From a phage, in sequence record PZ379074.1: a DNA stretch of 64,000 bases; one strand, written 5' to 3'. Shown here piece after piece: positions 1-64,000 of the stretch. Each line of letters begins with the position of its first letter. The stretch's first letter is position 1. Made by a program: the position numbers and the translations under genes. The notes under the pieces were generated by a model. It did no database searches and was not told the DNA's origin. It saw only the letters and a list, made by a program, of their open reading frames with translations.

Positions 1-93
1 AAGAAATACACATTAATCATTTCCCTTGTCATCATCCTGGGGCTATTATATGTATTGGATATGGCATATTATTTGGCAGGGGTGAGTGGATGA
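1..93 (+). CDS. partial CDS, 3' end only (gene starts upstream of window); hydrophobic C-terminal segment
   Basis: Frame 1 open from base 1 to TGA at 91-93, encoding ...LIISLVIILGLLYVLDMAYYLAGVSG; stop overlaps next ATG (ATGA). Confidence 0.3.
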   Translation, partial: KKYTLIISLVIILGLLYVLDMAYYLAGVSG

Positions 94-380
94 ATATTGT
101 AATTCTTTATGGTGAAAATATCAGCGATGACGACATCGAAGTTGCCGTTGATGTTTACGGTATCGATGAGGTGAAACGTGTTGAAGAAATTAGTGGCGCA
201 AATCTCAATGAGATTGTCAAAGAAGCTGGCTGTCCTTCGGAAGAGATTCTGGTGGTTACTAACGATGACCTGTCTTCTATGGATCATTTGCGCCGCATCT
301 TCACCGATTGCCAATACCTTCATGCTGTTCAATCAGTAAACAAATTGAGAAAGGCATACGCCAACCAATTTCCTTGCTGA
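90..380 (+). CDS. hypothetical protein (96 aa)
   Basis: ORF with GGGGTGAGTGG Shine-Dalgarno-like sequence upstream; first of a co-directional array. Confidence 0.5.
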   Translation: MNIVILYGENISDDDIEVAVDVYGIDEVKRVEEISGANLNEIVKEAGCPSEEILVVTNDDLSSMDHLRRIFTDCQYLHAVQSVNKLRKAYANQFPC

Positions 381-516
381 TAGTTCACCAGTTATATTGC
401 TTTAAATTGAGTTTTACTATATTAATATACAACGCCAGAAATCTGGCGTTTATTTACCGCACCCTGAAAGGATATATCCATGCAACAATATAACAAAGCC
501 GTATCAGGAGGATTAA

Positions 517-2187
517 ATGTCAATTGAACATGACAATCTTCCAGAGGATACAGGTGATGAATTTGGTGCAATCTTTGACGAAATTCAAGACGCTGGTGTT
601 TCAGAAGAGATGCAAGCGGCAGAGCAGCAAGGCACCAGAGCTAAAATCAGCCTCCAGCATAAGGCTGTTGAGAAAGATGCAGAGCGCATGGAATGCTACG
701 GTGAAGAAGACTTGGTTGAAAGAGCACGCTTGCTCGCCTCACTTCAGGTAATCAAGTTCCCTCACTACAAGCCTACCAAAGATGACTTCGTTCTACAGGC
801 AGACCGGACGAGTGACATGAACCGTTATGCGGTTTTCGACGCGTTGTTTGATAAGGGAAGTGGCATTGTTCCATTCCCTCACAAAGATACTTTTCGTGGG
901 CGCTTAGTCGACCATCGCGGCGAAACATTCACTGACCGTACCTTGGAAGTCACAGAGATAGTTGCCGCTGTCGACGCAGCAGGACTGTCTAACCCAAACT
1001 CACGTCAGGTCGCTCAATCCTATAAGGAATGGGCCATGCGTTATCAGCGCGACGACCTGATGGACTTCTTCTACAAGAAGCTTCCTGAATGGGACGGTAC
1101 TGCGCGCATTGAAAAATACCTTATCGAGCTATTCCGACCGTTCGATACAGAGTTAAACCGACAAATCGGTGTGTATTTTTGGCTATCGCTCTACAACCGC
1201 CTGACAAACCCTGGATGTCAAGCGCCAATCTCCATCGCGCTCATCGGCGGCCAGAACGCAGGGAAGAGTTATTTTAGTAAGCTACTTTGCGAAGCTATTA
1301 TGAACGACCGCCACGCAACACCGATTCCGTTGAACTTGGCCGCGCAGAACTTCAACCCGTTCTTGCGAGCTATTACGGGTCGCTCAATTATCGCGAACGT
1401 TGGCGAGATGACAGGCTTTAAAAAGGCTGACATCGAAAACATGAAAGCATTCCTGACTAAGACGGAAGATGACCTGGACTTCAAATTTGAAGATACGCAG
1501 GTGAAACCACGCCAGTGGATTGCTATCATGGACGGCAACGAATACGCAGGCATGCAGCGTGACGACACAGGCAACCGTCGTGTGTACCCTATCTTTGTTG
1601 GCCAACTCGCTGACAAGGACGGGCAACCGAACTGGTCCAAAGACTTCCAAGCTGACCTTTCCACTTTGAAAGAAGACGTTTGGCAGTTGATGGCTGAGTG
1701 TGCTGCGTGGATGGAGAAGCACGGTGAAGCAGGTTACAACGCGTTTGTTGGTGAAACATCTCGCATGCTTACTGAGTTCAGTAAAAACGAAATGGAACGC
1801 GCTCGCGGCGTTATCCGTGATGAGATGGTGGACAACGACCTTGTTGAAGTCGTCATCACCGCGCCTTATGACCGACATCACAGCGGACGCTGGCACATCA
1901 CCAGTGGTGCTATTGCTATGGGATTCAGAGCGAAATGCGGCAAGTCGCCTTTCTCTCGTACCCTTGCGCCGCACATGTCAAAGCTTGGCTTTGAGCCTGC
2001 TACCTATCGCAACCAGCGCGGTTACTTTACGCCGCTGATTAAGAATGAAGCAGGGGAATACATTTCTGATTTGATGACTATCTTAGCGTATCTTATCCGC
2101 GACGAGTCTGACCCTGAAGATATTGAATTCTTGAAGAAGGTTATTGAACGCAAACGTTCTTTAGGAAGAGATAAGGATGAATTCTGA
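517..2187 (+). CDS. P-loop NTPase, primase/helicase-like (VirE/D5-type)
   Basis: 556 aa; Walker A-like GGQNAGKS; strong RBS AGGAGG 7 nt upstream of ATG; family assignment from motif only. Confidence 0.6.
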   Translation: MSIEHDNLPEDTGDEFGAIFDEIQDAGVSEEMQAAEQQGTRAKISLQHKAVEKDAERMECYGEEDLVERARLLASLQVIKFPHYKPTKDDFVLQADRTSDMNRYAVFDALFDKGSGIVPFPHKDTFRGRLVDHRGETFTDRTLEVTEIVAAVDAAGLSNPNSRQVAQSYKEWAMRYQRDDLMDFFYKKLPEWDGTARIEKYLIELFRPFDTELNRQIGVYFWLSLYNRLTNPGCQAPISIALIGGQNAGKSYFSKLLCEAIMNDRHATPIPLNLAAQNFNPFLRAITGRSIIANVGEMTGFKKADIENMKAFLTKTEDDLDFKFEDTQVKPRQWIAIMDGNEYAGMQRDDTGNRRVYPIFVGQLADKDGQPNWSKDFQADLSTLKEDVWQLMAECAAWMEKHGEAGYNAFVGETSRMLTEFSKNEMERARGVIRDEMVDNDLVEVVITAPYDRHHSGRWHITSGAIAMGFRAKCGKSPFSRTLAPHMSKLGFEPATYRNQRGYFTPLIKNEAGEYISDLMTILAYLIRDESDPEDIEFLKKVIERKRSLGRDKDEF

Positions 2188-2834
2188 TGAATAAAGCAAT
2201 CAACATCGCTAAATTCTTTCAACATCTCGGTGAACTGAACAAAGAGAGTGACGTTCACGGAGAAGAAATGAACCGGATGATTTCAACCGTGTTGCGTGGT
2301 TTTGGTTACGATAAGGACTCAATCACCTGTAAGCGCACGAAGCTTGTCGATGAGACATACCTTTACTACGTTGAATTGCGCGTAGGCAAAGATTTGATGA
2401 TCATCGACCCTAAATTGGAAGGGGCGCACTGTTTTGGCGCTCACCCTCGTGCGAGTGAATTCAAGGGTCGCGGTCGCAACCGACTCCAGAAGCTTGATGA
2501 TGCAGGCGACCTGAACATCTCGATGTTCCTCAAAGAGTTCCTTGCACTGCCGAAGGTTGCATCTTCAACGGGCCGTGATGACCTGTGCAAGATTGGATTC
2601 AGAACTAAAGATTTGCGCAATGCGCTACGCAAGAAGGGATTTGTGCCTTCTTATGATAACGTCGCCGCGCTGATGGCTTCCATGGAGGAAGCTGAAGCGA
2701 TGGATAAAGTGCGCGGCTATTTCCTGAATACAGGCTACACAATGTATGAGTGGCACACCAAAGGATTGACGGTCGCCGACTTCATCTATTCATTAGAGCA
2801 GAAGTATGTACGCAATATGCAGGCCACAGGATAA
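2187..2834 (+). CDS. hypothetical protein (215 aa)
   Basis: ATGA start/stop overlap with upstream gene. Confidence 0.55.
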   Translation: MNKAINIAKFFQHLGELNKESDVHGEEMNRMISTVLRGFGYDKDSITCKRTKLVDETYLYYVELRVGKDLMIIDPKLEGAHCFGAHPRASEFKGRGRNRLQKLDDAGDLNISMFLKEFLALPKVASSTGRDDLCKIGFRTKDLRNALRKKGFVPSYDNVAALMASMEEAEAMDKVRGYFLNTGYTMYEWHTKGLTVADFIYSLEQKYVRNMQATG

Positions 2835-2873
2835 TTATCATCAAAATATTTGCTTTTCTGACGAGGTGATATT

Positions 2874-3098
2874 ATGATTAATTTAGACAGGATTGAGTTA
2901 GCACTTAGTACCTTAATCAAATATTACCAGTTTGCTTTTAAGGCTAGTTTATTTGGCTTGTTCAATCCTCATCAAGCAGCAAAGGCGCGAAGCAATGCCA
3001 ACCGCCTGCGCTGCACTGGTATAGTCATCCACGACCGGATATTGACAGAGGGTAGATTCAGCCATGAATACACAAGGGAGAATAACAAAGCAACGTAG
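2874..3098 (+). CDS. hypothetical protein (74 aa)
   Basis: ORF with GAGGTG RBS. Confidence 0.45.
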   Translation: MINLDRIELALSTLIKYYQFAFKASLFGLFNPHQAAKARSNANRLRCTGIVIHDRILTEGRFSHEYTRENNKAT

Positions 3099-3273
3099 GG
3101 CTTTACAAGTCCTCATCCACTACCTGACACGCCTTTATCCTACGGCGCACGAGCAGAATCCATCAACTGGTCACCTGTTTAAGCGCCGTAACCTTTCGTT
3201 GAAAACATTCGCTTTAATCCAATACGACCGATACCTGGACGGGCGCTACTGCGGCCCGAAGGACTCACTATGA
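3064..3273 (+). CDS. hypothetical protein (69 aa)
   Basis: ORF overlapping upstream gene by 35 nt; basic protein. Confidence 0.35.
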   Translation: MNTQGRITKQRRALQVLIHYLTRLYPTAHEQNPSTGHLFKRRNLSLKTFALIQYDRYLDGRYCGPKDSL

Positions 3274-3548
3274 TTTCTACATACAAAGTGTTCTTTGTCA
3301 AGTGCACGTCATCGATTGATGACCAGTTTACTGCTGGAAAGAATTATCCCGTGATTTCTGAGTCAAGACTAGATATAATCTTGAACGATCATGAAATCTA
3401 TGAGCCGATGCCGGCAACTGCGTTTGATGTTATCGGTCACGTTCGGATTAAGACGAATGTTGAAACGATGCACGACCCGTTGTTCAAGAAGCAAATTAAG
3501 AATGCCATGCAAGACTTTTGCGCGGCTATGTTTAAATATTATAAGTGA
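3270..3548 (+). CDS. hypothetical protein (92 aa)
   Basis: ATGA overlap with upstream ORF; AAGGA RBS. Confidence 0.5.
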   Translation: MISTYKVFFVKCTSSIDDQFTAGKNYPVISESRLDIILNDHEIYEPMPATAFDVIGHVRIKTNVETMHDPLFKKQIKNAMQDFCAAMFKYYK

Positions 3549-3555
3549 GTTGAAG

Positions 3556-3777
3556 ATGAGCAAGAAAACTCTTAAGGCTGGGGACCGCATCCGTTGGATG
3601 TCAGGACAGAATATGCGCGCAGGCACCATCCTTGAGCTGGATCAATACCTTACTGATTCGCGCGGTCGCAATCACTATCGCGTTCGAATCGATACGGTAA
3701 AAGAAGATGACAAGTCACTGGTTGGTGAAGTAGTCATCGTTACTCCACGTCAAATTAAGGCGGCTTGTGAAGCATGA
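3556..3777 (+). CDS. hypothetical protein (73 aa)
   Basis: Start moved to internal ATG 3556 just after upstream stop (track ORF 3391..3777). Confidence 0.45.
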   Translation: MSKKTLKAGDRIRWMSGQNMRAGTILELDQYLTDSRGRNHYRVRIDTVKEDDKSLVGEVVIVTPRQIKAACEA

Positions 3778-3929
3778 ATAAATTTCAGTTTAACGATAAC
3801 AAGATTAGTAAAGCGGACGCAATCAAGCAGCTTCGCCGCGTACTTGAAGCCAGCGGCCATACAAAAGAGCGCGCACGCGTCTTAGCCAAAGAACATTATA
3901 AACGTTTTGTGTCACAAATCAGAGGTTAA
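3774..3929 (+). CDS. hypothetical small protein (51 aa)
   Basis: Not in track (<60 aa); ATGA overlap with upstream stop; ends 2 nt before next start. Confidence 0.35.
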   Translation: MNKFQFNDNKISKADAIKQLRRVLEASGHTKERARVLAKEHYKRFVSQIRG

Positions 3930-3931
3930 TT

Positions 3932-4414
3932 ATGATCATCCATCGCCCTTTAATGTTAAGTAAATCAGAAGCCGCAATTATTTTAGCGGCAGCAAGTCAA
4001 TGCGACGTCCCAATGCCATTAAGGATGAAAATAAATACATTTATCGACAACGAGTTTGCAGGTGTTGAGTCATTCAATATCTTACCGCCAACAAAAAGGC
4101 ATGTTGAAAGACTTGTCCATCATCAATCACGTTGCGTAAAAGTTCCTATTAAAACTTATGTTGATAAAAAGCCGCGCCTTAAACCTGTTCCGGCTGATAA
4201 AATAGAAGTCGGTGATGTTATCGTCTGCGTATATTACGGCAGTCAGATTTTCAATGCTGTTGTAGTAAGACGATACAGCATAAACGGCTGCCAATACATG
4301 GAAGTGACAAACGCAAAGAAAGAACCTGGCAGCTTGAACGTGGCTTATGCATTAAGGGAATTCAGCAGCCCTTCTTGCACTCTTTATAAGGTACTCGACC
4401 ATGGCTCATGTTAA
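3932..4414 (+). CDS. hypothetical protein (160 aa)
   Basis: ORF in packed array. Confidence 0.5.
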   Translation: MIIHRPLMLSKSEAAIILAAASQCDVPMPLRMKINTFIDNEFAGVESFNILPPTKRHVERLVHHQSRCVKVPIKTYVDKKPRLKPVPADKIEVGDVIVCVYYGSQIFNAVVVRRYSINGCQYMEVTNAKKEPGSLNVAYALREFSSPSCTLYKVLDHGSC

Positions 4415-4748
4415 AGATGAAACGCTGTATGGCGCAGAGATCAAGAAGCGTGTGCGTGAGATGGCTGAAGGCGGAACATTGCTACCGCCGCGAGTCCGCT
4501 GCGACCACGTGATTGGCGTATCCGGCACGAAGGAGATTGGCGTGTTGGTGAAAGACATTCGCGTTGGGGATGTCATGGTCATCGACCGACAAGCGCGAGT
4601 CGTTATCCAGGTGCAACCGAACGATGATGAAGGCTGTGTCCTATTGAAGCTGAAGAAGCTTTCATCCAGCCCAGCAAAGGCCGTCATCAAGAAGGTCTGG
4701 CCCGAAGGATTACGCAAACTCATTCGTCGACCAGTGGAGAATGTGTAA
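4401..4748 (+). CDS. hypothetical protein (115 aa)
   Basis: ORF overlapping upstream gene by 14 nt. Confidence 0.5.
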   Translation: MAHVKDETLYGAEIKKRVREMAEGGTLLPPRVRCDHVIGVSGTKEIGVLVKDIRVGDVMVIDRQARVVIQVQPNDDEGCVLLKLKKLSSSPAKAVIKKVWPEGLRKLIRRPVENV

Positions 4749-4984
4749 TGGAAGATTATATCAACGCTATGTATATGGCATTCTATGTCGTGCAACTTCC
4801 CAATGGCGCGGTATTTTATGGCGAGTATACCTTTGACGTTCAATATGACGTTTCAGAGCGTACAGTGTTAACAAGGGAGTTGATTGCGGACCTTAAGGGC
4901 GACATCAAGCGCGTCGCGCGGCAGCAGTTCAATTTGGATGACACCGTCATCGTTCGAATTACCGGAATAACAGAGGTGCAATAA
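4748..4984 (+). CDS. hypothetical protein (78 aa)
   Basis: Start overlaps upstream stop. Confidence 0.5.
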   Translation: MEDYINAMYMAFYVVQLPNGAVFYGEYTFDVQYDVSERTVLTRELIADLKGDIKRVARQQFNLDDTVIVRITGITEVQ

Positions 4985-5313
4985 TGACCCGTGATCAGAT
5001 ACTCGCCGCGCATGAGCGTGGATTGATAAAGGAAGTTTGGAAGAAGGCCAATGCCTTTGCTGATTCTTATTACTTCTTAAAGAAGTGCATAAAAGAAAAT
5101 GCAAGAATGGGCAACACGGTATTGACTTTCAATCTTCTATCTTATGGTGATAAGCTTAATGCAATATGCGCTTGTCGTCTCACCAGTATGAAATTTGAGA
5201 GATTGGGTGACGGAGAGTTGACCATCTATCGATTCTCCCACAGGACGGGAGATACAAAGATAACAAGGACGCGTGACCAGATAGAGATTGACCTGCTCCA
5301 CTATGTAAAATGA
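4984..5313 (+). CDS. hypothetical protein (109 aa)
   Basis: ATGA overlap; followed by terminator-like hairpin. Confidence 0.5.
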   Translation: MTRDQILAAHERGLIKEVWKKANAFADSYYFLKKCIKENARMGNTVLTFNLLSYGDKLNAICACRLTSMKFERLGDGELTIYRFSHRTGDTKITRTRDQIEIDLLHYVK

Positions 5314-5319
5314 ATATCA

Positions 5320-5350
5320 AAAAGGTGAGCTGAATGCTTGCCTTTTCTTT
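5320..5350 (+). terminator. rho-independent terminator-like hairpin (copy 1 of duplicated terminator-promoter cassette)
   Basis: AAAGGTGAGC-tgaat-GCTTGCCTTT stem (two G-U pairs) followed by TCTTTT; directly after stop of 4984..5313. Confidence 0.45.
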
Positions 5351-5398
5351 TATCAATACTTATACTCTTTTCATCAAGACTAACAAGTGAGGTGAATT

Positions 5399-5716
5399 AT
5401 GATTTACTTAGGAATGGACGAGGGTGCTTACAAAGACCTTTCAAGGGTGCCAAACGTTAAGTTAGACACAGCTGTACACATCAAGCCTTGGCCAATCGCC
5501 CACCCAGACGTAGTTGTACCAGTCGCTCCTGGCACGCGTTACGTGGCCATTGATGACGACGGAGTCATTCACTGTTATTCGGAAAAACCAAAGTATATAG
5601 AGCAATATCACGGTTGGTTCTTGGACGAGCGTGCAATGGCGCGTTACTGCGGCGAAGTCGGTCTGGAAGGCTGGAGCTTCAAGGCTAGTGAATCGTGTGT
5701 CGAGGTGCAATTATGA
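5399..5716 (+). CDS. hypothetical protein (105 aa)
   Basis: ORF with GTGAGGTG RBS. Confidence 0.5.
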   Translation: MIYLGMDEGAYKDLSRVPNVKLDTAVHIKPWPIAHPDVVVPVAPGTRYVAIDDDGVIHCYSEKPKYIEQYHGWFLDERAMARYCGEVGLEGWSFKASESCVEVQL

Positions 5717-5931
5717 ATGCCGCGCTGGGTAAGTTGTCTTTCAATAAACGCAACGAGCTGCGCATGGTATCGCGCTTTCAACAAACGCATTTATCACTAA
5801 TCAAGATTGCAAACAAGGCCTACTCTCTAAATTGTCCTGAAGAAGAATGGAAAGAATTGAATGAGCGTCGTAAACAATTACAAAAGGCTGCATTCAAGCT
5901 GCAGCAATATGCCATGGAGTATGCAAAATGA
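5713..5931 (+). CDS. hypothetical protein (72 aa)
   Basis: Start moved to ATG 5713 with GAGGTG RBS; ATGA overlap with upstream stop. Confidence 0.45.
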   Translation: MNAALGKLSFNKRNELRMVSRFQQTHLSLIKIANKAYSLNCPEEEWKELNERRKQLQKAAFKLQQYAMEYAK

Positions 5932-6311
5932 GAATGAAGCGTTGCCCTTACTGCCACGATGTAATGCACCTTCCACACGAAGAGTTTGTGCAGCACATGA
6001 CTAACTGTGATAAGAATCCTAATAGCGAAAGCCAACTTGAAGAAAGAATGTTCTTGGTGTCATTCAAAGCTTCTGCTTATGAAGTGCAACATTCTTACGG
6101 CGCACCAAGTACGATTTACTGTCCAACAACATTGAGAAGCGACATCGACTCAATTCAGCTTGCGGCCTGGATTAACGTTAAGGAAGGAATCACGCCGCAC
6201 TTTATTGCGCGCATCCAATCTCAGATTCTACAAATCAAGCGCGAATACAACCGTGACATAACTGAAGTGAAGGTGCTGTCTATCACTCCTATGAATAAGG
6301 AGTTGCCGTGA
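5928..6311 (+). CDS. hypothetical protein with N-terminal Cys/His cluster (127 aa)
   Basis: ATGA overlap; CPYCHDVMH...HMTNC zinc-finger-like cluster. Confidence 0.5.
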   Translation: MRMKRCPYCHDVMHLPHEEFVQHMTNCDKNPNSESQLEERMFLVSFKASAYEVQHSYGAPSTIYCPTTLRSDIDSIQLAAWINVKEGITPHFIARIQSQILQIKREYNRDITEVKVLSITPMNKELP

Positions 6312-6568
6312 ACAAGGGTCCGATGACTAAGTTGGCCGTTGCCGCGCGGAAGCTTCGACAAGCCGTTAATGGGTCGCGGCCCGTGGTGTTAACACTCGAC
6401 GACGCAAAGGCACTGGTAGAGCTACTCGACGAGCACAACCGACGCAAGAATCTGGAGAACACATTACGCTGGCGCGTTACTCCGAAAGGGCGGGAGAGCG
6501 AAAAGAAAGCTTACTTGCGGCGTAAACTAAGGTCGGTCGGCCTTCACGAAGAGGCGAAGAATATTTAA
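6308..6568 (+). CDS. hypothetical basic protein (86 aa)
   Basis: GTG start overlapping upstream stop (alternative ATG at 6323); followed by terminator-like hairpin. Confidence 0.45.
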   Translation: MNKGPMTKLAVAARKLRQAVNGSRPVVLTLDDAKALVELLDEHNRRKNLENTLRWRVTPKGRESEKKAYLRRKLRSVGLHEEAKNI

Positions 6569-6572
6569 TTCA

Positions 6573-6602
6573 AAAAGGTGAGCTATATGCTTGCCTTTTT
6601 AT
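6573..6602 (+). terminator. rho-independent terminator-like hairpin (copy 2 of duplicated cassette)
   Basis: AAAGGTGAGC-tatat-GCTTGCCTTT then TTATTT; same stem as 5320-5350. Confidence 0.45.
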
Positions 6603-6646
6603 TTGCCTGTATTATACTTAGTTCATCAAGCAAAGGAGATTTGATT

Positions 6647-6943
6647 ATGAGTTACGACGAAAGGTTTGGCAGAAGTGGATTGTTCCACGACGCTGTACAC
6701 AAAGACAGCAAAGATGTTGTCTGCGCATTCAAGGTTGATTCTTACGGTACGCTGAAACCTTTTAAGGTCGGCGAAACATACAAGCTGTTTCACGGCTGGT
6801 TGACGCGTCGCAACAACTTGCCTGATATGGAAGTCTGGTGGATAGAATATAAGGGCCAGGCCCATCGCTGCAAGGTTGTAGAGGTGCGCGGCGTCAAATA
6901 CTATCAATCGATTATCAGCGGTTTTGTGTTTAAGGGGATTTAA
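6647..6943 (+). CDS. hypothetical protein (98 aa); FKVGxTY paralog family
   Basis: Start set at ATG 6647 with AAGGAG RBS; shares FKVGETYKLF motif with 8267..8608 product. Confidence 0.5.
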   Translation: MSYDERFGRSGLFHDAVHKDSKDVVCAFKVDSYGTLKPFKVGETYKLFHGWLTRRNNLPDMEVWWIEYKGQAHRCKVVEVRGVKYYQSIISGFVFKGI

Positions 6944-6945
6944 TT

Positions 6946-7251
6946 ATGAGTACCGAAGCGATGAAGAAAAAGATTTTGAACGCTTTGCAAGAAGCTGTGA
7001 ACTGTGGTGCCATTAAAACCTTTACTGAAAGGCAAGTCGGTGAGGTGACGGTGCACGGATTCAATAATAACAAAAACGGAATTGCTGCCATAATGCTGTT
7101 GAAGAACAGCGATGACACATTCATCCTTTACGTCGGCGGATATGAGCTTATCGTTGATGATTTGTTCATCACTTGCGCTGACGGCCTTAACCCAATGTTA
7201 ACGTTCGAGCGGCGCGGCATCCGTGTTGCAACGTTTGGAGGGAAGCTATGA
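6946..7251 (+). CDS. hypothetical protein (101 aa)
   Basis: N-terminal motif LQEAVNCGAIKTF resembles N-terminus of 7758..8267 product. Confidence 0.5.
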   Translation: MSTEAMKKKILNALQEAVNCGAIKTFTERQVGEVTVHGFNNNKNGIAAIMLLKNSDDTFILYVGGYELIVDDLFITCADGLNPMLTFERRGIRVATFGGKL

Positions 7252-7541
7252 GACTAAGTCTAGCGCAAATTCAAACATTGTACCGGATGGAAGACGGAAC
7301 GCCATACATGCTGCGCGGCGACCGCAAGAAGGCTTATGAAAAGCGGCCATCACTGTTTCACGACATCAATGCGCCATCAATCCCTGTCTTATTCCGGTTG
7401 GGCCTTGTTGATTGGGCGGTGCCAGGGGAGAAAGACCCGACGCGCTATTCATCCGTGGTGATGACAAAAGCAGGTCGCGCGGCATTAAAAGAGATTAAAG
7501 AAAATATGGCTGGAGGTAAATATTATGACATCCAATCTTAA
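7248..7541 (+). CDS. hypothetical protein (97 aa)
   Basis: ATGA overlap. Confidence 0.5.
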   Translation: MRLSLAQIQTLYRMEDGTPYMLRGDRKKAYEKRPSLFHDINAPSIPVLFRLGLVDWAVPGEKDPTRYSSVVMTKAGRAALKEIKENMAGGKYYDIQS

Positions 7542-7761
7542 AGCCCGTTTATTATTCATCAAGCCGCATGTGCCGTATAAGATTAGTAAGCGCACCTGGC
7601 TTAACATCTACAACCGCAGCGGCGACCGTTGTTTGTACAAGGCAAAGCGGCGCAAGAAGGTATATTTAAAGGCGGTGATGTCGCAACCCGTCGATGCATT
7701 CAACATCGGCGAAAATGAATTGTCAATCGGCTATCAAATTGAACTCGGAGCAAAGAAATGA
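7525..7761 (+). CDS. hypothetical basic protein (78 aa)
   Basis: ORF overlapping upstream gene by 17 nt. Confidence 0.4.
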   Translation: MTSNLKARLLFIKPHVPYKISKRTWLNIYNRSGDRCLYKAKRRKKVYLKAVMSQPVDAFNIGENELSIGYQIELGAKK

Positions 7762-8267
7762 AAATCGAACAACTCGAAGCAGTATTGGAAATGGCTGTAA
7801 AGGCAGGCGCAATCAAAAGCTATCGTCGCGAGAAGTCAGATAGCGATAAGGTGTTTTGTCGCAACTTCTATATCGTTGGCAACCTTAATGACCACTACAC
7901 CATAGAGTGGTATATCAATATCATGACCCTTAAGTCGCGCACCATGGAGCTTTGGTGTGATGACATTTGTCTTTCTCATAGTCATCCGTGCTATGACGTT
8001 GCGCTTGGATTCTTTTATAAAAGCAACCAACCAATCGCACACATCGGTGAGAGGCATGAGCACTTGAAGGAGAAGCCAATGGCGAGTGACGGCTGGATTG
8101 ATTGGGATGGTGGAGACTTGAATCCAGTCCCAGGTAAGAAGGTGCTTTACGTGCTGCGCGACGGCGCTACAGCAACAAAGCCGATTGCATCAGATGAATT
8201 GCGCTGGGAGAAGATTGACGATGCTTATGCAGCCGACATCATCGCTTATCGGGTCGTGGAGGAATAA
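7758..8267 (+). CDS. hypothetical protein (169 aa) with shared C-terminal NPVPGK...IIAYRVV module
   Basis: ATGA overlap; C-terminal ~55 aa homologous to C-terminus of 9152..9571 product. Confidence 0.55.
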   Translation: MKIEQLEAVLEMAVKAGAIKSYRREKSDSDKVFCRNFYIVGNLNDHYTIEWYINIMTLKSRTMELWCDDICLSHSHPCYDVALGFFYKSNQPIAHIGERHEHLKEKPMASDGWIDWDGGDLNPVPGKKVLYVLRDGATATKPIASDELRWEKIDDAYAADIIAYRVVEE

Positions 8268-8608
8268 TGGAAGAGCAAGAAGGCCGTGAGCTAACGTTCG
8301 ACGAGCAAATGCAAGAGCTTCAGCGCACATCGCCGCTGCGCGGTAAGGTTGTTGACATCGAAGCGAGCGAATCCAACCTCACCCAGTGGCGGCTTAAGTG
8401 CACCAGCACAAGCAAGGATATGTTAAGCTTCAAAGTCGGTCAGACTTATTTGCTTTATGAGGCAAAAGGACTTATTATTGATGGAAAGCAAATTGTCTTT
8501 ACTTTTGTCAACGGCATGAGATGGTTTGTGAAGCGTGATGTCGAGGGCCGTGACATGTTTGTCGCAGGCTTTCCAGAAACAAGATTCCAATTGGAGAAGG
8601 TTAAATGA
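8267..8608 (+). CDS. hypothetical protein (113 aa); FKVGxTY paralog family
   Basis: Shares FKVGQTYLLY motif with 6647..6943 product. Confidence 0.5.
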   Translation: MEEQEGRELTFDEQMQELQRTSPLRGKVVDIEASESNLTQWRLKCTSTSKDMLSFKVGQTYLLYEAKGLIIDGKQIVFTFVNGMRWFVKRDVEGRDMFVAGFPETRFQLEKVK

Positions 8609-8937
8609 AATTGAAATGGTACGTGGACCCTGAGCCGACAGGCCAATACAGGTCATTCCAACGTCGCGGCTGGCCGACTTGTTACAGCGGCAATCCCGAT
8701 AAAGAAGATTGCGAGCTTCTTGCCGCGATAGTAAGTCTTAACCATGACGGCTATGAAGGCCACTACGCGAGAGCAACCAACCTTCGGCTCAAGGTGCGCA
8801 TCCATTTCAAGGTCGCAGGCGAGGACCGCACCGGACTCTCCAAGGAAGAGTTCAGCAGCATCGCTGAAGCAAAGGCATGGCTAAAAGCATTCTACAAGGC
8901 AAATCCTAAATTTTATCCAACTAAGGATGCATCATGA
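8605..8937 (+). CDS. hypothetical protein (110 aa)
   Basis: ATGA overlap. Confidence 0.5.
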   Translation: MKLKWYVDPEPTGQYRSFQRRGWPTCYSGNPDKEDCELLAAIVSLNHDGYEGHYARATNLRLKVRIHFKVAGEDRTGLSKEEFSSIAEAKAWLKAFYKANPKFYPTKDAS

Positions 8938-9155
8938 CCGATAAACAATACGCAGTCGGGCAACGTGACATCGAACAACTCGACGAGGGCGGCTATTATA
9001 CGCGCCACATCTATGCCATGACTCATGAAGGACTTTACAGCAAGTCGGACATCGCCGCTGAATTGGCCCATCGTGACTTGCAGATTGACATGTTGCGTCT
9101 CGCGCTTGAGAAGCAAACGCAGATTGCCATTGAAATTTTGGAGAAGTTAGAATGA
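8934..9155 (+). CDS. hypothetical protein (73 aa)
   Basis: ATGA overlap. Confidence 0.45.
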   Translation: MTDKQYAVGQRDIEQLDEGGYYTRHIYAMTHEGLYSKSDIAAELAHRDLQIDMLRLALEKQTQIAIEILEKLE

Positions 9156-9571
9156 TACAACGTTACGATGTTGATTATTGCACGCAGCACGCTTGCACTT
9201 GCGAAGTTGTAAAGGATAATGAAGGCGGCTACGTTGAATATGAGGACTATGCCGCGCTGGAAGCGAAATATAATGAAGCGCAACGCGAGTTGGCTGCATT
9301 ACGCTCACAGGTCCGTGATGCATCGGCGCTCGTTAAGCAGTTGCACGACGTTGTTGCTACTATAGGCGTGGATGATGATGCGCCGAAGGAGGAAGCGTGG
9401 ACCGTGTGGTTTGGTGGCGCGAATCCGGTGCCTGGGAAGATGGTTGAGTTTGAATTACTCAACGGTTATAAATCAAAAGAAGCCGTGCCAGCAGACAACT
9501 TGAACTGGGGCGAGGTAACAAGTCCGACTGGGGCAAAGATTATTGCTTATCGGGTCGTTAAGGAGGGGTGA
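9152..9571 (+). CDS. hypothetical protein (139 aa) with shared C-terminal NPVPGK...IIAYRVV module
   Basis: ATGA overlap; C-terminal module repeated from 7758..8267 at protein and partly DNA level (gcttatcgggtcgt). Confidence 0.55.
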   Translation: MIQRYDVDYCTQHACTCEVVKDNEGGYVEYEDYAALEAKYNEAQRELAALRSQVRDASALVKQLHDVVATIGVDDDAPKEEAWTVWFGGANPVPGKMVEFELLNGYKSKEAVPADNLNWGEVTSPTGAKIIAYRVVKEG

Positions 9572-10104
9572 TGGGCGGCTTTTGGCGTAAAGCTAAATAC
9601 TCTAAAGACTTGCATTACTTCTTGGATAATGAAGGCATAAGTATATGTGGCAGGTACAGAAGGGATAATGAATCAGCGTCGCAAAGTAATAAGGCTGAAT
9701 GGTTACTCAAGGAAGAGTGCAAAGTTTGCCGCAAACGTTTTTGTGACAAAACCAGCATGACTGATTACATAAAGGAGCTTAGAAAAAGATGCAAAAGCCC
9801 GCAAGAGTTTGCCATAACTCTTTGGGATGATCACCCTGAGTTGAGAAGTGAATGGTTAAAGACTGATGCAATCAATTACATCTTCAAATCGAAATACAGG
9901 ACGACAGCAAGATATAAAATGGATGAAGCAGTAATTCAAAAGGTATTTTCTTATTGGAGGGATACAGTCGATATTGTGAAAATAAAGAAATACCAAAACG
10001 AAGTGCTGCTGGAATTGGAGAGGATTGGCTATAAAGTCACCAATAAAATGATAAAAGAAGAAATAAAAAGGAGAACGGAAAAGGGGTTGATGCCTAAGAT
10101 ATAG
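9568..10104 (+). CDS. hypothetical Lys-rich protein with Cys cluster (178 aa); AT-rich gene
   Basis: ATGA overlap; visibly lower GC than neighbours; C-x-n-CKVC-x-n-C cluster. Confidence 0.5.
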   Translation: MMGGFWRKAKYSKDLHYFLDNEGISICGRYRRDNESASQSNKAEWLLKEECKVCRKRFCDKTSMTDYIKELRKRCKSPQEFAITLWDDHPELRSEWLKTDAINYIFKSKYRTTARYKMDEAVIQKVFSYWRDTVDIVKIKKYQNEVLLELERIGYKVTNKMIKEEIKRRTEKGLMPKI

Positions 10105-10439
10105 TGAATAAACGAACACCGTTTACGTGTTTTGAAGAATGGAATGTGTACAATGGGTCGCTTTATGCGGCCTTTTGTTGTTTGGGTCGTGTTTTGCGAT
10201 GGAATAATTATGAGGTTGTGTTTTATTTATTAATTGTGCGGAAATATTTAGAAATATATTTCATAGGTCGTGTCTATTGGTCCGTGGTGTTTGTTAGGAC
10301 TTATCTATGGATTGAAATTTTAGTGTCGTGAAACGTGGTGTTTGAACACATTTGATACGCGTAAAATACGGCTAAAAATTAAGCGTATCATGGCTGCAGG
10401 CCGCGCCGTTACTGAGTTCCTATTTTCAAAAGTGGTACA

Positions 10440-10800
10440 CCCTTACGGATGATACGTCATGGTTTTTTATCCGTATCAGTGTACAGCCCTTGCCGCGCCT
10501 GGCCTGTACATTAATCTTACGGATGATACGGATAAAACTGGGCACCATTATATATATAATTTGAAAAATTAATTAACTCCATTTTAAAAACATTTAAATT
10601 ATTTTTTTCATATCCTCATACTTATGTTAATTTATATATTTAACGTATCATCCGTAAGATATAAGTAAAAACAAAGACTTGCGGCAATACGGATGATACG
10701 TTATGATACGCTTCGACCAGCCAGCAGCGGCTAAGTCATTGATTTGCATAACAAGCAGCGAAAGGGATGGATTTCTTTTATCCGTATCAAACAGTACACC
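10440..10800. repeat. iteron-like repeat cluster, 13-bp motif TACGGATGATACG / CGTATCATCCGTA, flanking an AT-rich tract
   Basis: Full copies at 10444-10456, 10518-10530, 10688-10700 (+) and 10644-10656 (rc), plus partial copies; AT-rich tract 10545-10640. Confidence 0.7.
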
Positions 10801-10939
10801 ACGCACCACGGTCCGTTATCCATTCAGCACTATGATTTGTGTACGTTTATAGCCATAATGAACATCAATCTGCACTTGAATATAATGTCCATCCATTGTA
10901 TAATTCACACTATTAATTTGCACTATGGGATTTTGCACT

Positions 10940-11413
10940 ATGAGTCAAGATTATGTAGCGATGCCTGAAGACTTTGAAGACCCGCGATTTGCAGAGCACA
11001 ATCAGGCTTTATTCGATGAGTTCATTGACCTTGTTATTCAGGGCCATGACATGCGCGCAGCTTTTGCACTAGTATTTGGAATGGAAGTTGCAACGGATAA
11101 CTACACTGGCCAGCGAATCCTTTGCGCGCAACGCAATCCATACTACAAGATGCGCTTCAAAAAGCGTATGGAAGAGATGCCACTCAAGGATTTGTGGAGC
11201 GTAAAAGGTGCAATTCACAATTTGGTCAAGCTTGTGCGTGATCCAGAAGTCGCGGCGTCAGCCAAACTTAATGCTATTCGTGAACTGAATATCATCTACG
11301 GCATCACGATGATTGATGAAAACGGCAATAGTAAAATGGGCCGTTCCATGGACGATTTCTACAAGGATTTTGGAGAGGCGGCCAAAGAAGGTGAGCAATT
11401 CTCCCGCCACTAG
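10940..11413 (+). CDS. hypothetical protein (157 aa); speculative small-terminase/DNA-binding candidate
   Basis: ORF flanked on both sides by the ATTTGCACTAT array; alternative start ATG 10925; no motif recognised. Confidence 0.5.
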   Translation: MSQDYVAMPEDFEDPRFAEHNQALFDEFIDLVIQGHDMRAAFALVFGMEVATDNYTGQRILCAQRNPYYKMRFKKRMEEMPLKDLWSVKGAIHNLVKLVRDPEVAASAKLNAIRELNIIYGITMIDENGNSKMGRSMDDFYKDFGEAAKEGEQFSRH

Positions 11414-11432
11414 CCAATTTGCACTATAAAAC

Positions 11433-11466
11433 GGCCCTAGAACACATTTTCTCCACTTCTAGGGCC
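11433..11466 (+). other. hairpin downstream of 10940..11413 (weak terminator candidate)
   Basis: GGCCCTAGAA ... TTCTAGGGCC 10-bp inverted repeat with 14-nt loop; no U-tract. Confidence 0.3.
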
Positions 11467-11841
11467 ATCGGTAATACGACGGGGAAGGTTACAACCATAA
11501 ACGCGTTATAAAGTGTATTATTATAAGTCATCTTTTAGTCACTTTCCGTAACAATTTACGACCTTCAACCGTCCAATCGAACGACTCCACCAGCAGATTT
11601 GCACTATAACCTAAGACTACCCGACCTTTCTCGTTATCGACCCGCCAGCAAGTCTCGAATAGCATCTTATTTGCACTATTAACTATCGCCGCAACTCGCG
11701 TAGGATAAGCGCAATTTGCACTATGGTCATAAAGGGATAAGGTGCGACCACTTCCGATGGACAACGTAGCGATGAGAATGAGCGTATTCATAAGCCACCA
11801 ATTTGCACTATGAAAAGCGACCCCGAAGGGCCGCCATTCTA

Positions 11842-12468
11842 TTAGATAATCTGGAAGGTGTAGGACTTGTTGCCGAACTCAAAGTTCAAGCGCCCAGCTT
11901 CCTTAAGCTTCATGCGGAAGCGAATGTGTTTGCTATCCGGCAAGCCCAGCGCGGCGAACGCTACGCGGACCGATTTGAACTCGCCTACACCCTCGACCAT
12001 GACACCGTTACGGGTGAGACGCTTTTGCGCCACTTCCTTATTATCCCAGCTTTTTGCAATACCTTCGCTATTCGAACGGCGATGGGAAGGAGTTCCATTT
12101 TGCACTACGCAATTTGCACTATCGTTTAAACCGCTCTTAACGAAGGCTTCATATTCTTCGTCGGTCATCGCGTCGAGTTCTTCCTGGGTCGGCTCAGCCT
12201 TTTTAACGACCGCACGCGCCTTATGCGTTTTTACATCGCTGGACACTTCCTCGCGCGGCTTCGCGTCGGGAATGGGCGATTCGTTGGACGGCTCATCGAG
12301 CGCGTTTAAGGACTCGATTAACGCGATTACGCGAGTCTCGGCGGTCCGGCGGTCCGCGAATTTCTTAATCGGCTTCGAACCGGAATTTGCATTATAAAAT
12401 GCAACGAGGTCGGCGGTCTTAGTTGCGATAACGTCGCCGCTAGTAGAAAAGCGATTTAAGCTAACCAT
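11842..12468 (-). CDS. hypothetical protein (208 aa); member of TTATTATG-start module
   Basis: Same RBS context AGGAGTTTATTATGG as 12549..12863; 3' third overlaps the ATTTGCACTAT repeats. Confidence 0.45.
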   Translation of the reverse strand: MVSLNRFSTSGDVIATKTADLVAFYNANSGSKPIKKFADRRTAETRVIALIESLNALDEPSNESPIPDAKPREEVSSDVKTHKARAVVKKAEPTQEELDAMTDEEYEAFVKSGLNDSANCVVQNGTPSHRRSNSEGIAKSWDNKEVAQKRLTRNGVMVEGVGEFKSVRVAFAALGLPDSKHIRFRMKLKEAGRLNFEFGNKSYTFQII

Positions 12469-12548
12469 AATAAACTCCTATTTGTTAGGGCGCTAGGCGC
12501 GAAAGAATTTTATTAAAGCGCCGCGCACGACGCTCTAAAAATCCTCTC

Positions 12549-12863
12549 TTACTCTTCGTCGTCTTCGATTAATTCGAGGGCGAAGGCGTAAGCTTTGCTA
12601 TCGTAATTAACTAAAACGGCGAGTTCGAACTCGTTAATAAACGCCGTTTTACCGCATAAATTTAATTCCGCATCGACTTCGAAGAATCCGTTTTCGTCGC
12701 GCTCTAAGCGAGAAGCAGCGAGTTGCTCGATTACCGTCGCGTCGTTAATTTCTTCGCCTAAGCGAACGCCGGAGAATTTAGCGAGAATTTCGCCGTAAGT
12801 AAGCGTAACGCCCTGGACTTCGGCGGTTGCGTTTTCGAGGGTAAAGCGGGTAACGATAGCCAT
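12549..12863 (-). CDS. small highly acidic protein (104 aa)
   Basis: Preceded by sigma70-like promoter, conserved 5'UTR hairpin and AGGAGTTTATTATG start context; ends ...LELIEDDEE. Confidence 0.6.
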   Translation of the reverse strand: MAIVTRFTLENATAEVQGVTLTYGEILAKFSGVRLGEEINDATVIEQLAASRLERDENGFFEVDAELNLCGKTAFINEFELAVLVNYDSKAYAFALELIEDDEE

Positions 12864-12931
12864 AATAAACTCCTAGTTGGGAGAGGCGTTAACGACCTAT
12901 TCGTTAACTCATCCCGTCCCGATATGAGTAC

Positions 12932-12959
12932 ATTATAATATAGTGTAGAAAAAAGTAAA
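12932..12959 (-). promoter_or_regulatory. sigma70-like promoter (TTTACT-16-TATAAT) for 12863<-12549
   Basis: Reverse complement reads cTTTACT(16 nt)TATAAT; whole cassette near-identical to 13403-13430. Confidence 0.55.
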
Positions 12960-13003
12960 GCACTTTTTCGATAAAAATGCGATAAATTATTTTATCTTTT
13001 TTC

Positions 13004-13031
13004 TTTACTTCTTCGTACACTCGCGTATACT
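13004..13031 (+). promoter_or_regulatory. sigma70-like promoter (TTTACT-16-TATACT) for 13088..13390
   Basis: cTTTACTtcttcgtacactcgcgTATACT, back-to-back with divergent promoter at 12932-12959. Confidence 0.55.
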
Positions 13032-13087
13032 TGTTTATATCGAGACGGGCGATGTCCCTTTCTTCTACTAGCATCGGGAGCTTTATT

Positions 13088-13390
13088 ATGACTACTTTAA
13101 TCTCTTCCATCCTTACTTACGACGAAGACCGCTTAACCGTTCGCTCTCTTATCGCCGCCGTTAACGCGGAACTAGAATCTAGCGCCATTAAGGTCCGCGC
13201 GGTCGCCTTCATCGGCCTTTCCTTCGACGATATGAAGTATGCCGAACGTAGCGCTATCCGCTTCGCGAAGACCGACGACGAAGCCGTTACCCTTATCGAG
13301 ACGGTTACGCCGCGCGACGAAGCGTTAATTATCGTCGAGTATATCGACGTAGAAGGCGATAAGGCTTATAAATATTTTATCGCAGAATAA
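13088..13390 (+). CDS. small acidic protein (100 aa)
   Basis: Start set at ATG 13088 within GGGAGCTTTATTATG context (track ORF 13031..13390 starts earlier). Confidence 0.55.
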   Translation: MTTLISSILTYDEDRLTVRSLIAAVNAELESSAIKVRAVAFIGLSFDDMKYAERSAIRFAKTDDEAVTLIETVTPRDEALIIVEYIDVEGDKAYKYFIAE

Positions 13391-13402
13391 CGAAAAAGTG
13401 CT

Positions 13403-13430
13403 TTACTTCTTCGTACACTAAGACTATAAT
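13403..13430 (+). promoter_or_regulatory. sigma70-like promoter (TTTACT-16-TATAAT) for 13498..13788
   Basis: gtgcTTTACTtcttcgtacactaagacTATAATg; followed by hairpin GGTAGCGA-atagg-TCGCTACC and AGGAGATTATTATG. Confidence 0.55.
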
Positions 13431-13497
13431 GTTTTATATCGAGAGGGGATGAGGTAGCGAATAGGTCGCTACCCTCCCGACCAACTAGGAGATTATT

Positions 13498-13788
13498 ATG
13501 ATTACTTTAGCCGCTATCCGTAACGCTCGCGCCGAAACTTCCGAAAACTCTAACGTATTTGGCGAAAAACTTAAAAACGTTTATCTCTTTAACGTAGATG
13601 CGACTATCGAGGAGCTTCATAGTCCTATCGATTTTAGCGAATTTACGGAACTCGAAGAGGAAGATATTTCTACTTTCCGCGTTACTATCGAAGGCAAGGT
13701 TTATTTTGCTACGGAGTTCGGCGGCGAATATCTCGCGGTATCCGAAGGCGAAGGCCGTTACTCTTTCTTTAAAATCGTCTCCTTATAA
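13498..13788 (+). CDS. small acidic protein (96 aa)
   Basis: Own promoter cassette; followed by terminator. Confidence 0.6.
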   Translation: MITLAAIRNARAETSENSNVFGEKLKNVYLFNVDATIEELHSPIDFSEFTELEEEDISTFRVTIEGKVYFATEFGGEYLAVSEGEGRYSFFKIVSL

Positions 13789-13807
13789 TACCCTTCCGTT
13801 ACTAATA

Positions 13808-13833
13808 GGCCGCGCTTAGTCGCGGCTTTTCTT
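13808..13833 (+). terminator. rho-independent terminator
   Basis: GCCGCG-cttagt-CGCGGC followed by TTTTCTT, 20 nt after stop of 13498..13788. Confidence 0.55.
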
Positions 13834-14096
13834 CGTCCCTATCCCGATGCGCGTCTACGCGAAAACTCCTTTATCCTTCCCTTCGTCGTCGCATAATCTT
13901 CTTCGAGATGCTCCTTAGTTCGCATAACAGGTATTACGTTAAATGGAGAACATCGCGTAAGTCCTTGTTTTATATAGACACCTATATCGGACCGTTAGGG
14001 CGGGTCGCGTAAGTCGTTGTTTTATAAAGGCGCAAAACTTTCCCTTCGTTCCGAACTAAAACGAGGAATATGCCGACCCTTCGTCCGAAAATAGTA

Positions 14097-14470
14097 TGCA
14101 TGCGAAATTACATGCATCTAGAATAATCCCCACCGATATTATCCTACACGCAATCATTCGCTTTCGAATCATTATGCTTCATATTATTATGCATCGAATC
14201 ATTCTCTTTCGAATTGTAACGCTGGAAACTGTAACGGCGATTGATTATTGCGTTCGTGTGGTTTTTAGGGCATGGGTCTTTTGGTGCGTTTTGCTACTTG
14301 ATGAAATTTGCGGTACACTAATCAAAATACGACACATTTGGTCCACTAACTTTTCAAAGAAAAAGTCCTAGACAGTACCGTACTATTTTGCACCCACAGG
14401 AAATTTGCAGTACACTCCTGCGCGGCAGGCAAAATAAAGGGCCGCACTAAGCGACCCACTAAGCGACCCA
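14097..14470. repeat. non-coding repeat-rich region (short direct and inverted repeats)
   Basis: ATGCATG...CATGCAT inverted repeat near 14097; AATCATTC(G/T)CTTTCGAAT direct repeats near 14149 and 14201; (G/C)AGTACACT motifs near 14303 and 14400; tandem CACTAAGCGACCCA x2 at about 14445-14472. Confidence 0.5.
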
Positions 14471-14499
14471 CGATTCACGGTTAAAGCAACATCCACCCA

Positions 14500-14880
14500 C
14501 TATTCACTCTTATGGGCATCACCAAAGCCATCCGCAATCTGGCTGATCAATGATTCAATGGACACAGTTTTACCAATTGATCGAGCGGTAATAGCAAGCA
14601 TATTATCAATCAAACCACGATTGACTGCATATGTTCCAGGTTTTGACTCATCTTCAGAACAACCAAAAAGCTGGTCGCGCAGACTTTCAAGAGAACGCTC
14701 AATATTTTCCAACTTCTCTTCTAAATCGGATTGGCGACGTAAAACCCATGTCAAGTCACGGTTGCCAACTTCCAATCCATCAGAATAGCAAGGTGGAGCG
14801 TCAATTTTGATGCTGGAACCAAAAGCAATGCCGCTGCCTTTAGTATGTGTGTGGCTCATAGAATCATTTTTATTTGACAT
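14500..14880 (-). CDS. hypothetical protein (126 aa)
   Basis: Start set at internal ATG (MSNKND...) with AAAGG RBS; track ORF extends to 14946. Confidence 0.45.
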   Translation of the reverse strand: MSNKNDSMSHTHTKGSGIAFGSSIKIDAPPCYSDGLEVGNRDLTWVLRRQSDLEEKLENIERSLESLRDQLFGCSEDESKPGTYAVNRGLIDNMLAITARSIGKTVSIESLISQIADGFGDAHKSE

Positions 14881-14977
14881 ATCATTACCTTTAATATTTG
14901 GGTGATTAATAATAACTATAATAAAGCCGCATGGCGCGCCATTCAAATCGGTTTATTAATTGTAACGATTGGATTCA

Positions 14978-15172
14978 TCAATCGATACCAACTGAGCCGA
15001 TGTGCTGAAAGAATTCTGAATAAACTTCCTTCCAGTACTTGCGCGCAGCTTTCTGGGCTTGCCCTTTGCGCTTGTAGCTTTTACCTTGGAAAATGAAACG
15101 GTCGTTTGCTGCGTTATACTCCACCACACCTTCCAGCCATTGTAAGAATGCTACTGATTCATTTTTATTCAT
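14978..15172 (-). CDS. hypothetical protein (64 aa)
   Basis: ORF in minus-strand block. Confidence 0.4.
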   Translation of the reverse strand: MNKNESVAFLQWLEGVVEYNAANDRFIFQGKSYKRKGQAQKAARKYWKEVYSEFFQHIGSVGID

Positions 15173-15179
15173 GTTAACC

Positions 15180-15575
15180 TCAATATTTTAATAAGAAAGT
15201 ACCCAACCAACTTTCCTCAATCTCGCGGCCAGTAGCCACACGGTCGGTCTTGGCTATGGGTCTGGATTCGCCGCAGGGCAATCCGTCTTGTAGTTGTGTA
15301 CTATTGCCAATTCTCACCAGAACCTTTCCATCAGGGTCGATATAAGCGCGACAACCCATGATTTCGAGTCGTTGTAGACACTGGCGAATCGTTTTCAGCT
15401 TCTCACCGGACCGGATAGAGCGCGGTCGCGACCGCTGACCGTTTTTATTCACTGTACGCTTGAAAACCGGAATATCATTGGTGCGTTGCGGCTTGGGTCG
15501 GTAATAAGCCTCTTCGCCAGGAGTTGCACCTGGTGTCAGTTCGCGCTTAAGCGCCTTTTCAATATCAATGATCAT
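15180..15575 (-). CDS. hypothetical basic protein (131 aa)
   Basis: Start set at internal ATG (MIIDIEK...); track ORF extends to 15647 with Cys-rich leader. Confidence 0.4.
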   Translation of the reverse strand: MIIDIEKALKRELTPGATPGEEAYYRPKPQRTNDIPVFKRTVNKNGQRSRPRSIRSGEKLKTIRQCLQRLEIMGCRAYIDPDGKVLVRIGNSTQLQDGLPCGESRPIAKTDRVATGREIEESWLGTFLLKY

Positions 15576-15668
15576 AATTATGCTGCAGCAGCGTGAATGA
15601 TTGCATAAACAATTCCTAACATGGCGACAACACAAACCGTGCCCCAAAATGCAAAACGTCGTGATTCT

Positions 15669-15956
15669 TTATCCATTGGACCCTTCTCCACTGTTGATAT
15701 TATCCGAAATCAAAGTCGGAATTTCATCTTGAGTCCTTACCTTGTAGTGCGAAGGCATCTTACTTTCCAACAATGCCTGTTCAGCTTCGCCTTTTGTTTC
15801 AAACAAAGGAATGCACCAATCAACTGCATTTCCTTGCTCGTCGCCATTAACAGCTTTCAAGAATACAAGACGCTTGTCTGCAGGGTCGATGCCGCAAATT
15901 AAGTATTTAGGCAGCGCCTTTGCTTTTTGGGCCTTATCAATATCTTCAAATTTCAT
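15669..15956 (-). CDS. hypothetical protein (95 aa)
   Basis: ORF immediately downstream of tail fiber gene, same strand. Confidence 0.45.
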   Translation of the reverse strand: MKFEDIDKAQKAKALPKYLICGIDPADKRLVFLKAVNGDEQGNAVDWCIPLFETKGEAEQALLESKMPSHYKVRTQDEIPTLISDNINSGEGSNG

Positions 15957-16037
15957 AAATCACCTCACTTGTTAACGTATAATGAGTATAACTTAATATC
16001 GCATAAAGTAAAGGCGCTTTTCAGCGCCTTGAGTGAA

Positions 16038-18401
16038 TTATTTCGCTGCTTTTAGCGCGGCTATTTCTGCCTCTAGTGACTCGACCTTTTTCATCAACTC
16101 CTGCACCACGTGCATCGTATCCAAAAGCATAGGTGTGGTGTCAAGTTGCTTTTGCTCAACTTCGACACCTTCACTTGGATAGAATTTAATCGTTTTGACA
16201 TACAACGGGTCAATAGTCTCTGCCTGTTGAGCAATAATCCCTCTTCTCACCCTTTCCTTTTCATCATTGTTGTAGATGAAAGTTACATACTCCAGCAATG
16301 AAAGGTTGCTCCATGCTTTTTCTACCGTTCCTGGTTGTATGTCATGCTTCAAATTCTCATCAGAGATGGCATTCTTCTGAAGAGTGAAGAAACTGTCAGA
16401 GCCTGGAACGGATACTGAAAAGAATACGTCCTCTACGTTAGGCTGGATTTGCATCTTTGTTTGATACTTTGCATCATCATCACCAGAAGCAATCCACGTA
16501 GCTTGCGCAAAACTTCCATTGTTGTTGTGAATCATGCCATGGTGAACAGTAGTTGCGTATCCTGTATTAACAGATTGACTACCACTGATAAGGCTGTTGA
16601 AGCCATAGTTCTGACCAAGACCCTGACGAACCATCGAGAAGGTGCCTGACTTTGATCCTGTTTCAGCCCACGACATTAACGTTCCGTACCGTGCCGCAAA
16701 TCGGTCAGACCATAATAGACCGTCATCAGTCAAGCTGATGTCTTTTTCTTTACCTGCAGTGACGTTTTTTACTGATAACTGGGTGGAATATGACCCACCC
16801 ATCGTTGCTGATGTGTAAACCGTTCCTTGCGCTTCGATGGCAGTTCCAATCTTGTATTCAACGCTTACTTTCCCTGATTCAACTCTCGTTCCGTCTATCG
16901 GTCTGGTGGCGTCACCGTTGATAACACTCCAAGACGTTTTCGCGGCAACAAATCCGCCCGATGCACGAATCACCCAAACGCCGATGAAGTTGCGCGGCAA
17001 AATGTTATCCGAAACGCCATATCTGCCATAAGTGCCATTCGAATAACTTGCCCTAAAGTTCAAGGTGTTTAAACGGCCTGGTGTTGCACCAGTACCGCCT
17101 GGTATCGTTTCACCAGCCCCTTGAGGGTATAAGTCATTGTTTGTGTAAAATGCGCCTCTTACGGCTGTACCGAAAATTTGCGCGTAAGTCCCTTGAGACA
17201 CGCCTGCCGCAGAACCTGCAATGTCTGGCGCAGCCGCTTCATAAATTGTCCCGTCATTGGAAGATGTTCCGCCATCACCTCGCCCAAAAAGCTCCTTGAT
17301 TGATCCTGTCTGAACACCGTTTCTGTCCGGCACACGGAATGTAGTTGTGCCATTACCCAAAGAATATTTACCACGCTTTTGGGCGTCAGCAAGCCAGTCA
17401 GCATCCGCAATAGGTGATAACATTTGCGCGTATGCCCAAAGTTCAGGCCAGTCAGCGCGATTCAGCAATTGTCCGTCTGCAACGACTTCATACGGTTGAA
17501 TATATGCACGACTGTCTCGCAAGTGGAAGTCGCCGACGCCATAGTTCATAACACCGTTCATGCTTGGGCCAACGGTGCCTGTGTTCACTAAGTTCTCAAC
17601 CCAACGCTTGGTTGCAGCATCATAATCGTTTACCGGATCACCAGCAAGCGGAGTCGACCCTTGTGGACGAATATTCAACCAAGCTTGAGCATTGTCTGCT
17701 GATCCTGTGCCGCCCATGGAAGTTGGGACGATGCTTTGATCAGCAACAGGGCCAAATCCAAATGCATCTTTCATTCCTTGAATGGTTGTCTGCCCCGTTC
17801 CGCCATTTACAATTGGAATCGTGCTTTGCGTACTATACATCTGCACCCAATCCGACCAGGATGATGAGCCAGCATTGTATAGCCTTTGGTATATGGCGTT
17901 GATCCAATAAGGCGTATATCTTTGGACGCAACTTTCTCCTGCGACGCCAGTCTTGTAGACTTCAAGAATGCCAGCTTGTGAAACTGGATAGTTCAAAGCC
18001 GATGATGCGCCAGCATTTGCTGATTGATGATATTGGCCAAACCATGAACCAGTCAAAGCATTGAGATTTATTCCGTTAGGAATCTCCCCAAAGTTTCGGA
18101 CGGTGCCCGTCAAAGTCGCGGCAGTAGTTCGAATGGAAAGCATATCGCCAGCCGCCCATGCACGCGCTGCAGTTCCTTCTTGTGCACGCTGCACGGTCAG
18201 AACGTTTCCAACCACGGCTGTTACTGTGACGATTTCGAATTGGAGGCCTGTTGCAGCGTCGACGATTGTCGCCACTACACGCTCGTTTGCGCCCAAGGTC
18301 GGAAAGCCCGACCCTGAGCGAATTGTGATGGTGGTGTCTGAAGTCGTGGTTGGCTGAGCCAGTGCGACCTCAAAGTTGTTTTTGAATATTAGCCTTGGCA
18401 T
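16038..18401 (-). CDS. tail fiber / tailspike with C-terminal intramolecular chaperone (peptidase S74-like) domain
   Basis: 787 aa, Gly/Ser/Thr/Asn-rich body; C-terminus has SDENLK (Ser...Lys, S74-like) and coiled-coil tail. Confidence 0.7.
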   Translation of the reverse strand: MPRLIFKNNFEVALAQPTTTSDTTITIRSGSGFPTLGANERVVATIVDAATGLQFEIVTVTAVVGNVLTVQRAQEGTAARAWAAGDMLSIRTTAATLTGTVRNFGEIPNGINLNALTGSWFGQYHQSANAGASSALNYPVSQAGILEVYKTGVAGESCVQRYTPYWINAIYQRLYNAGSSSWSDWVQMYSTQSTIPIVNGGTGQTTIQGMKDAFGFGPVADQSIVPTSMGGTGSADNAQAWLNIRPQGSTPLAGDPVNDYDAATKRWVENLVNTGTVGPSMNGVMNYGVGDFHLRDSRAYIQPYEVVADGQLLNRADWPELWAYAQMLSPIADADWLADAQKRGKYSLGNGTTTFRVPDRNGVQTGSIKELFGRGDGGTSSNDGTIYEAAAPDIAGSAAGVSQGTYAQIFGTAVRGAFYTNNDLYPQGAGETIPGGTGATPGRLNTLNFRASYSNGTYGRYGVSDNILPRNFIGVWVIRASGGFVAAKTSWSVINGDATRPIDGTRVESGKVSVEYKIGTAIEAQGTVYTSATMGGSYSTQLSVKNVTAGKEKDISLTDDGLLWSDRFAARYGTLMSWAETGSKSGTFSMVRQGLGQNYGFNSLISGSQSVNTGYATTVHHGMIHNNNGSFAQATWIASGDDDAKYQTKMQIQPNVEDVFFSVSVPGSDSFFTLQKNAISDENLKHDIQPGTVEKAWSNLSLLEYVTFIYNNDEKERVRRGIIAQQAETIDPLYVKTIKFYPSEGVEVEQKQLDTTPMLLDTMHVVQELMKKVESLEAEIAALKAAK

Positions 18402-18439
18402 TTTACGGTCCTCGTTTTGTCGACAACCGTATTATAACC

Positions 18440-18781
18440 TTAATTTCTTTTGAGAGGAATATGACGGTTGCTGTCATTATTTGGTTTAATAATGAGCATA
18501 AAAACGATTAGAAAGATGATGGCTGATATACTTAATTCAATCAGCGCGGCTTGAGATATGGATTGATCTTCATGATACTGCTTTTGCATTTCTGCTTTCT
18601 TCTGAGCGCAAACTTCAGGTGATATATAATCGCCTTTTGAGTTTCCATAATAAATCTCGCCATTCTCAGAAATAAGTCTGCCGCAAATATCAGTATCGGC
18701 CTTTGCGCTTGACATCATAATAACGGTGCCGATGATAGCAGCGATAGTCCAGATTAACAGTTGTGATAAAGTGTTGTTCAT
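18440..18781 (-). CDS. small membrane protein (113 aa): N-terminal signal/anchor plus C-terminal TM
   Basis: Start set at internal ATG (MNNTLSQLLIWTIAAIIGTVIMM...); C-terminal hydrophobic segment. Confidence 0.45.
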   Translation of the reverse strand: MNNTLSQLLIWTIAAIIGTVIMMSSAKADTDICGRLISENGEIYYGNSKGDYISPEVCAQKKAEMQKQYHEDQSISQAALIELSISAIIFLIVFMLIIKPNNDSNRHIPLKRN

Positions 18782-18977
18782 GATAACCTCTTTAAATTCC
18801 CTTCCCATTTCGGGAAGGGCGATAATTATTTTACGCGAAAGAATAGGCGCGTGCCACACAGCGAGTCCCAACGGCCTTCGCCATCCCATACCGACCCAAC
18901 GCCAGCGGTGATGACACCAGCAGAATTGGCGGCATTGGCCCAGGCAAGACGTTTCAACTTCCAACTGCACCAACGAT

Positions 18978-19229
18978 TCACAGTTCGTCTCCAGATTGCA
19001 AAATCAGACCTGTATAGAGGATTGCCAGAGCTAAAGGCGCACCGCTGCCAGCCTCTCTATTCTCTTTAATTTGAAGCGTGTCCTTAAGGAATTGCAATTG
19101 AACGTTAAATTCATTTTCAATCCCAAGCACCACGGCCAATTCTTTTACAGAATCTGCATATGCCTTATCTAGCACTTCTTTTGGTACTTTTAAAGTTAAT
19201 TCACTTCCCATTTTCTTTCCACTCCACAA
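18978..19229 (-). CDS. hypothetical protein (83 aa)
   Basis: ORF in minus-strand block. Confidence 0.4.
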   Translation of the reverse strand: MWSGKKMGSELTLKVPKEVLDKAYADSVKELAVVLGIENEFNVQLQFLKDTLQIKENREAGSGAPLALAILYTGLILQSGDEL

Positions 19230-19422
19230 ATGTGCTGCCGCTTGTTTCTCTGTTTAGCAGGTATCTGCCGCGCATTCCATGAAGGCTGAATTCAACCGTC
19301 GATGGATTAGATTTTGAAAGCCACATCGCTTGACCGTCGAATGGACCGCCTACGCATGTATATTTCGCTTTTGGCTCACTCCTTTTGGGACGTTTTGCCC
19401 GCTCTTTGATTGATAGTCTCAT
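19201..19422 (-). CDS. hypothetical basic protein (73 aa)
   Basis: ORF in minus-strand block. Confidence 0.4.
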   Translation of the reverse strand: MRLSIKERAKRPKRSEPKAKYTCVGGPFDGQAMWLSKSNPSTVEFSLHGMRGRYLLNRETSGSTFVEWKENGK

Positions 19423-19637
19423 CAGTCTTCACCTTGAGATTCCAGACAAGTAAGGACAAGCCACGTCATCGGAAGAATCAAAACCAGAGAAATGAGGGAC
19501 CAGATAGACCAGCACAAGATGACAGACTTGAATGTGTGAACGTCGCCAAACGCAGCAGTAAAACAGAATCCCATTACAAATGCAATAGCCGTGGAATGGT
19601 TGTCTATGGCTTTGATGGCGCGGTCGATGAGTTTCAT
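19422..19637 (-). CDS. small two-TM membrane protein (71 aa); holin-like topology
   Basis: Two hydrophobic segments and charged C-terminus (ESQGED); first gene of leftward block. Confidence 0.4.
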   Translation of the reverse strand: MKLIDRAIKAIDNHSTAIAFVMGFCFTAAFGDVHTFKSVILCWSIWSLISLVLILPMTWLVLTCLESQGED

Positions 19638-19719
19638 ATTACCTCCGGTTTTGAGTTAATATGATTATAACGCAGACTTTCAGAAAGGCAAACTTTTTGT
19701 GAATTTTAATCAAAAAAAT

Positions 19720-19738
19720 GGCCAGAAAAAATCTGGCC
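19720..19738. other. GC hairpin between A/T runs in divergent intergenic region
   Basis: GGCCAG-aaaaaat-CTGGCC flanked by A-runs; on minus strand it reads as hairpin plus T-tract. Confidence 0.35.
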
Positions 19739-19815
19739 GAAAAGATCACCCTTTATCCACTACTAAGCTGGAATCATAATTTTACTTGATATAGCTGTCG
19801 CAAGCAAACTATAAT

Positions 19816-21276
19816 ATGAATAAAATATTAACACATAATTGGAAAGTCATGTACCAGTTGAATCCTGCTTTAAGAGAAGTCTGGAAGACGAAGGCGCGAT
19901 ACAAAGTTATATACGGCGGTCGTGCATCTTCCAAATCGCATGATGCCGCTGGTTTTGCTATTTATTTGGCGGCAAACTTTAAATTAAAATTCCTTTGCGT
20001 TCGACAATTCCAGAACAAGATTTCTGAATCAGTATATACGCTATTAAAAGACAAAATAGAAATTTCTGATTTCAAAGACGAGTTCAACTTATTAAAGAAC
20101 TCTATTGAACACAAAAGAACAAAATCTGAATTTTTATTTTACGGTATCGCACGCAACGTTGACGAAATCAAATCAACAGAAGGTGTTGATGTTCTTTGGC
20201 TTGAAGAAGCGCATGCACTGACTGAAGAGCAATGGGACATTATTGAGCCGACAATTCGTAAGGAAGGGTCCGAAATATGGATCATATTTAACCCTGATGA
20301 AGAGGCTGATTTCGTCTACCAGAACTTTGTCATGCGACCGCCGAAAAATGCCATCGTTAAGAAGATTAACTGGCAGGACAATCCATTCTTGTCGCAAACA
20401 ATGCTGGATGTTATCGCTGGCATGTATGAGCGCGACCCGAAAAAGGCAGAACACGTTTATGGCGGAGTGCCGAAGACAGGCGGCGATAAGTCGGTCATCA
20501 ACCGTGCATTCGTCAAAGCCGCGCTAAACCTCCACAAACACCCTACGCTGGGATGGAGCTTGTCAGGGTCTAACCGTATAGGCTTCGACGTGGCGGACGA
20601 CGGCGACGACTTAAACGCCACAGCATTTGTCACAGGCAACGTATTACGTGGCATCAAGACATGGGAAGGTCTGGAAGATGAATTGCTTAAGTCCGCAAGC
20701 GGAGTTTGGAAAGACGCATTGACATTCGGCGCGTCAATTACCTATGACGCCATCGGTGTCGGTGCATTTGCTGGTTCAAAATTTGATGAGCTCAATGAGT
20801 ATGCAATACATGAAAATCCAACATTCCCAAGAATCGAATTTAATGCGTTCAACGCGCAAGGTGCTGTTGATGATCCTGATGACGTTTTCCTTGAGTTACC
20901 ACACGTTGAAATACTCAATAAAGACCATTTCGCAAACATAAAAGCGCAAAAATGGACTGAGATTGCCGAACGATTCAGAAAGACATATGAGTATGCGACA
21001 GGGCAAGCCGCATATCCGACCGATGAGTTGATTTCCATCGACACAGACGGCATTCCAGAACTTGGGATTCCTGCTTGGTCTGCGGAAGAAATTGAGACGT
21101 TTCTTTTTGAGATGTCAGCGCCGCGCAAAGACACGTCTGTTCTTGGTAAGTTCAAAGTTGAATCGAAAAAGGATATGGCAAAGCGTGGAGTTAAATCGCC
21201 TAACAAAGCGGACGCCGCAATCATGGCATTGATGAAACCAATTGTTGCAGCATCCGGCTTCTTCTCTAACCTTTAA
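19816..21276 (+). CDS. terL: terminase large subunit
   Basis: 486 aa; N-terminal ATPase region (GGRASSKSHDAAG; VLWLEEAH); first gene of head module, followed by portal. Confidence 0.75.
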   Translation: MNKILTHNWKVMYQLNPALREVWKTKARYKVIYGGRASSKSHDAAGFAIYLAANFKLKFLCVRQFQNKISESVYTLLKDKIEISDFKDEFNLLKNSIEHKRTKSEFLFYGIARNVDEIKSTEGVDVLWLEEAHALTEEQWDIIEPTIRKEGSEIWIIFNPDEEADFVYQNFVMRPPKNAIVKKINWQDNPFLSQTMLDVIAGMYERDPKKAEHVYGGVPKTGGDKSVINRAFVKAALNLHKHPTLGWSLSGSNRIGFDVADDGDDLNATAFVTGNVLRGIKTWEGLEDELLKSASGVWKDALTFGASITYDAIGVGAFAGSKFDELNEYAIHENPTFPRIEFNAFNAQGAVDDPDDVFLELPHVEILNKDHFANIKAQKWTEIAERFRKTYEYATGQAAYPTDELISIDTDGIPELGIPAWSAEEIETFLFEMSAPRKDTSVLGKFKVESKKDMAKRGVKSPNKADAAIMALMKPIVAASGFFSNL

Positions 21277-21279
21277 CAA

Positions 21280-21519
21280 CTAAAGCATTCCGTGCTGAAG
21301 GTCGAGTTTTCTTGCGGCAAACGACCTGGCACGGAATCGCTTACCCGCCCTTACTGCCTGTCGAATCTTCTTTTGCAAACACTTACGATCAAAATCGTTG
21401 CGGTCGACGGCTTCGAGTAAATCACGACGCAGTGCACCCAGTGTCGACTTTTCGGAGACTTCAACACCCAGCGCGGCTGCAACATCTTTCAAAACATCGA
21501 GTTCGGTTAAAGTTCTCAT
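21280..21519 (-). CDS. hypothetical basic protein (79 aa), opposite strand inside head module
   Basis: Start overlaps stop of 21516..21932. Confidence 0.45.
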   Translation of the reverse strand: MRTLTELDVLKDVAAALGVEVSEKSTLGALRRDLLEAVDRNDFDRKCLQKKIRQAVRAGKRFRARSFAARKLDLQHGML

Positions 21520-21932
21520 TTGATAATCCCTTTGATGTCTGATTCTGCCATAAATATTGGAGTGCCGCCGCCAGGAACAATCGAGCGAGTAACTTTGTCA
21601 AACATATCGTTTTCTTCAACTTGAATACGATAAAATTTATTTTTGGATGAAGATGGGCACAATCCCATAAATTTGCCGATTCCGCGAACGCATTCATCTT
21701 CAAAGTATACTGTTTCACCTTGAATGGAGTCGATATTGTCTACTGGATAGACTTTGCGACCCAACAACCACTCATCCAAAGTCGCCTGCAAGACATTTCG
21801 CGCATCTAAAATCCACGGGTCAATAGTCGCACCTTCGTATCGCGCAGCAGTGGCCTTTGCCAGTTCTTCATATTCGCATACGTTAACGACTTCGCCGTTG
21901 TGTAGGACGACAAATACAATTGTTGTGCTCAT
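21516..21932 (-). CDS. hypothetical protein (138 aa), opposite strand inside head module
   Basis: Minus-strand ORF between terminase and portal with its own AT-rich upstream region. Confidence 0.5.
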   Translation of the reverse strand: MSTTIVFVVLHNGEVVNVCEYEELAKATAARYEGATIDPWILDARNVLQATLDEWLLGRKVYPVDNIDSIQGETVYFEDECVRGIGKFMGLCPSSSKNKFYRIQVEENDMFDKVTRSIVPGGGTPIFMAESDIKGIIK

Positions 21933-22094
21933 TTCAATCTCCTTTCGTTTGGTTAACTAAAATATAACTCAAAATGATACAAAAGCAAAATATTTTATGA
22001 ACTATTTATGATCACCATACATATCATTTGCTTACAAACACATGAATATTTATAATATAGATTGATTCCCTTTCACTGTCAGGTGGCGTTAACA

Positions 22095-24470
22095 ATGAAA
22101 ATTCTTGGCATAAAACTCTGGGAGAAGACGCAACCAGAAGCCGAACCAGCGGAGATGCCGCCAGGCGACCCATTGGCACCGTTTGAACGCCTTGAAAGGC
22201 GCGGCAGCGGTCAACGCTGGGAAAAGACTGAAAGCAATCGACCGACCTTTAAAACGGTTGATGACTTCCCTTTATATGAGCCTGATATTAATGGCGATGG
22301 TGTTGCAATCATAAAAGGTCGTTCAGTCGATTCCGCAACAGTATCCAAAAAGGTTATGGATAATGCCTTAAAGAACATCAGTTCAGAAGGGCAAGTCAAC
22401 CCATACACAGTACCTATTCAACTTCAAAACTGGTATTTGTCACAGTCATTCATCGGCTATCAAGCTTGTGCCATCATCGCACAGCATTGGCTGGTGAACA
22501 AGGCGTGTTCCATGGTAGGTCGCGATGCGGTCCGTAAAGGTTGGGAAGTCAAATCCAGTTCTGAGTCAGAATTGTCAGTACAGGCAAGCGAACGCCTAAA
22601 GCAAATTGATAAAGAATTTAATATCAAAGAGCACTTAGTTGAAGCCGAACGATTCAAAAATATTTTTGGTATCCGCGTCATCATATTTGATGTGCGTAGC
22701 GATGACCCAGAATATTACAGCAAGCCTTTTAACATTGATGGTGTGACAAAGGGGTCTTATAAGGGAATCATTCAGGTTGACCCTTATTGGATGATGCCGT
22801 TTCTGACGTCTGAAAACACAGCAGACCCTGCATCACAGCACTTCTATGACCCAGAATATTGGGTAATCAGCGGACAACGTTATCATCGCAGCCACCTCAT
22901 AATCTTGCGCAACGATGAGCCAGCTGATATTCTCAAGCCGACTTATATTTACGGCGGCATTCCTCTGACTCAGCAGATTTATGAACGCATCTATGCCGCT
23001 GAACGTACCGCTAACGAAGCGCCATTGCTGGCGATGTCCAAGCGTACAACCACGCTGCGGACCGACGTTGACAAGGCGATTGCCAATGAGCGGTCTTTTG
23101 CAGAACGTCTGATGATGTGGATCAAGTACCGCGACAACTATGCAGTTAAAGTGCTTGGCCAAAAAGAAGAGATGGACCAGTTTGACATCAACTTGTCAGA
23201 CTTCGACAGCATCATCATGAACCAGTACCAGCTTGTGGCCGCAATCGCAAAAGTTCCGTCGACCAAACTGCTTGGGACTTCGCCAAAAGGCTTTAACGCC
23301 ACTGGTGAATTCGAGATGGTCAGCTATCACGAAGAGTTGGAAACGTGCCAGCAGCATGACCTGACAAAAATTCTCGACCGCCATTACAAAATCCTTCTCA
23401 AATCAGAAGGGGTGGATGTCGATGTTAAGGTTGCATGGGAACCAGTTGGCTCACTTACTGCTACTCAACTTGCAGAAATCAATGATAAGCGAGCCAACAC
23501 TGGCAAAACTCTTATTGATGCTGGCGTCATTTCTCCTGATGAAGAGCGCGACCGCATCAAAGACGACAAAAACAGCGGCTACAACCGTCTGCCGGAAGAC
23601 GCAGCAGAAGAAACCCCAGGGATGTCTCCAGAGAATATGGCATTGCTTGGCAAGTCTGCTGGTGAAGTCCTGCAAGGTAAGGCCGATATTGAACAGGCGA
23701 AAGCTGATGTCGTTAAGATGGGCGGCCAGTTCTACAGTGAAACAGGCATTATGCCAGAGGGTGCCGCGCGTGGTGAGTTGGCGGAAAACCCTGACAAAGC
23801 GCCTGTCGAAATCAACATGGACGATACCGATGATGAATCAAGCCATCAGGTTGGTGTCCTAACGCAGTTGAAAGAAGGGCTGGAGGGTATTGCGGATTAC
23901 TACCTGAAAGAAGGTCAGGATGTGGATTTTGACCCTCAAAAAGATTCACGGTCGGTGCAACCGTCTACCCTTCCAAGCGTTAAAGGACACGTCGTCAACT
24001 TACGCCACAACGTGGGTAAAATGGACGCAGCATCATTACCTAAGATGAAGTTGCACGGAATGATTCTTGGCATTGAGAATCCGCGAAACAGCATTCGTAG
24101 AGGAAACAGCCTTGACGGTGAATGGGCCGTGAAGATGCCGCACCACTACGGATTCATCAAGGGCACCAAGGGCGCAGACGGTGATGAAGTCGACTGCTTT
24201 GTGGGTCCAAATCTGAAGTCGCCGAAAGTCTTTATCGTGAACCAAAACGATAACTACTCTGGCGAGTTTGATGAACACAAGTGTATGCTTGGATTCGATT
24301 CAGCAGAAGAAGCGAAAGAAGCTTATCAAGCATCATTTGGTAACGGTTGGAACGGATTCGACTCAATCCACGAATTAGATGTGAACTCATTCAAGGAGTG
24401 GTTGAAGGGTGATTGCTCTCAAGCATACGGAGCACTCAATAATCCTACTAATTCACCGAAGCAAGGTTGA
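22095..24470 (+). CDS. portal protein (long form with C-terminal extension)
   Basis: About 790 aa; position right after terL and before MuF-like gene; start set at ATG 22095 with GGTGG RBS. Confidence 0.6.
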   Translation: MKILGIKLWEKTQPEAEPAEMPPGDPLAPFERLERRGSGQRWEKTESNRPTFKTVDDFPLYEPDINGDGVAIIKGRSVDSATVSKKVMDNALKNISSEGQVNPYTVPIQLQNWYLSQSFIGYQACAIIAQHWLVNKACSMVGRDAVRKGWEVKSSSESELSVQASERLKQIDKEFNIKEHLVEAERFKNIFGIRVIIFDVRSDDPEYYSKPFNIDGVTKGSYKGIIQVDPYWMMPFLTSENTADPASQHFYDPEYWVISGQRYHRSHLIILRNDEPADILKPTYIYGGIPLTQQIYERIYAAERTANEAPLLAMSKRTTTLRTDVDKAIANERSFAERLMMWIKYRDNYAVKVLGQKEEMDQFDINLSDFDSIIMNQYQLVAAIAKVPSTKLLGTSPKGFNATGEFEMVSYHEELETCQQHDLTKILDRHYKILLKSEGVDVDVKVAWEPVGSLTATQLAEINDKRANTGKTLIDAGVISPDEERDRIKDDKNSGYNRLPEDAAEETPGMSPENMALLGKSAGEVLQGKADIEQAKADVVKMGGQFYSETGIMPEGAARGELAENPDKAPVEINMDDTDDESSHQVGVLTQLKEGLEGIADYYLKEGQDVDFDPQKDSRSVQPSTLPSVKGHVVNLRHNVGKMDAASLPKMKLHGMILGIENPRNSIRRGNSLDGEWAVKMPHHYGFIKGTKGADGDEVDCFVGPNLKSPKVFIVNQNDNYSGEFDEHKCMLGFDSAEEAKEAYQASFGNGWNGFDSIHELDVNSFKEWLKGDCSQAYGALNNPTNSPKQG

Positions 24471-25323
24471 TATGGCTTTTAAAGCTTCGAAAAAACGTGA
24501 ACGCCGCTCGCCCGATAGAGTCGGGCGCGGCAGTCCGATAATCCCATCAAACGCTATTGCAATGGCCTACCGTCGTGAGATGAAAGGTCTTTGCTATGCG
24601 ATGATTGATGACTATCAGGCAGGAATTTCAGAGTGGCTTGAAAAGAAGCAGGTGCAGAAGTTCTTTGCGCAAGACTCTGCTGATTCAACATTCCAAACTC
24701 TTATGAAACGTCTGCAGCTGAAATGGGCAAAGGCGTTTGCTCGTGTTGGGTCGAAGATTGCCGCTGATTTTATCAAGTCGGTTGAAAAGGGTGCTACTTC
24801 TGCTACATTCGCCAGCCTTAAGTCCGCAGGCATAGAAGCGCCAAAGGCCACATACAACAAATTCGTTGAGAACACTCTTAGAACAAGCGAGACGTTTAAC
24901 ACGACTCTAGTGACTAAGGTCGGCGAGGATATTCACAACAGAGTGTACGAAGCAGTCATGCTTTCGCTGACTTCGCCCGACCCAGCCCAGCAAGGCACGT
25001 CAGGCATTCAGGCGGCGCTGCGAAACGTAAAACACTTCTCTGCAAAGAGAGTCGACTTAATCGCTAAAGACCAGACAAGCAAATTGTATTGCGTTCTAAG
25101 CGATGAAAGGATGCGCCAGAATGGAGTTGAAGAATTTGAATGGGCGCACTCAGGAGCAGGAAAGGAGCCGCGAATCTCTCATGAACATGTCGACGGAATG
25201 AGATTCAAACTTGATGACAAGCGTCTATGGGAAGTGGGCGGAGAGTTGAAGTTCAAAAAGGGTGACATCGGTCCTCCTGGATGGGCGATACACTGCAAGT
25301 GCAGAAAAATACCAATCATTTGA
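24471..25323 (+). CDS. head morphogenesis protein, Mu F-like (minor head protein)
   Basis: Position after portal; C-terminal HEHVDG...CKC motif typical of Mu F/SPP1 gp7-type proteins; start set at ATG 24471. Confidence 0.55.
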
Positions 25324-25330
25324 GGTCATT

Positions 25331-26251
25331 ATGACGATACCAATCAGCACGTTTCCTCTATCTGGACAAACGCCAGTATTGCCTGCTGTATATGCTAACG
25401 GTTTGGCGATTGTTTCGGAATTCACATCCGATAAAAACCTGATTGTTCCATTGAGTCCGCCATTGGCGTCTGGATACAATTCAGTTGGCCAGTTCTTTAT
25501 GATCGGTAATGATGGCGATTCTACCAGCAAGCCGAATCTGACACTTTCAGTTCCCAAAATGAACATAACAGACGTGCAGACTGGTTTAACTGCATCTACG
25601 ATCACCATCGCTTTTGGAGAAGCAGTGATTATAGGCATGGAGTCTGGAGGGTCCAAGAATGCTGTCGCCGTTAAGGTAGTCAAATCCAGCAGCAACCAAT
25701 ACACACTACCAGCGGCAACGGCTTCTGTTCTTGGCGGCGTCAAAATAGGAAGTGGCATAAGCGTTGCAGGTGACGGTACAATTAGTGTGACTCAATACTC
25801 ATTACCGATTGCATCAGCATCAACCTTGGGTGGCATAAAGGTAGGAACGACACTATCAATTGATGGTTCTGGCGTCCTTAATGCTGCTGCAAGCACTGTG
25901 CAGAACGCAAGCAACAGCGTAAGCAATCCTCCGACAACTCTGGTGAATCTGGCAGCCTTAAACCTGCCTGCAGGGAAATGGCTTGTGACAGCAAGTCAGT
26001 TGACTGTCGCGACAGCAGGAGTTCAAGCGAATACCGGAATTACAGTCAAACTGTCAACAAGTAATTCAGATATTACGGATGATGCATTTACAATGTCAGC
26101 TGGCATTCGGGCTGCAGGTCGTTTCGGCGGCAATATCCCAACAAAGATAATTACTCTTGCCGCGCCTGGCAACGTGTATCTAAACTATCAATGCACAGAC
26201 GCATTGACATCTACCGTTTACGGACAGATCACCGCAATTAAGTTGAACTAA
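25331..26251 (+). CDS. fiber-like repeat protein (306 aa)
   Basis: Internal tandem repeats ASVLGGVKIGSGISVAGDGTISV / ASTLGGIKVGTTLSIDGSGVLNA; Ser/Thr/Gly/Ala-rich. Confidence 0.5.
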   Translation: MTIPISTFPLSGQTPVLPAVYANGLAIVSEFTSDKNLIVPLSPPLASGYNSVGQFFMIGNDGDSTSKPNLTLSVPKMNITDVQTGLTASTITIAFGEAVIIGMESGGSKNAVAVKVVKSSSNQYTLPAATASVLGGVKIGSGISVAGDGTISVTQYSLPIASASTLGGIKVGTTLSIDGSGVLNAAASTVQNASNSVSNPPTTLVNLAALNLPAGKWLVTASQLTVATAGVQANTGITVKLSTSNSDITDDAFTMSAGIRAAGRFGGNIPTKIITLAAPGNVYLNYQCTDALTSTVYGQITAIKLN

Positions 26252-26261
26252 AGAGGAAGTT

Positions 26262-26399
26262 ATGCAAAAGATTATTCAGTCACGTTACGTTAAAGTGCGA
26301 AATATTAATTGCAACTCTTTGCTTTCTTGGAAATGGGCTGTTTACGACTCGATGCTGATTGGCGTTTTAGTTGCTGGAGTGCTTTTTAATATTCACTGA
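26262..26399 (+). CDS. small membrane protein (45 aa)
   Basis: Not in track; AAGAGGAAG RBS 4 nt upstream of ATG; C-terminal hydrophobic segment. Confidence 0.4.
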   Translation: MQKIIQSRYVKVRNINCNSLLSWKWAVYDSMLIGVLVAGVLFNIH

Positions 26400-26439
26400 A
26401 TCGCCTGGCAATGGATTGCCGCAGGATTTTACGCGTATA

Positions 26440-26705
26440 ATGACGTATCATCCGTATCAAGTAAGTAGTTGTTTTCAAAAGAATCTTACGGATGATACGG
26501 ATGATACGCGTTGCCGCGATACTTTATAAGAGTTTATAAAAAAATAAAATTATATATCTAATTTAATTTTATTTTTTTATAAACTCTTATATATGAAAAG
26601 TATCCGTATCATCCGTATCATCCGTAGCACACCAGTGATAGCGCGGCTTATACACCGATACGGATAAAAATACACCTCATTTTATCCGTATCATCCGTAT
26701 CACAC
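26440..26705. repeat. iteron-like repeat cluster (TACGGATGATACG / CGTATCATCCGTA, tandem 9-mers) flanking a palindromic AT-rich element
   Basis: Copies at about 26444-26456, 26487-26507 (tandem), 26605-26627 (tandem), 26686-26700; same motif as 10440-10800. Confidence 0.7.
26526..26590. repeat. perfect 26-bp inverted repeat with 13-bp spacer, AT-rich
   Basis: ATAAGAGTTTATAAAAAAATAAAATT (26526-26551) exactly complementary to AATTTTATTTTTTTATAAACTCTTAT (26565-26590). Confidence 0.85.
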
Positions 26706-26811
26706 TAATTAAGGCGCGGCTATATCGGTTGTTATACATATTCAAACCATAATTATTGTTTGCCTAAGTTTTTTTCATTAGATATAATACACAATACTTA
26801 TTTGAGGGTGG

Positions 26812-28230
26812 ATGCGAATGCAAACGGCACGCGAAATTGACAAAAATGGATTCTTGACGATTGTGGGTTGTCCCATTTCGTCATTTGGCATTTTTGATTA
26901 TTCTGCAGGTCAGGTTGGACTTGATGGTGATCCGAATCGCATCGTAAAAGTTTATCGCCCAGAGTCAGCGGTGAAAGACCCCGAAGCGATAGATTCATTC
27001 AAAAATATCCCTTTCATCGACAATCACGAAATGCTTTCTGGATTCGAAGGTGATGAGGATAACACAGCACCCGAAGAGTATGGCGTTGATGGCGTTCTAA
27101 CTGGCAATGTTTATTATGACAAGCCATGGATGCGCGGCGACCTTAAAGTTTTTAGCCGTCGTCTGAAGAAAGCCATCGATTCTGGAAAGGTTGACTTGTC
27201 TTTGGGCTATGACTGTGAATTCATCATACAGTCTGGAGAGTTTGACGGGCAGCCGTATGAAGTGGTACAGACAACTCTTCGCGGCAACCACATTGCTCTC
27301 GTGGACGTTGGTCGAGTACCAGGTGCACGGGTGCTGGATGGTCGTTGCTTTGACCATCTTTGTTTGACGACTGTAACACCATCCAACGAGGATTTAGACA
27401 TGCCAAAACCGTTAAAAGGTAAAGCGCGTGATAATGCTGTTGAACAGCTGAAATCACTGATCCCTGCGCTCGAACAATTTCTGAATGAAGAGAGCACCGA
27501 AGCTGCTCATCAGGACGAAGTTGAAGTGAAAGCAGAAGAGAAGGATTCAACCGAAGAACGTGAAGAAGTGATGGTTGATCCAGAAGTTAAAGCAGAAGCT
27601 GAAGAGACTCCAGAAGGTGAAGAGAAGTTTGAAGTTGAAACTGAATCTCACGCTGGCGGCGAGCTTCCGCAACTGATCAGCCAAATCGAAGCACTTATTG
27701 CAAAACTGAAAGGTGGCGCGGTAGGTGATGAAGAAGAAGTTGAAGCCGAAGTCAAAGACGAAGAAGTTGAAGTCAAGGCTGAAGATGTATCACCTTGCGA
27801 CAAAGCTGAAGATGTGGTTAGCGGCCTGCAAAACAGCAACGTAAAGGGGGCTTCGGTCGAAAAAGATGACAAACCGACAAAAGCGGCGAAAGCGTCGCCA
27901 GGTCCAGCAAAAGGGGAACACTCAATGGCATCTGATTCAGCAGTTGCTGCTTTCTACGCTGATTCTGCTCGTAAGAATAGCCTCTACCAGCGCCTGTCTA
28001 AAGTTGTTGGTGCCTTTGATCATGCAACTATGGACTCCAAGTCCGTAGCGAAATATGGCGCTAAAAAGTTAGGCTTGAAGTGCGTTGATGGTGCTGAGTT
28101 TGACGTGGTGGATAATTATCTGCGCGGCGTTGAACACGGTCAAAAACAGCGTGTAGTCGCAAAACAAAAGGCCGCTGCGGATTCTGCAGCAACTGACGAA
28201 GCATTTGAAGCTTGGTTGAAAGGGGAATAA
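26812..28230 (+). CDS. prohead protease/scaffolding-like protein (acidic coiled-coil middle region)
   Basis: 472 aa; Glu/Lys/Val-rich acidic repeat region; position between portal/MuF and capsid. Confidence 0.5.
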   Translation: MRMQTAREIDKNGFLTIVGCPISSFGIFDYSAGQVGLDGDPNRIVKVYRPESAVKDPEAIDSFKNIPFIDNHEMLSGFEGDEDNTAPEEYGVDGVLTGNVYYDKPWMRGDLKVFSRRLKKAIDSGKVDLSLGYDCEFIIQSGEFDGQPYEVVQTTLRGNHIALVDVGRVPGARVLDGRCFDHLCLTTVTPSNEDLDMPKPLKGKARDNAVEQLKSLIPALEQFLNEESTEAAHQDEVEVKAEEKDSTEEREEVMVDPEVKAEAEETPEGEEKFEVETESHAGGELPQLISQIEALIAKLKGGAVGDEEEVEAEVKDEEVEVKAEDVSPCDKAEDVVSGLQNSNVKGASVEKDDKPTKAAKASPGPAKGEHSMASDSAVAAFYADSARKNSLYQRLSKVVGAFDHATMDSKSVAKYGAKKLGLKCVDGAEFDVVDNYLRGVEHGQKQRVVAKQKAAADSAATDEAFEAWLKGE

Positions 28231-28232
28231 AT

Positions 28233-28850
28233 ATGACTTTCCAAACTAGTGTAGGCCGTCAATATACAACTGGCTTTCCTGGCGACATCGTTCGCGACGG
28301 CCCACAGCGTGGGAAGCCAGGCCGAATTGCCAACGCCAACGAAGGCGCAAACGTAAACGCCATCAGCCGTGTGTTTGGTTTTAAAGCTGACGTATCTTTA
28401 ATGGGTACTGGCCAAACCAAAACCTTGGGAGCGCAGGACTTTGAAGTTGAACTGGGCGGCACCAATTACTACGGCATCCTTGGCAACAGCAAGCGTTACG
28501 CGCTGTATGGCAACTCTACTGGTCCTTTGGGTGCCAGCATGGTTCTGCCTCAATATAGCGAAGGCGAGTTTTACGATATGTGCACAGGCCTCGTAGTTGA
28601 AGTATTCAACCCTGGCACCAGTCCGCAGACGCTGAACTACGGCGACCTGCTTGCTTATGTACCTAAAGGCATTTCCGGCGCGAACAACCCGAATAACTTG
28701 CCTATCGGTGCAATTATCGCCTATACTGGCTCACTGCCAACTGGCATGGTTGCCATCCCAGGCGGTATTGTGATTGACCCGACTGCTATTGCCCTTTCCG
28801 GCCCAAGCGTCCAGTCTTCCACTTATACCATTGTACAATTGACTCGTTAA
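28233..28850 (+). CDS. head-associated structural protein (205 aa)
   Basis: Start set at ATG 28233; Gly/Thr/Asn-rich; sits between scaffold-like gene and capsid gene. Confidence 0.45.
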   Translation: MTFQTSVGRQYTTGFPGDIVRDGPQRGKPGRIANANEGANVNAISRVFGFKADVSLMGTGQTKTLGAQDFEVELGGTNYYGILGNSKRYALYGNSTGPLGASMVLPQYSEGEFYDMCTGLVVEVFNPGTSPQTLNYGDLLAYVPKGISGANNPNNLPIGAIIAYTGSLPTGMVAIPGGIVIDPTAIALSGPSVQSSTYTIVQLTR

Positions 28851-28864
28851 TAGGCAGGTGAATA

Positions 28865-30004
28865 ATGACTCGCATTAGCCAAACACACTCTCGCCTCCCA
28901 GCGAGCAAGGTGCGCCCTTTTGATATGCAATCCGTGACCGACGCGGCTGTTTCCCAGCTTGCTCGTATCGGTATTGTGTTTGATTCCGCGATTGTGCGTG
29001 ATCAGATTGAGCACTTAAACCGTGCAGGCGCTTTCCGCGTAGGTGACGCCGCGTTTACTGCACCGCAGACCACGCCATCAATCCCGACTCCGCTGCAGTT
29101 CCTGCAACAGTGGTTGCCTGGCTTCGTCAAAATCATGACCGCTGCTCGTAAAATTGACGAGCTGGTTGGTATTGACACCGTTGGTCAGTGGGAAGATGCA
29201 GAAATCGTTCAGGGCATCGTTGAACCAGCTGGCACCGCAGTTGAATATGGTGATTTCACCGCTATTCCTCTGGCAAGCTGGAACGTAAACTTTGAGCGAC
29301 GCTCCATCGTTCGCGGTGAAATGGGCATGGCAGTCGGCATGCTGGAAGAAGGTCGCGCGTCTGCGATGCGTCTGAACTCCGCAGAGACCAAGCGCCAGCA
29401 GGCTGCTGTATCTCTGGAAATCATGCGTAACGCAATCGGCTTCTATGGCTGGTACAACGGGAACAACCGCACGTTCGGCTTCCTGAATGATCCAAACCTG
29501 CCAGCGGCGATGACTTCAAACACCACTTCCGGCTGGGCTACTGCGACCTTCCAACAGGTGACTGCAGACATCCGTTTGATGGTTCGTCAAATCCGTGTCA
29601 ACTCTCAGGACCAGATTGATCCAGAGAAGGTTGATATGACTCTGGCGCTGCCGACCAACTCTATTGATTGGCTGTCAAACACCACCGACTTCGGTATTTC
29701 TGTACGTGACTGGATCACCCAAACTTATCCGAAGATGAAGATCAAATCTGCACCGGAACTCAACGGCGCACTTGGCAGTGACCCGACTTTCCTGAACGTG
29801 GCATATCTGTACGCTGATCACATCGATTCTTCAATTGATGGCTCAAGCGACGATGGTTCCGTATTCAGCCAGCTGGTTCAGACTAAGTTCATGACTCTGG
29901 GCGTTGAGAAACGCGCTAAGAGCTACGTTGAAGACTACGCAAACGCAACAGCAGGCGTTCTGCTCAAGCGTCCTTTCGCAGTCGTCCGTATGACTGGAAT
30001 CTAA
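28865..30004 (+). CDS. major capsid protein (putative)
   Basis: 379 aa; position after scaffold; high-expression-type codons; followed by hairpin. Confidence 0.6.
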
Positions 30005-30030
30005 TTGCTGTGATTACACAGTAAAACACA

Positions 30031-30059
30031 TGGGGCGTGGTCGAAAGGCTTCGCCCCAT
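30031..30059 (+). terminator. hairpin downstream of capsid gene (weak terminator or attenuator)
   Basis: TGGGGCG-(loop)-CGCCCCA inverted repeat; no clear U-tract. Confidence 0.35.
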
Positions 30060-30119
30060 ATCAATAGACCTCAAGGGCTGTAGGGGCTTATCTGAGGCTT
30101 ATATAAATAGGACTACAAA

Positions 30120-30584
30120 ATGCCAAAATACATCGTTTCAACTATGTCTATGTCAGTCAACTACACTTTCTATACGGAAGTGAAAGAAAACCCGAATGCA
30201 AAAGCTGGTTCAGGCGCTCTTCCAAATATTCGCAAACAGATTCTGATCAAGGGCGGTGCTGGTCTTACTTCGGCAACTTCCGGCTTTGGTGAAATGGCAA
30301 AAGGCGCTGATGGTGCACCTTTGTGGACTCCTGAAGGAATCGTCACCGTTGTAAGCGATGCTGATTTTGAACATTTAAAAGATCATCACGTATTCAAGCA
30401 GCACCTTGAAAAAGGTCTGGTTAAAGTGGTTAACCACGACATCGTTGGCAATCATAAAGCTGTCGCTAAAGAAGTGCGCGGCATGTCAGATGACCCGTTC
30501 GCACCTATGACGCGTGAGACGGCTGACAAGCGCATCAAGGTTAAATTGAGCGGCGAACAAGAAGATGATTTGTTCCGCGTTTAA
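30120..30584 (+). CDS. hypothetical virion protein (154 aa)
   Basis: ORF in structural module. Confidence 0.5.
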   Translation: MPKYIVSTMSMSVNYTFYTEVKENPNAKAGSGALPNIRKQILIKGGAGLTSATSGFGEMAKGADGAPLWTPEGIVTVVSDADFEHLKDHHVFKQHLEKGLVKVVNHDIVGNHKAVAKEVRGMSDDPFAPMTRETADKRIKVKLSGEQEDDLFRV

Positions 30585-30589
30585 ATAAG

Positions 30590-31054
30590 GTGAATGCCAT
30601 GCCATTAGATTACGAAAAGTTCAGAATAAAATTTCCACAGTTTGCTGATCAGGTAAAATTCCCTGACACAACGCTTCAAGTATTCTATGACATGGCATGT
30701 GAATTTATTGAATCACAAGACAGTCCTTGTCGTGTTTTAAATGGCAGTAAATTGGAGCTGGCATTGGAATATATGACGGCTCATCTTTTATGCATAGCCA
30801 CAGACCAACAGGTGTCTGTGTCTTCTGGAGACGGAGTTGAACAAGGCGGCTTCGTGACTGGCGCAACAATCGGTGACATCACCGTGAATAAGGTAGCGCC
30901 GCCTGCGAGTGATGGTTGGGAATACTGGCTTTCAAGCACTCCTTATGGCATGGCGCTTTGGGCGCTTCTGCAAGCACTAGCTGTCGGCGGCTTGTCGTTT
31001 GGCGGTCTTCCAGAGCGCGAAGGATTCCGTAAAATTGGTGGGGTATTCTGGTGA
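30590..31054 (+). CDS. hypothetical head-tail joining protein (154 aa)
   Basis: ORF in structural module between capsid and tail genes. Confidence 0.45.
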   Translation: MNAMPLDYEKFRIKFPQFADQVKFPDTTLQVFYDMACEFIESQDSPCRVLNGSKLELALEYMTAHLLCIATDQQVSVSSGDGVEQGGFVTGATIGDITVNKVAPPASDGWEYWLSSTPYGMALWALLQALAVGGLSFGGLPEREGFRKIGGVFW

Positions 31055-31437
31055 GGATTCCTGGCGTAAACTTATATCGAGTTGCGACAAAGGTCATCGG
31101 TCGACAACCGATTCAATATTACATGTACAAGGGGCGCGCTCTTGATAAAATGCGCAACTACGTTACCACTTATGAAGAACCAATCACCCTGCTTGCTTCG
31201 GTGCAGGCGGTACTTCGAAATCAATACGTTGAGCTTGGATTAGAGCTTCAAAAGAACTATGTCAAAATCTGGGTAGACAAAGACATTGTTGACCTCGACC
31301 GCGACGCTTCCGGCGACTATTTTGTGTTTGGTGGGAAAACGTATAAGATGGAAGATGAAACGACATGGTTTGACCAAGATGGTTGGACGTCTTGCCTTGC
31401 CGTGGAAGTAAAACAAAGCTTTCCAGTGTCTACTTGA
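31051..31437 (+). CDS. hypothetical structural protein (128 aa)
   Basis: Overlapping start/stop with neighbours. Confidence 0.5.
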   Translation: MRIPGVNLYRVATKVIGRQPIQYYMYKGRALDKMRNYVTTYEEPITLLASVQAVLRNQYVELGLELQKNYVKIWVDKDIVDLDRDASGDYFVFGGKTYKMEDETTWFDQDGWTSCLAVEVKQSFPVST

Positions 31438-31438
31438 G

Positions 31439-32020
31439 GTGTATATGACAGATGTCGACCTGATTGACATGCTGGCAACGCGAATTGAAGAAGGTCTGGC
31501 GGCGTATAGTCGTGCAGACCTTTCTGCTGTTCCGGTCCAGAAAAAGTATCAACCGACTCAACAGGGTATTCCGACTGGTGACCAAATTTGGTTTAACCTT
31601 TTATTCTCAGTTCCGTTTGGATGGTCCATGAGGAAAAGTGAATTTGTCAATGATGAGTCTCAATTTGTAAACGGAAAATTTAAAGATATTGAAGATCAGA
31701 TATACGCAACACGTTTTCAAATCAGCGGCTTATTCCCAGAAGTTCCTGGCAATCCAGAAAAGCCTACTGCTAATGACGTGTTGACTTATTTGGCAAGATT
31801 CATAACTCATAAAGCTAATCTGAGAGATTGGTTTAAAAAGCACCAAGCTTCAGTATATCGAATCGACATGAATAATAATGAAAAGTTTTATGATGACATG
31901 TCTCAATTCGAATCATTCCCTTCTTTTGATTTGGTAATACTTCACAGAAACGCAATTTCAATTGATACTCCTGCAGTGGCAAGAGCTGTTAATAATGATT
32001 TGGGTGACGTTCCGGTGTAA
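31439..32020 (+). CDS. hypothetical structural protein (193 aa)
   Basis: ORF in structural module. Confidence 0.5.
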   Translation: MYMTDVDLIDMLATRIEEGLAAYSRADLSAVPVQKKYQPTQQGIPTGDQIWFNLLFSVPFGWSMRKSEFVNDESQFVNGKFKDIEDQIYATRFQISGLFPEVPGNPEKPTANDVLTYLARFITHKANLRDWFKKHQASVYRIDMNNNEKFYDDMSQFESFPSFDLVILHRNAISIDTPAVARAVNNDLGDVPV

Positions 32021-32021
32021 T

Positions 32022-32507
32022 ATGACAAAATCAAAAATGATAGAAAAACAAATTAAGGCGCTTCAATCTATGAAGGGTCTTACTGTTGAAGCAGGATGGT
32101 TTGATTCCACCAGATACCCTTCAGAAACTGGTGGAGAAGGCATACTGGTGTCAGAAGTCGCGCGACTTAACGAATTTGGTCACATAGCCGTTTTGAACTT
32201 TGGACAAGGCCCAGTCAGGGTGGAAGTGCCACCCAGACCATTCATGAGATATGCCTATGAATTATTCGTTAGTGAGCGCAGTGAAATAGAGAATAAAATT
32301 GCTAAAAAGATTTTTTCCGGTAAAATAGACGCTAGACAGGCATTGGGTCAAATTGGGCTTGCGATGGAAGCAAAGATTGTCGAATCAATTAAAAACGGAC
32401 CGTGGCAACCAAACGCCAGATATACTGTACGTGTGAAGGGATTCGACAAGCCTTTGATTCACACCAGCCTCATGTGGCAATCTGTCAGCAGCCAAGTCAT
32501 TAAATAA
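32022..32507 (+). CDS. hypothetical structural protein (161 aa)
   Basis: Start set at ATG 32022 after upstream stop (track ORF 31962..32507). Confidence 0.45.
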   Translation: MTKSKMIEKQIKALQSMKGLTVEAGWFDSTRYPSETGGEGILVSEVARLNEFGHIAVLNFGQGPVRVEVPPRPFMRYAYELFVSERSEIENKIAKKIFSGKIDARQALGQIGLAMEAKIVESIKNGPWQPNARYTVRVKGFDKPLIHTSLMWQSVSSQVIK

Positions 32508-32519
32508 GAGGACACCGAC

Positions 32520-34058
32520 GTGATCAGTCAATCTCGTTATATTAAAATTGTATCAGGGGTCGGAGCAGGCGCGGCTGTTGCAGTTCGCAAACTGTCTCTT
32601 CGCGTCATGACTTCTAATACAGTTCTGCCGCCTGGCATTGTAGCAGAATTTTCAACGGCTGATGCTGTTGGATCATATTTCGGTTATTCTTCCGAAGAAT
32701 ATAAGCGCGCAGCATTATATTTTGGATTCATCAGCAAGCAAATTAACTCACCTGATTCAATCAGCTTCTCGCGTATTGTTTCAACTGCGATTCCAGCAAT
32801 GGTCATCGGTGATACTGAGCCTAAAGTGCTTGCCACGTTTCAAGCATTCACTGGCGCTATCTTAAGCATCACTTATGATGGCACAGACTACCTGACTGAC
32901 GCAATTAACCTTTCAGCGGCAACAAGCCTGGCAAATGTGGCTGAACTTCTGGAAACGGCAATCAATACTAAATTCGCAGCAGAAGGTGGCACGTCGGTGC
33001 CTGCACTTGCTGATGCAGAAGTGTATTGGAACGCTAATACTCAGCAGTTCACGCTGGAAGCAGCGCCGTCGACCGCTGGTGCAGGCAATCTGTCTATCAA
33101 CGTCACAGGCCAGCCGACCGACCCGTCTCAGGCATTGGGTTGGACCACCACTGGCACCGTAACCGTTGCAGGCCAGGGCGTTTCAAGTCCGGTAGAAGCC
33201 ATCGCGGCATCTGTGGAAATCTCCAACAACTTTGGCTCATTCCTTTTTGCTGGGGCTGACCGAACTCTGGAAGAAATTACCGCTGTGGCAGCGTGGACTC
33301 ATTCGCAGAATAACATGTACATGTATTTATTCTCGACTTCGTTCGCTAATATCGGGTCATACTACACCGCTCTGAAAGGGTACTCAGGCGTTGGCATGAT
33401 GATTCGCGCAACTAACCTTGCCAACGATTACATCGACCAAGCACCTGCTGAAATCCTCGCGGCAACAAACTATAATACTGTGAATGCGACTCAAAACTAC
33501 ATGTATTATCAGTTTGATACTCGCAACGTGACTGTTTCAACTGACTCTCGCGCAGATACTGCTGATCAAAACCGTGCGAACTACATCGGTGCTACTCAGC
33601 AGGCCGGACAAACCTTGGCATTCTTCCAGCGCGGCGTATTGATGGGCGGGTCAACAGCAGCAGTTGATATGAACACTTATGCCAACGAAATGTGGCTCAA
33701 GTCTGCTATCACATCCCAGCTTTTCAGTATGTTCTTGAATCTGGGCCGTGTCCCTGCTAACGAAGAAGGGAAGGCGACTGTACAAGCCATGATTCAGGTT
33801 GCTGTGGATAACGCGAAGGTTAACGGCACCATCTCTGTTGGCAAGGCGCTGACTGAGATTCAGAAACAATACATCACGCAAACTTCCGGTGACAACACTG
33901 CTTGGCGGCAGGTTGAAACTATCGGTTACTGGCTGACTGTAGATTTTGATACTGAAACCACTTCCGATGGGCGCACCGAATACTATGCAACATACACGCT
34001 AATCTACTCTAAAGATGATGCTGTGCGTCGCGTTGAAGGTCGTGACGTTCTTATCTAA
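32520..34058 (+). CDS. tail sheath protein (putative)
   Basis: 512 aa; GTG start; position before duplicated tube-like genes and tape measure. Confidence 0.5.
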   Translation: MISQSRYIKIVSGVGAGAAVAVRKLSLRVMTSNTVLPPGIVAEFSTADAVGSYFGYSSEEYKRAALYFGFISKQINSPDSISFSRIVSTAIPAMVIGDTEPKVLATFQAFTGAILSITYDGTDYLTDAINLSAATSLANVAELLETAINTKFAAEGGTSVPALADAEVYWNANTQQFTLEAAPSTAGAGNLSINVTGQPTDPSQALGWTTTGTVTVAGQGVSSPVEAIAASVEISNNFGSFLFAGADRTLEEITAVAAWTHSQNNMYMYLFSTSFANIGSYYTALKGYSGVGMMIRATNLANDYIDQAPAEILAATNYNTVNATQNYMYYQFDTRNVTVSTDSRADTADQNRANYIGATQQAGQTLAFFQRGVLMGGSTAAVDMNTYANEMWLKSAITSQLFSMFLNLGRVPANEEGKATVQAMIQVAVDNAKVNGTISVGKALTEIQKQYITQTSGDNTAWRQVETIGYWLTVDFDTETTSDGRTEYYATYTLIYSKDDAVRRVEGRDVLI

Positions 34059-34105
34059 ATAATTGCCGCCGTAACTGGCGGCCATCTCTCTGAGAGGAAT
34101 CTGTA

Positions 34106-34573
34106 ATGATTAACGTTTCCGGTTTTGGCGCTTCGATTCGTTTAGTGGCATCAAACACTTTTCCAAATGGTGTAACTCTTTCTGATTTCGCAGATGATGC
34201 TGATCCGATTGACGCGCCTGATCTTCAAATCTCTGAAGCCGCAATGGGGCTTAACGGTGACCTGGTAGTCTGGAACCGTGCCAACCCTCTTGAAGTAGGC
34301 GTCAACATCATCCCTACTTCTGAAAGCGATGTAAACTTAGATGTTCTGGCAGCGGCTAACCGTGTAGGCAAGCGCAAGAACTCTGCGAAAGACGTGATCA
34401 CCCTTATTCTGACCTACCCTTCTGGCATGGTCATCACACTGAACAAGGGAACTTTGACGACTGGTTCAGTGATTCCTGGCATCCAGTCTCAGGGTCGTGT
34501 AAAAACACGTCAATATCGCTTTAAGTTTGAGAACGTAGTCAAAACTGGCGTGAGCAACCAAGAGATTTTATAA
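34106..34573 (+). CDS. tail tube-like protein, paralog 1
   Basis: N-terminus MINVSGFGASIRLVAS and overall pattern homologous to 35524..36021. Confidence 0.5.
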   Translation: MINVSGFGASIRLVASNTFPNGVTLSDFADDADPIDAPDLQISEAAMGLNGDLVVWNRANPLEVGVNIIPTSESDVNLDVLAAANRVGKRKNSAKDVITLILTYPSGMVITLNKGTLTTGSVIPGIQSQGRVKTRQYRFKFENVVKTGVSNQEIL

Positions 34574-34902
34574 TGTATCAAATACCACTTGACAGCGTAC
34601 CTAACCAGAATATCAGCTTTAACGTTGACGGTGCTTATTGGCAGCTGCACATATTCGCCGCAATTGAGCACATGTGCGCAGATGTTTACCGCAATGGCGA
34701 ATTGTTGATTCAGGGGGTACGTTGTTTTGGTGGTATACCAATGGTGCCTTATAAATATCTCATGATTGGGTACGGCAATTTTATTTTTGACAGCACACCC
34801 GATTATGAGAATTTTAACTCTGGCAGCTGTAATTTATATTACATGTCAGAATCTGAGTTGGCTGAATTCCAGAAAACTGCTGAAGCGGAGTTTGCAATTT
34901 GA
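34573..34902 (+). CDS. hypothetical tail protein (109 aa)
   Basis: Start abuts upstream stop. Confidence 0.5.
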   Translation: MYQIPLDSVPNQNISFNVDGAYWQLHIFAAIEHMCADVYRNGELLIQGVRCFGGIPMVPYKYLMIGYGNFIFDSTPDYENFNSGSCNLYYMSESELAEFQKTAEAEFAI

Positions 34903-35255
34903 CAACTCTAACGATTGAAGTTAATGATAACAACGACCTGTTTCTGCCTGATGGAAGAAATTTGAATATTCTGTCAGGAGAAAAGGCCATCGTACAAGTT
35001 ATCAAGGCAGCGCATCAAATGCGACTTGGTGAAGACTTGTACGATGTTGAAAACGGAGTCGATTATTTAGGCACTGTTTTCAAATCGCCCGTTGATGAAG
35101 ACGGTGCGAGAAAGTCGATTGCAGATGCTATTCTGAAGAAAGCAGACGTTGCCGGAATCGACTCATTGACTGTCACCATCCAAAACGGTATTCTTGGATT
35201 CACCGCTGAAGTGGTGACTATTTATGGCGAACGTATAAAGGTGAGTAATCAATAA
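34899..35255 (+). CDS. hypothetical tail protein (118 aa)
   Basis: TTG/ATG start overlapping upstream stop. Confidence 0.45.
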   Translation: MTTLTIEVNDNNDLFLPDGRNLNILSGEKAIVQVIKAAHQMRLGEDLYDVENGVDYLGTVFKSPVDEDGARKSIADAILKKADVAGIDSLTVTIQNGILGFTAEVVTIYGERIKVSNQ

Positions 35256-35521
35256 TGGCACAAGTAATTCATTTTGCTAATGGCGTCATGAAATTTGGCG
35301 AAAAATTTGAAGACGCATCGGAATTATTCAAAAAGACTTCAAACCATGTTGCGGAGAAGAAAGCACAGGTTGAAGAGAAGGCAGTGGAATCGAAAGTTGA
35401 TTTTGATTCAATGAGCGTCTCTGAATTGAAGGCTTATGCAAAGGAACATGAGATTGACATCAAAGGTCTTTCTTATAAGGATGAAATTCTTGCAGCAGTT
35501 AAATCTGCATCTGCGGAGTAA
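35255..35521 (+). CDS. hypothetical protein (88 aa)
   Basis: Start abuts upstream stop. Confidence 0.45.
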   Translation: MAQVIHFANGVMKFGEKFEDASELFKKTSNHVAEKKAQVEEKAVESKVDFDSMSVSELKAYAKEHEIDIKGLSYKDEILAAVKSASAE

Positions 35522-35523
35522 AC

Positions 35524-36021
35524 ATGGTCAATATTAGTGGATTTGGCACAAGCATTAGAATTGTCGCTCTCCAATCTTTTCCTGTTGGGCTGAATATCAG
35601 TTCTTTGTCTGATGACCAGGATTCGCTAATTATTGAGGAAGTTGAATCAGTAGGCTATCAACTTACTTATGACGGCGGCATTTGTATTTATGACAAGGCC
35701 GCCGTCGTTCGCGTATCCATTGCAGTGATCCCAAACACTGAAGACGACATAAATCTAAAGCTTTTGCTTTCCGCTCGTAAAGGCGGATTCAAGTGGCTTC
35801 CTATCCAGGATGTCACATCAATGCTTATTACATATCCTGATGGCGGCAGAGTAGCATTTTCGAACGGGACCATCATCAGCGGTCCGCTTGGCGACTCCAT
35901 TGAGCAATCAGGTCGTCGCAAGACAAACAGATACACATTCGTGTTTGCCAGCTACGGCGGCGCACAGAGCACATCGCAAATTGCAAAAGGCGTGGTGCAG
36001 AGCATATTGGGGTCAATTTAA
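35524..36021 (+). CDS. tail tube-like protein, paralog 2
   Basis: N-terminus MVNISGFGTSIRIVAL; paralog of 34106..34573. Confidence 0.5.
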   Translation: MVNISGFGTSIRIVALQSFPVGLNISSLSDDQDSLIIEEVESVGYQLTYDGGICIYDKAAVVRVSIAVIPNTEDDINLKLLLSARKGGFKWLPIQDVTSMLITYPDGGRVAFSNGTIISGPLGDSIEQSGRRKTNRYTFVFASYGGAQSTSQIAKGVVQSILGSI

Positions 36022-36554
36022 TGGCTATCGATTTATTGTCATATAGTCTTTCAAACAGAAGCTTCAAAATAAGAAGCTTCAACCTTGGGGAAGTGTCAAC
36101 GCTTGGTTGGGCTATTGTTAACGTAAAAATAAGACTCCAAGCAAAGATATTCAAAAACCAAAGGGAAGACGGAAGCTATATCGTCGATGGCAGAGTCAAA
36201 ATGCCTAGAATATTGACTGTGACTGTAATAGCACAGACAAAAAGCGCGTCCGACGCAATCACAAAGATGTTGCAGAATAGGTCCACGATATACACAATAA
36301 ATTCTCGTGGGCTAATCTTTGAACGTATGGTGCTGCAAAATAACAATTTCAGCCAAGATGCTGACAATATAACCTCACAACCCATACAACTGGTCTTCCA
36401 TGAGATATTAACACAGCAGGATGTGTCTATTCAAACAGCGCAAGCAGCCGACTCCACTGTCATTGAGCGCGGCATCGCTTATATAAAAGAGACTACTGCC
36501 AGCGTCACTGGCGTTGCAACAAAGGTGATGAATGGCATCAAGGGGATGTTCTGA
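36021..36554 (+). CDS. hypothetical tail protein (177 aa)
   Basis: Start abuts upstream stop. Confidence 0.5.
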   Translation: MAIDLLSYSLSNRSFKIRSFNLGEVSTLGWAIVNVKIRLQAKIFKNQREDGSYIVDGRVKMPRILTVTVIAQTKSASDAITKMLQNRSTIYTINSRGLIFERMVLQNNNFSQDADNITSQPIQLVFHEILTQQDVSIQTAQAADSTVIERGIAYIKETTASVTGVATKVMNGIKGMF

Positions 36555-37114
36555 TGGACTTTGTTTCGATTCTGCTCTCTGGTCAATCTCTGACCATAAC
36601 GAATGAGTCAACAGGGATTCCTGTATGGACAAAGCTTTCTCCAGTGTCTGCAGAAATAACATCACCAGCAGAAACTACTCAATTTCCACTTGCTGGAACG
36701 GCGATGCAGGTGGTGGAAGTATCAAGCACATCCTCAGTAAGCAATTTACAGGCGGCAAAAGTAATAATGCCAGCGCACATGGCGCTAAACGTAATTTGCA
36801 ATGACCAATCGACTATTGAAAACATAATTAATACATTCGACAATGATGAAGTTACATTTTCAATAACTTCTCGAAGCATAATTGCAAGCAAAATGTCGAT
36901 GTCTGATGTCGAAATAACTCAGTCAGAAGAAAACCTGAATGGAGTCTCAATTGTAATAACATTTGAACAGACGTCATTTAGTATTCAGGGAAGCTTTGAC
37001 CCTAAACAGTCCGCAGATGAATCGTCAAATGGCGTGGCTATTAAAGAGCCAGTCAGTTTGACTACAACTGTGAGTTCGTTATATAATAAAATAAAATCAA
37101 CAGTAGGAATATAA
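36554..37114 (+). CDS. hypothetical tail protein (186 aa)
   Basis: Start abuts upstream stop. Confidence 0.5.
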   Translation: MDFVSILLSGQSLTITNESTGIPVWTKLSPVSAEITSPAETTQFPLAGTAMQVVEVSSTSSVSNLQAAKVIMPAHMALNVICNDQSTIENIINTFDNDEVTFSITSRSIIASKMSMSDVEITQSEENLNGVSIVITFEQTSFSIQGSFDPKQSADESSNGVAIKEPVSLTTTVSSLYNKIKSTVGI

Positions 37115-37115
37115 A

Positions 37116-37532
37116 ATGAAGATCACCAATAAACAAACTGGTCGCAAAGTAGAAATTAAAATCAGCAAAATGACTGCGATGGAAGGTTGGAACATACAGC
37201 GCCGATTCATCGAATTTGCAATGTCAAAAGACCCCGCCTTTCGTTCAGAATACACAATGGAAGTATTAAGCTTTGCGAAGGTTGAACTTGATGTCGGGCA
37301 AGAAATTCCTCTGAGCACTGGCGCACTTATTGACAACCATCTTGGCGACTGGGAAAACTTAAAATTGGTTTTCGAAGCGGTGTTGATGGAAAACGGAATC
37401 AACCCAGAGACTCACGCTGAACGTGAAGGATACTGGGAACAAGCTGGCGGCGAAATGGCTGCAGCATTTATTGGCGAATCGATGCGATTAATCGCGCCAT
37501 TCCTCAGCGGCGAGACTCCAAACAAGGGGTAA
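37116..37532 (+). CDS. tail assembly chaperone candidate (138 aa)
   Basis: Small acidic protein immediately upstream of tape measure gene (positional inference). Confidence 0.4.
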   Translation: MKITNKQTGRKVEIKISKMTAMEGWNIQRRFIEFAMSKDPAFRSEYTMEVLSFAKVELDVGQEIPLSTGALIDNHLGDWENLKLVFEAVLMENGINPETHAEREGYWEQAGGEMAAAFIGESMRLIAPFLSGETPNKG

Positions 37533-37535
37533 ACT

Positions 37536-39716
37536 GTGTCTGACTCATTAGAAAAATTTGTTCTTCAATATACGGTGGACTTGAAAGAGTCCATCAATCG
37601 TCTTGAGCAATTGCAAGATAAGGTTGATCAGACAAACAAAAAGGCAAAGTCCGCTGGTAAAGACTTCACCGGAGCATTCAAAGATGTGTTTGGTGAGCTG
37701 AAGCCTCTCACAGCTGAACTGGGGTCTATTGACGGAATCCTTGCGCGGCTTACTTATCGTTTTGCCGCGCTTGTTCCTGTTGTCGCAGGATTGGCTGTCG
37801 TCGTCAAATCCATTGTTGATGTTCGAAAAGAATATGAAGCGCAAAGGAAGCTGGGATTTGAAGCAGGTCTTTCACCAATCGGAGTGGAACAGCTACAGCG
37901 ACAATTGAATGAAAGTTCAGGTGGCATTCTTGGTGCGCAGGGGTCAAGGGATTTGATCAGCAAGGCTTCTAATCTCGCATTCAACGCGTACACCAACCCC
38001 GATGTGATGAACAAGGACAACTTGCTGCTGAACAAGATGGGGACCAGTCCTTTCAACAGTAACGGCGGCATCAAAGACACAAACCAGCTGCTTGATGAAA
38101 TTGGCACAAAGCTGAGAAGTGTGAATGAGCAGACCGCTCGTGCTATTGGTGCTCTGGCAGGTTTTACCGCCGATGAAGTCCGTGCGCTTCGTGAGCGAAA
38201 TCAATCAGTCAAAGAAAGCACCCGTATAAGCGACGAAGAAACGGCGAAGCTGCAAAGACAGCAGGCTGCGCTTGAAACGATACGAAACAGCATGGGCCAA
38301 ATTCAAGAAGACTGGCGACGCATTGAACTGGTAATCGGCGAGAACGTGATGCCAGCATTCTCGACGCTTGTCAGCAAGACTGCCGATACAGTCGAAGGAT
38401 TCCAGATGATGTTCCAAAGAATGTCTGATGGATGGTCTGAATTTGTCGACAATTTCATCGCTGACTTGAAGCACCCGTTTGATAAACAGGCGGCTGTCAA
38501 CGAGCGCCACGAGCGTGCCGTTGATAGATGGATCACTCAGATGGCCGACGGCGATGTGAAACGCCAGAGGAACCAGGAGCAAAACGCGGCTGAACAACGT
38601 TCTGCGCAAGCACTTTTCACTCGCGACATCAACCTGTTTTCAAGCGCCGTTTCAACCTTTGCTGGTGTTATTGATGAGCGACAAGCGTGGGCTGCATGGG
38701 CTGGTGAGATAGGACGAAGCGCAGGCCAATCCGCAATGCCTGGCACACCAGCACTAAGCACTGGTGCGACCGTAGGCAACAACTTGGGGTCAGGAAATCC
38801 GACTGCATATGACTCAATCTATGAGGAAGCTTCCAAGCGTTATGGAATCCCTGTTGCGATGATGAAGGCTGTCACAGAAGTCGAATCTGGATTCAACCCT
38901 AATGCCGTAAGCGGAGCAGGCGCGACCGGATTGATGCAAATAATGCCTTCCAACTTCAAGGGACTTGGCATCACAGACGGTAACGACCCAAGACAAAACA
39001 TTATGGGCGGCGCTCAACTTCTCAAGGAATATTTAACCGCTGCCAATGGCGATTGGAATCTTGCTCTGACGATGTATCACGGCGGATACGACCGCAGCGG
39101 ATGGGGAAAGAACACCCGTGCGTATCCTGGAAAGGTGATGGCTGCTCTCGACCGACAGGCGAATGGAGAATACGCCACAGGAGCGCCGCAAGGTGCACCA
39201 GTGACTCCAGTCCTTAGCGGTAGCGGAGCAGAAGCACCAAAAGGCAGCTACGCCCCAGTACAGGGCCAATCCCGCCAAACGGTGCAATACAGACAATTGC
39301 AAGAAGCCATTGCAGGATACCTAAACGTGCCAGTTGAGCAGTTGATGCAAGGGCAAGTTAACAAAGGTGATATTGACTTTGCTCAAACTTACCTTAAACT
39401 TGGAACGCAAAGGGATTATATTAAAAACATGCAGCTGGCTTCAACTCCAGGTGTAAGACCGAACATTCAGGCCGAAGCGATGAAGAATGCGCGTCTTGCG
39501 GCATTTCAGCTTGAGGCATTCCAGAAATACGGTGGCGACCTTTCCGCGAATAGTCGACCTGGTGGGCGTGATATTACTATGGGTCAGAAAAACGTTGTCA
39601 TCAACGTTAACGGCGCTCAAGACCCACGAAGCACGGCATTTGAAACAAAACGAGTGCTTGAACAAGATGATATCAACGACATAAACAACCTTACTGCTAC
39701 ACCTTTGAAGTGGTGA
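37536..39716 (+). CDS. tail tape measure protein with lytic transglycosylase (SLT) domain
   Basis: 726 aa; GTG start; coiled-coil N-terminal half; SLT-like motif ...EVESGFNPNAVSGAGATGLMQIMPS... Confidence 0.7.
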   Translation: MSDSLEKFVLQYTVDLKESINRLEQLQDKVDQTNKKAKSAGKDFTGAFKDVFGELKPLTAELGSIDGILARLTYRFAALVPVVAGLAVVVKSIVDVRKEYEAQRKLGFEAGLSPIGVEQLQRQLNESSGGILGAQGSRDLISKASNLAFNAYTNPDVMNKDNLLLNKMGTSPFNSNGGIKDTNQLLDEIGTKLRSVNEQTARAIGALAGFTADEVRALRERNQSVKESTRISDEETAKLQRQQAALETIRNSMGQIQEDWRRIELVIGENVMPAFSTLVSKTADTVEGFQMMFQRMSDGWSEFVDNFIADLKHPFDKQAAVNERHERAVDRWITQMADGDVKRQRNQEQNAAEQRSAQALFTRDINLFSSAVSTFAGVIDERQAWAAWAGEIGRSAGQSAMPGTPALSTGATVGNNLGSGNPTAYDSIYEEASKRYGIPVAMMKAVTEVESGFNPNAVSGAGATGLMQIMPSNFKGLGITDGNDPRQNIMGGAQLLKEYLTAANGDWNLALTMYHGGYDRSGWGKNTRAYPGKVMAALDRQANGEYATGAPQGAPVTPVLSGSGAEAPKGSYAPVQGQSRQTVQYRQLQEAIAGYLNVPVEQLMQGQVNKGDIDFAQTYLKLGTQRDYIKNMQLASTPGVRPNIQAEAMKNARLAAFQLEAFQKYGGDLSANSRPGGRDITMGQKNVVINVNGAQDPRSTAFETKRVLEQDDINDINNLTATPLKW

Positions 39717-39720
39717 TAAT

Positions 39721-40593
39721 TTGAAAAAGAGAATCCTTAAAGTCACCTTATCTATGCCGGATGGCACAAGCCAAGTTCTTGATGAAGGATTGATGCTTAG
39801 ATGTCGAATCAAAAAGGCAGCACTTTCCGTTCAGAATAAGGCTACGATTGAAGTCGCAGGATTGACAGGGTACTTGAGAGAGTACCTGCTTTCCAACTTC
39901 ACGGCATTCAACAAACGCCTGCGTGATCAAGGTCAGTTGGCGGCGAACTACGTTAACGTGACTATTGAAGCTGGATACAGAGAAGGGAGCGTAATCAGCA
40001 GCAACTTGGTATACAAGGGACAGGTGACGACAGTTGAGATCACAGCACCGCCGCCGAATATTGTAATCAGAATCACTTGCTACACCAACCAAATAAACAG
40101 AACGAAGTTCATAACTCAAGCCGCGCCATCCAACCCGACTTTCAAAGAGTTTGTGGAATGGTCTGCAAAACAAATGGACATCGATACTGTTATTTGTGAT
40201 ACGTCGATTAACAATCAGCGCCTTGTGAACCCAGGAAGAACGACATATGTTGCTGCTGCGCTGCTGCTTGAGATCCAGAACTATCAACGCAACTCAATCG
40301 CAGCATACATTGATGACGATACGTTAATTGTTAAGGATAAAGACAAAATTCTAAATCCAGACCAGATTACAGTCATTGAGGAATTTGTCGGAATACCGAT
40401 GTGGAACGAGTGGGGTGCAGACTTCACTTGTATGTATAACGCAGATTTGAAGCTTGCACAAGGTGTTAAATTCAAATCAGTCTTAAACCCAAGCTTGAAC
40501 GACACCACATTCGTCATCATGCAACTTGAATATGATTTAGCAAGTCGTGATGACATATTTACGGTGACGGGCGGCGTTGCACCATCGGCCTAA
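39721..40593 (+). CDS. baseplate/distal tail protein (290 aa)
   Basis: TTG start after GGTG; position after tape measure. Confidence 0.45.
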   Translation: MKKRILKVTLSMPDGTSQVLDEGLMLRCRIKKAALSVQNKATIEVAGLTGYLREYLLSNFTAFNKRLRDQGQLAANYVNVTIEAGYREGSVISSNLVYKGQVTTVEITAPPPNIVIRITCYTNQINRTKFITQAAPSNPTFKEFVEWSAKQMDIDTVICDTSINNQRLVNPGRTTYVAAALLLEIQNYQRNSIAAYIDDDTLIVKDKDKILNPDQITVIEEFVGIPMWNEWGADFTCMYNADLKLAQGVKFKSVLNPSLNDTTFVIMQLEYDLASRDDIFTVTGGVAPSA

Positions 40594-40595
40594 AT

Positions 40596-41117
40596 ATGAG
40601 AAAGAATAAAGTAATTGAGTTGTTTGGAGTTACTTATGAAATACATCAATTCAGCGCAATAGATGCGTTTGAAATGGTTGATGCGATAAGCATATTAACT
40701 CCACTTGAATTATTAAGTGAATGTCATGTTATTAAATATGACGGAACTAAAGTCAGGTTGAATTCTGAGAAGGCCATCAGTGAAGAAGTGAAAAGTGTGC
40801 CAAATCACTTGCCGCCCAACCTTGTATTGAAAGTTCTAATGGAAGCGGTAAAGAAGCACAATTTTGGATTCCTCAGTGATTGGAAAGGCACTAAGATTCC
40901 AAATAGATTCTTGGCTGATGTTCCGACCGTAGAGCCTAATTATCTTGAGCCGATGGTTGCAAGCCTAATAAACAATGGTCTTGCTTCGTTAAAAGAATTG
41001 GAAGAATATTATTCATTGCGTGATGCATTCGCTATGTTTGATGGACTAATAGCAAAATCACTTAATGAAGCCTACTCAAACGAAGCTGCCATTAAAGAAT
41101 CAAAGTCAAATCGCTAA
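40596..41117 (+). CDS. hypothetical baseplate protein (173 aa)
   Basis: ORF in baseplate region. Confidence 0.45.
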   Translation: MRKNKVIELFGVTYEIHQFSAIDAFEMVDAISILTPLELLSECHVIKYDGTKVRLNSEKAISEEVKSVPNHLPPNLVLKVLMEAVKKHNFGFLSDWKGTKIPNRFLADVPTVEPNYLEPMVASLINNGLASLKELEEYYSLRDAFAMFDGLIAKSLNEAYSNEAAIKESKSNR

Positions 41118-41174
41118 AATATTGCTTATAGACTCCTTATAGATTATAATTTGTTGATCAGATATAAGGAGTCT

Positions 41175-41903
41175 ATGATGGCAGAAAAGTTAACCCAACT
41201 TACAAGCCCCAACCAAACTGACAAATCAAGTATGTTTGCCGCGCTGCAGGGAATGCTGGACCGTGGCAAGTATACCACTGACGGCATGATTCCTGCACAA
41301 GTAATATCTTATGACCGCAAACAGAATTTAGCAGTCATAAAGCCTGTTATTCATTTCGTAAGTCTTGATGATAAACCAGTGGAGCGTCAACCACTGGTGT
41401 CAATTCCTGTATTGGCAATCGGCGGCGGCGGCTTCGTAATCAACTTTCCTCTGAAAGAGGGTGATTTGGGCTGGATATTCGCTGGCGACCGCGAGTTGTC
41501 GACATTCCTTGAAGAATTGAAGCCGACCGCGCCTACCAATGGCCGCGTGAAAACTTTCGCTGATGGACTGTTCATACCGGATGTATTTCGAAAATACACT
41601 ATAAGCGGAGAGGATGCAGGCTCAATGGTAATCCAGTCACTCAGCGGCGCTGTCCGCATTGCATTAAGTGATGACTCGATAAACATAACTGCATCGGCTG
41701 GAGTAAATGTGAAAACACCAATAACCACTATCGACCAACAATTGATAGTTAATGGAAAGGCAACGTTCAATGGTGGTATAGAAGGGAAAGAAGGAACGAC
41801 GGCAACGCTTCCGACTGGCACAACAATCGGCGGCACAAATGTATCCACTCACGGTCACATAGGTAACGGACCTGGAAACAGAACTGGGGATATGATAGAA
41901 TGA
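41175..41903 (+). CDS. baseplate protein (242 aa)
   Basis: Start set at ATG 41175 with AAGGAG RBS; position before J-like gene. Confidence 0.45.
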   Translation: MMAEKLTQLTSPNQTDKSSMFAALQGMLDRGKYTTDGMIPAQVISYDRKQNLAVIKPVIHFVSLDDKPVERQPLVSIPVLAIGGGGFVINFPLKEGDLGWIFAGDRELSTFLEELKPTAPTNGRVKTFADGLFIPDVFRKYTISGEDAGSMVIQSLSGAVRIALSDDSINITASAGVNVKTPITTIDQQLIVNGKATFNGGIEGKEGTTATLPTGTTIGGTNVSTHGHIGNGPGNRTGDMIE

Positions 41904-43171
41904 GTGCACAATATTCTTACATAGTAAGCACTGGTGTAATAACCATCGACACAGCCGATTTGCTGGCTGACGTTCAAAGTGAATGGATTGAGTCATTAGG
42001 GGTCGGGCTTGACGTTGATGCCTCGACACCGCAAGGCACCCTAATCGCAACGGAGACTTTGGCAAGAACTTCAGTGATGAAGAACAACGCCGAGCTGGGA
42101 AGTCTCATCAACCCAAATTATTCGTATGGCGTATACCTTGATGCCATCGCGGCATTGCTTGGGATTGAGCGAACTAAAAACATCAGCACGATGCTAAAAG
42201 GAATTACCGCAGAAGGAACGCCGCTGTTGGAAATTCCTGCTGGAAGTTTGCTGACGGATTCAAATGGTACATACTGGTATGTTCTGGAAGACGTTCAAAT
42301 CGCTTCGACTGGCAAGACAAGCAACATGACTCTTGCATCAAAAGAGTATGGCTCATTTACTGTTGCGCCTGATGAAGAGTTTACCGTGGTGCAAGGCTAT
42401 GACGTCATCGGATGGTCAAGAACGTATTCAACATCAGCAACGACAACCGTGCCAGGTACGCAATACATGGGCGACGGAGCGTTAAAGGCCGCTCGCGTTA
42501 AGCGCCTTTACCAGCAGGGAATTGCATCGCTTGGTGCCATTCGCGCTCGTGCCATGTCGGTCGACGGCGTGGAATCGGTGATGGTCGTGGAGAATGACAC
42601 GGGATTGCCTGGAACGGTGCGCGGCATCACCTTTTCAACGCCTAACGGTGTCTGGGTGTGCGCAAGCGGAACGTTCGATAAGCAAGTTTTTGCTGAGACT
42701 ATTTTCAAGGCAAAGATGGGTGGCCAGCCGTGGGACTTTGGTGCTACCAACCAGGGTGATCCAGTCAACTCGCCTGATGGAATAGAAGTTGTCGACGAAG
42801 AATCGCAACTGTCTTATTTCGTAAAGTTCAACACTGCTGTCATATATGACTTGTATGTCGACATTACTGTTGTAAGAGGCACCGCAACCGCCGATGCCGA
42901 ATCTATTATTGCCGCTGTGTTGAATTACGGTAATGGAAATTTTAACGGCGAGCAAGGATATGCAGTGGGTCAATCTCAATCTTCTTTTGAGATTGCTTCA
43001 GCAGTGTCTTGCGAGTATCCAGGTCTGTACATTAAAGATTGCAAAATTGCAGCAGTTCAAAGCGGACAGGCAGCGCCAAATTATCCATCCGATTACGGCA
43101 GCGAGTGGATTGCCAATCCTTGGGATAAGGCTAATACTATGCGCGGCTTCATCAACGTTAAATTTGTGTGA
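41900..43171 (+). CDS. baseplate J-like protein
   Basis: 423 aa; ATGA overlap; position and size fit baseplate wedge J/gp47 family (positional and compositional inference). Confidence 0.45.
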   Translation: MSAQYSYIVSTGVITIDTADLLADVQSEWIESLGVGLDVDASTPQGTLIATETLARTSVMKNNAELGSLINPNYSYGVYLDAIAALLGIERTKNISTMLKGITAEGTPLLEIPAGSLLTDSNGTYWYVLEDVQIASTGKTSNMTLASKEYGSFTVAPDEEFTVVQGYDVIGWSRTYSTSATTTVPGTQYMGDGALKAARVKRLYQQGIASLGAIRARAMSVDGVESVMVVENDTGLPGTVRGITFSTPNGVWVCASGTFDKQVFAETIFKAKMGGQPWDFGATNQGDPVNSPDGIEVVDEESQLSYFVKFNTAVIYDLYVDITVVRGTATADAESIIAAVLNYGNGNFNGEQGYAVGQSQSSFEIASAVSCEYPGLYIKDCKIAAVQSGQAAPNYPSDYGSEWIANPWDKANTMRGFINVKFV

Positions 43172-43177
43172 GGAACT

Positions 43178-45916
43178 ATGCAAAAGTTTGACACAAACCT
43201 GTTGCAAAACCTTAAGTGGATGCAGAACAATGCGCCAAACATCACATCTTTGGTGCAAAAGAAAAGTGACTGGTATGAAAGATACCAAGATCAGTTTTGG
43301 ACTGACTGGTACAATAACATTTTTAACATTGACACTTGTGATGCAATGGGCATCTATATTTGGTGTGACATCCTATGCATACCAAGGGATTTTGTTGACT
43401 TAAGCAACTATGAGCACAACTGGGCGTTTGGACCCACACGCGACAACTTCGAAGGGCCGGAAAATATCGGCGGCAACTTCTTTGGTGCTGGCGGAAAGGT
43501 TGTGAAAAACATCGAAGAAGCCCGCATCCTTCTGAAGCTTCGTTATCTGACGCTTACAAGTGATGGTCGCATAGAAAGCATCAACCGTATGCTTAAGTGG
43601 ATTTTCAACCGTGGAGAAGATTGGGATTACTCTTCATCGCGCTACGCATATGTTACAGATAATACTCAAGGCGCGGTGTCTTCTTCTGAAGCAACAAACG
43701 GCTCATTCCTTCTGTACGACTGGCAGGGGTCAACTGAGATTCAGCACGATTATAAGCAGATACTTTTAAGCCATGGCAACAATGCCGGACTGACCATCAG
43801 CGGAGTATCAGGCACCGTGTCACGGATGGCGCATCCAGATTGGTACTCATGGGGGAATGGTTCCGGCACAGGCCTTGTCGGTGGCGACACCAGACAGTAC
43901 GGCGGCCCTGATTACTATGGACAGTTGTGTGGCGATTACCCAGGTGAGGCAATAGAGAATTTTGCCAACGCAGTAAGGGTCGTCAAGACGGCTTCAAGCG
44001 GTGAGCCTGTGTATTCTTTGGCTAATAATCCAAGCGCACAGTCAATTGCCCTTCCTTCGCAGGCTGGCGTTAACGTTTGCTATAGCTTCTACATAAAGGT
44101 GCTTTCTGAAAACGTCGCTTCTGTTTCTGTTACAGAGAATAGTGATGCATCGAGCAATGGAAAGCTGTTTGACCCCGTCACTGGCCAGTTCAACTTGGAC
44201 CCGTCATTGAGCTATTTCATCAAAGGCAAATTCGATGGAGTAAGAAGGGAATCAAACCGTGGTGGCATAAAAGCAATTGGCGGCGATTGGTATCGAATCT
44301 GGATTGTAGAACAAACTGCGAACGCGACAGCTGGGGTAAACACAAGCTTTTCAATAGAGTTGAAGGCGACTGCCGCTGGATCAACTCAGACTCGTGAATT
44401 GCCTGAAGGGTCTGATGCACTTCTTTTTGGATACTCGATTTGCGTCTGCGACCCTGTTCAGAATCCAAATGGACCTGAGCCTTATTTCTATGGGACTCAA
44501 AATCCTCCTGCAGATGGAACGGCAATCCTGTCTGTTACGGCAGGAACGCTCAACAACATATCTTGCGCAAACGGTCCGTTGACCACAAGGGATGGCGTGG
44601 TAGGTGAATCATTCATGCAGCCTGGTTCATCGCTTGCATACTCTGGTTCAATCGGCGGCTACCCGTACCCAGGAAACGCAACATTGATTGCAGAGACAGA
44701 TGGAATCAGACGCTCATGGAACGTTAGCAGGCTTGATGGAGTACCGCCGCCGCCGACCGCTGACTATTACATGGAATATGTCATCGGGCCTTATTTCGCC
44801 AACAACTTATCCGACAACTTTAAGACGCTAGTTGGCGACAGGAATGAAGGATTCTTGCCAGCAAATGCCGGAATACGTTGGCAGCTTTACCAAGAAGTCG
44901 CAGACTTATCTGATATTGATTTGACCGTCAGCAACATAACAGACACGCGAGTAGGATTCGAAACGGAAGGTGTCGCATGGATTAACACTGACGGCATCAT
45001 CAGAGTTGGCGGCATAAACGAGTGGCCGTTGAACAACTTCAAAGGTGTTATACGACAGCTTGAATCTTTGAAAGGTGTGAACCAAGTTATCGACGGCGCA
45101 CTTGTCAACGACTATTCAATCTCAAAAGCATCAAGAGATGATTTTGGTCGTGAAATCCCACGTGCCGCGATCACAAACTACTGGCGATACACACAGCCCA
45201 ATGACGGCACATCTTTTGGAAATATCGTCAAGGACGGAGATAACACGGTAACGGCGACGCCAATCAGCGGTGTGCCCAACCAGTTCCCATCATTCAAGCT
45301 TTCCGCTACAATAGGGACTGTGCCAGCGTCCGGCTATGCACGTGCTGTACTTGCTACTAAATACACTGGCAACCTGACTGGTCCTTTGTCATTTATCGCA
45401 ATAGTTAAAAACAACACGGTAAACGGTCAAAAACTTTTCGTAACCGTACCGGATGGTATGGGCGGCTATATCCCTAAATTCTACAGCATAGGCGCAGGTG
45501 ATTTGCAACGTATCGAAATTGACCTTGCCGCTGAGATTGTTGCAGGAACGACTTGGGATGGTTCGACAGGTGGAATCAGCATTGGTTTGATATCAGGGAA
45601 GGATTTGCCGACCGAAGTTGGTACGACTCTTGAACTTGATATTTTAAGCTTGATGCTTGTTTCTGGTAATACGATGAATGCGCTTGCGATTTCAACAAGC
45701 GAAGACTTTGCAAAGAAAACTGCAACTTCTATATACATCAAAAACCCAGGGTCACTGGCGACTGGAGTTCAATTGATAGCTTCGAATGGGGATGTTGTAG
45801 CGACAGTAAACTTTCCAAGAAGTGCTGCTGGCGGTTATGTTTCAAGCATGAATATAACTGACTTAACTGGTGATTGGGCATCAACCCTTTTATCAAAAAT
45901 TAAATACATCGTGTAG
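43178..45916 (+). CDS. large baseplate wedge / tail fiber protein (912 aa)
   Basis: Trp/Asn-rich N-terminal domain, long Gly/Ser/Thr/Asn-rich body; directly upstream of fiber gene. Confidence 0.55.
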   Translation: MQKFDTNLLQNLKWMQNNAPNITSLVQKKSDWYERYQDQFWTDWYNNIFNIDTCDAMGIYIWCDILCIPRDFVDLSNYEHNWAFGPTRDNFEGPENIGGNFFGAGGKVVKNIEEARILLKLRYLTLTSDGRIESINRMLKWIFNRGEDWDYSSSRYAYVTDNTQGAVSSSEATNGSFLLYDWQGSTEIQHDYKQILLSHGNNAGLTISGVSGTVSRMAHPDWYSWGNGSGTGLVGGDTRQYGGPDYYGQLCGDYPGEAIENFANAVRVVKTASSGEPVYSLANNPSAQSIALPSQAGVNVCYSFYIKVLSENVASVSVTENSDASSNGKLFDPVTGQFNLDPSLSYFIKGKFDGVRRESNRGGIKAIGGDWYRIWIVEQTANATAGVNTSFSIELKATAAGSTQTRELPEGSDALLFGYSICVCDPVQNPNGPEPYFYGTQNPPADGTAILSVTAGTLNNISCANGPLTTRDGVVGESFMQPGSSLAYSGSIGGYPYPGNATLIAETDGIRRSWNVSRLDGVPPPPTADYYMEYVIGPYFANNLSDNFKTLVGDRNEGFLPANAGIRWQLYQEVADLSDIDLTVSNITDTRVGFETEGVAWINTDGIIRVGGINEWPLNNFKGVIRQLESLKGVNQVIDGALVNDYSISKASRDDFGREIPRAAITNYWRYTQPNDGTSFGNIVKDGDNTVTATPISGVPNQFPSFKLSATIGTVPASGYARAVLATKYTGNLTGPLSFIAIVKNNTVNGQKLFVTVPDGMGGYIPKFYSIGAGDLQRIEIDLAAEIVAGTTWDGSTGGISIGLISGKDLPTEVGTTLELDILSLMLVSGNTMNALAISTSEDFAKKTATSIYIKNPGSLATGVQLIASNGDVVATVNFPRSAAGGYVSSMNITDLTGDWASTLLSKIKYIV

Positions 45917-45926
45917 AGGAACGGCA

Positions 45927-47714
45927 ATGCCAACACTTATTAACAGACCTTTCGCGCAAAGCGGTGATGTATCCGTGGTGCCGGATGCAAGCCCAAGCGG
46001 TTATGTAAACTTCCAGCGCGGCTACACCCCTGACTATGCGCTTGCTCTGGAGGCTGGAAACGTCGCCGCGAAAGCTGTTGAGCGCGAATCGATGAACTGG
46101 TTGCTGAATTTGATCACAGACAACCTTATGTTTATTCAAGATCATGGCGCTCAACAATATTTCTCTTCTGACTTGAAGCCTGATGGATACCCGAAAAATG
46201 CCATCGTTGTCAGCAACTCTGGAACGCCTTCAGCACCTGAGTGGCGCATCTTTCAGAGCGTGGTCGACGGCAACACAAGCGCCGTACCAGCTAACGGAGA
46301 AACGGAATCTTGGCAGGAATTAACACTGCCCAGCGAAGCGCGAAAATACATTCCGATGCCTGCTGGCGGCGATGCGCAAAACCCGTACTTTGTTCGCGGA
46401 TTGATTTCAAGTTTTGTGGACTTCGATAACATCACGACATCCACAACTATCGTCATTCAATCCGATGCCGTCGCCGCTCTGTGCTCTAACATCCCGAATG
46501 CGGTTGGCGCAACGAAGGTTGCAGGTCGACTGCAGGCCTGCGCTTGGCAGGTCGATGCGCAAACCTTTGCCTTGCAGCAATATACATCAATGAATGGCTA
46601 TTTGTTTACTCGCTCTTATACTTCTGGTGCTTGGAGTGCTTGGATTCAAAATGCCACTGTTCAAGATGTGCAAATTGGAACGCCGAATCTTGCATCAGGT
46701 AAAGGTGCGCAAGATATAATTCTCACCGTTCCAGCAGGGTATTCATGGCCTCCGTCAGCAGGTAGTCGCCTGACAATCGTCAATGATGTAACGACTACCG
46801 GACCTGTCACCGTGACCATTGGTGTAAACAAAGTTGCCGTTCTTGGATTCGACGGCGGCGAGTTGCCAGCTGGCGCTATCGTAGGATTGCTGCCATTCAC
46901 CATCATTTATGACGGAACTGTTTGGCGTCTCCTTCAGGCGTTTGGCGCGGCGCAAATCGGCGTTGATGCTACTGAGCCGCAACAGTTTGTTACAAAGCGC
47001 CAACTCGATGCTTTGGCTGCGAAGTTGATCACTATGGGTGATGTGTTCGAAGTCGGTGAGACTCGATTCCTCACCAACGGGACCAACCCGAATACTAAAC
47101 TGGGCGCTTACGGCCAGGTATGGACACGACTGCCTGATAACATGGTGATTCGCACGTCCGGCGCTGCACGAAACGGTCTTGATACAGGCGGAGCAGACTC
47201 TGTTACCCTTACCGCCGCCATGCTTCCTCTCCACAATCACAGCGTGAACATTACCACGCGACAAAGTGGTCCATGGTCCAATACCACTGGAGACGCAGGC
47301 AACCACAACCACACAGGCGATACCAGTCAAAACGGCGCTCACGTGCACGGAATGGACACGGCAGGCAACCACCACCATGACAGTAGCTGGGGTGAAGCCA
47401 ATACTAGCGATGCGCGGTACGGCGTTTATGATGGGACACACAACAACTTCGGAAGTCGCAAAGGCGGCGACTGGGATAACTACAAATACAATACGTCAAC
47501 TAATGGCAACCACGTTCATAATATTCAATCTTCTGGATCACACACCCATGGGTTGAATATAAATTACGCTGGCAATCACAGCCACAGCTATACCCTTCCC
47601 GCTCACACTCACGATGTGGTCGGTAACACTGGCAATGCAGGGCAGTCGGTGCCAACGGCTGTTGCGACTTTGCCGCGATACGTTGTTTTGAATGGCTGGT
47701 ACAGAAGCGCATAA
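45927..47714 (+). CDS. tail fiber protein with His-rich HxH region
   Basis: N-terminus PTLINRPFAQSGDVSVVPDASPSGYVNFQRGYTPDY; C-terminal region with many HxH motifs (NHNHTGD, HVHGMD, NHHHD, HTHGLN, HSHSY, HTHDV). Confidence 0.7.
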   Translation: MPTLINRPFAQSGDVSVVPDASPSGYVNFQRGYTPDYALALEAGNVAAKAVERESMNWLLNLITDNLMFIQDHGAQQYFSSDLKPDGYPKNAIVVSNSGTPSAPEWRIFQSVVDGNTSAVPANGETESWQELTLPSEARKYIPMPAGGDAQNPYFVRGLISSFVDFDNITTSTTIVIQSDAVAALCSNIPNAVGATKVAGRLQACAWQVDAQTFALQQYTSMNGYLFTRSYTSGAWSAWIQNATVQDVQIGTPNLASGKGAQDIILTVPAGYSWPPSAGSRLTIVNDVTTTGPVTVTIGVNKVAVLGFDGGELPAGAIVGLLPFTIIYDGTVWRLLQAFGAAQIGVDATEPQQFVTKRQLDALAAKLITMGDVFEVGETRFLTNGTNPNTKLGAYGQVWTRLPDNMVIRTSGAARNGLDTGGADSVTLTAAMLPLHNHSVNITTRQSGPWSNTTGDAGNHNHTGDTSQNGAHVHGMDTAGNHHHDSSWGEANTSDARYGVYDGTHNNFGSRKGGDWDNYKYNTSTNGNHVHNIQSSGSHTHGLNINYAGNHSHSYTLPAHTHDVVGNTGNAGQSVPTAVATLPRYVVLNGWYRSA

Positions 47715-47722
47715 GGTGATTT

Positions 47723-48367
47723 ATGATTAATGCAAACGTAATATCTAAAGGGACAGGATGCAGCACGGATATTGCAGAAAATTGGGTGGACCCTTTCAAG
47801 CAGGCTTGTGAGCACTACGGAATAAAAAGCAAGAATGCCATTGCAGCATTCCTTGCAAACGTAGGAGTAGAGACGGGCGGCTTGAAGACCTTTGTGGAAA
47901 ATCTCAACTACTCTGCACAGGGACTTGCCAATACATGGCCTAGTCGTTACAGCGTCAACGGTCGTGCTGGAAGCGCCCCGAACTCATTGGCCCTGTCGAT
48001 TGCCCGTAAACCTGTGGAAATCGCCAATAATACATATGCAAACCGCATGGGCAACGGTTCAGTAGCATCTGGCGACGGTTGGAAGTACCGTGGCCGTGGT
48101 GCCATTCAGCTGACTGGAAAGGCCAACTATGCGGAATATACGCGTCAATCAGGCTATGATGCATTGAACAATCCTGATATTCTGACTGAACCAAAATACA
48201 TTGCTGACAGCGCGGCATGGTTCTTTAAGAATAGCGGCTGTATTCCTCTTGCGGATGCAGGAAATTTTGATTCAACCGTTAAGCGGATTAACGGGGCCGC
48301 GCCGAACGCGGCAAACCACGGTGAGTTGCGAAGAAAGCGTTACAAAGATGCACTAGCAGTTATGTAA
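47723..48367 (+). CDS. endolysin, glycoside hydrolase family 19-like
   Basis: 214 aa; GH19-type signature YRGRGAIQLTGKANY; last gene of plus-strand late block. Confidence 0.8.
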   Translation: MINANVISKGTGCSTDIAENWVDPFKQACEHYGIKSKNAIAAFLANVGVETGGLKTFVENLNYSAQGLANTWPSRYSVNGRAGSAPNSLALSIARKPVEIANNTYANRMGNGSVASGDGWKYRGRGAIQLTGKANYAEYTRQSGYDALNNPDILTEPKYIADSAAWFFKNSGCIPLADAGNFDSTVKRINGAAPNAANHGELRRKRYKDALAVM

Positions 48368-48368
48368 G

Positions 48369-48396
48369 AAAAAGGCCCATATGGGCCTTTGTTTAT
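48369..48396. terminator. bidirectional rho-independent terminator between convergent genes
   Basis: Perfect palindrome AAAGGCCCATATGGGCCTTT flanked by A-run and T-run. Confidence 0.6.
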
Positions 48397-48623
48397 TTTA
48401 CGGCTTCAACCTGGACGGGCGGAGCGGAACTTGTATCAATGTCTGGTAAGTCGAAATAATACCCCGCCATACCAATTGCACCCACAATCGCGGCCCGTGC
48501 CACCTTGTTGCTAATTGACTCCCCAATAAGCTTTACCAACAGGGACAAGATTTGAGACGTCAAAGCCTTTTTCAGCCTTTTGTTTTCTTCCAAATCTTTC
48601 TGCATAACTACCACCCATGTCAA
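48393..48623 (-). CDS. hypothetical small protein (76 aa) with one hydrophobic segment
   Basis: Start overlaps stop of upstream gene; AAIVGAIGMAGYYF segment. Confidence 0.4.
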   Translation of the reverse strand: MTWVVVMQKDLEENKRLKKALTSQILSLLVKLIGESISNKVARAAIVGAIGMAGYYFDLPDIDTSSAPPVQVEAVK

Positions 48624-49162
48624 CGCACTTCCTGTGTCTTAACATTACCTGAAGCATCTCTCAAGGGCAGTGGATAGTAGGCCATTTGGTAGTCTGATAC
48701 GCCTTCAATGTGATAAAACACGATTACGTCTTTGCTGTTGATGAGCATGTTAACGACATCTGATTTATCTTCTGGAGTGAGTATTAGTGCGCCGCCTGTC
48801 CTGCTGTCTACTGCAACAGGGTATGTCTTGTCGACAAGGCCGCTGTCCAATGTATTATACCTGACAACGATTTCAGGGGCATCAACTTTTACCATTGACA
48901 TTCCGAACACAAACGACACGACTTGGCGACCGCGATCATTCATTACGCACATCTTTTCCTTGTCAAACCTTTCCTTTATCACATCATATTTATTCCAGCA
49001 AAATTCGAACGATTGTCCGTTGTTAAAATATCTCGTTAACACTTTGGCATTACTATTTGGCGGCGTAAACATACTTTCAGCCGCTGCACTTTTGGTGAAG
49101 AACAAGACTGTCAGCATAGCCATGATGGTGATCAAAACAATCTTTAAAGTCTTCGATTTCAT
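48620..49162 (-). CDS. secreted/periplasmic protein (180 aa) with N-terminal signal peptide
   Basis: MKSKTLKIVLITIMAMLTVLFFTKSAAAE signal-like N-terminus. Confidence 0.5.
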   Translation of the reverse strand: MKSKTLKIVLITIMAMLTVLFFTKSAAAESMFTPPNSNAKVLTRYFNNGQSFEFCWNKYDVIKERFDKEKMCVMNDRGRQVVSFVFGMSMVKVDAPEIVVRYNTLDSGLVDKTYPVAVDSRTGGALILTPEDKSDVVNMLINSKDVIVFYHIEGVSDYQMAYYPLPLRDASGNVKTQEVR

Positions 49163-49237
49163 TATAATTCACCTTTTGATTACGAATATTAATAGTATAG
49201 GCCGAAGGTTTTGAAAGTAAATAAGGCGAAAGGTAAA

Positions 49238-49264
49238 TAAAAGAAAAGCCGGAGATTTCCGGCT
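49238..49264 (-). terminator. rho-independent terminator (minus strand) downstream of ligase gene
   Basis: GCCGGA-gattt-TCCGGC stem; on minus strand followed by TTTTCTTTT. Confidence 0.5.
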
Positions 49265-49338
49265 TTATGTATACACTGTATATTAAATTCTATAAAACGA
49301 CGCGATAGATTATCCGCACCAATTATTTATCTAGTGTC

Positions 49339-50301
49339 TTAAAAATACTCCATATCGGTAATATCACGGAAGCATTTATACAAAGCAGAGCGCGGCACAT
49401 CAACAATGCCAAAGTTAAAGAATTTATACGTTAGATATTTATCGCGATAGTTCTCGCGATTCTCCCAAAGCATTTTTCTCTCTGCCATAGGCATTGAACC
49501 AGCGGATACGCGGAAAGGAATCATTTCACCTTGCTCATCCACATATTTTGGATTGACGACTACGAATGAGCCAAGGTATCCTTTCGCAACTAAACCTTCA
49601 GCCTCTTTTGAACGCTTGGTGCGACCCAATTCGTCAATGAATGCTTCGTTGTTGTTCTCCATCATCTCAACGAAGTCTATGATCAGTCCTTCTTCATCGG
49701 TCCACGGCTTGTCCTTCCACACATCACGTGACTTTGGCGTCGCGCGGCCATGCTTGTATTTGCCCGTCCAAGACTTGCCATACAAGCCTTCATAGCCAAG
49801 CTGGTCTGCTTCGATTTGCATCGCCGCGTACTGTTCCATATTTTCGATGTTTCGATATTCGAGAGCGCGAAGGAATGGGCGTCGACCATGGTTGATGAGG
49901 TGCTGATTGACTTCAGCAACTCTAGCGCGATATTTTGCATAACGCTTTTCAAAAGGCAAATCAGGGTTGCTGAAGTCATCAAACACCCACCATGTAAAGT
50001 TAGTGATTGCATCAGTGTTCATGCATGCAGTATAGGCCTGTTGCATGACGTTCTTGTCGTTCGGATTACCGTCAATTAGCTCTCCATCAAGTCCGTGAAT
50101 TAGTTCACCCAAAAAGAGGAACTCTTTTTTGATTTGAACGTTGCGCAACGGCATGCCGGAAGTGCCCATTGGCAAGTTGTCATACGCCATTGCGCGTATG
50201 CCATCGACCTTGAATGACAGTCCGCAAGGCAGCGGAACGTCCTCGCCGCGCTCGATAATCTGCTTACGTTGGCAACCCTTCATTGGTTTTAATGCTGTCA
50301 T
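49339..50301 (-). CDS. ATP-dependent DNA ligase (nucleotidyltransferase)
   Basis: 320 aa; motif I KVDGIR (KxDGxR); size like small phage ATP ligases. Confidence 0.6.
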   Translation of the reverse strand: MTALKPMKGCQRKQIIERGEDVPLPCGLSFKVDGIRAMAYDNLPMGTSGMPLRNVQIKKEFLFLGELIHGLDGELIDGNPNDKNVMQQAYTACMNTDAITNFTWWVFDDFSNPDLPFEKRYAKYRARVAEVNQHLINHGRRPFLRALEYRNIENMEQYAAMQIEADQLGYEGLYGKSWTGKYKHGRATPKSRDVWKDKPWTDEEGLIIDFVEMMENNNEAFIDELGRTKRSKEAEGLVAKGYLGSFVVVNPKYVDEQGEMIPFRVSAGSMPMAERKMLWENRENYRDKYLTYKFFNFGIVDVPRSALYKCFRDITDMEYF

Positions 50302-50303
50302 AA

Positions 50304-50927
50304 TTATTGTCCTGTAACTTCTCTGATCACACGGTCTTCAAGTTCCAGCTTCTTTACCATTTTGCAGGAGTGCTCATAAGCTGGATCAGTAGATTTGATG
50401 AACGTTCCGTTGTACATGACACCTTTGCGGTCCTTGATGTCTTCGTAGGCCGCTTGCGCACAGTCGGATAAGCGAAGGCCATAATCATGAGCTACGCCGG
50501 AAAGGTAATCGACTGCGGCCATGATGGTGACGTCAATATCCATGGTCTGATTCTTAGCAATAGCATCACCAAGCCGTCCAAGGGTCTTTGCCAGGCGAAG
50601 GATGAATGAATGAGGGTGAGCGCCTTTATCAGCACAACCGCCGCCATTAATGTTTTCGATTTCAGTACCGTTTTGCGCCGCCAGGATGGTCAACACAACA
50701 AGACAATCGCCAATGTCGTCCTTGATTGCAGCTTGCAAGTCACAGATGGCCTGCTCTGTATATCCAATTTCAGGGTCGAAGAACACAAGGTCATGGAGTT
50801 GATCAACGTGGTCGGTTAACTCCCCAAACTCGCTGATAAGTTTCGGGTATTGGTCCTTAAGGTCGCAACCTTGGATGATGTTACGGTCAGAAGCCCACTG
50901 GCGAATGTTTGCATAAATCTGTTTCAT
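50304..50927 (-). CDS. MazG-like nucleotide pyrophosphohydrolase (putative)
   Basis: 207 aa; EFGELTDHV-type acidic helix motifs (ExxE...D); weak. Confidence 0.35.
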   Translation of the reverse strand: MKQIYANIRQWASDRNIIQGCDLKDQYPKLISEFGELTDHVDQLHDLVFFDPEIGYTEQAICDLQAAIKDDIGDCLVVLTILAAQNGTEIENINGGGCADKGAHPHSFILRLAKTLGRLGDAIAKNQTMDIDVTIMAAVDYLSGVAHDYGLRLSDCAQAAYEDIKDRKGVMYNGTFIKSTDPAYEHSCKMVKKLELEDRVIREVTGQ

Positions 50928-51443
50928 TTATTTTTCCTTTGATGCATTGAATTGATCGATTTTTATTTTAGCCTGATTATAAGTATCAATCAAGCTATTA
51001 ACTTTCTCTTTTAATCGATTTGTTTCTGCGGCGAACTGAACAAGAAATCTGACATCCTCTTCTGATAGTCCACAGTTTCCTTCTGGGATAGAGAGGCGTC
51101 CAGTGGTCGCAGAGTCGGGCACACTCCTGAGTAACTCACGGGAGCAGCTGAGTTGCTCGCGCAACTTGACATTCCCAGACTTGTAACGAGCAATAGTGTC
51201 ATCAGCAACCAGTTGCGCTTCCTGGCGACCCTTCTCATATGCCGATGCCGATTCAACCTGTAAAGTTGCAATTTGCTCTTCGAGTGCATTTATCTTGTCC
51301 TTACGCTCATTAAGCGATGTCAGATATTGATTATCCTTGGCCAGTGATGCGTTGGTTTGCTGCAGGTCTTCAACGTATGATCCAGCGGCAAACGCGCCAA
51401 CAAGGGCCAGAATCTTCAGGAGCGGTACAATTCTTTCTATCAT
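50928..51443 (-). CDS. i-spanin (Rz-like) candidate: N-terminal TM plus coiled coil
   Basis: 171 aa; TM ILALVGAFAAGSY then coiled-coil region; contains embedded +1-frame lipoprotein ORF. Confidence 0.45.
   Translation of the reverse strand: MIERIVPLLKILALVGAFAAGSYVEDLQQTNASLAKDNQYLTSLNERKDKINALEEQIATLQVESASAYEKGRQEAQLVADDTIARYKSGNVKLREQLSCSRELLRSVPDSATTGRLSIPEGNCGLSEEDVRFLVQFAAETNRLKEKVNSLIDTYNQAKIKIDQFNASKEK
51011..51238 (-). CDS. o-spanin (Rz1-like) candidate embedded within Rz-like gene in another frame
   Basis: Signal MRRVARKRNWLLMTLLLVTSLGMSSC with lipobox-like MSSC; Pro-containing mature region; start set at internal Met. Confidence 0.3.
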   Translation of the reverse strand: MRRVARKRNWLLMTLLLVTSLGMSSCASNSAAPVSYSGVCPTLRPLDASLSQKETVDYQKRMSDFLFSSPQKQID

Positions 51444-51500
51444 GATGCACCAGATAAATAAAAGGCCGCCAATCGGCAGCCTTGTTGATTTGATTGTCGA

Positions 51501-52361
51501 TTAAAACTCTTCTGCGTCGGTCGGAGTTTCGTTTACAGGACCAGCGGCACCGCTTGCTTCTTCCTGCTTGCTGCGGTCGATGTTGACGTTGCCGCCAACT
51601 ACGTCGTTGTGGAATGCTTTGGCGACTTCGTACAGACCTTTGCCCTGCACCAGACCTTCCAGCTCAAACTTCAGAACGGACCAGGTGTTGCCGTCTTTGG
51701 ACTGGGATGCAGTACCCATGCGAACGATGTTCATAAAGGTCGGCGGCGTTTTCAGACCTTGCGGAGTCTGAACTTTCTTCTGCTGCAGAGCGGTCATCAG
51801 CATGCGAGACGGCTTGATCATGGAAGAAGTCAAAGACAGCATTGCGCTACCAAATTCACCCGTTTCTTCGTTCAACAGAATTACGAAGTGGTTACGTGTA
51901 TCTGCGTAGTAAGGAGACTTCTTCTCGTGCACCTTTCCGTTTTCGTCCGGCACGAATACCTTACCGTTGATCTCAACAGCGCGGCCTGCCGCGACTTCTG
52001 CATCAACGTGCTCTTTGGTGAATTCACCTTTAAAGCCTTTATCGTCGGACTCGCGACCGCCCCAAAGGATGAAGGTGCGTTTGAATGCGCAAGGGATGAT
52101 CTGCACGCCTTTCTTGCCGTCATACAACTCACCAGTGACAGTGTTGTACAGCATGCCAGCTTTTGCGCCAGGAACGTGTTTCGGATCATCTTCGTCGACC
52201 ATAGGTGACATCTTCTGCAGGACGACGATAAAAGGAATGGCATACGCATCGGCATCGGCACCTTCAAAACCAGCGCCAAAATCGGTCATGTCGACAAAAT
52301 CAGCCATAGCGGACATCTGGGTGTTTTTCACTGCAACTTCGGTGGTTTCTTTCTTAGACAT
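51501..52361 (-). CDS. ssDNA-binding-like protein (acidic C-terminal tail ending in Phe)
   Basis: 286 aa; C-terminus ...NETPTDAEEF resembles acidic aromatic-tipped tails of SSB/T7 gp2.5-type proteins; replication module. Confidence 0.4.
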   Translation of the reverse strand: MSKKETTEVAVKNTQMSAMADFVDMTDFGAGFEGADADAYAIPFIVVLQKMSPMVDEDDPKHVPGAKAGMLYNTVTGELYDGKKGVQIIPCAFKRTFILWGGRESDDKGFKGEFTKEHVDAEVAAGRAVEINGKVFVPDENGKVHEKKSPYYADTRNHFVILLNEETGEFGSAMLSLTSSMIKPSRMLMTALQQKKVQTPQGLKTPPTFMNIVRMGTASQSKDGNTWSVLKFELEGLVQGKGLYEVAKAFHNDVVGGNVNIDRSKQEEASGAAGPVNETPTDAEEF

Positions 52362-52420
52362 TTGATATTTTCCTATAGTATCAAGTTTCGTGGCAACCTG
52401 ATTTCAAGATAAAGGTTAAA

Positions 52421-52978
52421 TTACTTTTTGCTTTTAGGCAAGGTTATTTTAGCTTCTTTGTATTCAAAAACGCTAATATCTTCACTAACTGGATTGCCCG
52501 CTTCCAGCTGTTCTTTTACAAACGACTTCAGTGTAGCAGAATGAACGCCTTGTTTCAACGTGGCTTCAACACCATCTTCACGCAGCGCGGAAACAATCTC
52601 TTGCGCCTGTTCGATTTCTTCGCGACCGAACTCAGCCGTGACGCTGGACTTGATCAAGCCGCCGTAACCGTTGTTGACAAGCCAATCGAAAACTTTTAAT
52701 TCGTTTTCTTTCTTGATTGAAGCGTTCACCTTGGACTCGACCTTGATTTTGGTCTTGTCCTCAAGCTTGATTTCGGACACGCCAAGCTCATCCATAACGC
52801 CAGGAAGCAGAACAGTTTTGATTTCACTGATTCGCTGCTTTTGCATATCAGCTTCATCTTCAAGCTCTGTCAAAGCTTCTTGGCGTTCTGCCAGTTCAGA
52901 TACTAAGCGCGCAAGGCGCTCTTGAATGCTCTCAGGAGCGACCTGCGGCAAATCATCTTCCCAATTAATATTGCTCAT
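52421..52978 (-). CDS. hypothetical acidic coiled-coil protein (185 aa)
   Basis: ORF in replication module. Confidence 0.5.
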   Translation of the reverse strand: MSNINWEDDLPQVAPESIQERLARLVSELAERQEALTELEDEADMQKQRISEIKTVLLPGVMDELGVSEIKLEDKTKIKVESKVNASIKKENELKVFDWLVNNGYGGLIKSSVTAEFGREEIEQAQEIVSALREDGVEATLKQGVHSATLKSFVKEQLEAGNPVSEDISVFEYKEAKITLPKSKK

Positions 52979-53238
52979 ATTTTACCTTCTTGCATTAGCC
53001 CTTCAACACGGGTCATTTGATAACGTTCAGGCTTCCAAGCCGCCAAAGCCTTCTCAGCGCCTTTCAAGGTTTTATATGCCTTGATGCCAGGCATAATAAC
53101 GGTATTCACCCCAGCACCGTTGCCATAATCAAACTCTTTAACAACGCGGAACATCCCGTCAATTTCTTTGACCAAAAGACGTTTGAAAGCGATTGCACCA
53201 GTAGCTTCATTTTTGTAACGTTCAAGGATGCGTACCAT
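52975..53238 (-). CDS. hypothetical protein (87 aa)
   Basis: Start overlaps upstream stop. Confidence 0.45.
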   Translation of the reverse strand: MVRILERYKNEATGAIAFKRLLVKEIDGMFRVVKEFDYGNGAGVNTVIMPGIKAYKTLKGAEKALAAWKPERYQMTRVEGLMQEGKI

Positions 53239-53312
53239 TTTGTATTCCTCTGTTTCGTTTCGATGAAGTAATTATGACTCATCTTCCGTGACAAGTCAAA
53301 TTATTTTTGATA

Positions 53313-54836
53313 TTAATTCATCTTTTTGCCGTCGAGGATGTGATCAGCAAGCATAGACTTCATACTTAATGAACGCTGAATTTCTTCATCGATGGTATCA
53401 ACACCAATAAAATCAACATACAGCACACTTGATTTGGTGCCGATGCGGTGATTTCGGTCTTCGGATTGTTTGCGCAACTCGTTGTCATAGTTGCAAGAAT
53501 AATAGATTGCCAAGTCGGCGGCGGTAAGCGTGATACCGATTCCTGCCGCTGCAGCGTGACAAACAAGCACTTGCGTCCCACCGTTCTCGACTGTGTTCTT
53601 CTGGAAGTCATCAATCAAGAACTCACGCTGCTCTTTTGACGTCTCACCGTTATATACACCAGTGACCACGCCTTCAGACTCAAGCCAATCCTTAATCTGG
53701 TTCATCTCTTCCTTAAAGATGGCCCAAACAATGAATTTGCGCTCTGGGTCGTCTTCCAGCACCCCTTCCACATAGTCCTTAAAGGCCGTGAATCGTGGGT
53801 TGTCTTCCATGTAGACCATCTCATCATACACCTTAACAAAGCCTGATGTCACCTGCTTCATCTTAGTGCGAGATGCGATCATCTCAAACTTAACGTTTTC
53901 TTCTTCGCCTTTGTACTCCATAAGATAGTTGTACTCATTCTTGAGTTCATCGTAGACATCGCGCTGCTTAGGCGACAACTCGAAGTCGATAAACTTGTAC
54001 ACCTTCTCTGGAAGGTCCGGCAAGTATTCCGCTTTTGTGGCGCGGAAATAGTGCGGTTCCATCAACCGGATAAGCTTGTCAAGGTTTTTGTACATCGGTC
54101 GGCCAAACTGGTCCTTGCGCGGCACTTGCGGAATACCATAACCATTGCCGCCAATTTTCTTGAGAATGGCCTGCATCTCTGGGTCGTGCGCTTCAAGAAG
54201 CACTGTAAATTCAGAGTTGAATGCACGGAATGATTTGGTGCCGAGCAAGCCAGCTTCAAGGAAGTGATACTGCATGTAAATATCAGCAGGCGAGCGCGGC
54301 AGCGGAGTGCCAGAAAGGATTCGACGGGCCTTTGCCAGCCGACCCAATTCCACGACCTTGATGGAGCGTTTTGCTGTGTTATTTTTGATGCGAGTCGATT
54401 CATCAATGATCATCAGGCAGCGGTATTTCTTCAAGACCGACTCGATGTGTTGATAACCTACTGGTGTGTTGACGGTATCGATGTTGAATGAGAAGATGCG
54501 CGCAGGCACTTCGCCTTCAGGGTAGTGATCAGCAAACATCTTCTCCCAAAGCGCTTTGCCCTTTTTAGTCTTCATCTTGTCATTGCCGCGCCAGTAATGC
54601 CCAATCCATTTAATGGAAAGGTGTTCTGGTGCTTCACGACGAATCCAGTTCGAGTGGACACCGTTAGGAGCGATGACAACCATGGCATCAAATGCGCCAG
54701 CGGCGAAGTGTTTTTCAAACTCTGCCAAAGCAGTCCAGGTTTTACCAAGACCCTGTTCCATAAAATAAGCAAAGTATTTTCTGCGGCCTGCTTTATCAAG
54801 CGCCAATAATTGGTGGCGCATTCCTTGTGTTTTCAT
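53313..54836 (-). CDS. SNF2-family helicase
   Basis: 507 aa; motif I GLGKT, motif II DESTRIKN (DExx), C-terminal helicase region. Confidence 0.75.
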   Translation of the reverse strand: MKTQGMRHQLLALDKAGRRKYFAYFMEQGLGKTWTALAEFEKHFAAGAFDAMVVIAPNGVHSNWIRREAPEHLSIKWIGHYWRGNDKMKTKKGKALWEKMFADHYPEGEVPARIFSFNIDTVNTPVGYQHIESVLKKYRCLMIIDESTRIKNNTAKRSIKVVELGRLAKARRILSGTPLPRSPADIYMQYHFLEAGLLGTKSFRAFNSEFTVLLEAHDPEMQAILKKIGGNGYGIPQVPRKDQFGRPMYKNLDKLIRLMEPHYFRATKAEYLPDLPEKVYKFIDFELSPKQRDVYDELKNEYNYLMEYKGEEENVKFEMIASRTKMKQVTSGFVKVYDEMVYMEDNPRFTAFKDYVEGVLEDDPERKFIVWAIFKEEMNQIKDWLESEGVVTGVYNGETSKEQREFLIDDFQKNTVENGGTQVLVCHAAAAGIGITLTAADLAIYYSCNYDNELRKQSEDRNHRIGTKSSVLYVDFIGVDTIDEEIQRSLSMKSMLADHILDGKKMN

Positions 54837-55255
54837 GACAATTCCTCTAAATACTTGATGATGTGATGAATAGTTCCCTTCACGATTATCTCACGTTGAA
54901 CGTCTGCAGTATTATAACGCTTTAATTCAATAGAAGGGTGGACTAAATAAAACATCTTCTCAGAATCAACTTTAAGTAAAACGAATGATGGGTATCGCCA
55001 ATCATTCCAAGACGAAAGAAAGCTGCATTGGCCTTTCTCAAATGCATTTCTGAAAGGTGCAGTGGTGGCCCTTGCAGGCCACGATTCAAAGAACTTCATT
55101 TCAAGCCAAAAGCCGCGCCCTTTCCGGTTGGTGCCGATTACGTCCGGCACACCATCACCCGTCATTGATTCGATTCTTTGAAGCTTCAAGATTGATTCTG
55201 AATGCTTCTTCAAAGGCACGAATATGTATTTCTGTTCACGGTTATTTGTTGCCAT
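54833..55255 (-). CDS. VRR-NUC / PD-(D/E)xK-type nuclease (putative)
   Basis: GVPDVIGTNRKGRGFWLEMK (D...E.K pattern); start set at internal Met; overlaps end of polymerase gene. Confidence 0.45.
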   Translation of the reverse strand: MATNNREQKYIFVPLKKHSESILKLQRIESMTGDGVPDVIGTNRKGRGFWLEMKFFESWPARATTAPFRNAFEKGQCSFLSSWNDWRYPSFVLLKVDSEKMFYLVHPSIELKRYNTADVQREIIVKGTIHHIIKYLEELS

Positions 55256-58139
55256 TTGGATACACCTGTTTGATAACGTCGACGATGAACATGTCAATGC
55301 CTTCAAGTTTGCGGCCTTTCATCAGAAAGAATGCGCCGTTCCCGACGTTCTCTGCAATGTATTTCCCGTATTTCTGGAACTTCTCTGGACGAATCCTGAA
55401 GCGCATTGGCGAGTCGGTCGAATCGTCCTTGCACATAAGGTCAATGAACTGAGTCTCAAGCTTGTTTCCATACTGGTCAAACTCTGCGTAGCGGCCATCA
55501 GCTTGAAGACCCTTTTTAAGTTTGCCGTGCTTTGTATAAATGCCGCGCTCAAGACGTTTACGGATGCGTGTCGCTTCGTTCTCGTCAGCCAGCACTTTCT
55601 TGGTCAACTTGCCGATCACTATTGCACGCTCGTCATCTCCGACTTCCTTCATCTGGCGTATTGAAGCACCGGAAGTAACGCCAATCAGATAGGGGTCATT
55701 ATATGCCCAGCCGAACTTTGTGTGCATTTCGGTAAGGTCGCCGTATTTAACTTCAGCATTGGCCAATGCGTCCTTCTGTTTTTGCGTTAAGGTTCCGGCT
55801 TCACGCGCTTCGATGTACTTCATCGCCTTCACCATGCCATATCCTTTTGCGTTCATGATGCCGCCGATTAGCTTTCCGTTAGCGATGGTCCAGTTCATTG
55901 AAGAGTGATCAGGGTCGATTGGCACATAATCCACGCCTTCCTTCGCAAGTTCACGTAATATAGCAATCGTCTGGTCTTCGTCCTTAGCAGCGCGTAAGCA
56001 AGCAGCGGCAAATTCCAACGGGTAGTGTCGCTTAAGCCACAAGGTCCAGTAGGTCACGACCGCGTATGATACGGAGTGTGACTTGTTAAAGCCCCATGAC
56101 CCGAACGTCGCCATCGCTTGCCAAAGCTTTCTTGCATCCGCTTCCGGTACGCCGTTATTTATTGCGCCTGCAACGAAGTCTTCGCCAAGCTTGTTAAAGT
56201 ATTCCTCACCCTTACGACCTGACATCGCCTTACGTACAGCGGATGTTTTCGCCCAGTCAAATGAACCAATCTCTTTAACCACGGCCATGATTTGCTCTTG
56301 GTAAAGAAACACGCCGTAAGTCTCTTTTAAGTACGGCTCAAGCTGCGGCACGTCGTACTCAATCGGCGCACGTCCTGCCGCGCGTTCAATGTATTTCTGG
56401 GCCATACCGGACGACAACGGGCCAGGTCGGCCAAGTGCTGTCAGGTTATCGATTTTGTTAAAGTTATCAACGTGCACAAAGTTGGTCACTGAGCGTACAG
56501 CGTCGCCTTCAAACTGGAAGATGCCTGACATCTTGTTTTCGTTAAGGATGTCAAGGACGCTTTGGTCATCAAGCTTGATTCCGTACAGCGTTTCAGCATC
56601 TATCACGCCAGTATCAGAAATGATTCCGAGGGTACGAAGACCCAATGCATCAAGCTTCAAAAGGTTAAGGTATTCGCTGTCAGGCTTATCAATTTGCGCA
56701 ATCCCTTCCGCCGTCACCGTACAGTAATCAGAGATTGGGTCATTACACACAATGATTCCCGCTGCGTGAACGCCAGTGTGGGAAGGGTGAATCTCAAGGT
56801 CACCCATGCAACGCGCGGCGTCAGGATATTTCGCCACGAACTCTTGACCCGTAGTCGTTGTTGCAAAGGTATCCTCCAGGCCGTGACCATAACGGGCGTC
56901 ACCGGATGAGTATTCAAGCAGTGCGTTTTTAATGTTGGCCGTTTCGTGATATCCAATGTTGAACTTCTTACCAACCTGCGCCATTACTGAGTTGGCCTTA
57001 AGCGTGTTTATGTTGCCAAGCTTTGCAACGTTCATTTCGCCGTATTTCTCTTTAAGATAATCAAACACCATATAGCGTTTGGTATCTTCAAAGTCGATGT
57101 CGATGTCAGGAAGGTCGGCGCGGCTTACGTCGATGAATCGGGCAAACAGCAGCTTATACGGGATTGGGTCCACTTCCGTGATGCCGAGACAATAGCAAAC
57201 AAGTGAACCAGCCGATGAGCCGCGAGCAGGCCCGACTAGCATTTTTGTTTTTGCGAATCGTACAAGGTCCGCTACCACCAGAAAGTATGAGTCGAAATCT
57301 TTCAGCTGAATCTGGTGAATTTCTTCGTTGAAGCGGTCCTCATATTCCTGAGTCCATTCTTTGATGTGACCTGCTTTTAGACGGTACTCCATCCCCTCGC
57401 GAGCAAGCTTTACCATGTCACCAGCAAGGTGGATAATCGGTGCCTTTCGCAGCTTCAGGTCAAGCCCAACGATTCCGTTTGCAATATCAATCGCATTGAC
57501 CGTTGCCTGATCAAGCTCATCTTCAGTCAAGATTCCTTTAAGCTGTTTGCGCAAGTCTTCAACGTCAACGATGCAATGCGGCTTAACCGTGTCGCGCACT
57601 TCCCACGCATAAGCGAAGTCAACGTGCTCAGGAGAAGGCATGTGATTGTATCCGGTTAAAACCAGCGGCCTTCCACTGCTACGATGAGCCAACGCCTGGC
57701 GCTTTGCCAAAAGGAACGACGATGGGTTGACGTCTATATAGTCGTAGTCCTCTGGCCGCAGCAGTTCCACGGCACCGCCACAGAATTTAACGACGCCATC
57801 GAGCGCCCCGAACTCTGCACGGGTAAGACCACCACGCTGCGTTGCAAGTGTTGTAGCGTTGTAAAAAGATTTTAAGTCAAGGGCCAATATCCAAGCCTTC
57901 GGTTTGAATCCCTTTTTCGGGTCCGCATCAGGGTCGATGATTGGAATCTCCATTCCAAACATAGGCTTAATATCATTTTTCTGGCATTCCTTTTCCCAGC
58001 GAACGTGACCCCATGTGTTGTTATCAACTAATGCCGCGACTTCGCAGCCCAACTCTTTGAGCCGTGCTATAATTTCAGGATGCCGTCCATAAACTTCTTT
58101 GAACGTGTAACCGCTGCGAACTCTCAATTGTGGAAACAT
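55242..58139 (-). CDS. DNA polymerase III alpha (DnaE)-like replicative polymerase
   Basis: 965 aa; N-terminal PHP-like region and long polymerase core; adjacent separate DnaQ-like exonuclease. Confidence 0.75.
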   Translation of the reverse strand: MFPQLRVRSGYTFKEVYGRHPEIIARLKELGCEVAALVDNNTWGHVRWEKECQKNDIKPMFGMEIPIIDPDADPKKGFKPKAWILALDLKSFYNATTLATQRGGLTRAEFGALDGVVKFCGGAVELLRPEDYDYIDVNPSSFLLAKRQALAHRSSGRPLVLTGYNHMPSPEHVDFAYAWEVRDTVKPHCIVDVEDLRKQLKGILTEDELDQATVNAIDIANGIVGLDLKLRKAPIIHLAGDMVKLAREGMEYRLKAGHIKEWTQEYEDRFNEEIHQIQLKDFDSYFLVVADLVRFAKTKMLVGPARGSSAGSLVCYCLGITEVDPIPYKLLFARFIDVSRADLPDIDIDFEDTKRYMVFDYLKEKYGEMNVAKLGNINTLKANSVMAQVGKKFNIGYHETANIKNALLEYSSGDARYGHGLEDTFATTTTGQEFVAKYPDAARCMGDLEIHPSHTGVHAAGIIVCNDPISDYCTVTAEGIAQIDKPDSEYLNLLKLDALGLRTLGIISDTGVIDAETLYGIKLDDQSVLDILNENKMSGIFQFEGDAVRSVTNFVHVDNFNKIDNLTALGRPGPLSSGMAQKYIERAAGRAPIEYDVPQLEPYLKETYGVFLYQEQIMAVVKEIGSFDWAKTSAVRKAMSGRKGEEYFNKLGEDFVAGAINNGVPEADARKLWQAMATFGSWGFNKSHSVSYAVVTYWTLWLKRHYPLEFAAACLRAAKDEDQTIAILRELAKEGVDYVPIDPDHSSMNWTIANGKLIGGIMNAKGYGMVKAMKYIEAREAGTLTQKQKDALANAEVKYGDLTEMHTKFGWAYNDPYLIGVTSGASIRQMKEVGDDERAIVIGKLTKKVLADENEATRIRKRLERGIYTKHGKLKKGLQADGRYAEFDQYGNKLETQFIDLMCKDDSTDSPMRFRIRPEKFQKYGKYIAENVGNGAFFLMKGRKLEGIDMFIVDVIKQVYPNGNK

Positions 58140-58681
58140 TATTTACTCCAGATGTCATATACGCCAATTTGTTGGCAGACTTTGTGCAGTAATATTACGT
58201 CGTCTAATGCACGGTGTTTCTGTTCATATTTTCCGAAATATAATTCATACAGCTCTTGAAGCTTAACTCTTCGGCCAAAAATAGGCAAGGTTTGCTCAAC
58301 TGTACAAATGTTTATTTCTGGAAAATTAACATCATCAAGCGTAAGTCCTTCGCGCTGTAGTGCATAATCAAGAATGTTTTTATCGAACGCATGGTTGTGC
58401 GCGATAGTGGCATCCGTCTTCTTGAAGATTTCTTTTAGCTGCGGGACAAAATTGATGAATGGTGGATTGCACTCAAGGTCTTCATTTGTTAATCCGGTAA
58501 TCTTTGTGATAATTTCTTCAATCACGATTTCAGGATTAATTATGAATTCAAACGTTTCAAGAATCTCTTTGCCGTCTGTCAACAGGCCTGCAAATTCAAT
58601 AGGGCGCGGCTGCATCCCAAGCGGCGCTTTCGGGTGCACGGTCAATCCGGTTGTTTCGAAGTCATAAGGGAGAAATAACAC
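58139..58681 (-). CDS. DnaQ-like 3'-5' exonuclease (DEDDh)
   Basis: 180 aa; Exo I DFETTG, Exo II HNHAFD, Exo III HRALDD; stop overlaps polymerase start. Confidence 0.8.
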   Translation of the reverse strand: MLFLPYDFETTGLTVHPKAPLGMQPRPIEFAGLLTDGKEILETFEFIINPEIVIEEIITKITGLTNEDLECNPPFINFVPQLKEIFKKTDATIAHNHAFDKNILDYALQREGLTLDDVNFPEINICTVEQTLPIFGRRVKLQELYELYFGKYEQKHRALDDVILLHKVCQQIGVYDIWSK

Positions 58682-58735
58682 ATTAGCCTCCTACAAAAAG
58701 GCCGCCCATTAGGACGGCCACAGATTCACGATTCA

Positions 58736-59287
58736 TTATACAGTGTACGGAGTACCGTCTTGATTCAACCGCACGATGAACTTAAGGTCGACACCAATGA
58801 TTTCACGCGTATCAAAGATAACATAGTTGTAACGACGCTGACCAGCAATGTTTGGGTTGGTGTGAGAGTCGGTCACAACTTCCTGCGCAACCTGAATGCC
58901 TTCTTCTTTAAAGAACTTGCGCCATTCAGCAAGTTCAGCGGCAGTCACGTGCATACCAAGATGGCTAACCTGATTGTCGTGCGCATCGATGTATTCGATG
59001 TTTTCGTGAATCCAGTTGCAACCTTTTGTATAGTCAAGAATTTCAAGCTCAAGAGGCTTACCAGCGTCGCCATCGGTGCCGTTGCCAGCCTGATAGTTGA
59101 AGCGCAAGTCAGCTTCGTTGGTGCAATCGCCGCGCTGACCCTTAAAGACATCAGCTTCAAATACGCGACCAGTAGCAACAACGTGATCATGGAACCATTC
59201 TGTCAGGCCGATTTTAGCCAGGAAATTCTGTGCGCGCTGAGCACCTGGAATTGACAGGGCGATTTGTTCAATTTTAAAATGTGGCAT
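58736..59287 (-). CDS. hypothetical protein (183 aa), in nucleotide-metabolism operon
   Basis: ORF co-directional with SDR/HAD/thyX genes; no motif recognised. Confidence 0.5.
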   Translation of the reverse strand: MPHFKIEQIALSIPGAQRAQNFLAKIGLTEWFHDHVVATGRVFEADVFKGQRGDCTNEADLRFNYQAGNGTDGDAGKPLELEILDYTKGCNWIHENIEYIDAHDNQVSHLGMHVTAAELAEWRKFFKEEGIQVAQEVVTDSHTNPNIAGQRRYNYVIFDTREIIGVDLKFIVRLNQDGTPYTV

Positions 59288-59307
59288 TTTGTTTCCTTAA
59301 TTAAATA

Positions 59308-59478
59308 TTATTGATTAATTACTGTGTTGCCTTCGATGGAATAAGTCTCAATGGAACCGACGCGCTCGTGGTTAATCTTTGCGTTTTCGATTCTTATTAC
59401 TTCAAATCCAACACCTTCTTGATCAATCTTCACTTCTGCTACGTCGCCAATCACTTCTACAACAACTTTGATAGTCAT
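59308..59478 (-). CDS. hypothetical small protein (56 aa)
   Basis: Not in track (<60 aa); starts 3 nt after SDR stop. Confidence 0.35.
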   Translation of the reverse strand: MTIKVVVEVIGDVAEVKIDQEGVGFEVIRIENAKINHERVGSIETYSIEGNTVINQ

Positions 59479-59481
59479 GAT

Positions 59482-60165
59482 TTATTTCCCAAATGGAATA
59501 TCAGTACCAGACATAAAGCGCCATGCGCCCGTAATTAAGATATGGCGAATGAAGTCAGCAATTACTTGCGGCTCAGTCTCCAATCCATTCATCAGCGCCT
59601 TTTTCTGGTATTCAGCAGCATACTCAGGAGTCCAGCCGCGAGTCGCACAAACAGCATCTTCAATCTGTTTGGACATGCCAGTACCACGTAACTTATTAGG
59701 ACTAATAGAAAATACCGTGATCCCGTATTTAGGCGTAAGCTCGTGAGCCATCTGCTTGCTAATCATGAGCGCAGCAGCCTTGGAAGCATTATAACACAAG
59801 CTGGACGTCATAGGAATATGCGCAGCGTTGGAAACGATGTTGATCACAAAACCTTTGTTGTCGATAAGACTTTTCAGCGCGGCTTGAGTTGTGTTAACGA
59901 AAGAGAAGGCGTTGGTATGCATAACGCGGTTAAACTCTTCGTAGTTGACATCTTCAAACCAGTTGTTGGAGTTGACTCCAGCACAGTTGATCAAGCCTTC
60001 TACATCATATGGGCTTAAAATTTCTTTCATCTGTTTAGCGTCGCGGACGTCATATCCGTATGCTGAATCGATTCCAAGCACGTTATGACCGTAAGCGCCA
60101 AGGGTGTCAAAAATAGATTTACCAAGACCGGAATTGGAACCTGTTACAACAATTACTTTTTTCAT
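59482..60165 (-). CDS. short-chain dehydrogenase/reductase (SDR) family oxidoreductase
   Basis: 227 aa; cofactor motif TGSNSGLGK (TGxxxGxG); catalytic YNASK (YxxxK). Confidence 0.7.
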   Translation of the reverse strand: MKKVIVVTGSNSGLGKSIFDTLGAYGHNVLGIDSAYGYDVRDAKQMKEILSPYDVEGLINCAGVNSNNWFEDVNYEEFNRVMHTNAFSFVNTTQAALKSLIDNKGFVINIVSNAAHIPMTSSLCYNASKAAALMISKQMAHELTPKYGITVFSISPNKLRGTGMSKQIEDAVCATRGWTPEYAAEYQKKALMNGLETEPQVIADFIRHILITGAWRFMSGTDIPFGK

Positions 60166-60231
60166 TTATTTATCCTTTTTTGGACTTCGTTTCGACGAGA
60201 TAAATATAACTCATCGAAACGCACAAGTAAA

Positions 60232-61104
60232 CTATTTATTGAAATTAATATTGTGGGTGTTGACGAGACGTTCACACATGGCGCTGTAAACACCATCATC
60301 GTGTATAGAGTCTTCGTGCTTCAGGCCGCTGATTGCAAAGCGTGTAAGCTTGACAATCTTAAGCTCGAACAGATGCCACATGTGGTAGTCTTCCGGTGTC
60401 TTCAACGTTACGCCATTAGGGAACAACACCTGCATAACCTGACCTACCATCACAGCGTTATCGCCATAGACAGCGTTGCGCTCACGGAAGGTTGCTGCCA
60501 TTGCATCAAGAATATCGGCGGCAGTTGCCGGAGATTGTTCAACTTCTACATCCTTAGTCTCTTCTTGCCCTGTTGCGCTTGGATCAATTGCTAATTGTTG
60601 CACCACTTCACCTGCTTTGCAAAGATTAAATGTAAAAGCGATTTTATTTTGAGCAACGGAGTTATAATACAATGCTTCATCTTGCATCCGCGCGAGTACG
60701 TCTTGTCGGTCGTCGAATACATTGATGATTCGATAATCGCCGTGCTGCAAAGCGTGCGATAGCCATGCAGATTTCATAATAGTTGATGGACGTTTGTCGC
60801 CATAGTCTCTCATCTTGATTGTAAATTCATCAAAAGGAAAAACATTGTCCAGACGTTCAAAAGTCACTTGTCTGTATTTTTCTGGCCTTGCAGTCCAATA
60901 TTCAACCGCCTCACCGCGAAGAGATGCCGACTCTACTGCTGATGCAATGTGAGGATAGAACTGATCATAACCAATACCGCTGTGATAGTCATCATAGTCT
61001 GACAACGGACCTGCCACCTTGATGCGGTCTAAGCGCCAACGGTCATCAAACAGCGTTCCGTCAAGGTCGAATACGTTTAAGATTTCGCTGTTTTTAATGC
61101 TCAT
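60232..61104 (-). CDS. HAD-superfamily hydrolase-like protein (phosphatase/nucleotidase candidate)
   Basis: 290 aa; N-terminal motif I FDLDGTLFD (DxDGT); stop overlaps thyX start region. Confidence 0.5.
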   Translation of the reverse strand: MSIKNSEILNVFDLDGTLFDDRWRLDRIKVAGPLSDYDDYHSGIGYDQFYPHIASAVESASLRGEAVEYWTARPEKYRQVTFERLDNVFPFDEFTIKMRDYGDKRPSTIMKSAWLSHALQHGDYRIINVFDDRQDVLARMQDEALYYNSVAQNKIAFTFNLCKAGEVVQQLAIDPSATGQEETKDVEVEQSPATAADILDAMAATFRERNAVYGDNAVMVGQVMQVLFPNGVTLKTPEDYHMWHLFELKIVKLTRFAISGLKHEDSIHDDGVYSAMCERLVNTHNINFNK

Positions 61105-61931
61105 CCTTTTGATACTCCATCTTTGGCAACCGGATTATTGGTGATTGGCATTGCATTCCAAAACTGGATGCGTAATTCTTCTTGCTGTGCAGTGGTATCC
61201 ATCCAATCACGATACCAAGGGCAATGGGCCTTGCCATGGCGAGGGAATGCGCACTTGCCCATGCCGATGCATTGCGGCTGTAGTAAAGGATTAGCCCACG
61301 GGTGCACCTTGAGGACTTCAGCTACCATCGCACGGAAAACTTCCTGATACTCGCCTTGAGTGCGCGTGCACAAGCGGTTTGACGCCATCTGTTGCAGCGT
61401 TCGCAAGTTGAACTTTGCCATGATATGCGTTTGCATATTAGAAGGCAACACGGCACGTGCATCTTGAATCTCTGCGCCAGCCGCGCGAAGCTCTTGGTAG
61501 AGGGCGTCAATCGTTGCCATGGCATCATCCCACTTCTCTGCTAAGTATTGCTTTTGAAGTAAAGATTGATGCTCTTCATCAGTTCCAAATGCTTCACAGT
61601 GATCAATCAACTCTGGATTTTGGTGTGAAAATGCCTTCGGACGAATCGCATCAAACGCTGACGACTCCTGAGCGCGGCTTGTTCGTTCTTGATATGCACC
61701 TGTTCGTGTGCGCACCATCTGATGAGTCATATTCTTTGATACATCAGTGATGTCAAAGATATAGTCAACAAAGTCGAAAGGTGACTTTATGGTGTCAAGC
61801 ATGTAGCGCCAGTGCTCTTGCTTCTCTGATTCTGTCATCTCAGAGACTGGCTTACCAGTCATGCGCGTATTCTTTGTTTCCAGCAGAAGGTCAAGTGCAT
61901 CTTGGGTGTATCGAATTAATTCAACTTTCAT
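61101..61931 (-). CDS. thyX: flavin-dependent thymidylate synthase ThyX homolog (RTR variant of the RHR motif)
   Basis: 276 aa; RTRTGAYQERTSR aligns to ThyX RHRxxxxxxxS region; LPSNMQTHIMAKFNLRTLQQMASNR resembles ThyX substrate-loop region. Confidence 0.65.
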   Translation of the reverse strand: MKVELIRYTQDALDLLLETKNTRMTGKPVSEMTESEKQEHWRYMLDTIKSPFDFVDYIFDITDVSKNMTHQMVRTRTGAYQERTSRAQESSAFDAIRPKAFSHQNPELIDHCEAFGTDEEHQSLLQKQYLAEKWDDAMATIDALYQELRAAGAEIQDARAVLPSNMQTHIMAKFNLRTLQQMASNRLCTRTQGEYQEVFRAMVAEVLKVHPWANPLLQPQCIGMGKCAFPRHGKAHCPWYRDWMDTTAQQEELRIQFWNAMPITNNPVAKDGVSKG

Positions 61932-61944
61932 TTTAATTATCCTA

Positions 61945-62391
61945 TTAACGGTAGTTAACTAGTTGCTGATCACCAGAGAAGGTGCAATGATAAACGAATT
62001 GTGCGTTATAAAGCAACTGAAAACTTTTCTTTGGTTCATTATTAGAACTCATTGATGTAAAGATTTCTGCACCAGAACGGTTTTCACCAATCAGGTTGAT
62101 AAAGCCGCCAGTTGAACGAGGCTGAACGAAAGTGAAACGTTGCATCCACGGAGTGCGGTTGGCACCTTTCCCTGTGAATCCTTGAATCTGAATATTCAGG
62201 CCTTCTTGCTCGTTCACACCGATGTAAGTGGTAATTGTTGCGCCAGTCGTTGCTGCGGTCTTGCCGTCCATCGCTTCGCAATCGTAAACAGCGATTGAAT
62301 CGGAAGTACGGACAGCGGCTTCAGTCGCTTCCATATACATGGTTCCGAGAATAGCAGTTGCGGCAAGCGCGATTCCAGTGATTCGTTTCAT
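61945..62391 (-). CDS. secreted protein (148 aa) with signal peptide
   Basis: MKRITGIALAATAILGTMYMEATEAA signal-like N-terminus; lies between FAD oxidoreductase and thyX. Confidence 0.5.
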   Translation of the reverse strand: MKRITGIALAATAILGTMYMEATEAAVRTSDSIAVYDCEAMDGKTAATTGATITTYIGVNEQEGLNIQIQGFTGKGANRTPWMQRFTFVQPRSTGGFINLIGENRSGAEIFTSMSSNNEPKKSFQLLYNAQFVYHCTFSGDQQLVNYR

Positions 62392-62456
62392 TTTCGTTTC
62401 CTCTATGAGTTCTGCTTCAATGATTAAAGTATACGCCCATTGAAGCAGAAAGCAAA

Positions 62457-63452
62457 TTATTTATTAGCAATATAAGCAAATTTTTGATAGTTATTTGCTT
62501 TGATGAGTTTTTCAACTTCAACAAGGTCATGAGCAACGTCATCAAGCAAAATGTTTCGCCAAGTAGCAAATCGACCGACACTAAATACGTTCAAATCCAT
62601 GGTCAGCTGTAGGAGTAGAGCGTGTCGCAAGTCTTTCGGAATGTCGACAATCTTGCCATACTTCTGGTCGACCTTTTCAACTTCTTCGAGAGCGATGTCA
62701 CTCCATGATAGGCCAAAGGCTGTCAATACTTCGTCAACTTCTGCACGCAACTTAATGTCACGGTAACGAGTAATGCCGCCAGCGGCTTCAATTGCGGCTT
62801 CACTTACGCTAACCAAAGGAATTGTTTCAATGATCAGTGTGTCACCAGTGATTGATGCACGGTAAGTTCTGACGGAGTAGTCAGGAAAGTAAATGGTTTG
62901 ATACAGTTCACACTTGCGTTTAATCTTAAAGCGGTAAACACGAATGTTTGCCTTATCGAATGAGAAATCAATCTTTTGATCAATCCCAGCAAGCTTCATC
63001 ATGACTGGAAGCGGCGACGTGTTGATGATTGGCGTCTCGCTATAGCCGCAAAGAGTATCAACAGGAGTATTAAAGAATATGCGGTCACCCAGTTTGTCGA
63101 CAAGCTGATCATAAAAGTCATCAGGCGCAATATAACGCGTTGCAGTTTTAAGCTTCATGATTGAACGGCTGCCAAACTGATTGGTGACCTTCATGGAATA
63201 CATATTGGCAAGGTTGATTGGGCAATGGTCGTGGTAGTAGTTGCCGCGAAAATACACAGCCTTGTCAACTGTCACGGCTTTAAAAGGGATTCCGGTAATA
63301 CGGCTTACTTCTTCGCCGCGAAAGCGTAGCAACGCCTTGTGCTGTGGCGCTCGCTCCCCTGCTTCGTACACAATAGAGTTCGGGAAGTGACACGCGGTAA
63401 TAAGTCCTGCCAAACCGCCGCCGATAATCATTACAGGTTGTTTCATGTTCAT
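62457..63452 (-). CDS. FAD/NAD(P)-binding oxidoreductase
   Basis: 331 aa; N-terminal dinucleotide-binding fingerprint VMIIGGGLAGL (GxGxxG). Confidence 0.6.
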   Translation of the reverse strand: MNMKQPVMIIGGGLAGLITACHFPNSIVYEAGERAPQHKALLRFRGEEVSRITGIPFKAVTVDKAVYFRGNYYHDHCPINLANMYSMKVTNQFGSRSIMKLKTATRYIAPDDFYDQLVDKLGDRIFFNTPVDTLCGYSETPIINTSPLPVMMKLAGIDQKIDFSFDKANIRVYRFKIKRKCELYQTIYFPDYSVRTYRASITGDTLIIETIPLVSVSEAAIEAAGGITRYRDIKLRAEVDEVLTAFGLSWSDIALEEVEKVDQKYGKIVDIPKDLRHALLLQLTMDLNVFSVGRFATWRNILLDDVAHDLVEVEKLIKANNYQKFAYIANK

Positions 63453-63530
63453 TTGTCCTTTGTGGGTGATATGAGAAGTATAATAGCTAAATTATTTTAC
63501 AGCAACAAGTCATTTCTATTTAGTACAGAC

Positions 63531-63560
63531 GAAAAAAGACCCACAACAAGTGTGGGTCAA
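63531..63560 (-). terminator. rho-independent terminator (minus strand) after partial upstream gene
   Basis: GACCCACA-acaa-GTGTGGGTC stem; on minus strand followed by TTTTTTC. Confidence 0.6.
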
Positions 63561-63586
63561 TTACCGCTATATAACCGTCCTACAGG

Positions 63587-64000
63587 TTATTCCGCTTGAT
63601 CACCGTCTTCAGCATCGTCGTTTGATTCAACATCGACAAACTCGATGTGGCCCATCTCTTCCAGCTTGCTCAGGTAGGAGCGAACGGAAGCGCCAAACAG
63701 TTGATCTTTAACTTTTTCGCCCAGCTCATCGATAGACTGTGCCACACCAACTTCGCCTTCTTTGATCGCCGCCAGAACGCGTCCACGGGTGGAGTGCTCC
63801 TGCGGCTGGCTCAGGCCATTGCCAGTGTAGATGAAGTGAGTAGCTTTTGCACGACGCTGACCGTTTGCCTTTTTAGCAGCCTTACGTTCTGCGATGGCTT
63901 TGCGACGTTCTTCAGCTTCTTTCTTACGCTGTTCTTTCTGCTGTTCTGCAGCTTCTTTCGCCGCAATCTTAGCAGCTTCACGCTCTGCCTTGCGTTTCGC
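63587..64000 (-). CDS. partial CDS (C-terminal part; start beyond window end): Lys/Ala/Glu-rich basic repeat region plus acidic C-terminus
   Basis: Open minus-strand frame from window edge to TAA at 63587-63589; ...KRKAERKAAKIAAKEAAEQQKEQRKK...VESNDDAEDGDQAE; high-expression-type codons. Confidence 0.5.
   Translation of the reverse strand, partial: AKRKAEREAAKIAAKEAAEQQKEQRKKEAEERRKAIAERKAAKKANGQRRAKATHFIYTGNGLSQPQEHSTRGRVLAAIKEGEVGVAQSIDELGEKVKDQLFGASVRSYLSKLEEMGHIEFVDVESNDDAEDGDQAE

Follow-up and report, generated by a model that had tools for sequence, protein, structure and literature searches.

A divergent ThyX homologue and its conserved neighbours upstream of dnaQ-dnaE in a Wifcevirus phage: a possible dTMP-supply module

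In canonical ThyX, the His53-Tyr91 pair and the histidine of the RHR motif take part in gating of the folate/NADPH site, in flavin/pterin stacking and in general acid catalysis. In the ThyX literature, His53 and Tyr91 count as conserved residues of mechanistic importance (PMC11940539, PMC8316439). The Y91A mutation slows the methylene-transfer step more than 100-fold, and formaldehyde can replace folate in the methylation of dUMP (PMC8316439); a drop of about 1000-fold in the flavin oxidation rate upon mutation of Y91 is cited in PMC11940539. Another member of the family is PolB (PDB 4p5a), a ThyX homologue from polyoxin biosynthesis that methylates UMP as well as dUMP and whose activity is nearly abolished by the Y99A mutation (PMC5003785).

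Thymidylate-synthase-type enzymes also occur in the thymidine hypermodification clusters of phages M6, ViI, PaMx11 and PhiW-14, which serve restriction evasion and in which flavin-dependent enzymes such as PaMx11 gp47 take part; all known phage routes to 5-hmdU employ ThyA-type enzymes (PMC8989533). The locus described here resembles these clusters in that a thymidylate-synthase-type enzyme is found with nearby phage genes, a flavoprotein included. The clusters differ from it in that their pathway begins with a ThyA-type dUMP hydroxymethylase and depends on a 5-hmdU DNA kinase together with an aGPT-Pplase-type amino-acid:DNA transferase; the annotation of the related phage Bas99 contains none of the three.

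Layout and distribution of the gene run

The window, a 64,000-nt stretch of PZ379074.1, belongs to Wifcevirus and is 95-97% identical to Bas99, FEC19 and WFC. The host of the Wifcevirus phage is E. coli. Between positions 58736 and 63452, seven co-directional minus-strand genes lie directly upstream of dnaQ-dnaE, with intrinsic terminators on both sides (Table 1). The hairpin at the 5' boundary is also annotated in the WFC record, and that at the 3' boundary corresponds to an annotated WFC terminator (-17.3). The first-pass annotation had described a co-directional run adjoining DnaQ/DnaE, and this run proves to be a discrete co-transcribed unit; its domain calls (FAD oxidoreductase, ThyX, HAD, SDR) are correct.

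Table 1. Features of the gene run and of its immediate context (positions in the window)
Feature	Position	Strand	Remarks
Intrinsic-terminator-like hairpin, 5' boundary of unit	63538..63558	-	GACCCACA-CTTGT-TGTGGGTC then T6; closes upstream gene
331-aa FAD-binding protein	62457..63452	-	N-terminal GxGxxG (IIGGGLAGL); phage-specific family phrog_4828
148-aa protein, probable N-terminal Sec signal peptide	61945..62391	-	translation MKRITGIALAATAILGTMYMEATEA/AV
276-aa divergent ThyX-family flavoenzyme (RTR clade)	61101..61931	-	Pfam Thy1 103.6 bits, above threshold
290-aa protein, N-terminal PNKP-type HAD phosphatase domain	60580..61104	-	Pfam HAD_PNKP 33.2 bits vs cutoff 27.6; phrog_4889
290-aa protein, C-terminal four-helix bundle (~100 aa)	60232..60549	-	invariant residues given in domain numbering
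227-aa classical SDR	59482..60165	-	TGxxxGxG, Ser-Tyr-Lys catalytic set; adh_short 2.6e-31; phrog_3142 'FabG-like'
56-aa ORF	59308..59478	-	annotated in Bas99; missing from WFC
183-aa VOC (glyoxalase/dioxygenase/epimerase)-like protein	58736..59287	-	family-level Glyoxalase_4 matches
Intrinsic-terminator-like hairpin, strong, 3' boundary	58700..58719	-	GGCCGTCC-TAAT-GGGCGGCC then T5; separates 183-aa gene from dnaQ
dnaQ-like proofreading exonuclease (context)	58139-58681	-	RNase_T 9.6e-22
dnaE-type DNA polymerase III alpha (context)	55242-58139	-	annotation
dnaQ + dnaE context block	55242..58681	-	synteny: always directly downstream of module

PB1-like phages have a common gene order, in which the flavoprotein is followed by the ThyX-like enzyme, the HAD/four-helix protein, sometimes the SDR and the VOC-like protein, and then DnaQ-DnaE. 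Apart from the optional pair, this order is kept in 83 viral and 8 further loci, and it persists down to 29% flavoprotein identity (91 loci). The set, initially described as not a standard one for phage nucleotide metabolism, is in fact standard for a very large phage group, with at least 362 isolate records and 1913 protein clusters. The flavoprotein is present in 362 of 50,697 phage records; the ThyX clade covers the same taxa and occurs additionally in 23 actinophage records and 2 further Rhizobium records. The flavoprotein family is essentially phage-only: among 185,579 reference genomes it has six loci, every one on a MAG contig with phage-like genes. An unrelated 206-kb Rhizobium jumbo phage (Kleczkowskaviridae) has three of these genes within 6.7 kb: those for the flavoprotein, for a same-clade ThyX (with RNR) and for the HAD/four-helix protein, likewise as a fusion. 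They adjoin genes for dUTPase and ribonucleotide reductase. A dCMP deaminase also lies within the module of related 41-kb phages. The coupling of ThyX with the flavoprotein and the HAD protein does not look accidental, given the strict co-distribution in isolates, the 91 recurring loci and the clustering in the unrelated jumbo phage.

The SDR and VOC-like genes form an optional pair, present or missing jointly; the SDR occurs in 51 of 83 loci, each time with the VOC-like gene, and Pbunavirus is missing both. The 148-aa secreted protein, whose family searches gave no match, and the 56-aa ORF had been listed with the other genes of the run, but they are Wifcevirus-only inserts outside the conserved set. 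Homologues of the former are found in 4 of 83 related loci, all in Wifcevirus, while the latter (3/83) varies even inside this genus.

The ThyX-like enzyme and the proteins encoded beside it

The membership of the 276-aa protein in the ThyX fold family is confirmed by Pfam Thy1 and by profile search. Like canonical ThyX (T. maritima TM0449, M. tuberculosis ThyX, PBCV-1 A674R; PF02511, TIGR02170), it has a Thy1 domain above the Pfam threshold, yet its score against the NCBI thyX equivalog TIGR02170 is 79.3, under the 87.9 cutoff. Its similarity to solved ThyX enzymes reaches an E-value of about 1e-3 in pairwise phmmer comparison and 3e-9 by profile. In a residue census of the clade (88 members, T. 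maritima ThyX numbering), the counterparts of R78, R80, R90, R147, R165, R174 and Q75 are retained in 87-88 members, that of N163 is conserved in the phage protein as well, and that of Ser88 is Thr or Ser in 84. As all dUMP- and FAD-binding residues are kept, C5 one-carbon addition to dUMP is most likely retained.

Other positions depart from the canonical enzyme. Across the clade, the counterpart of His53 is Ile, that of His79 is Thr, Ser or Asn (His in one member) and that of Tyr91 is Val, Ala or Thr; the phage protein further differs in having Phe for His59 and Arg for His178. The replacement of RHR by RTR, reported at first reading, was confirmed as one piece of a broader pattern, and the departure from canonical ThyX exceeds what had been described, since the His53 and Tyr91 counterparts are also gone. 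Considering the defects of Tyr91 mutants in ThyX and of the corresponding PolB mutant, members with Val or Ala may not be efficient dTMP synthases at all. The Bas99 annotation contains no second thymidylate synthase. Half of the clade is also unlike canonical ThyX in having a C-terminal extension with four cysteines, invariant in the subclade of the 276-aa protein (C188, C221, C227, C237).

PolB, which matches the phage protein weakly by profile (E 0.0014), shifts its substrate via the substrate-recognition peptide (Glu-x-Ser-x-Arg-Tyr region), and the same peptide is altered in the phage protein. PolB retains Tyr99 and also the RHR histidine, through which the substrate phosphate is contacted; both are lost in the phage clade. 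Another comparable protein is gp78 of Mycobacterium phage Hawkeye, a 'ThyX-like thymidylate synthase' of actinobacteriophages, in which the RxR motif is also without His (RQR), a Cys lies past the Arg174 counterpart, a C-terminal Cys-x6-Cys...Cys motif is present, and the gene adjoins that of DNA polymerase III alpha. It differs in its identity of about 25% and in having Phe rather than Ala/Val at the Tyr91 position, and homologues of the flavoprotein or of the HAD/four-helix protein were not found in its neighbourhood. A partner is thus not universally required.

The closest folds to the 331-aa flavoprotein are UDP-galactopyranose mutase (UGM), protoporphyrinogen oxidase (PPOX) and amine oxidases, with TM-scores to the UGM/PPOX/amine oxidase/renalase fold class of just 0.55-0.61; compared with Glf/UGM, protoporphyrinogen oxidase, flavin amine oxidases and renalase, it is about 35-150 residues shorter. 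Searches against Pfam GLF and amine-oxidase gave no sequence-family match, and with hhalign the first 20 residues alone align to E. coli Glf. Within this fold class, NAD(P)H-bound structures have been solved for A. fumigatus UGM and renalase. The 331-aa flavoprotein is not MnmC-like, in contrast to PaMx11 gp47.

The HAD domain of the 290-aa protein, as read from the translation, has DLDGT, the motif IV DD and the remaining catalytic motifs intact. It resembles the phosphatase domain of T4 polynucleotide kinase/phosphatase in being a capless DxDxT HAD domain, but has no kinase domain of the P-loop type found in T4; instead, a four-helix domain is fused to it or, in other phages, encoded by a separate gene directly after it. 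The invariant residues of the four-helix domain are R24, Y28, N31, H59, K67, R70, H78, D80, S81, H83 and D84. Against equivalog models, the 227-aa SDR gave generic SDR matches only, all far under the cutoffs; an NDP-sugar-type extended SDR was rejected, as the protein is of the classical type, and Asp33, closing strand beta-2, suggests that NAD(H) is the favoured cofactor. The VOC-like protein of the window matches Glyoxalase_4 with an E-value of 0.088, while 21 of 34 family members match (best E 9.3e-06), and alignment gives Q8, E82, H109 and D167 as candidate metal ligands.

Possible role of the unit and rival explanations

On the most likely, still tentative reading (probability roughly 0.45), the unit is the version found in Wifcevirus of a conserved nucleotide-precursor (dTMP-supply) module that is linked to the replisome and lies upstream of dnaQ-dnaE in the PB1-like supergroup. 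From the observed gene structure, fold and family assignments, residue pattern, synteny and co-distribution, we infer all catalytic roles, dTMP formation included. The catalytic centre would be the divergent ThyX-family enzyme, transferring one carbon to C5 of dUMP to form dTMP for the phage polymerase. Its altered site, deprived of the His53-Tyr91 pair and the RHR histidine, would be made good by the strictly co-inherited flavoprotein of UGM/amine-oxidase fold, a putative partner. The flavoprotein might pass reducing equivalents to the ThyX flavin, or might be the source of the methylene unit, released for example as an aldehyde or iminium in an oxidase-type reaction and trapped by the reduced ThyX flavin, modelled on the documented formaldehyde shunt of ThyX (PMC8316439). 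The HAD phosphatase of PNKP type, together with the four-helix domain, may act in this process by trimming a phosphorylated nucleotide or a DNA end. The SDR and VOC pair would be an optional add-on, and the 148-aa protein and the 56-aa ORF lineage-specific passengers; for the HAD, four-helix, SDR and VOC proteins these assignments are guesswork. The sub-cutoff equivalog score, the Val/Ala at the Tyr91 position and the Hawkeye protein without such partners speak against a dTMP-supply module of this kind, and most of the synteny could be explained by common descent of one replication module.

Such descent is central to a less likely alternative, in which the genes have no common pathway: the ThyX-like protein would be an ordinary, divergent, self-sufficient dTMP synthase, the HAD/four-helix protein a DNA 3'-phosphatase healing ends with the phage ligase, and the flavoprotein, the SDR and the VOC-like protein auxiliary or host-takeover enzymes with no relation to these. 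Nearly all same-order loci also have DnaQ, DnaE, SNF2 and Pam3 gp32-34-like genes, which makes them one module lineage, a PNKP-type HAD acts on nucleic-acid ends in T4 (Pfam PF25109), and a DNA ligase gene lies nearby (49339-50301). In PHROG the SDR falls among the morons and auxiliary metabolic genes, Pbunavirus dispenses with the SDR and VOC pair, and in the same phages up to five small ORFs part the flavoprotein from ThyX. However, the trio recurs among the nucleotide-metabolism genes of the Rhizobium jumbo phage, which is without the dnaQ-dnaE arrangement of PB1-like phages, a 4-nt overlap joins the flavoprotein gene to the ThyX-like gene in the most divergent loci, their records are co-distributed one-to-one in isolates, and the clade-wide loss of His53 and Tyr91 demands some compensating feature. 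Very improbable is a ThyX-like protein that is no longer a methylase but a dUMP/FAD-binding redox or regulatory subunit on the DnaE replisome, with a four-cysteine Fe-S or Zn centre. The cysteines are all-or-none (40 of 88 members), one of them sits two residues past the catalytic Arg174 counterpart, the DnaE-adjacent Hawkeye protein has a like motif, and the general-acid Tyr is gone; yet all nucleotide- and flavin-binding residues are invariant, the pattern of a working active site, and the cysteines are wholly missing from about half of the clade, the Rhizobium and 41-kb phages among them.

The synthesis of a modified nucleotide or sugar, proposed at first reading, found no evidence, and DNA modification by the operon is not supported. 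Its most specific form, a non-canonical pyrimidine pathway, is doubtful: the ThyX-like enzyme, deprived of the Tyr91/His53 pair, would release its exocyclic-methylene intermediate or divert it, for instance to 5-hydroxymethyl-dUMP or another C5-substituted dUMP, the flavoprotein (in some phages with the SDR and VOC) would tailor the product and the canonical thymidine nucleotide would be removed by the HAD/four-helix protein, giving partly modified, restriction-resistant DNA. Catalytic residues deemed conserved in ThyX are replaced clade-wide (PMC11940539), a substrate change is possible in the family, as in PolB (PMC5003785), flavin-dependent enzymes such as PaMx11 gp47 act in thymidine hypermodification (PMC8989533), and restriction-modification resistance reported in Wifcevirus without explanation (PMC11990801) keeps the idea alive; the window nonetheless contains 13 EcoRI, 3 EcoRV and 3 EcoKI sites. 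Against it stand the ThyA-type nature of all known phage 5-hmdU routes (PMC8989533), the classical type of the SDR and the Bas99 annotation, in which dUMP hydroxymethylase, dNMP kinase, 5-hmdU DNA kinase, aGPT-Pplase-type transferase, glycosyltransferase and methyltransferase are missing. Pbunavirus, with the same core genes, has DNA that is cut by SacII, whose site is T-free (PMC3008698), and no report of unusual bases was found in the literature searched. Palindromes are also strongly avoided, which argues against blanket base protection and is typical of DNA on which restriction still acts: the observed/expected ratio is 0.36 for GATC and below 0.5 for 24% of 6-mer palindromes vs 0.5% of non-palindromes, with the T-containing sites GATATC, TCCGGA, AGCGCT and GGTACC among those avoided.

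The seven-gene unit and its phage

A run of seven co-directional genes upstream of dnaQ and dnaE had been described in the first-pass annotation, and all seven are present in the ORF list, on the minus strand, exactly where it placed them; its reading of the proteins was correct at the domain level, and the finding is real. The genes are separated by gaps of 3-66 nt, and the ThyX-like and HAD genes overlap by 4 nt. A terminator scan located a hairpin with a T-run behind it at 63558-63538, directly upstream of the first gene of the unit, and a strong hairpin at 58719-58700, between the 183-aa gene and dnaQ, both of which were independently annotated by the authors of the phage WFC record. Since terminator-like sites are no more numerous in the region than in shuffled sequence, the argument for the boundaries is the location of these two sites together with the WFC annotation. 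With a terminator on either side, the seven genes look like a single transcription unit, formally separate from dnaQ-dnaE.

Genes of the unit, and the replication genes that come after them
Feature	Position	Strand	Source
Flavoprotein gene, 331 aa	62457-63452	minus	ORF list
148-aa gene	61945-62391	minus	ORF list
ThyX-like gene, 276 aa	61101-61931	minus	ORF list
HAD/four-helix gene, 290 aa	60232-61104	minus	ORF list
SDR gene, 227 aa	59482-60165	minus	ORF list
56-aa ORF	59308-59478	minus	ORF list
VOC-like gene, 183 aa	58736-59287	minus	ORF list
dnaQ	58139-58681	minus	
dnaE	55242-58139	minus	

A megablast search with 58000-64000 returned 30 phage records, 29 of them with at least 80% query coverage, at 95-97% identity among the records listed, including the Escherichia phages ManiWeber_Bas99, FEC19, WFC, WFH, ECML-117, and vB_Eco4M-7. 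These relatives are myoviruses of the genus Wifcevirus, which is distantly related to the Pseudomonas Pbunavirus (PB1-like) phages and has a reported, unexplained latent period of 3-5 min (PMC11990801). None of the seven proteins has a match in PADLOC, which rules against a defence or anti-defence identity of the unit, and the literature on Wifcevirus, Pbunavirus, ThyX-like proteins and DUF6378 yielded no functional data for these genes.

Active-site residues of the ThyX-like clade

The ThyX-like protein matches Thy1 (PF02511) over profile positions 2-191 of 191 (E 1.5e-29; 103.6 bits vs. a gathering cutoff of 24.8). Against the NCBIfam thyX equivalog TIGR02170 it scores 79.3 bits, below the cutoff of 87.9, and in pairwise searches its best E-value to any solved ThyX is only about 1e-3. 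HMMER alignments set the RHR motif of the T. maritima and M. tuberculosis enzymes and of the 6j61 chain against RTR in the window, and the His-to-Thr change noticed in the first-pass annotation is thereby confirmed against solved ThyX enzymes.

Residues were counted after 88 clade members and T. maritima ThyX, the reference for numbering, had been aligned with MAFFT. Residues 36-201 of the reference match the solved chain except at two positions, which we take to be engineered in that crystal variant. The histidine of RHRx7S (H79) is replaced by Thr in 69 members, Ser in 16, and Asn in 2, and kept as His in 1. The counterpart of Y91 is Val (50), Ala (35, as in the window), or Thr (3), and Tyr in none, while H53 and H59 are replaced throughout, by Ile and Phe, respectively, and H178 by Arg in 86 of the 88. 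The dUMP- and FAD-binding residues R78, R80, R90, R147, R165, and R174, together with Q75, are kept in 87-88 members, and the S88 counterpart is conservatively Thr or Ser in 84.

In ThyX, Ser88 and Tyr91 are described as critical and strictly conserved (PMC11940539), and His53 stacks with the pterin and the reduced flavin and forms a hydrogen bond to Tyr91 (PMC11940539; PMC8316439). PolB, a homolog of ThyX, uses the RHR histidine to contact the substrate phosphate, and its Y99A variant has almost no activity (PMC5003785). Taken together with this literature, the residue census indicates that the clade retains the nucleotide and flavin cradle, and that it has other residues in place of the motif histidine and of the pair that gates folate and acts as general acid.

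Four cysteines (C188, C221, C227, and C237) are present all-or-none, in 40 of the 88 members; C188 lies two residues past the Arg174 counterpart and the other three in a C-terminal extension, the length of which varies. The pattern is probably that of a metal site, with Zn or an Fe-S cluster as candidates. A similar cysteine motif is found in gp78 of mycobacteriophage Hawkeye, annotated "ThyX-like thymidylate synthase", which has RQR and adjoins DnaE; unlike in the window, no flavoprotein or HAD homolog is nearby.

Partner proteins and gene order

The flavoprotein (phrog_4828) has no Pfam match, GLF and NAD_binding_8 included, at E up to 0.1. An hhalign comparison with E. coli Glf, the UDP-galactopyranose mutase (UGM), gave a probability of 4% and aligned 20 N-terminal residues, covering the dinucleotide-binding motif alone, on which ground true UGM membership is rejected: the relation is an apparent likeness to the UGM/amine-oxidase fold. 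The family has many invariant arginines. It comprises 1913 clusters in a large protein database, nearly all of them from contigs 60-73 kb long, and occurs in 362 isolate records, of which 292 are from Pseudomonas phages, 27 from Escherichia phages, and the rest from phages of Serratia, Rhizobium, Xanthomonas, Pantoea, Vibrio, and others. Among reference genomes, a search for cellular homologs found just six loci, all on MAG contigs that carry the same phage module, and gave no cellular operon context from which to borrow a role. At a flavoprotein identity of 29-34%, the flavoprotein, ThyX-like, and HAD genes are found abutting or overlapping by 4 nt.

The HAD domain of the 290-aa protein scores 33.2 bits against HAD_PNKP (cutoff 27.6) and carries DLDGT, the DxDxT nucleophile motif, as well as FDDRQD. 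A P-loop 5'-kinase domain, as in T4-type PNKP, was not found in this protein, the remainder of which is a four-helix bundle. Searched with a profile, a set of 1.84 billion representative proteins yielded 2044 members of the four-helix family, either free-standing (about 100-180 aa) or C-terminal in proteins of 240-430 aa. When ten of them were scanned against Pfam, those with any match gave HAD_PNKP alone, and because this is the sole co-occurring Pfam domain in the members scanned, the four-helix domain looks like a dedicated partner of the phosphatase. The invariant residues of the domain (Arg, Lys, His, and Asp) suggest that it catalyses a reaction or binds a ligand. An identity as MazG, dimeric dUTPase, or HisE was considered and rejected for want of any fold or sequence match, and PDB profile searches with the four-helix and 183-aa families were uninformative. 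The four-helix profile also resembles the POU-specific domain of Oct-1 and related factors (E 0.004-0.06 over about 55 residues), which is taken as a chance likeness of helical sequences.

The SDR (adh_short, 109.1 bits) is of the classical type, with TGxxxGxG and the catalytic Ser-Tyr-Lys in its translation. Among the 25 best of 203 matching NCBIfam families, all generic, no equivalog cutoff is reached, so no specific function is assigned. An Arg in the glycine-rich motif is typical of FolM and PTR1; the SDR lacks it, its generic matches lie far below cutoff, and a FolM or pteridine-reductase role is unsupported. A role on NDP-sugars (RmlD or epimerase type) was likewise set aside, the Epimerase and RmlD_sub_bind matches being faint and the protein a classical, not an extended, SDR. 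The 183-aa protein appears VOC/glyoxalase-like by its family, 21 of 34 members of which match Glyoxalase_4 (best E 9.3e-06), while the window protein itself is sub-threshold (13.5 bits vs. a cutoff of 27 for the Glyoxalase Pfam model). The 148-aa protein has a plausible Sec signal peptide and homologs in Wifcevirus only. The 56-aa ORF, present in the window and in Bas99, is replaced in WFC by a 96-nt gap and marks an indel hotspot within the operon.

Gene order was compared in 83 loci, namely 80 viral-contig loci and three annotated loci (L001-L003), the ORFs of which were searched with the window proteins. In 79 of them the flavoprotein gene has the ThyX-like gene after it; the other four are cut off on the ThyX side no more than about 2 kb from the flavoprotein gene. 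The HAD/four-helix gene comes next in 73 loci, split in some into two adjacent ORFs, and is followed by dnaQ in 59 and dnaE in 55. The SDR (51 loci) and VOC-like (49 loci) genes are jointly present or absent in the loci listed, except where a contig end truncates the locus and in L022, and both are absent from Pbunavirus proper; homologs of the 148-aa protein and the 56-aa ORF occur in only four and three loci. The same block, from the flavoprotein to SNF2, is found in phages of a much smaller type, roughly 41 kb (L085-L088, including Ralstonia phage PY059YO380), in which HAD and four-helix are separate genes and, in L085 and L086, a dCMP deaminase lies further along. The replication and nucleotide module is thus common to phages of different genome size. 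The most solid new finding is a very large phage ThyX clade that is devoid of His53, the RHR histidine, and Tyr91 and strictly co-distributed with an uncharacterised, phage-only flavoprotein.

Possible roles of the module

The reading we favour, tentatively and with a probability of about 0.45, is a replisome-linked module for dTMP supply, in which an altered ThyX-family enzyme works with a dedicated flavoprotein partner. The enzyme would be altered on the folate and NADPH side of its active site, the flavoprotein would provide it with electrons or a one-carbon unit, and the HAD/four-helix phosphatase would have its place in that same context, on nucleotides or DNA ends. Because formaldehyde can serve ThyX directly (PMC8316439), the flavoprotein is chemically plausible as a one-carbon donor. 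The first-pass annotation had proposed that the genes share a pathway, possibly for a modified nucleotide, an idea that is neither proven nor refuted. Anatomy, folds, residue patterns, and co-distribution are observed, and the catalytic roles are all inferred.

It is somewhat unlikely that the genes are unrelated neighbours that are merely inherited together. Most of the loci represent one replication module inherited together, so that synteny alone is weak evidence of shared function. An independent case is the 206-kb Rhizobium phage RHph_TM2_3B (Kleczkowskaviridae), where a 6.7-kb stretch next to dUTPase and ribonucleotide reductase contains the flavoprotein, the same fusion of HAD and four-helix domains, and a ThyX that belongs to this clade and has RNR. 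Across the phage collection, the taxa with the ThyX clade are those of the flavoprotein, to which 23 actinophage records and 2 more from Rhizobium are added. The replaced residues might also fit a non-methylase role, which for a protein that keeps the dUMP- and FAD-binding arginines is very improbable.

A pathway for a non-canonical pyrimidine or DNA modification is decidedly unlikely. On its side, the restriction resistance of Wifcevirus is not due to a lack of sites, as the window contains sites for EcoRI (13), EcoRV (3), EcoKI (3), and EcoP1I (78). At similar site numbers, Wifcevirus phages (Bas98-101) are highly sensitive to the type III system EcoP1_I and resistant to EcoCFT_II (PMC11990801). 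Against it, palindromes are markedly avoided over the whole window (1-64000), which counts against blanket base modification: GATC has an observed/expected ratio of 0.36, and among palindromic 6-mers expected 5 times or more, 24% fall below 0.5, as compared with 0.5% of non-palindromic 6-mers. BamHI, KpnI, SacII, GGCGCC, TCCGGA, and CGGCCG have zero sites where a Markov model expects about 2-18 each, and EcoRV has its 3 where 15-18 are expected; GATATC, TCCGGA, AGCGCT, and GGTACC are avoided sites that contain T. Sites for HindIII (49 in the window), SalI, and EcoP15I (CAGCAG) are over-represented, and SspI has 42 sites. Known thymidine hypermodification systems (PMC8989533) require a hydroxymethylase of the ThyA type or TET/JBP, along with a DNA kinase for 5-hmdU and a transferase of the aGPT-Pplase type, and in contrast to those systems none of these enzymes is annotated across the genome of the 97%-identical phage Bas99. 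Its complete annotation contains no nucleotide kinase, transferase, glycosyltransferase, or methyltransferase; what it does list is a separate MazG-like pyrophosphatase and a ligase only. The one Pbunavirus DNA digest found was with SacII (PMC3008698), the site of which has no T, and is uninformative on T modification.

A bolder proposal, which we consider unlikely, is that the ThyX-like protein and the phage-only flavoprotein with its UGM/amine-oxidase-like fold together make up a two-component flavin system, hitherto undescribed, that modifies dUMP at C5. The system might be independent of folate or NADPH, with the partner bringing the one-carbon unit or electrons, or it might place a non-canonical thymidine analogue into DNA, underlying the restriction resistance of Wifcevirus; HAD/four-helix would in either version be the dedicated nucleotide phosphatase of the pathway. 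Altered thymidine chemistry would account for the escape of Wifcevirus from restriction of types I, II, and III and would add a ThyX-based route to the known ThyA-based routes of phage DNA modification. If the module serves ordinary dTMP supply, the current annotations "polynucleotide kinase" and "FabG" would still be corrected.

ThyX is an antibiotic target, and arguments about its mechanism depend for the most part on a handful of invariant residues (Ser88, Tyr91, His53, and RHR). Pbunavirus phages are widely used in Pseudomonas therapy. Hundreds of sequenced phages, Pbunavirus included, carry a clade without three of these residues and with the rest of the active site kept, which amounts to a natural experiment on the ThyX mechanism. 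For the flavoprotein and the four-helix domain, both conserved phage genes, the genomic coupling to ThyX offers a concrete hypothesis.

Other genes lie near the replication genes. Pam3_Gp34 and DUF7307 (Pam3 gp33-like) genes, located at 51501-52978 (minus strand) in the window and at 2742-4435 in L085, and Pam3_gp32 in relatives, accompany the replication module in PB1-like and roughly 41-kb phages. A 207-aa gene (50304-50927, minus strand), called "MazG-like pyrophosphatase" in Bas99 and without a Pfam match at E up to 0.01, adjoins the ATP-dependent DNA ligase gene (49339-50301). A mechanically called ORF at 54833-55306 (157 aa, TTG start) shares 65 nt with the 3' end of dnaE and has no Pfam match in the window; its Bas99 counterpart is shorter (140 aa) and annotated "DNA helicase", and a homolog lies downstream of dnaE in 32 of the 83 loci.
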